Source: Reclinomonas americana ATCC 50394
Taxonomy: Eukaryota
Assembly (NCBI GenBank): GCA_048213135.1
Contig: PS015097.1
Span: 190,542 to 210,541, forward strand
Length of the DNA stretch: 20,000 bases
Direction: 5' to 3'
Shown: positions 1-20,000 of the stretch, in pieces
Layout of the letters: each line of letters begins with the position of its first letter
How positions within the stretch are numbered: the first letter of the stretch is position 1
The notes under the pieces: model-generated
Database searches by the model: none
Told to the model about the DNA's origin: nothing
Seen by the model: the letters and a program-made list of their open reading frames with translations, nothing else
Position numbers and translations under genes: made by a program

Positions 1-796
1 TCGGCAAACATGCCCAGCCGAGCAAAGCCACCAGTGTCGATCAGCTCAGGCTATATGCGCGCATGTACAGTCATACATGCAGCAAATGCATGCGCAGTTA
101 GTCATTCTCGCAATCAATCGTAGACCTGCGCATGCGCAGTGCATGCACACACGCACACACACAGTGCACGCACCGAGAGTGAAGTGGAACTCTCGGAATA
201 GATGAGTTCTTTGAGTTTGGATACATCCATGGAGCTGACCTGGCCCACCAGCGCTGCAGTGGCTGCCTCAATGATCTGCGTTGCAAGTGCCATGATGTGA
301 ACTCAAATATGCGAGTGTGTGCGCTGTGCTCAGTATAGAATTCGAACTGAGTGGAAACAGCAGTCGTGGTGATCAGAAACACGCCACCGACTGTTGTTTA
401 CTGGATGTTGTCTGTCCATTTGCCGGGAACGTTTTGATCATGATCCCTGCAACAAGCGCCTCTTCAGTGACGACTCGGCGACTGTTGTGCATCGGTGCAT
501 AAGATAGACGCTGCGCTGCGCTCACGAATTCTGTGCACTCGGAGGATACACGCTGCGCGCTTACATACATACAGACGTCTACAGACCGGTCGACTGCACA
601 CACGCGCAAGAAAGAGCTGCACTGCAAGCAGTTTAGAAGAATGGTGTGTGTGTGTGTGTGTGTGTGTACCAAATGTTTACGCACAACAACTCTCTACAGT
701 GCGTGCTTGTCGTGCTGCTTGTGATGTTTCTTGTGGTGTGCCTGCAGACAGACGTATATCTATATACTAGAACGTATACTCACTCGCGCTGTCAGG

Positions 797-1404
797 CATT
801 CCTGTACCGCTCCTCTCGCCGCGAGCGGGTTGCATCTCAAAACGATGTCCCTATCGAGTTTGATCAACTCGTCGTCACTGTATCGGAGACACCAACACGG
901 TGTAGGTGCACAGTGGAGGCGACAGTGCAAGCAGTGCAGGAAGTGCTCGAATCACGCGCCCCGCTCCTTCCAGCAGAGGCGCACAACATTGCCGTGACCG
1001 CGGTCGACGCACTTGAGTCGGTCAGCTACAAGCGATTCTGCTTCTACATCGAGAGTGATATTGCCGAGCTCACGGTGTTGGCTCTCGAGTGCTCTCGTGA
1101 CGACGTCGTTGAGGATCAAGCTGCTGAATCTGCGGCGGCGGCAGGCATGCAAACTGGGGTTGTGCATGTCTCAGTGGTCCAGGTCACTGGCACAGCAGAG
1201 TTACCAGTGCCACAGACCCAAGTGATCGTCAAGCGCACGAAGACCAAGCGAATACTGGGCATCAAGGTCAAGCGCAGTCACCATCAGCGCGTCGAGTATC
1301 ACGCTCGCAAGCTGACAGCCTCCGAGACCGAGCAAGTGCTGCGCTTGATCCTGGCGCGTTGTGCACAGGCCCATCCGGACCTTGAGTTGATGCCGGCGCC
1401 GTAG
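797..1404 (+). CDS. Hypothetical protein, probable last exon; upstream exon(s) uncertain
   Basis: Open frame AFLYRSS...LMPAP* follows a TGTCAG acceptor ending at 796. The first part of ORF 646..1404 is (TG)n-containing, intron-like sequence. A possible upstream exon ends at 643 (AGAATG|GTGTGT). No recognisable domain. Confidence 0.55.
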
Positions 1405-1599
1405 TCAGTGGTGGCCATGGGCTAAACAGATCAAAGACTGTAGATTGAGAGTGTTTTGTCGCAGTCTAGTAGTGTTCGCAGCATCTTGATCTATTCGGAA
1501 AAAAGCCAATGTAACTTCATGATCATACGAGCTCCTGAGGTATTTTGCTGTCATTGTACTGAGATCTTGAATCTGGCAATGTGGACTAGTACTGCAGTG

Positions 1600-3535
1600 T
1601 ACGATGTAGGCGACTCATACACGTCGGTGATGTACAACTCTGTAAGTGTGCAGGTGCCTACGTTATTGGCGATCACAACAAAAGGCATCGTACAGCAAGC
1701 CAGGAAGAAGAATACCTTAGCAGTGACCACAGTACTAGTAGACTTGCTCAGCTACCTGAGAGTCGACGAAAGCACCACACTTCCGCAAGGCCTTCCAGCC
1801 AGCAATGTGGCTCTTGGAGTAGAAGTGTGACATCGCAGGCAAAAAGCAAGAGGCAAGGGAAANNNNNNNNNNNNNNNNNNNNNNNNNNNNNNNNNNNNNN
1901 NNNNNNNNNNNNNNNNNNNNNNNNNNNNNNNNNNNNNNNNNNNNNNNNNNNNNNNNNNNNNNNNNNNNNNNNNNNNNNNNNNNNNNNNNNNNNNNNNNNN
2001 NNNNNNNNNNNNNNNNNNNNNNNNNNNNNNNNNNNNNNNNNNNNNNNNNNNNNNNNNNNNNNNNNNNNNNNNNNNNNNNNNNNNNNNNNNNNNNNNNNNN
2101 NNNNNNNNNNNNNNNNNNNNNNNNNNNNNNNNNNNNNNNNNNNNNNNNNNNNNNNNNNNNNNNNNNNNNNNNNNNNNNNNNNNNNNNNNNNNNNNNNNNN
2201 NNNNNNNNNNNNNNNNNNNNNNNNNNNNNNNNNNNNNNNNNNNNNNNNNNNNNNNNNNNNNNNNNNNNNNNNNNNNNNNNNNNNNNNNNNNNNNNNNNNN
2301 NNNNNNNNNNNNNNNNNNNNNNNNNNNNNNNNNNNNNNNNNNNNNNNNNNNNNNNNNNNNNNNNNNNNNNNNNNNNNNNNCACAACACCACCGTCAGCCA
2401 GCCGTCCGACCACCAGCGGAGGCTGACCAGCAGCAGCAGCAGCAGCCGGATGCACCTCCACACTGACACCCAACTTCAGAGCGTGCCCGAGAGTAACACC
2501 CATCAGATTGGAGCGAACAGCGCGGCGAGGAGCATTCGGATCAGTGGCCACTTGGAACCGAGTACCTGCATCAGAAGCAACCGCAGCAGCACCAGCCGGA
2601 AGAGCAACAGGAGACAGCAACACAGAGAAATTCCGCTGAGGCGAGTGGCAACTGGCAGCTGCTGGCAATTGACGTCTGTGACCTCGTTCGTCTGTGCCGG
2701 TACTTGGCCACCAAACCAGCAGTCGGCAACGGCGAGAAGTCATCAACACGACCACCGGCCGCCTTCACCGAGCAGTAGAGCATGTGCTCCGCCACACGGC
2801 GAGTCAGCGGACGGCGGTGTGTCAACAGCTTCACCGCCGAGTTGATCAACAGAGAGGCCGCTCGCTCCACCACAGAGCACAGGCCGCGACCACCTTTCGA
2901 CAGCGGAGTGTAGAGGAAGGGTGTGCCGGAGTCGTTGCCGAGGCCAAGGCAGAGTCGGATGCTGTCGCGGATCTTGCAGTCGATGTTGGCGAGCACGTCC
3001 GGCTGGAGCTCCACGGCCGACATGACAAAGGTGACCTTGGGGAGGACGAAGCAGCGAACGGCATCCACCTTCTGGAGCGGCAACAGCGACGACGACTGCT
3101 TGGTGGCCTCGATCGGAGTGAAGAGCTGCTTCTCCAGCATCTCCGCCACTTCAGCTTGCTTCTTCGCCTCGCTTGTACGAGTCGGTGAGTAGAACGGGTA
3201 GCCAAGCCAACGATCGCACTCAGTGATAGATGACATGGATCGCAACGCAGTGCCAGCCATCAGCAGCTCGGGATCGAACTCCTCCGCCACAAAGTTCTGC
3301 GCCTGCATTGGACCAGTTCGGCTTGTTCCGAGCACGCAGAGCCAGCACCAATGACTTCTGCGGGTTGTCGGCAATGCCAGACCACTCGGCCAAACGCTTG
3401 ACAGATCCAGCACCAGCTGCGCCTCACGAACGGAAGACACCACGTGACGATCATCGGCTAAAGCAGAAACACACAGGTGCACACCGAGTTGGAAAGAACA
3501 GGCTGTTGCCGACACGGCAGGCACCAGGGAGACGT
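1600..3535 (-). mobile_element. Degenerate restriction-endonuclease-type non-LTR retrotransposon (R2/NeSL/Utopia-like): RT C-terminal half and thumb, interrupted by a gap
   Basis: Minus-strand translation gives VSALADD (3450-3461, degenerate YADD-type motif) and a frameshifted AEWSGIADNPQKSL (GLxxNxxK-like). It continues RWLGY (KYLG-like), LLPLQKVDAVRCFVLPKV, IDCKIRDSIRLCLGL and FLYTPLSKGGRGL, which are typical of the R2-group thumb. Beyond the gap, HIAGWKALRKCG resembles the downstream HxxxWxxLxxQG linker but is followed by stops, so the left boundary is approximate. Confidence 0.75.
1863..2380. other. Assembly gap
   Basis: Run of N. Confidence 1.
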
Positions 3536-4660
<1,125 letters not shown>

Positions 4661-4768
4661 CTCACGTGCGTAACACACGCTAACTAAACGACAGAAAGAG
4701 CGGAGAGACGAGGGGACCGCAGCGGTTCAGGACACGCTGCGAAGCACGATCACTTTTCGTTCTAAACG

Positions 4769-7700
4769 ATGCCTTGCCGCGACGACCATCGTGCAAGGCA
4801 CTGCCTTTACCACCGCACCTCCCCCTATCAACATCACCACCACAACCGCCGTCACTGGTCATTACTCTCACTCACCCTCCTGCTGACGGTGCTGCTAGTC
4901 GCCAGTCACTCCTCTGCTTCCGCCTCCACCTCCACCCCCCCACACAGCGTGTTTCTCAAGTCACGCGCATTCGAGGCCACACAGACGGACGCGCGAGTGG
5001 CACTGCACCATCCCACGCAAGTGGTGAGTATATGAGAGAGAGAGAGATAATGTGTGTGTGACAGAGAGCCAACGGCAAGTTCGGGTATTTCTCGCTCTTT
5101 CTCCTTCTCTCTCTCCCTCTCAGTCGTCATGCAGCTCCCCACATACACATACACACATCCTTACCTTCCCTATCTCCCTCTCACCTTCCCTCTCATTCTC
5201 TCATCATCCAATCACAATCATGTCCGAATCCGACTGCTGATGATGACTCGCAGTCCTTGTACCTCGTCACCGCCGACACGACCGAGGAGTCGCGTATTCA
5301 GTCGCACGTGCACGACGCCGGCACAGTGGAGACATGGCAGCGGTATCAGCGGGCACTTGATCAGCTCACGCGTCACGTGGCGGTGCACGACACGCAGGAG
5401 TGCCAGGTGGACTCACTGCTGGTGGCGCTGGCCTACGTGCCACAGCATACACGGATAGTGGCGTGCTCGGCTCGCACCGCACAGCAGCTGGCCTCGTTTG
5501 CGTCGGTGTCGGTGATGGAGTGGAGAGATCGGCTGTCGCGAGGTCTGTTGCGGCGGCTGGACGCCGACAGCGCCGACGCCTCGGCCGCTCTGCTGTGGGT
5601 CACGCTGGCCGAGGGAGTGCCTGCGGCGTGTCACGCGCATGTTGCCACTCCAGCGGTGACGCACAGCTTTACGCCACGGCGCGCCGATGCACCTGCCTCG
5701 TCGCTGTCGCTGCGTGATTTGGTCGCCGACGATTTGCTGGCGGTGCTGCCACACGGCGCCACCATCGTGGATACCACGCTGTCGGCGATCAGCGCATCAG
5801 CATCGCGAGTGCTCGTGTCGTGTTCGGCGTCGGCAATGGCGGCTTGTGTTCGCCGTCTCGCCGAGCACCCGCTGGTGTTGTATGTGGAGGAGGATCCGCA
5901 GCTGCGCCTGTTCAACGCGGCTGCGTCGTCTCGCATCCAGGGCGGCGGCACAACGACGACCACCATCCCGTTCTACGATCATGGGATCACCGGTGTGAAT
6001 GAGATTGTGGGCTGTGCGGATTCCGGCATTGATTACGACTCGGCCTATTTCCGCGACTCGTTCAGCGACCCCGCCAGCCCGCTGTTCTCCACCAGTGGGA
6101 CATCGGTGGACTCGAGTGCCCGCAAAATCATTGCGTACCAGTTGCGTCTCTGCATCGTGCCCCCGCTGCGAGCGAGACGGCGGATCTCATTGACTGTGCA
6201 GAGTGTTTGCCGATCGACTGGACGACGGTGATGTCGGCCACGGCACACACGTCTCCTGCACTCTTGTCGGCAGTCCCGTCGGCGGAACAACAGCCTCGTG
6301 GGCTTTTCAGTATCACGGTGTCGCGTATGGAGCCAAGATGTTTTTCCAGGACGTGGGCTTCAGCAGCGGCGAGGCGAGTGAAGTGTTGCCGGAGAAGAGT
6401 GAGTGTGTCGATCACTCATCCGCGCGTCCACAGAGTCTTGCCGTTCCGCTAGATTCGAGTACCCTGTTTACGGCACCCTACAATGCTGGTGCTCGTGTTC
6501 ACTCGAATTCATGGGTATGTGTTTCCCACAACGCTGAATGTGTGTGGCTCGGTTGTCGTTATTCATTCGTGGTTTGCGCGTGTTGCAGGGATCCTCCGAC
6601 CAGGAGTACTCGTCCATTAGTTCCACTCTCGACAATTTTGTGTGGAATCACCCCACCTTCCTGCCCGTTGTGGCGGCCGGCAACAGTGGCCTATCGGGTG
6701 CTTCCACCATTGCCATGCCCGGCAGCGCCAAGAACTGCTTGAGTGCGTTGTTTTTCCCTTCCTCGCAATGGCTTTTGTTTCCTGAATCCTCGCCCCCTTG
6801 CCCAAAAACAACGCGCAGCTGTTGGAGCCGCGGAGAACTCGTACCTCTACGTTGATGGTGTGACACCGCTGGTGGGCTCACAGACGCTGTCCACGGCCAC
6901 CTCGCTGCCGATCGGCAAGGGCATTTTTGTTACTCCGACTTCGGGTGCGTGCTCGCGCGCGTCACGCTTGCTTCTTTCTGCTCAACGCTCATCACACATC
7001 ATGTGCAGGTTGTGTGACAATCTCTGGAGCCAAGGGTCGCATCGTGTTCCTCTCCGAAGGCGACTGCACACTGCGCCAGAAAACGGCGACGGCCAAGGCT
7101 GCTGGTGTCGCAGTTACGAGAGGCTGCTGCTGCTGCTTAGACTCTGCCTCGTACTCACGAGATATTGTGATGCGCAGGGCGTTGTCATCCTCAGCAGTTC
7201 TCTCAGTTTTGGCAGCGAGGATCTCTCCGATTTGCAGCTGCCGGTTGTGCTCGTGCAAGACAGTGTGACACTGCGATCGGCCGTGGCCGAGAATCGCGAC
7301 ATTTCGATTGTTGCTCGTACGTCACTGCCCATTCAACGTTTCCTGTTTTTTCGATTACTCACATGCCTGTTTCCACCACAGGTGGCCTCTTGTTGTATGG
7401 CGTGTCGGCTGTGAATCCGAGTGCCGTGGCGTCGTTTTCGAGTCGAGGCCCGACATTCGATGGTCGTCTCAAACCAGAAGTCCTTGGTCCCGGTCGCTAC
7501 GTGGTCAGCGCCGACAGCGATGGTGCTATTGATATGTCGTCGCCGGGCTCGGTGGCAGTCAAGGGTCTCGAGGGAACCTCCATGGCCACACCCGGTACGC
7601 TCCTCGTGGCCTGGATGCATGCGTGCATGTGTGCGTGCATGCTGACTTGTGCTGCAGTGGTCGCTGGCGCCGTGACACTCATGCGGCAGTACTTCCGCGA

Positions 7701-10149
7701 CGGTTGGTATCCAAGTGGCGCGCCGCAGGCTTCCGATTCTCGCGTTCCGTCGGCTGCGCTCCTCAAGGCACTGGTGGTGGCCGGTGCACAGCCACTCTCC
7801 GGCGCCAATTCCGGAGGTATGTTGTGTTTGATCAGCAACCGGGAGGGAGAGAGTCTCCTGGTCGCTGATGCAATTTGTCGCTGGTTGATAGGGTCCGTGC
7901 CAAACACCACACAAGGCCACGGTATCCTGCAACTCGATCGCGTCCTGCCGTTTGCCGACAGCAACCCCGACTTTTCGCTGCTGGTCTTCGACTCCAACAC
8001 GATTACGGCGAACTCTGAACAGTCTCAGTGTTTCGATGTCAGCAACTCGGGCGTCTATCTTGCGGTGTGTATATGGATGTCCCTGTCTCACTCCTTTCAT
8101 CTTGCCTGGCACCTCCCGCTTATCGCGCGCGCACCAGGTGGCCATGGCGTACATGGACTTCCCGGCGTCGACTTCCGCGTCGACCGTGATTGTCAACGAG
8201 GTCAACTTGAAACTCGAACTCCCCAACGGCACCACTCGCTGGGGCAACAGTCGATCTACCTCTGACACAGTGCGTATGCTGATGGCGGCCAGCGATGCGC
8301 GGTGCACTTTTTTCTCACTTTTTGCTTGCTATGCAGCCGGACTCGTTGAACACGGTGGAGAATGTGCGCCTCGATTCGCCGCCCGAGGGTCGCTATCGCA
8401 TCACAGTGGCCGCAGGGCCGATTCCCCACGGTCCACAGCCGTACGCAATTGTCGTCCGCGGTGCAGTGGCCACTGCCACTTGTGGAAGTTGTGTACATTG
8501 CGGCACTGTGTGATCGGTGCATGCATTCGCTGACAAGTGTATTCCAACTTGTCAGACACCTGCCCCGGCACACCCGAGTGCAACGGCAATGGTCGATGCT
8601 CATTCAGCAGCTGCATCTGCAATGTGCGTACCCTTTGTGTGGTGACAGAAATCGTCGTTCTATCTCGCTGACCCTCGACACAGGCTGGATATGAGCCCGG
8701 CGATTGTTACACTCGTTGCGGTGTTTTACCTCGTCGCAAGCGCTGCCATGTGTGCGCTAACTCGTTTTGCGCGCAGCAATGACGGTTATTCCGTACGGGG
8801 CGCGTGTTGTGCGCTCACTGAACAGCAAGACACTCGACTATATCAAATTCCGCCCGTCGCTCACTCCCAGTTTCGCTTGCTTCACACGCGCGTCGTCACG
8901 TACTGATCGCACGCTCACTGAAGAACAGATGCCACTCGTGCTGCCGGAGAGGAGCTGCGAGCGGTCGCCGTGCCTGTGCGCATCATACTGACGCAGGTGG
9001 CGGGCGACGCTGTGCCGCAGCTGCTGATTCGCGTCGGCGCAGCGCCGACACTAAGTGCGTACTTGCGCGGAGTGACCACGTCGGGCACCACTCGAGTTGG
9101 GTCGTGTCATTGCAGCAACCTCTTTTTCTCCCTCTCTCACACACACATACACTCACTTCACGCGCTGGGTTCGGCAGACATACAATGGACAGTTTTCCGT
9201 CACCGACGACGTGTACGTTGCTGTGGCCGTGACCGGCACAGATCCGAACACCATGTACAGTCTGGAGGTGCGTGACTGCCAAGGCTGCTCCTCTCGCACG
9301 TCGTTCTGTCCGGACATTCGTTGCATTGTTGCGTCACATGACGACTCTACCGTATGCTATGTGCCTGCCTCTGACTTATAATAACTGTACTCTCTTTTCA
9401 CAGGTGACCCTGGCCAGTGGCATTGTGATTGGTTGCCTGATTGTGGTCATTTCGCTGCTGTGTTGTCGCTGTTCGCGAAGGCAAGCGGTGAAGAACAAGG
9501 TGCGTTTGTGTGCGGCCGTACATCGCACCGGCTGTCCGATGTCTCACTTTGCCCGTGCAGGAGTACGGCCTCTTGTTGGAGGCACGTTCATCTCGGCAGG
9601 CGTCGTCACGTCGCACAAAGATCACGCCGACTGGAGTGAGTGTGTGTGTGTGTGTGTGTTTCGTGCAACTCTTCGCGCTTCTCGACATTTTAGTGACTGT
9701 CGATGTGGGCGCGCAGACGACGGCAGATGGTGTTGCGATTGGTGGGGACGCCATCAACAACAACTTCCAAGTTGTTCATCGCGCCGGCGATATTCCCCTC
9801 GTGGAGCTCGTTACGCCACCACCGCCACTTCCACCACCGTATGGACATCATCACAGTGCACTGCGCGGTGCAGCCGAGGTGCGTGTGTGTGTGTCACCGC
9901 GTTCACATCCAGGAATTCACACGCTGACGATTCTCTCCCAACGCACAGGCGACCCACTTGCCTCTGTCGGTGCCACTGGTCGAGTTGCACAGCGGTCATC
10001 CGTCGCTGGTGGTCGACGTACACAGCAGTGCGCTCTCGCCACGTGCGTACACGCAAGGAAACGCTGTGATTTATCACACGGGGCCGCCACCATCGTCCGT
10101 CGGCGACGTGTACGATCCGCACGCTCTCCTCACCCCAACCGCCTCGTAA
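4769..10149 (+). CDS. Type I membrane subtilisin-like S8 serine protease (TagA/Kp43-like catalytic domain) with PA insert, C-terminal beta domain, EGF-like repeat, TM helix and cytoplasmic tail; about 1262 aa, 22 exons
   Basis: Exons: 4769-5023, 5254-6140, 6202-6373, 6434-6514, 6589-6742, 6819-6944, 7009-7112, 7178-7316, 7382-7594, 7658-7816, 7892-8064, 8138-8269, 8337-8487, 8556-8623, 8684-8714, 8777-8869, 8929-9095, 9178-9327, 9404-9499, 9561-9635, 9717-9878, 9949-10149 (3789 nt, in frame). Motifs: signal-like LLSLTLLLTVLLVAS; catalytic ADSGID, HGTHV, AAGN and GTSMATP; ARVHSNSWG; FSSRGPTFDGRLKPEV; PA-like KGRIVFLSEGDCTLRQK; EGF-like CPGTPECNGNGRCSFSSCICNAGYEPGDC; TM VTLASGIVIGCLIVVISLLCC. 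Confidence 0.9.
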
Positions 10150-10227
10150 TAATAATGTAATCACTGAATAGTTCTGCTGTTTATATTTTCCCTCCTGCCC
10201 CGTTCCCGATGCACCCCTAGCAACTAA

Positions 10228-12640
10228 CTACTCCTCGGCGTACGAGGCCAAGAGCGCCAGTGCATCTGACACATCATCAGAGGACAAGGCCGGCGCTGCT
10301 GCTGGTGCAGCATGGGCGGCAGCCGCCGGTGGTGCCTTGCCACCTGCTGGCTTGTGATAGTAGCGCTCATCGTCATCGGCCTCCCACGCTGTCTCGCCCT
10401 CCATGCCAGGCTACATAACACAAAACCACACATATAGCAGGCCACTGTCAGTATCTCTGTGCTGGCAGACGCGAGTGCGTGCACGCAACTGCTGCCGAGG
10501 CCTGGGTAGTGGTGGTCGTGGTGGTGGTGGAGGATGATGAACCGGACGCAGCGCCCGGGTACGCATAATTGGCGTATCCGGCGTACATGTACGCGGCAGC
10601 GGCAGGCAGCGCGTAGAACTGACCGTCGGCGCCCACGTAGCCCGCCATCATCGGCTGCTGGTAGTAGGCACCTGAACCGGCGGCGGGTGCGGGCGGTGGA
10701 GCAGGTGCCGCTCCTGGGTTGGCGTGCACATACTGCGCGTCGGTATTGGGGTACAAGTACGTCTGCGAGCTGGGATTGTGCACGAGATCGTCCACTTTTT
10801 GTCGCTTCAGATCCGGCTCCGGCACGTCGTACTGTGAGGGGTAGTTGAAACCGGTCTCCACTGTGCTGGCCATGGACGCCTGAATGGCCGCCGCCACTCG
10901 GTCCTCCTTCTTTTGTGCCTCGCGCACCACCACCGTTGGGTTGGGGTCGTCGGTGGCCCACTTGATGTTCAGCACCTCGTCGTTGCCGAGCGACTGATTT
11001 GTCATGGCCTCCTTGCCGAACTCGGCACCCACGCGATACACGTAGCGCACAAAGGCGAAGCCGCGCTCCGCGAACACCTTGACTGTGGGTGGGGAAGTGA
11101 GGGAGAAGGGGGGAGTGAGGAGAAGAGATGGGGGAAGAGAAGGGAAAGAGCAAGGGGGAGAGAAGGGGAGAGAAGGGGGAGGAGAAGGGGGGAGGAGGAA
11201 GGGAGGAGAGGAGGAGAGGAGGAGAGGAGGAGAGGAGGAGGAGGAGGAGGAGGAGGAGGAGGAGGAGGAGGAGGAGGAGGNNNNNNNNNNNNNNNNNNNN
11301 GGAGAGGACGGAAGGGAGAGACGGAAGGGAAGTAGGAAGGGGAAGAGTAGAAGGGAGAGTGGAGGGAGAGTGGAGGGAGACGAGGGAGACCGAGGGGAAG
11401 ACGGAATGGGGAGGAGCAAGGGGGAAGGGGGAAGAGCAGGGGGAAAGGCAAGGGGGAAGAGATGGAGAGAGGGGGAAGAGCAAGGGGAAAGGGGGAAGAG
11501 ATGGGAGAGAGAGGGTAAGAGAAGGGGAGAGGAGAAGGGGGGAAGACAAGCAAGAGAAGACACGCCAGAATACTAGAACAAGAGAACTGACAGGGACGCA
11601 CGAAGAGAGGCTGAGGTTGGAAGAGAAAGAATGCAAAGACCGCAAGGACAGTGATCGAGTGTCGACCTGATTCATCAACAAAGAGTCCAGACGCAACGTT
11701 CTTCAATTTGACCCCACTCGCCGAATTGATCGAGCAGTGTTTCCTGCAAGAAGAAAGCAACAGAGTGAACAAACACACATGCCACCACTCCGTGCAGTGC
11801 ACGCTTCACACCCACCGCCAGGCTGACTTTGTACAAATTCTTGATGCCACCAATGTAGAGGGTGCGATTCTCGCGATTGAAGGTGCCGACACCACCCATG
11901 TCCTCACGATCAGCCCTACACACATGCATCAGCAAACGATGAGAGAAGAGTGAGTGAGCGACGAGGGAGTGGCGGCGGCCCACTCACGAATGTCTCTCAC
12001 GACCGAAAATGTCGTGAATGTTGGCCAGCTTCAGTTCGTCGTCCTCATTCGGCAAGTGATGCTTGTACAGGCATTCGTAGCCCTGCACTCACGCACACAC
12101 ACATAAGAGACGCTGCCTCCACGACCATGGCTGTCACCTTCTACGACTCAACTCGGCAGCACTGTCCACGCGCAAAATGCACGCAAAAGAACGATCCCTC
12201 ACGCGTATCGCCACGAGTGCGCCCGGCGTCACGCAACACATTGCATCGCGTCTCAGCCGCACTAGGTACACCCGCAAAAAAAATAATCAGTGCCCACAGA
12301 CAACTCGCACACACAATCGAAATGCATTTGCCACGCACACTCGATCCTTCTCCTTCTTGGCGCGGAATCCGCAAAACTTGCCGTACCCTGTGCACCACCG
12401 CATGAGCGAGTGGAGGGGGGGGGGCGCAAAGAGAGACGACACAAGAAAGAGACGCAACAGATGTTGTAGTACAAGCCCTCCTCTTCCTCAGTTGCTTGAC
12501 GAGCCACCGGTTGATCAACCTGAAATCGATGATGATGATTCAGACTCCAAAGACAACTCCAGAAACAACGACTGCTGCGTCTCTCTCTCTCTCACACACA
12601 CATTTGCACTCATTTCTTCCAATCCTTCTCCAAATTCCTT

Positions 12641-12695
<55 letters not shown>

Positions 12696-13580
12696 TCCGT
12701 CTTCNNNNNNNNNNNNNNNNNNNNNNNNNNNNNNNNNNNNNNNNNNNNNNNNNNNNNNNNNNNNNNNNNNNNNNNNNNNNNNNNNNNNNNNNNNNNNNNN
12801 NNNNNNNNNNNNNNNNNNNNNNNNNNNNNNNNNNNNNNNNNNNNNNNNNNNNNNNNNNNNNNNNNNNNNNNNNNNNNNNNNNNNNNNNNNNNNNNNNNNN
12901 NNNNNNNNNNNNNNNNNNNNNNNNNNNNNNNNNNNNNNNNNNNNNNNNNNNNNNNNNNNNNNNNNNNNNNNNNNNNNNNNNNNNNNNNNNNNNNNNNNNN
13001 NNNNNNNNNNNNNNNNNNNNNNNNNNNNNNNNNNNNNNNNNNNNNNNNNNNNNNNNNNNNNNNNNNNNNNNNNNNNNNNNNNNNNNNNNNNNNNNNNNNN
13101 NNNNNNNNNNNNNNNNNNNNNNNNNNNNNNNNNNNNNNNNNNNNNNNNNNNNNNNNNNNNNNNNNNNNNNNNNNNNNNNNNNNNNNNNNNNNNNNNNNNN
13201 NNNNNNNNNNNNNNNNNNNNNNNNNNNNNNNNNNNNNNNNNNNNNNNNNNNNNNNNNNNNNNNNNNNNNNNNNNNNNNNNNNNNNNNNNNNNNNNNNNNN
13301 NNNNNNNNNNNNNNNNNNNNNNNNNNNNNNNNNNNNNNNNNNNNNNNNNNNNNNNNNNNNNNNNNNNNNNNNNNNNNNNNNNNNNNNNNNNNNNNNNNNN
13401 NNNNNNNNNNNNNNNNNNNNNNNNNNNNNNNNNNNNNNNNNNNNNNNNNNNNCGAACGGACGGCGTCGGCCGAACGAAGTAGTAATAGGTCGTCGTCGTC
13501 GTCGTACGTACTACCGCCTCGTCCGTACCACACTACTTCACTCACTCTTCTACTACTCTCTACTACCTCCCCTCCCCTCC

Positions 13581-13621
<41 letters not shown>

Positions 13622-13764
13622 TGCTTTGGGGCCTTGCGCTTTCGCCAGTCAAAGCGCAACGGATGCGTCTCATCAATCGGCTTTCCCGCGTACGACACAC
13701 CCGGCGGTCCCTTGCGCAACCCGCCACCAGAACTCGAAATCGGCGCACGAGGAGCAGCACTCAT
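10228..13764 (-). CDS. CWC2: Pre-mRNA splicing factor CWC2/Cwf2 (Torus/CCCH zinc finger + RRM; RBM22-related); about 459 aa
   Basis: Exons (minus): 13764-13621, 12519-12459, 12387-12339, 12261-12153, 12082-11988, 11915-11816, 11743-11698, 11082-10490, 10410-10228 (1380 nt, in frame; an extra exon could lie in gap 12705-13452). Motifs: YNIWYGKF, AETRCNVLRDAGRTRGD, FCVHFARGQCCRGYECLYKHHLP, DIFGRERH, REDMGGVGTFNRENRTLYIGGI, AEFGKEAMTNQSL, EVLNIKWATDDPNP. Confidence 0.92.
11088..11600. repeat. Polypurine/polypyrimidine low-complexity tract including (GGA)n, inside a CWC2 intron; contains a 20-N gap at 11281-11300
   Basis: Almost only G/A on the + strand; (GAG)n at about 11232-11280. Confidence 0.9.
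12650..13618. repeat. (CT)n microsatellites flanking assembly gap 12705-13452 in CWC2 intron 1
   Basis: (CT)n at about 12650-12691 and 13585-13618. Confidence 0.9.
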
Positions 13765-14157
13765 ACTGAAAGAAAGAAAACGCGCGCGTGTGTGAGAGAG
13801 TGAGAGTGATGGCCATTTCACAAACACACACGCACGCACGCACTGTGGAGACAAGGCACACACGCGCGCGCTGAGTGACTTGCACACACACGCACACGCA
13901 CGCACACGCAAAGACGCAGAGAAGAGCGTGCGAACAGGGAACAAGAGACAACACAAACTCGACTCAAATCACACACTGCACACGAACGCGCACACACACT
14001 CCCCACACACACACACTCTCTCTCGCACAACACACACACGCGCGCACACACCTTGCCGCGAACTGGTGGGTTACCGATGCAGAAGTTCATTCCCACGCAG
14101 CGTCCCGGTAGCCCCGACGGACACCTTTCACGCACTCTTACTTTCACACACACAAAG
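13765..14157. promoter_or_regulatory. 393-bp divergent intergenic region, probable bidirectional promoter and 5' UTRs
   Basis: Lies between the CWC2 ATG (13764, -) and the RRM-gene ATG (14158, +); CA/CGCA-rich. Function inferred from gene arrangement only. Confidence 0.55.
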
Positions 14158-16113
14158 ATGGCCAGCGCCTCTTCTGGCGGAGGCGGAGGCAGTGCGTCTT
14201 CGCCATCCGCGGGATCCCCGACAACAGGAGCATTGTCAAGTGATGCAGGTTTTGTTTTTTGTTTGTTTGTTTTTGATGCAATCATGTCTTCTCTCTCTGT
14301 GTGGTGCTTAACAGTGAAAAAATGGACAACACACCACACAGCGAGCAGTGCGGCTGCGAATTTGAGGGTTCCTGCAGGGCTTGACACAAGCAGCTGCCAG
14401 AGTCTGTTGCGTTGTTGTTGTTGTTGTTGTTGTTGCGCGCCATTTTCCACTCTCGCACCCCTCTCTTGCTCTCTCTCGCTCACTGTCACTGTCACCACGT
14501 GCATGCTGTTTGCCTGTCTCTGTGTGTCTTGCTTGCTGCATGTGCGCTGCGTGTGTTGCACATTGCTTTTTCTCCGCGCGCTCAGTGTGTGTGTGTGTCT
14601 TTCTTGTCCTTCTCTCTTTCTCTCTCTCCCTCTCTCTGTGTGCGTTGCTCTCTGTGCATGCGTGCGTGTGTGCAACGCACCACTCCGTATTGCACTTGTT
14701 TCAGAGTGATGCACTCGTCATTTATTGTTATTGCTCGGGTCAACGCACGCGCGCGTGCACAACGACATTCTCTCTTCTCTCTTTCTCTCAGTCTCTTCTC
14801 TCCCCGTCTCTTCGCCCTATGCTCTCCTCACGTGTGCATGCATGGTCGCTTATCATTTGTTGAATCTTACATTCGGTCGCGCACAGTTACATTGGCAACC
14901 TCGACCCGCGTGTCGATGAGGCCACGCTGCAAGAGTTCTTTAGCTCACTGTCGGTGAGCGGCACCTGCAAGATCATTCGCAATCGCGCGGTACGTGAGAG
15001 CGTGTGTATTGTGCGCGTGTGTTCGGTTCTGTATCTCTCTCTCTCTGACGCGGGCGCAGCAGAATGGCGAGAGTCAGGGGTACGGTTTCGTTGACTTTGA
15101 CGATCACGAGTCGGCTGCACGCGCGCTGAGTAAGCTGGAAGGGCAGCGCGTGTTTGACCGCGATCTCAAGATCAACTGGGCCTACGCGGGAGCCACTGGC
15201 CAGCGCGAGGACACCTCGAGTTGCGCATCTTTGCTCTCTCTCTCTCACACACACACACACGCACACAGGCAGGCAGCTCTGCTCATAGCTCCTTTGTTGC
15301 GGCGCAGCGCACTTCAATCTCTTTGTGGGCGACCTAAGTCCGGAGGTGACAGATCACGTCTTGTGGCAGTTCTTTAGCGATTTTGGCAGCATCAGCGATG
15401 CCCGTGTCATGTGGGATCATGCCACGAAGAGATCGCGTGGTTTTGGTTTTGTCTCGTTCCGGGAAAAGGCGGTACGTCGCCGTGTATGCCCGTGGTTTCT
15501 ATTTTACACTGCGAGCTGATGATTTTCACTCCACTCGAAACAGCATGCGGAACAGGCGCTGGCCAAGATGAATGGTTTGCTCTCTGTGCACCGCTTCTCC
15601 TCCCCAGTCTGTACGTCTCTTTTTTTTGAAATCAATGCCATGCGCGCCGTGCTCCACCAGGTGAATGGCTCGGTAGCCGCAACGTGCGTGTGAACTGGGC
15701 CAATCAGAAGCAGAATTCGCGGAATGCAGCGGCCGCTGCGGCCGCCGCGGCCGCATCCTCCGGTTCACCCGCAATGATACCGGTGGGTCACGGTCCGCAG
15801 CCGTTCCACCAGCACCACCATCATCATCATCACCACCACGGTGGACATCCGCACCACCACAGTCCTGCTGGTGTTGCGGGAGGCGCCAGTGGAATGGGAG
15901 GCGGCGGTGGTGGCAGTGGCGGTGGTGGCAGCGGTAGCGGCGGCCATGTCGGCAGCAGTGGAGGTGGCAGTGGTGGTGCCGTTGGCGCGCATGGCATGTC
16001 GTCGGTGGCCGGCGGACCAGGTGGCGTTGCCCCTGTGTCTCCGGGCCTTGTGGGCGCCGCCGGCGTCCCTCCTGCAGGTGTCGGCGCAGCAGCAAGTGAG
16101 TCGCTGGCTCTGC

Positions 16114-16163
<50 letters not shown>

Positions 16164-17364
16164 TGCGTGTTTGGCCCGGTGGTGCTCACGTGTGACTGGC
16201 GGTGGCGATGTAGGAAATCTGCAGAGCGATTTTTGGAGCGTGTACCGCGCCAGCCCGCAGACCAACACAGTGGTCTATGTCGGAAACTTGCCGCACGAAG
16301 GCACCACGGAAGATCTCTTGCGCGCACACTTCGCACCCTTTGGAAATGTGATTGAGGTGCGGTTGCAGCCGGAGAAGGGCTTCGGTTTCCTCAAGATGGA
16401 CACACACGAGTCGGCGACGCAATGCATTGTGAACATGAACGGCACCGTCTTCAACGGACGACCGATTCGAGTTGCGTACTGTGCGGCGTGTTCTGGTGGT
16501 GGCTGGTAGTTGGTGACGCTCACATCTGCACGCAGTGCGGATGGGGTCGCGATCGAGCTGCACCTGCTGGCGGCATGCACGGTCGGCAGCAGCAGCAGCC
16601 ACACGGTGGCTTCGGGTACGGATACCCACAGAGTTATCCGTACGGATATCCACAGGCGTATGGGTTTGTCAAAAAAAACAAATGCAATTTCTGCAGTTGT
16701 TGCGCAGCAGCTGACGTCGCGCCCGCAGTTACGGTTACGGCCAGCAGCCCGGTGGACAAGGGGGAGCGCCGGGTCAGGGACCATCGTCTCCGCAGGCTGC
16801 GTCTCCGCTCAGCGCACTCCCGGGACTCAGTGTGGGTGTCGGCAGTGCACTAGGCAGCCACCCGGGTGGCGTGGTTCCGCCGCCGCACACTCACAGTGGT
16901 GCGATGCACCCACACTCGCCGTCGGCACTCGAACTGATGCCGCCTCTCGGCTCTCTCGGCGGCGCCCACTCGCCGCCACCCGGAGCACTCGGTGGTGCTC
17001 CGTCGCTCGCCAACGGTGCCGCCATGTCGCCGTCAAGTCCCGGCGCTGCCAACGCCGCTGGAGGAGACCCCAGTCACTATGTTGCGTTCGGCAGTGGGGG
17101 AGGTGAAAGAGTGACAAGTGTTCTCATCTCGCGCACGTGGTGGTGTCACAGCCGTACTTTTATGGCTACTCGTATCCCACGTACTACGGGTACCCGAACT
17201 ACGCCGCCCACACGCACTCGCAGCCGGCGCCAGCGCACGCAATAGCGGGCGGTGTCTCTGGCGGGCACGGAAATGGCGTGTCCTCGGGTGGCGGTGCCGG
17301 TGGAGCCGGTGGCAACGGCGGCAGCGACGGTCATTCCGCGCCGCCGCAGTTGACCCTCGAGTGA
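14158..17364 (+). CDS. TIA1/TIAR-UBP1-Pub1 family oligouridylate-binding protein: 3 RRMs and a prion-like C-terminus; about 653 aa, 11 exons
   Basis: Exons: 14158-14248, 14378-14405, 14887-14989, 15060(or 15063)-15219, 15308-15471, 15544-15574, 15661-16095, 16214-16470, 16536-16663, 16729-17080, 17152-17364 (in frame). Motifs: [107 protein letters not shown]. These closely resemble plant UBP1 and fungal Pub1. Confidence 0.92.
16118..16160. repeat. (GA)n microsatellite in intron
   Basis: Dinucleotide run inside intron 16096-16213. Confidence 0.95.
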
Positions 17365-17753
17365 CGCGCCTCTTGCATCTCTAGTACTTCCTATGCATAT
17401 GCATGTGTGTGTAGACCGTTATTGTGTGTTTGTTGTTGATGTTGGCGTGTGAGAGGGTGATTTTTTTCAAGTTGCGTCGTTGGAACTGCCGCTTTCGCTG
17501 CGCGTCGTGCGTGCCAGTCATCGCTGACTGGCGACAACAAATTTGTTCCTCCCTCTCCGCAGTTGTGCAATGGACTGTAAGTGGACTCGGGAGGCTAGCC
17601 GATGTCATGGCGCGGAATGAGCGAGTGTTTTGCTGTGTGTGTGTGTGTGTGAGCGTGTTGTGGGAGTAGGTGTGGTGAGAGTGTGAGAGAGGAAGCAAGT
17701 CGGTTTGGCGGATGAGCCGTGTTGTACCAAGACAACAGAGCAGAAACAGTGTG

Positions 17754-18475
17754 CTATGGGGGTTTCACTTTTCCCTTGCCAAGCTGCTCGTCAATCAGCA
17801 CCTTGACCTGCTCCAGGAATGTCCATACTTGCTCGTCGCTCGCGGTTCCGGTGTCGCCAACGCCGCCTCGTAGTCTGCCCAGACGAGTGCACTTTTAAGA
17901 TGCCGCCGCCGACAGCACGACAAGCAACGCAGAGTACCTGGCATCGCTCAGCGCCTGTGTGACCTCGCGGCAAATGTGACTGCGCATCGTCGGGTCCGGC
18001 ACCGCCGCCATGCCCTCCAGCACCTCCTGCGCCAACAACACGCGATCCCAGCGGCGGTTGAGCTGAGTCAACGAGTTGTCGTGGTCAGCGGATCCCTGTT
18101 CACCAATAGTACTGCGAATGGCATCAGCGAGGGAGTGAGAGCGAGGGGCGCGGAAGCCGGCGGACGCAACGCAGCCACCACCGCCCGCACATCCTGCTCC
18201 GCTTGCAGCAGATCCAACTTCCGATGCAACTCGGCACGGGTCATCTCCATTTGCCCACTGCGTGGCATGAGAATCGCTGCGAGCACCACAGTGCCTCCGT
18301 CCTTCTGCACACACGCAACTCGCGAAAGAACCATCCCATCGGCACCGACAAGGCCAGCGGATCTGCACCAGTCTCCACGACTGTGCCACCTGCTCGCTGC
18401 TCAGATCCCTGTCGCTCATGCCGATCGCTGAGGGCACGCTGCAGCTCCGAGAAGAAGTTATCCTGCATCGCGTGA
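17754..18475 (-). CDS. Hypothetical helical protein, at least 4 exons; 5' end uncertain (may extend to about 18633)
   Basis: Exons ~18475-18320, 18257-18171, 18111-17938 and 17874-17754 join in frame through 59-63 nt introns: HAMQDNFFSELQRAL...GWFFRD/GQMEMTRAELHRKLDLL...VVAA/TIGEQG...WDRVLLAQEVLEG...R/LRGG...VWTFLEQVKVLIDEQLGKGKVKPP*. Confidence 0.65.
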
Positions 18476-18744
18476 CTGTTGAGTGCGCGCAGTGCATTCT
18501 GTTTGTGTTAGTATAGTGGGCACACCAGTGTGACAACATGCTCGTTCTTGCTGCTGCTGCTGGACCATCGTAGTGCATGCGAGAAGTGCCAGACTGCAGT
18601 GAACCTTCGGACGATGGCCACGGGCAACAACATTGATGGATTTGAGACGAAGGCAGGCACAGGACCACCACCACTTGTGTAGCTTTTCTTTTGCACTTAT
18701 ACTTCACACGAAAGAGGCTGGAATGGCACCTCTTACACATCACG

Positions 18745-19055
18745 TTATTTCCGTCGCTTGCCGCCCTTCCGGCCGCCACCAGACTTCTTCTTGGACGGCG
18801 GGCTGTCGTCTTCGGATCCATCGGGAATCTCGGCGTTCGGATCGCTGTCGTCCACACCAGCCTGCGCGTCTGCCTCCTTCTCCTCGGCTGCGCGGTTGTT
18901 CTTGTCGGAGAGGGGATCGGTGTCGTCGTTGTCTGTGCTGCAACTGCGTGCCGCAGGATCCTCGAGGTCGTCGGGGCACATTTGCACAATGTTGCCGCCG
19001 TCGTCGTTGGCCAGGTACTCTGCGATTTCCTTGCTGGTGCCCTGCGTGCGTGCCA
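18745..19055 (-). CDS. Terminal exon of a gene starting to the right; acidic tract followed by a basic, NLS-like tail
   Basis: A pyrimidine-rich intron ends in CACAG at 19056, then VARTQGTSKEIAEYLANDDGG...DGSEDDSPPSKKKSGGGRKGGKRRK*. Confidence 0.65.
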
Positions 19056-19119
19056 CTGTGTCGAGAGGGGGGTAGGGGGAGAAGAGATGAGAACGGAGAG
19101 AAGAAGAGAAGAGGGAGGG

Positions 19120-19806
19120 TAGAGACTGACGGGCATAGCGAGAGAGGAACGAAAAGAGAAATAGAGTGACAGACAGAAAGAGTGGAACGATGGCGGAGAG
19201 AAGCGAGGGGGGAGGGAGGACAGAAAGGGGAAGACAGACAGCGAGGGTGAGAGAGATAGAGAAGTGAGAAAGTGAAGAGAATAGAAAGGGCGGGACGGAA
19301 GGAAAGACAGAGAAGGAGCGCAGCGAGAGAGGAACGGAAAGACAGACGAGTGACAGTGACAACGGCAGACAGAAAGAGTGGAACGATGGCGAAGAGAAAG
19401 AGAGCAGAGAGGGGGAAGGGAAGAATAGTTAGAGGAAGACAGACAGCGAGGGTGAAAGAGATAGAGAAGTGAGAAGAGAAAGACTGACGGGAACAGCGAG
19501 AGAGGAACGAAAAGAAGAAGACAGAGTGACAGTGACAACGGCAGACAGACAGAGTGGAACGATGGCGAAGAGAAAGAGAGCTGAGAGGGGGAAGGGAAGA
19601 ATAGTTAGAGGAAGACAGACAGTGAGGGAAAGAGAGATAGAGAAGTGAGAAAGTGAAGAGAATAGAAAGGGCGGGACAGAAGGAAAGACAGAGTGACAGT
19701 GACAACGGCAGACAGACAGAGTGGAACGATGAAGAGAAAGAAAGCAGAGAGTGAGGAGGGAATAGCTAGAGGAAGACAGACAGTGAGAGAAAGAGAGATA
19801 GTGAAA

Positions 19807-19810
<4 letters not shown>
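19120..19810. repeat. Degenerate purine-rich tandem repeat, about 4 units of roughly 170-200 bp, intronic
   Basis: Recurring blocks AGAGTGGAACGATG (about 19179, 19376, 19552, 19719), GAGTGACAGTGACAACGGCAGACAGA and GAGATAGAGAAGTGAGAA. Confidence 0.85.

Positions 19811-19812
<2 letters not shown>

Positions 19813-19895
<83 letters not shown>
19813..19895. repeat. (GA)n microsatellite
   Basis: Dinucleotide run. Confidence 0.95.
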
Positions 19896-19899
<4 letters not shown>

Positions 19900-20000
19900 C
19901 ACACACACGACTACGACGACGCGCGCGCCGTCCGTCGACGTCGTACGTCGGTCGTCGACGTCGTCGTCTACGTCGTCGACACGACGACGACGACGACGAC

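What the first reader, a model, noticed from the sequence alone, without database searches (positions are those of the whole stretch)
6138..18322. Shifted donors avoid G at exon position -1, unlike standard donors
Seen: the last exon base before the 17 shifted donors is A in 10, T in 4, C in 3 and G in 0. For standard donors it is G in 16 of 24. Inference: in a +1-shifted U1 register, intron G+1 takes the role of exonic G-1 and exonic A-1 takes the role of A-2, so A|GTTGCGT mimics AG|GTGCGT. The dependence on context also argues against a random TT sequencing artefact. The candidate at 14249 (CAG|GTTTTGT) is the one exception.
Basis: partly seen in the sequence, partly recalled or inferred. 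Interest (0 to 1): 0.75.

Follow-up and report, generated by a model that had tools for sequence, protein, structure and literature searches.

The report
GTTGCGT splice donors lacking exonic G
About four in ten introns in this stretch of an unidentified eukaryote start with GTTGCGT, one T longer than the usual GTGCGT, and the last exon base before them is never G and usually A, which suggests the splicing machinery reads these sites one base out of its normal register.

Summary
I built four gene models: an S8 subtilase, a Cwc2-like factor, a TIA1/PUB1-like protein and one unknown gene. They give 40 coding introns plus one putative 3'UTR intron.

- **Counts:** 16 donors (17 with the UTR one) read GTT[GA]NG. 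Their -1 base is A 9(10), T 4, C 3, G 0. The other 24 donors have G at -1 in 15 (Fisher p = 3.6e-5; worst case 3.3e-4).
- **Motif is a real signal:** GTTGCGT occurs 12 times against 3.7 expected, and 11 of the 12 are modelled donors.
- **Junctions are real:** homologues align without gaps across 7 of these junctions and give partial support at 2 more.

- **For a shifted register:** these donors lack the G(-1) that weak normal donors carry (4 of 5 against 0 of 16), and A is enriched. This favours a one-base-shifted register over a bulged-U register.
"avoidance" of G is marginal against background (19% G, p about 0.03-0.1). A at -2 is not enriched in standard donors (6 of 19). With the canonical U1 5' end the shifted register gains only about 1 kcal/mol, and a G at -1 would bind better.

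No genome, U1 sequence or RNA-seq was available. I rate this a new variant of a known kind, unusual for how common it is.

The parts
4769..10149 (+). Gene 1: S8 subtilase with PA domain, EGF-like module and C-terminal membrane span. 1282 aa, 20 modelled introns. Standard donors (-1 base): 5024 G, 6515 G, 6743 A, 6945 G, 7317 C, 7595 G, 7817 G, 8065 G, 8270 A, 8624 T, 9500 G, 9636 A, 9879 G.
   Evidence: The model gives one open frame. Pfam Peptidase_S8 and PA match single exons. Alignment to P0031, P0075 and others is consistent across the junctions at 6141, 6515, 6743, 7113, 7595, 8065, 8270 and 8488.
10228..13754 (-). Gene 2: Cwc2-like splicing factor, broken by N gaps; the 5' part is uncertain. 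Standard donors: 13620 G (its intron spans a gap), 12338 T, 11987 C. One intron near 11827-11744 has three in-frame donor options and was not counted.
   Evidence: The spliced model aligns without gaps at the junctions to intronless homologues L001-L009.
14158..17364 (+). Gene 3: TIA1/PUB1-like protein with three RRMs. 675 aa, 10 modelled introns. Non-shifted donors: 14249 G (GTTTTGT, unconfirmed), 14990 G, 15472 G, 15575 G (GTTTGCT), 16096 A, 16664 G (GTTTGTC).
   Evidence: Full open frame. Gapless blastp alignment to P0001 across the junctions at 14406, 14990, 15220, 15472, 15575 and 16471. Pfam RRM_1 on exons.
17754..18468 (-). Gene 4: 176-aa protein of no recognised family, 3 modelled introns. 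Non-shifted donor: 17937 G (GTACTC).
   Evidence: Open frame only after removing the three introns. No Pfam hit on two exons.
6140..6147 (+). Shifted donor A|GTTGCGT, intron 6141-6201
   Evidence: The spacing between RKI..Y and GHG agrees with S8 homologues to within one residue.
7112..7119 (+). Shifted donor A|GTTACGA, intron 7113-7177
   Evidence: AGVA|GVVIL aligns without a gap to AGGA|AMLVY of P0031. The PA-domain match ends at the exon end.
8487..8494 (+). Shifted donor A|GTTGTGT, intron 8488-8555
   Evidence: The exon end TATCG aligns with the conserved C-[GS] that ends the homologous domain. This is partial support.
8714..8721 (+). Shifted donor C|GTTGCGG, intron 8715-8776
   Evidence: Frame, CTAAC branch-like motif and CAG only. 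No homology support.
9095..9102 (+). Shifted donor A|GTTGGGT, intron 9096-9177. An in-frame alternative is 9072 A|GTGACC.
   Evidence: Ambiguous, but -1 is A in both options.
9327..9334 (+). Shifted donor T|GTTGCGT, intron 9328-9403. An in-frame alternative is 9268 G|GTGCGT, 60 nt upstream.
   Evidence: This is the only shifted donor with a donor-like in-frame alternative. It may be an alternative 5' splice-site pair.
14405..14412 (+). Shifted donor T|GTTGCGT, intron 14406-14886 (481 nt)
   Evidence: Restores QS-L-YIGNLDP. Gapless against P0001. No other in-frame GT within 60 nt either side.
15219..15226 (+). Shifted donor A|GTTGCGC, intron 15220-15307
   Evidence: [14 protein letters not shown] aligns without a gap to EDTSKHYHIFVGDL of P0001. 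No in-frame alternative GT.
16470..16477 (+). Shifted donor A|GTTGCGT, intron 16471-16535
   Evidence: GRPIR|CGWGRD aligns without a gap to GRPIRCSWGKQ of P0001.
17080..17087 (+). Shifted donor T|GTTGCGT, intron 17081-17151
   Evidence: Frame only, in a low-complexity region. No in-frame alternative GT within 60 nt either side.
17470..17477 (+). Putative shifted donor A|GTTGCGT of a 3'UTR intron, 17471-17561
   Evidence: Motifs only: GTTGCGT, CTGAC, CAG. It lies 107 nt after the stop codon. No frame evidence.
18313..18320 (-). Shifted donor A|GTTGCGT, intron 18319-18258
   Evidence: Frame restoration in gene 4.
18164..18171 (-). Shifted donor C|GTTGCGT, intron 18170-18112
   Evidence: Frame restoration in gene 4.
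12452..12459 (-). Shifted donor T|GTTGCGT, intron 12458-12388
   Evidence: YNI-W-YGKF matches YNIWYGK of the intronless homologues L001-L009.
12146..12153 (-). Shifted donor A|GTTGAGT, intron 12152-12083
   Evidence: The zinc-finger spacing FARGQCCR|GYECLYKHH aligns without a gap to FARGRCARGSDCTWFH.
11691..11698 (-). Shifted donor C|GTTGCGT, intron 11697-11083 (615 nt, holds a purine-rich repeat and 20 N)
   Evidence: GQIEE-L-KVFAERGFAFVRY has the same length as GEVEHINVISSKNLAFVRY in L001.
10483..10490 (-). Shifted donor A|GTTGCGT, intron 10489-10411
   Evidence: Joins two open frames of the Cwc2-like C-terminus. No in-frame alternative GT. No homology support.
8869..8876 (+). Borderline donor A|GTTTCGC, intron 8870-8928. 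G is at +6 as in the shifted class. Counted among 'other' donors.
14248..14255 (+).
   Evidence: 66 nt, in frame, no stop, T-rich. Unconfirmed.
12231..12237 (-). The one GTTGCGT heptamer that is not a modelled donor. It lies inside the conserved Cwc2 exon (CNVLRD).

Best explanation
N|GTTGCGT (more broadly GTT[GA]NG) is a genuine second class of GT-AG splice donor in this organism. It heads about 40% of the introns in all four genes of the window. It is the usual GT[AG]NGT donor with one extra U between the cleaved GU and the conserved GCGU box.

Most likely the 5' end of U1 pairs with these sites one nucleotide downstream of its normal register:
- intron G(+1) lies opposite C9, the usual partner of exonic G(-1);
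- exonic A(-1) lies opposite U10;
- U(+3), G(+4), G(+6) and U(+7) take the places of +2, +3, +5 and +6.

The cut is then fixed at the only GU by U5, U6 and Prp8, and U6 also has to tolerate the extra nucleotide.

Shown here: the class exists, it sits at junctions confirmed by homology, and its -1 base differs from that of other donors. Inferred: the register. Unknown: whether the pairing partner is a canonical U1 or a lineage-specific variant.
For: - **Abundance:** 16 of 40 coding introns, or 17 of 41 with the UTR candidate, use GTT[GA]NG.
- **Motif specificity:** GTTGCGT occurs 12 times against 3.74 +/- 1.99 expected; 0 of 200 shuffles reach 12. Eleven of the 12 are modelled sense-strand donors, compared with 7 of 39 for GTGCGT.
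- **Homology at the junctions:** gapless alignments across 12458, 12152, 11697, 14406, 15220, 16471 and 7113. Partial support at 6141 and 8488.
- **Few alternatives:** four shifted donors have no other in-frame GT within 60 nt either side, and only one (9328) has a donor-like alternative.
- **-1 base:** G 0/16 against 15/24 (p = 3.6e-5). A 9/16 against 3/47 at non-donor copies of the motif (p = 7e-5).
- **No G(-1) compensation:** weak non-shifted donors carry G(-1) in 4 of 5 cases, including G|GTTTGCT and G|GTTTGTC, while the shifted class carries it in 0 of 16 (p = 8e-4).
- **A(-1) may compensate instead:** imperfect heptamers have A(-1) in 5 of 6, perfect ones in 4 of 10. The direction fits A(-1) contributing to recognition, but p = 0.15.
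- **Same kind of intron otherwise:** intron length (median 70.5 against 71) and branch-motif distance are alike in both classes.
- **Precedent:** shifted and +2/+3-bulged U1 registers are documented for rare human sites (Tan et al. 2016, PMC4856993, passages read; PMC11162779, passages read).
Against: - **Energies are weak.** With the canonical U1 5' end (the sequence printed in PMC4856993) the shifted register is worth a mean of only -1.05 kcal/mol. Seven of 16 donors have no stable duplex in any register.
- **G would bind better.** A G at -1 would be predicted to bind U1 better, at -4.3 kcal/mol in the canonical or bulged register. Stability alone therefore does not explain the missing G.
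- **No A(-2) preference to mimic.** A at -2 of standard donors is only 6 of 19. G at -1 of the shifted class (0/16) differs only marginally from G at -2 of standard donors (5/19, p = 0.049).
- **C where canonical U1 cannot pair.** The shifted class prefers GC at +4/+5 (12/16 against 7/19 in standard donors, p = 0.04). Canonical U1 has a pseudouridine opposite that C, so C is a mismatch there.
- **Missing data.** No RNA-seq, no U1 or U6 sequence and no second window were available. The sample is 40 introns from 4 genes, and I built the gene models myself.
Confidence: 0.5

Rival explanations
1. A lineage-specific U1. The organism has a U1 with a changed 5' end, or a second U1 paralogue, that is complementary to AGUUGCGU. 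GTTGCGT would then be that RNA's own consensus rather than a poor site read off-register by the canonical U1. The geometry relative to the cut would still be shifted.
For: - Canonical U1 gives essentially no duplex for 7 of 16 sites.
- The heptamer is strict: 10 of 16 coding donors are exact, and GC at +4/+5 is 12/16 against 7/19 in standard donors.
- The class is far more frequent than non-canonical registers in human, where 1.5% of sites are predicted to use validated ones (PMC4856993).
- What-if energies for invented U1 ends: C8A gives -4.4 kcal/mol for the shifted class; U5G+U6C gives -8.9 for standard donors and -6.4 for the shifted class; all three changes give -10.7 for the shifted class.
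- An alternative U1 with a changed 5' end has been reported in the diplonemid S. specki (PMC12621601, passages read).
Against: - No snRNA gene lies in the window (Rfam gathering scan, 0 hits), and no genome is held, so this is untested.
- From general knowledge, not from a call: the U1 5' end is among the most conserved RNA segments in eukaryotes, and GC-rich genomes often show GTGCGT donors with an ordinary U1.
Confidence: 0.2
2. A bulged-U register. U1, and later U6, pairs G(+1)U(+2) as usual and loops out one U, so the GCGU box pairs in place. The -1 pattern would have another cause.
For: - The site looks like a consensus donor with one nucleotide inserted between +2 and +5, which is how bulge registers are described (PMC11162779).
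- A +2/+3 bulge register is listed for 68 predicted human sites (PMC4856993, Table 3).
- U6 would need such a bulge in any case, because the G that should pair with it sits at +6.
Against: - A bulge register keeps the G(-1):C9 pair, so G(-1) should be at least as common as in other donors (15/24) and as in weak ones (4/5). Observed: 0/16.
- For the observed sequences the bulged register scores -0.46 against -1.05 kcal/mol for the shifted one with canonical U1, and -4.7 against -6.4 with a hypothetical GC-adapted U1.
Confidence: 0.15
3. The -1 bias does not come from U1. It reflects later contacts, such as A-U pairing of the exon end with U5 loop 1 making up for a strained U6 contact, or coding and composition effects plus chance in a small sample.
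For: - The absence of G is marginal against background (p = 0.03 to 0.1).
- The cut is defined by U5/U6 rather than by the exact U1 position (PMC11162779).
- U1 energies do not explain the missing G.
Against: - A enrichment is strong against background (p = 7e-5 and 0.0016).
- The contrast with the G-rich -1 of weak normal donors is strong (p = 8e-4).
- The shifted introns fall in all three codon phases, so a single codon effect is unlikely.
Confidence: 0.1
4. An artefact. The introns are mis-modelled, or the extra T is an assembly or sequencing error.
For: - I built the gene models without transcript data.
- The assembly is gapped: 2129 N.
- The introns at 9096, 9328, 14249 and 17471 are uncertain.
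Against: - Homologue alignments fix 7 shifted junctions to the residue.
- The same heptamer recurs 12 times in sense orientation in four genes.
- An error in an intron would not correlate with the exon base before it (p = 3.6e-5).
Confidence: 0.03

Closest known systems
Shifted-register U2-type 5' splice sites (Roca and Krainer 2009, as described in Tan et al. 2016, PMC4856993, and in PMC11162779)
   Same: GU is cleaved, but the U1 helix lies one nucleotide downstream. G(+1) takes the place of G(-1), and the model human site (ACA/GUCAAGUAUA in PMC4856993, Table 2) has A at -1, as here. The site is poor in the canonical register.
   Different: Human cases are rare exceptions with an AAGU box. 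Here the class makes up about 40% of the introns in the window, has its own strict consensus GTTGCGT, and has a C where canonical U1 cannot pair. The pairing itself was not tested here. I could not read the 2009 paper (not held).
Bulge +2/+3 register of U1:5'ss pairing (Roca et al. 2012; Tan et al. 2016)
   Same: One extra U after GU, with the rest of the site matching the organism's consensus.
   Different: A bulge register keeps the exonic G(-1):C9 pair. G(-1) is absent here (0/16). The 2012 paper was not held.
Non-canonical U6:5'ss register at the STAT3 tandem donor (PMC11162779)
   Same: It shows that the distance between the cut and the G that pairs with U6 can differ from the usual five nucleotides.
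   Different: In STAT3 the distance is one shorter (G at +4). Here it would be one longer (G at +6), and this would hold for a large share of introns, not one site. U6 pairing was not tested here.
Canonical-register GUUUG donors stabilised by U-pseudouridine contacts and G(+5) (Tan et al. 2016)
   Same: The window's G|GTTTGCT (15575) and G|GTTTGTC (16664) have G at +5 and G at -1, like the human GUUUGG sites shown to use the canonical register.
   Different: They form the contrast class: they start with GTT too, but they keep G(-1).
Alternative U1 snRNA with a changed 5' end in the diplonemid S. specki (PMC12621601)
   Same: A precedent for a lineage matching unusual donors with a second U1.
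   Different: No snRNA of this organism was seen. The diplonemid variant carries a run of C, which is unrelated to this motif.

Membership tests
Shifted-register (+1) U2-type 5' splice sites | Ordinary GT-AG intron cut at the GU | tested here: met
   All 16 restore the reading frame with a GT..[CT]AG intron. Seven junctions are fixed by gapless homologue alignments. No transcript data.
Shifted-register (+1) U2-type 5' splice sites | Poor pairing to U1 in the canonical register and better pairing one nucleotide downstream | tested here: inconclusive
   With the canonical U1 5' end: canonical -0.06, shifted -1.05, bulged -0.46 kcal/mol on average. Seven of 16 are zero in every register. The organism's own U1 is unknown.
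Shifted-register (+1) U2-type 5' splice sites | The exon end fits the shifted frame: -1 pairs with U10 (A), and no G(-1) is required | tested here: met
   A 9/16, G 0/16, against G 15/24 in other donors. However, -2 shows no preference for C (C 5, G 6 of 16).
Shifted-register (+1) U2-type 5' splice sites | Rescue of site mutations by compensatory U1 only in the shifted register | not testable with these tools
   Needs minigene experiments.
Bulged-nucleotide (+2/+3) U1 register | One extra nucleotide between +2 and +5 relative to the consensus | tested here: met
   GT-T-GCGT against GTGCGT.
Bulged-nucleotide (+2/+3) U1 register | Exon-side pairing kept, so G(-1) is as frequent as, or more frequent than, in canonical sites | tested here: not met
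   0/16 against 15/24 overall and 4/5 in weak canonical donors.
U12-type (minor spliceosome) introns | A 5' end of /RTATCCTT and a TCCTTAAC-like branch site (consensus recalled, not from a call) | tested here: not met
   None of the 40 donors reads [AG]TATCC.
Donors served by a variant U1 snRNA | A U1 gene whose 5' end is complementary to the variant donor | not testable with these tools
   No genome is held. No Rfam hit in the window.
Introner-type mobile introns | Introns of the class share sequence beyond the splice signals | tested here: not met
   Mean local alignment scores: 8.0 shifted-shifted, 7.9 shifted-other, 7.8 other-other. The one high pair (9096 against 15220, score 26) probably reflects the CA/CT-rich tracts in both introns; I did not inspect that alignment.

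The most novel reading that the evidence does not exclude
This eukaryote runs a two-register major spliceosome. Roughly 40% of its introns carry a donor with the U1/U6-pairing box one nucleotide further from the cut. They are served by a dedicated U1 paralogue whose 5' end is complementary to AGUUGCGU (for example a C8-to-A change on a GC-adapted 5' end), and by a U6/Prp8 active site that accepts the extra nucleotide. That would be a genome-wide, heritable second donor code inside the U2-type system.
Probability: 0.2. Interest if true: 0.85.

Novelty: new variant of a known kind. Interest (0 to 1): 0.62.

Why it matters
Shifted and bulged U1 registers are known only as rare exceptions in human genes, where they are studied one minigene at a time. 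An organism in which a shifted-type donor is a major class, interleaved with normal donors in the same genes, would be a natural system for three questions:
- how far U1 and U6 can slide relative to the cut;
- what fixes the cleavage site;
- whether snRNAs co-evolve with donor consensus.

It also matters in practice. Gene finders trained on GTRNGT donors would miss or misplace about four in ten introns in this genome. A donor model for it needs two classes with different exon-side weights.

Tried and rejected
- **Whole genome:** none held, so neither a genome-wide test nor a U1 search was possible.
- **RNA evidence:** no RNA holder listed for window:13610-18500.
- **Rfam:** gathering scan of the window gave 0 matches.
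- **Ab initio gene finder:** my own dynamic-programming finder used no donor model. With codon log-odds only, and then with acceptor and branch bonuses, it merged or missed short introns because frames stay open in this 58% GC sequence. I dropped it for hand models checked by homology. It did pick 6141-6201 on its own.
- **Word-index protein searches** with single exons gave one hit each. The ESM Atlas gave only generic RRM clusters and no usable taxonomy. The organism stays unidentified.
- **Full-text search** for GTTGCGT, GUUGCGU or GTTGCG together with 'splice' found only primers and unrelated uses among the 20 listed of 220 papers. I found no paper describing this donor motif in that one search.
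- **Papers not held:** Roca and Krainer 2009 and Roca et al. 2012. They are cited only through what PMC4856993, PMC9311317 and PMC11162779 say of them.
- **Introner or mobile-intron origin:** rejected, as the introns share no sequence.
- **Relatives:** 16 metagenome contigs encoding Cwc2 homologues are at most 73% identical over short stretches. Nine carry the gene without introns. L011-L014 share three intron positions, but the donors I read in L012 are GTATGT, GTACGT and GTACCA. A crude motif scan finds few intron-like GTTRNGT sites in them, 0-1 per strand, against 11 of 22 in the window. They are too distant to say when the class arose.
- **Other regions:** Pfam found nothing for gene 4 or for the 309-aa open frame at 2574-3500.


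Full report
**What the window is.** It holds 17,871 called bases at 57.6% GC, with 2,129 N in gaps next to microsatellites. It is eukaryotic, with short GT-AG introns (median about 70 nt). Most introns have a CT[GCA]A[CT] motif 11-30 nt before a CAG or TAG acceptor. Everything below therefore rests on the window, on homologues and on the literature.

**Gene models.** An ab initio finder of my own that ignored donor motifs was too weak in this GC-rich sequence. I built models by hand and tested them by translation.
- Gene 1 (+, 4769-10149) is an S8 subtilase with a PA domain, an EGF-like module and a membrane span: 1282 aa, 20 introns.
- Gene 2 (-, about 13754-10228) is a Cwc2-like splicing factor, interrupted by N gaps.
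- Gene 3 (+, 14158-17364) is a TIA1/PUB1-like protein with three RRMs: 675 aa, 10 introns, plus a putative 3'UTR intron at 17471-17561.
- Gene 4 (-, 18468-17754) encodes 176 aa of no recognised family, with 3 introns.
- Pfam confirms Peptidase_S8, PA and RRM_1 on single exons.

**Are the junctions right?**
- Nine metagenome contigs carry intronless Cwc2 genes. My spliced model aligns to them without gaps at YNI-W-YGKF (donor 12458), FARGQCCR|GYEC (12152), FGRERH-S-ADRED (11987) and GQIEE-L-KVFAERGFAFVRY (11697).
- A 504-aa TIA1-like protein, P0001, aligns without gaps across 14406, 14990, 15220, 15472, 15575 and 16471.
- Seven S8 homologues taken from a full HMMER scan support 6515, 6743, 7113, 7595, 8065 and 8270. 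They support 6141 and 8488 more loosely.
- For 4 of the 16 unusual donors there is no other in-frame GT within 60 nt either side. Only 9328 has a donor-like in-frame alternative: 9268, G|GTGCGT.
- Uncertain introns: 9096 (alternative 9072, also A at -1), 9328, 14249 (66 nt, in frame, no stops), 17471 (UTR, motifs only), and one Cwc2 intron near 11827-11744 with three in-frame donors, which I left out of the counts.

**The observation.**
- By regular expression, 16 coding donors read GTT[GA]NG; ten of them are exactly GTTGCGT. Nineteen read GT[AG]NG. Five are other types: GTTTCGC, GTTTTGT, GTTTGCT, GTTTGTC and GTACTC.
- The -1 base is A 9, T 4, C 3, G 0 for the first class and G 15, A 5, C 2, T 2 for the other 24.
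- Fisher tests give p = 3.6e-5. Against strict standard donors only, p = 1.9e-4. After the least favourable reassignment of doubtful introns, p = 3.3e-4. With 17 donors, p = 3.1e-5.
- The heptamer itself is a signal. It occurs 12 times against 3.74 +/- 1.99 expected, and 0 of 200 shuffles reach 12. Eleven of the 12 are sense-strand donors. The twelfth (12237) lies inside a conserved Cwc2 exon.

**How strong is 'avoidance'?** It is weaker than the class contrast suggests. G precedes only 19% of all GT dinucleotides and 9 of 47 non-donor GTT[GA]NG sites. So 0 of 16 has p about 0.03 (binomial) or 0.097 (Fisher). What is robust is that these donors lack the G(-1) preference of the others, and that A is enriched: 9/16 against 3/47, p = 7e-5, and against 20%, p = 0.0016.

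**Which register?** I scored each donor against the canonical U1 5' end, using the sequence printed in PMC4856993. I enumerated all sub-helices of the canonical, +1-shifted and U(+3)-bulged registers with ViennaRNA energies.
- Standard donors average -6.2 kcal/mol in the canonical register.
- The GTT[GA]NG class averages -0.06 canonical, -1.05 shifted and -0.46 bulged. Seven of 16, all with C or T at -1, have no stable duplex in any register.
- So there is a gain in the shifted register, but it is small and comes only from A(-1).
- Putting G at -1 in silico would give -4.3 kcal/mol in the canonical or bulged register. U1 stability alone cannot explain why G is missing.

The comparative argument is stronger. 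Among the other donors, those with almost no intronic pairing (above -1 kcal/mol) carry G(-1) in 4 of 5 cases, and G|GTTTGTC (16664) sits at exactly -1.0. All 16 GTT[GA]NG donors are equally bare in the canonical register, and none has G(-1) (p = 8e-4). A bulged-U register would keep the G(-1):C9 pair and predicts G enrichment; a shifted register does not. Tan et al. report that human GUUUGG sites with G(+5) use the canonical register. That fits the window's G|GTTTG donors as the contrast class.

**Points against the simple version.**
- Standard donors here show no A preference at -2 (6 of 19), so the window does not show that A(-1) 'mimics' A(-2).
- The unusual class is stricter than the standard one at the two variable positions: GC in 12/16 against 7/19, p = 0.04. 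The C faces a pseudouridine of canonical U1 and cannot pair with it. That hints at a partner with G there.
- Purely hypothetical U1 ends were scored. U5G+U6C would give -8.9 for standard donors and -6.4 (shifted) against -4.7 (bulged) for the unusual class. C8A alone would give -4.4. All three changes would give -10.7.
- An alternative U1 with a changed 5' end has been reported in a diplonemid (PMC12621601). A lineage-specific U1 is therefore a live rival, although it keeps the same shifted geometry.
- U6 must also cope. The G that normally pairs with U6 five nucleotides from the cut sits six away here. Only a one-shorter U6 register has been reported so far, at STAT3 (PMC11162779).

**Other rivals.**
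- The two classes do not differ in length or branch distance. The unusual introns share no sequence beyond the signals, which rules out an introner family.
- A sequencing artefact cannot explain the link with the exon base or the motif excess.
- The Cwc2-bearing metagenome contigs are too distant to date the class. In L012, one of the contigs (L011-L014) that share three intron positions, the donors are GTATGT, GTACGT and GTACCA. Intron-like GTTRNGT sites are rare in all these contigs, against 11 of 22 in the window.

**Verdict.**
The data favour a shifted over a bulged register. They cannot say which U1 does the reading, and the energy argument is weak with a canonical U1.
- The kind is known from rare human sites. 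What is new is its share (about 40% of introns here), its own consensus GTTGCGT, and the implied tolerance of U6.
- One full-text search found no description of this motif as a donor.
- The claim needs the genome's snRNAs and transcript junctions.

Noticed in passing
window 15574-15581 and 16663-16670 (+): Two donors, G|GTTTGCT and G|GTTTGTC, also start with GTT but have G at +5 and G at -1. The first junction is confirmed by a gapless alignment to P0001. They look like canonical-register sites with U at +3/+4, and they serve as an internal contrast to GTTGCGT.
   Followed up: partly
window 9268-9403 (+): Two in-frame donors 60 nt apart share one acceptor: G|GTGCGT at 9268 and T|GTTGCGT at 9328. 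Using the downstream one adds 20 residues with five cysteines just before the membrane span. This may be an alternative 5' splice-site pair that sets a standard donor against a shifted one.
   Followed up: partly
window 17471-17561 (+): A motif-complete candidate intron (A|GTTGCGT ... CTGAC ... CAG, 91 nt) in the 3'UTR of the TIA1-like gene, 107 nt after the stop codon. If it is spliced, it could expose the mRNA to nonsense-mediated decay.
   Followed up: no
window 12231-12237 (-): The only GTTGCGT heptamer not used as a donor in my models. It lies in frame inside the conserved Cwc2 exon (CNVLRD) and is preceded by T. It could be a decoy or a cryptic site.
   Followed up: no
window 11083-11697 (-): A 615-nt intron of the Cwc2-like gene is filled with a purine-rich (GGA/GAGG)n repeat on the + strand and a 20-N gap. 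This is far longer than the usual 60-90 nt.
   Followed up: no
window 19305-19895: A tandem array of about 176 bp (3.2 copies, 82% matches) of purine-rich sequence, followed by (AG)61. It lies upstream of an acidic and lysine-rich last exon on the - strand (about 19058-18750). Long (CA)n tracts flank the N gap at 3539-4660.
   Followed up: partly
window 2574-3500 (-): A 309-aa open frame with no Pfam match. It sits next to N gaps and a CA microsatellite. I guessed it was a retroelement fragment, but nothing supports that.
   Followed up: partly
window 1-293 (-): The start of another gene (ATG at 293, 40 codons), then a G|GTGCGT donor at 173. Candidate acceptors lie at 126 and 51.
   Followed up: partly
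L011-L014 (e.g. L012 5190-6330) and L001-L009: Cwc2 homologues in metagenome contigs. Nine are intronless. Four (L011-L014) are split at three positions that match introns of the window's gene: after RH|S, after GG[IV]K, and before the RNP1 strand. This points to old, shared intron positions.
   Followed up: partly
window, exon ends before shifted donors: Five of the 16 shifted donors are preceded by CGA (TCGA at 9096, 15220 and 16471; GCGA at 18319; CCGA at 12152), and they fall in different codon phases. The recognised motif may extend to CGA|GTTGCGT. The sample is too small to test this.
   Followed up: no

Follow-up and report, generated by a model that had tools for sequence, protein, structure and literature searches.

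The distance between the cut site of an intron and the G that pairs with C4 of U1, and then with the ACAGA box of U6, is treated as nearly fixed, and the human exceptions are rare and have been proven one site at a time. Four neighbouring genes in a 20,000-nucleotide stretch of Reclinomonas americana DNA (the window) raise the question of whether a second distance can be in common use, as many of their introns appear to begin with the ordinary local donor plus one extra T after GT.

Abundance and composition of the GTT donors

The four gene models were rebuilt from GT..AG ends, open reading frame and homology alone. They included 41 introns, one fewer than the 42 of the original prediction, all with GT..AG ends and all leaving the proteins uninterrupted when removed. 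The 17 GTTNNG sites listed earlier, and the possible eighteenth at 14249, each carried the motif on the strand and at the coordinate claimed for it. Eighteen of the modelled introns thus started with GTT and had G at +6 (14249 included), and 23 had other donors (Table 1). These 18 sites are predicted to constitute a second, abundant donor class, five of the junctions being pinned by homologue alignment. The earlier figure of about 40% of introns agrees with the models for four neighbouring genes within 14 kb, and it describes that sample, not the genome as a whole.

Table 1. The four genes and their predicted GTT-class donors, with positions counted from the first nucleotide of the window.
Feature	Positions	Strand	Remarks
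Gene 1, subtilisin-like (S8) protease with PA domain, EGF-like segment and membrane span	4769..10149	+	20 introns, 7 of the GTT class
GTTGCGT donor before protease His-motif exon	6141..6147	+	gene 1 model
GTTACGA donor inside PA domain	7113..7119	+	gene 1 model; exon 5' of donor matches PA profile 25-52
GTTGTGT donor, doubtful	8488..8494	+	in-frame GT three bases downstream at 8491
GTTGCGG donor after EGF-like exon	8715..8721	+	gene 1 model
GTTTCGC donor	8870..8876	+	gene 1 model; sole in-frame GT alternative GTACTGA at 8900
GTTGGGT donor, G at +5 and +6	9096..9102	+	gene 1 model
GTTGCGT donor, doubtful	9328..9334	+	ordinary in-frame GTGCGTG 60 bases upstream at 9268
Gene 2, Cwc2-like splicing factor (Torus/CCCH + RRM)	10228..13764	-	8 introns, 4 of the GTT class
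GTTGCGT donor, pinned	12452..12458	-	splits conserved Trp codon after first base
GTTGAGT donor, pinned, inside CCCH/Torus zinc finger	12146..12152	-	gapless to P0152
GTTGCGT donor, pinned, inside RRM	11691..11697	-	junction residues identical in P0002; family spacing kept
GTTGCGT donor in low-complexity tail	10483..10489	-	sole in-frame GT within 60 bases
Gene 3, TIA1/PUB1-like, three RRMs	14158..17364	+	10 introns; GTT class 4, or 5 with doubtful 14249; one GTTTGC donor
GTTTTGT, possible 18th case, doubtful	14249..14255	+	in frame; ordinary in-frame GTGCGT at 14192
GTTGCGT donor before RRM1	14406..14412	+	split Leu codon restores conserved RRM1 start
GTTGCGC donor, pinned, linker before RRM2	15220..15226	+	spacing across junction as in P0154
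GTTGCGT donor, pinned, end of RRM3	16471..16477	+	junction residues match P0154, gapless
GTTGCGT donor in Tyr/Gly-rich tail	17081..17087	+	frame-preserving model; in-frame GT alternatives without G+5
Gene 4, 177-aa protein of no recognised family	17754..18468	-	3 introns, 2 of the GTT class
GTTGCGT donor, intron 1 (62 nt)	18313..18319	-	model without homologue; in-frame alternative GTCGGTG at 18349
GTTGCGT donor, intron 2 (59 nt, acceptor 18112)	18164..18170	-	gene model

The window contains 12 copies of the heptamer GTTGCGT, whereas 200 dinucleotide-preserving shuffles gave an expectation of 3.74 +/- 1.99 copies and no shuffle reached 12. Ten of the copies coincided with modelled donors in the sense orientation of the gene concerned. 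One of the remaining two was located in an exon of the Cwc2-like gene (12237, minus strand), the other in the RRM gene's 3' UTR (17471, plus strand).

The ordinary donors (n = 23) had G (14), A (8) or T (1) at +3 and C (12), A (5), T (5) or G (1) at +4, followed by G at +5 in 22 and T at +6 in 18. The GTT donors (n = 18) had G (15), T (2) or A (1) at +4 and C (14), T (2), G (1) or A (1) at +5, with G at +6 in all and T at +7 in 14. The GTT class has the local consensus GT[G/A][C/A/T]GT moved by one base. For the 17 sites of the original prediction the composition was as described, every site having G at +6 and 13 having T at +7, with G at +5 confined to a single site, 9096. When all donors were divided by the base at +3, G at +6 was found in 18 of the 19 with T, 17 of these lacking G at +5, and G at +5 was found in 21 of the 22 without T.

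The two classes differed also on the exon side. G was present at -1 in 14 of the 23 ordinary donors vs one of the 18 GTT donors (Fisher p = 2.7e-4), the latter being the doubtful site 14249. Correspondingly, A was found at -1 in four ordinary and ten GTT donors (p = 0.019), and it was the most common -1 base of the GTT class.

The intron bodies, in turn, were alike in the respects claimed earlier: the median lengths were about 71 and 72 nt in the two classes, and the acceptors of the 41 introns were YAG throughout (35 CAG and 6 TAG). Among the GTT introns, 16 of 17 had a branch-like CTNAY motif no more than 45 nt from the 3' end, as did 16 of the 22 others. This count and the comparison of intron sequences covered 39 introns, the two containing Ns being left out. 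The all-against-all comparison found only low-complexity matches common to the introns, which thus do not form a repeat family, and introner-like repeat introns were ruled out.

Junctions in the individual genes

The results support the GTT-class sites as predicted genuine 5' splice sites that would form a coherent second class with its own exon-side preference. Sites 9328, 14249 and 8488 are doubtful. Three sites, 6141, 8488 and 9328, had been flagged as less certain from the beginning; the doubt stands for the latter two, and 6141 is not pinned. Site 14249, proposed as a possible further case, does have the motif in frame, but its ordinary in-frame rival places it among the doubtful ones.

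The spliced model of gene 1 is 1282 aa long and aligns to the S8 protein P0001 across the catalytic regions. When the large protease exon was searched against proteins, P0001 was the single match, and a distant one, and another search gave a PA-domain match from one exon. Other possible starts near 6141 are GTACCAG at 6135 and the GC at 6144. Nearby there is a one-residue gap in comparison to P0001, the sole homologue, which a start three bases downstream would fill, and because of this gap 6141 is not pinned. An in-frame alternative is available also at 7113 (GTCGCAG at 7107) and at 8715 (8721, 8706 and 8733, all without G at +5). The register of 9096 is ambiguous because of its two Gs, and the ordinary donor upstream of 9328 could share its acceptor.

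The gene 2 model, 459 aa with 52% identity to P0152, aligns to this protein gaplessly from residue 36 to 268, a stretch spanning the donors 12458, 12152 and 11697. Altogether 76 homologues were aligned, 35 of the 76 being displayed. At 12458 the alignment is gapless with respect to both P0002 and P0152, the spacing is kept across the family, and a GC start three bases downstream would add one residue. The Torus profile is matched by two consecutive exons, positions 49-82 by the first and 84-109 by the second, and a single residue between the two matches is unaligned. The junction between these exons is that of 12152: residues 2-35 of the 36-aa upstream exon correspond to profile positions 49-82, its last residue falls at 83 and the downstream exon continues from 84. 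No further in-frame GT is found within 20 bases of this donor. Assembly gaps lie inside two introns of the gene, including a 20-N gap in the 615-nt intron at 11697. Past 10489 the reading frame closes with a C-terminal motif that, by eye, is also present at the end of P0002, the BLAST alignment ending earlier. A protein search in the longer mode with a Cwc2 exon gave no match, and cluster look-ups led to fungal Cwc2 proteins only, these being distant.

Cwc2 is a component of the spliceosome positioned near U6 and the 5' splice site. One of the genes carrying GTT donors is thus predicted itself to encode a spliceosome component.

The 663-aa model of gene 3 aligns to P0154, which was the one match in a protein search with the RRM3 exon, and the PDB matches were PUB1, TIA-1 and NAM8; a protein atlas search produced weak RRM leads only. 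Its GTTTGC donor has T at +3 but G at +5. No other GT is present near 15220, and PDB searches with the exons flanking this site did not help in pinning the junction, the yeast PUB1 linker being shorter there. The GTs neighbouring 16471 are all out of frame. At 14406 there is no in-frame GT alternative within 60 bases, and the intron, 481 nt long, opens with a (GTT)n run. The five donors fixed by gapless homologue alignment are accordingly the three of the Cwc2-like gene named above and 15220 and 16471 of the TIA1/PUB1-like gene.

In gene 4, two exons searched against Pfam gave no match, and for 18170 a rival pair of donor and acceptor, 18178 (GTGGCTG) to 18096, also preserves the frame. Three other open frames were likewise without a match in Pfam. 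The protein searches returned no proteins identical to those of the genes in the window, and the metagenome scan found no relative.

Proposed pairing with U1 and alternative explanations

On balance we consider it probable that the GTT introns are ordinary U2-type GT-AG introns in which the donor GT[G/A]NGT has received one extra U after GU, with U1 shifted by one base. For human 5' splice sites both a shifted register and a bulge at +3/+2 have been described (PMC4856993). The cut site is not fixed by where U1 sits, and one non-canonical U6 register is on record (PMC11162779). U1 would pair with the GU-U-[G/A]NGU sites one base out of register. The first G of the intron would replace the last exon G and pair with U1 C9, an exon A at -1 would pair with U10, and +3 to +7 would take over the pairs ordinarily made by +2 to +6. 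Cleavage would remain at GU because the cut site would be set later by U5, U6 and Prp8. For U6 there would be two ways, pairing with +6/+7 rather than +5/+6 or leaving the additional U looped out. One standard U1 is assumed to serve both donor classes. On the intron side, all 18 sites have the G at +6 of such a register, 14 have its T at +7, and a single one has G at +5. On the exon side, -1 acts like -2 and the first intron G like an exon-end G, with which the counts agree.

The intron-side pairs would be identical if U1 stayed in the normal junction register, with the +1 G on C8, and one of the two Us were looped out, a register validated in human cells (PMC4856993). The two readings differ at -1: a shift by one base predicts the observed difference, and a plain bulge that keeps the exon pairing does not, predicting instead the ordinary preference for G, against counts of 1/18 vs 14/23. 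The -1 composition therefore favours the shift over the simple bulge, which we regard as improbable, provided that the 5' end of U1 is standard. Against this argument weighs the C at +4 in about half of the ordinary donors (12/23), since it does not pair with standard U1. The same C speaks for another explanation, in which a second U1 (and perhaps U6) variant has an extra base complementary to GUUGCGU and each class is fully paired. In the preprint 10.1101/2022.06.08.495308, the U1 candidates of Entamoeba and Mastigamoeba have changed recognition sequences fitting their atypical donors, and in Mastigamoeba the changed U1 fits C at +4. Also the sharp bimodality of the classes, with G at +6 and not at +5 in 17/19 of the T+3 donors, would be expected from two RNA species. 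On the other hand, Thecamonas trahens and the Mamiellales have +4C donors and a single strong U1 candidate of the standard kind (same preprint), and the exchange of A for G at -1 is expected from one standard U1 sliding, whereas a dedicated U1 would not need it. We consider two RNA species rather unlikely. A search against Rfam at gathering thresholds, covering the window, detected no RNA family and no snRNA gene.

The shifted-register reading presupposes that the introns start where they were modelled. If the true starts were other positions, such as another GT or the GC that follows three bases downstream in GTT|GCGT, the class would be an artefact of the gene models. At every GTTGCG site a start at +3 necessarily keeps the frame, at 6141 it removes the one-residue gap in comparison to P0001, and for 9328 and 14249 ordinary in-frame GTGCGT donors are available. 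However, it would insert a residue at 12458, 11697, 15220 and 16471, where the homologues are gapless, and it is impossible at the GTTACG, GTTTCG, GTTGGG and GTTGAG sites. GC-AG introns starting at +3 were rejected, the extra residue being unsupported at those four junctions and GC being absent from +4/+5 in 6/18 donors. In addition, the GC starts at 6141, 9328, 12458, 11697, 16471, 17081 and 18170 would be without G at +5, the Pfam profile is continuous across 12152, and the motif is enriched threefold with 10/12 copies at exon ends on the sense strand. An artefact of modelling is thus very improbable. Hardly credible is that a sequencing or assembly error added a T after GT, or that recently inserted repeat introns brought their own donor. 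The assembly is a gapped draft with N runs in the window, but an error would have had to hit one dinucleotide at the beginning of 17 introns and spare all comparable places, TT is no long homopolymer, and the 39 introns compared had only low-complexity runs in common.

Comparison with known systems

The predicted class consists of a kind of site that is known elsewhere only as a rare exception, and here it is about four in ten introns of four genes. Literature searches on the motif and on shifted and bulged registers outside mammals turned up no account of a GTT-type donor class in such abundance. The nearest likeness is with the mammalian shifted-register sites (Roca and Krainer 2009, via PMC4856993), which also have GU plus an extra U and the consensus one base downstream, and in which all U1 pairs are moved by one position and cleavage stays at GU. 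The core is AAGU in the mammalian sites and GCGU in the predicted class here. All the human non-canonical registers validated together amount to ~1.5% of 5' splice sites in the same source, compared to 17-18/41 introns here. The human bulge at +3/+2 (Roca et al. 2012, via PMC4856993) resembles the present sites in having one U unpaired and the same intron-side pairs, but keeps the exon-end G paired, while G at -1 is nearly missing from the GTT class (1/18).

The tandem donor of STAT3 has, as the GTT class would have, a distance other than five bases from the cut site to the G:C pair formed with the ACAGA box of U6 (PMC11162779). The STAT3 shift is upstream by one base (G at +4), concerns a single site and was presented as the first of its kind. 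That of the GTT class would go downstream by one base (G at +6) and be frequent, with the U6 pairing as proposed above. The literature examined gave no description of U6 ACAGA pairing in a downstream register.

The ordinary GTGCGT donors of the window resemble the +4-pyrimidine donors of Entamoeba, Mastigamoeba, Thecamonas and the Mamiellales (10.1101/2022.06.08.495308), and this likeness prompts, here too, the question whether U1 has been altered. For those lineages the preprint describes one transformed consensus in the normal register, whereas here two registers would coexist within genes.

We suggest tentatively, as a possibility short of probable, that two 5' splice-site codes exist side by side with a genome-wide split of ~40%, owing either to two U1 (and perhaps U6) RNAs that differ by one base in their recognition sequence or to a U6 ACAGA pairing that is routinely six and not five bases from the cut. 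If ~40% holds genome-wide, the organism would offer thousands of cases on how U1, U6 and U5 set the position of cleavage, and these could show whether snRNAs co-evolve with donor sites. Gene finders with a single donor matrix would mis-model many of its genes.

U12-type introns are likewise a second coexisting intron class with a donor motif of its own, in which a long conserved motif follows the first two bases. None of the 18 GTT donors fits the long U12 consensus, and the class was rejected as U12-type; the 3' ends and lengths of the GTT introns match those of the ordinary introns.

Gene models and the two classes of donor

The window is eukaryotic nuclear DNA with genic parts of about 58% G+C, and it holds long microsatellites and four N gaps. 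No Rfam families were found in it at gathering thresholds. The genes were rebuilt by GT..AG ends, reading-frame continuity and homology only, the donor motif not being used, and the four resulting models included altogether 41 introns, mostly 59-93 nt in length. Of these, 18 start with GTT with G at +6 (the GTT class) and 23 otherwise (ordinary donors, local consensus GT(G/A)NGT). The original prediction had counted 42 introns, one more than the rebuilt models, but the abundance it had given to the GTT class was upheld for the four genes. Also its 17 GTTNNG sites and a possible 18th were all located on the correct positions and strands, and their composition was reproduced (G at +6 in 17/17, T at +7 in 13/17, no G at +5 in 16/17). 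Without the doubtful donors 9328, 14249 and 8488, the class still included 15 of the 41 introns.

Gene models and weak GTT donors, in window coordinates
Feature	Position	Strand	Details
Gene 1, S8 protease	4769-10149	+	20 introns
Gene 2, Cwc2-like splicing factor	13764-10228	-	8 introns
Gene 3, TIA1/PUB1-like, three RRMs	14158-17364	+	10 introns
Gene 4, 177 aa, no recognised family	18468-17754	-	3 introns
Weak donor	9328	+	ordinary GTGCGTG in frame at 9268
Weak donor	14249	+	ordinary GTGCGTC in frame at 14192
Weak donor	8488	+	GT three bases downstream
Weak donor	18170	-	rival donor/acceptor pair

The position-by-position composition of the two classes shows that the GTT class equals the ordinary class with one U inserted after GU.

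Base composition of ordinary (n = 23) and GTT (n = 18) donors in the four genes
Position	Ordinary	GTT
Core purine	+3: G14, A8, T1	+4: G15, A1, T2
Core variable	+4: C12, A5, T5, G1	+5: C14, T2, G1, A1
Core G	+5: G22	+6: G18
Core T	+6: T18	+7: T14
Exon base -1	G14, A4, C3, T2	A10, T4, C3, G1

The introns of the two classes were otherwise alike, as had been claimed for sizes and acceptors: the median lengths were 71 and 72 nt, the acceptors overall 35 CAG and 6 TAG, and a branch-like CTNAY motif was present in 16/17 GTT and 16/22 other introns. The exon end CGA was common to five GTT donors (15220, 16471 and 9096, +; 18319 and 12152, -) falling in three different codon phases, which suggests a putative extended motif on the exon side. 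Of the 19 donors that have T at +3, only 15575 (+), GTTTGC, stays in the normal register, with G at +5.

GTTGCGT occurred 12 times in the window, compared to 3.74 +/- 1.99 in shuffles, none of 200 reaching 12. Modelled sense-strand donors accounted for ten of the copies; of the other two, one lay within a coding exon (12237, -), the other within a 3' UTR (17471, +), and the motif alone is therefore insufficient.

Homology evidence for the junctions

The strongest evidence for the predicted GTT junctions is homology. When one exon of gene 2 was searched against 1.84 billion representatives, the Cwc2 family was returned, and 76 homologues were aligned. Among the 35 of 76 shown, junction spacing was conserved across the family at each junction of gene 2, and the closest, P0002, matched the model gap-free at every junction. 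Its longer cluster mate P0152 (52% identity) was gapless over residues 36 to 268 of the model, a stretch crossing the donors 12458 (GTTGCGT), 12152 (GTTGAGT) and 11697 (GTTGCGT), all on the minus strand. At 12152 two consecutive exons matched the Pfam Torus profile, the first at positions 49-82, with its last residue at 83, and the second at 84-109. Similarly, P0154, a homologue of gene 3, showed no gap at 15220 and 16471, and its alignment was consistent with the junction at 14406. No other in-frame GT was found near these five pinned donors (12458, 12152, 11697, 15220 and 16471).

Only one alternative to the GTT starts was systematic, a GC start located 3 nt downstream, which at GTTGCG sites always keeps the reading frame. 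It would insert a residue absent from the homologues at 12458, 11697, 15220 and 16471, and it is inapplicable at six sites without GC at +4/+5. At 6141, where the alignment to the only homologue, a distant one, has a gap of one residue, a GC start is possible. The doubts expressed earlier about 8488 and 9328 were borne out by alternative GT donors. That the class as a whole is a modelling artefact seems very improbable. Sequence error or a repeat family is still less credible; the GTT introns have no sequence in common and so do not form a repeat family.

Register of U1 pairing

Shifted or bulged 5' splice sites are already known as a kind. According to PMC4856993, human U1 can recognise atypical sites either by shifting its base pairing along by one position or by leaving a bulge at +3/+2. 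Both registers were validated via suppressor U1, and the validated non-canonical registers as a whole account for about 1.5% of human sites, in contrast to the 18/41 introns of the four genes here. A literature search on the motif and on shifted or bulged registers beyond mammals found no report of a lineage with such donors as a major class; a genome paper may have described the GTT class earlier.

Judged from sequence, the reading slightly favoured is that one standard U1 reads the GTT donors in a shifted register. The first intron G would then sit where the exon-end G normally pairs with U1, the A before the intron would pair one position further along, and +3 to +7 would form the pairs that +2 to +6 make at ordinary sites. 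According to PMC11162779, U1 marks the site only roughly and the cut is fixed later by U5 and U6; there, a U6 register one base upstream is described for one human site, reported as the first such case. Here either the pairing of U6 would have to move to +6/+7, or the extra U would have to be looped out. The original prediction had allowed a shifted or a bulged register. The shift predicts the replacement of G by A at -1, whereas a plain bulge would retain the exon-end G, which was present in 1/18 GTT and 14/23 ordinary donors (Fisher p = 2.7e-4), and the bulge appears unlikely. Less probable than the shift, but more so than the bulge, is a second U1 whose recognition sequence would be longer by one base: 5' ends of U1 that have co-evolved are described in Entamoeba and Mastigamoeba, but Thecamonas and Mamiellales, which like the ordinary donors here have C at +4, are reported to have standard U1 (preprint 10.1101/2022.06.08.495308).

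Other features of the window

Gene 2, with Torus and RRM domains, encodes a spliceosome component itself; it includes four GTT-class introns, and its protein aligned to the homologues without unusual insertions. In gene 3, the GTTGCGT donor of a 481-nt intron is directly followed by a (GTT)n run (14406-14440, +), at the end of which lies a second GTTGCG (14432, +), unused in the model. The third intron of the same gene ends in the tandem acceptor CAGCAG (15057-15062, +), and use of both 15059 and 15062 could give two predicted products differing by one residue.

The long open frames 637-1401 (+, 255 aa) and 2574-3449 (-, 292 aa) matched no Pfam family, nor did an acidic open frame at 18743-19060 (-). 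Upstream of the latter lies a purine-rich tandem repeat (19305-19842; unit about 176 nt, 3.2 copies, 82% matches). Two long (CA)n arrays, each with about 60 copies (3539-3673 and 4544-4660), lie on either side of an assembly gap of 843 N, and because other gaps are likewise bordered by microsatellites, it is probably simple repeats, not genes, that lie within the gaps.
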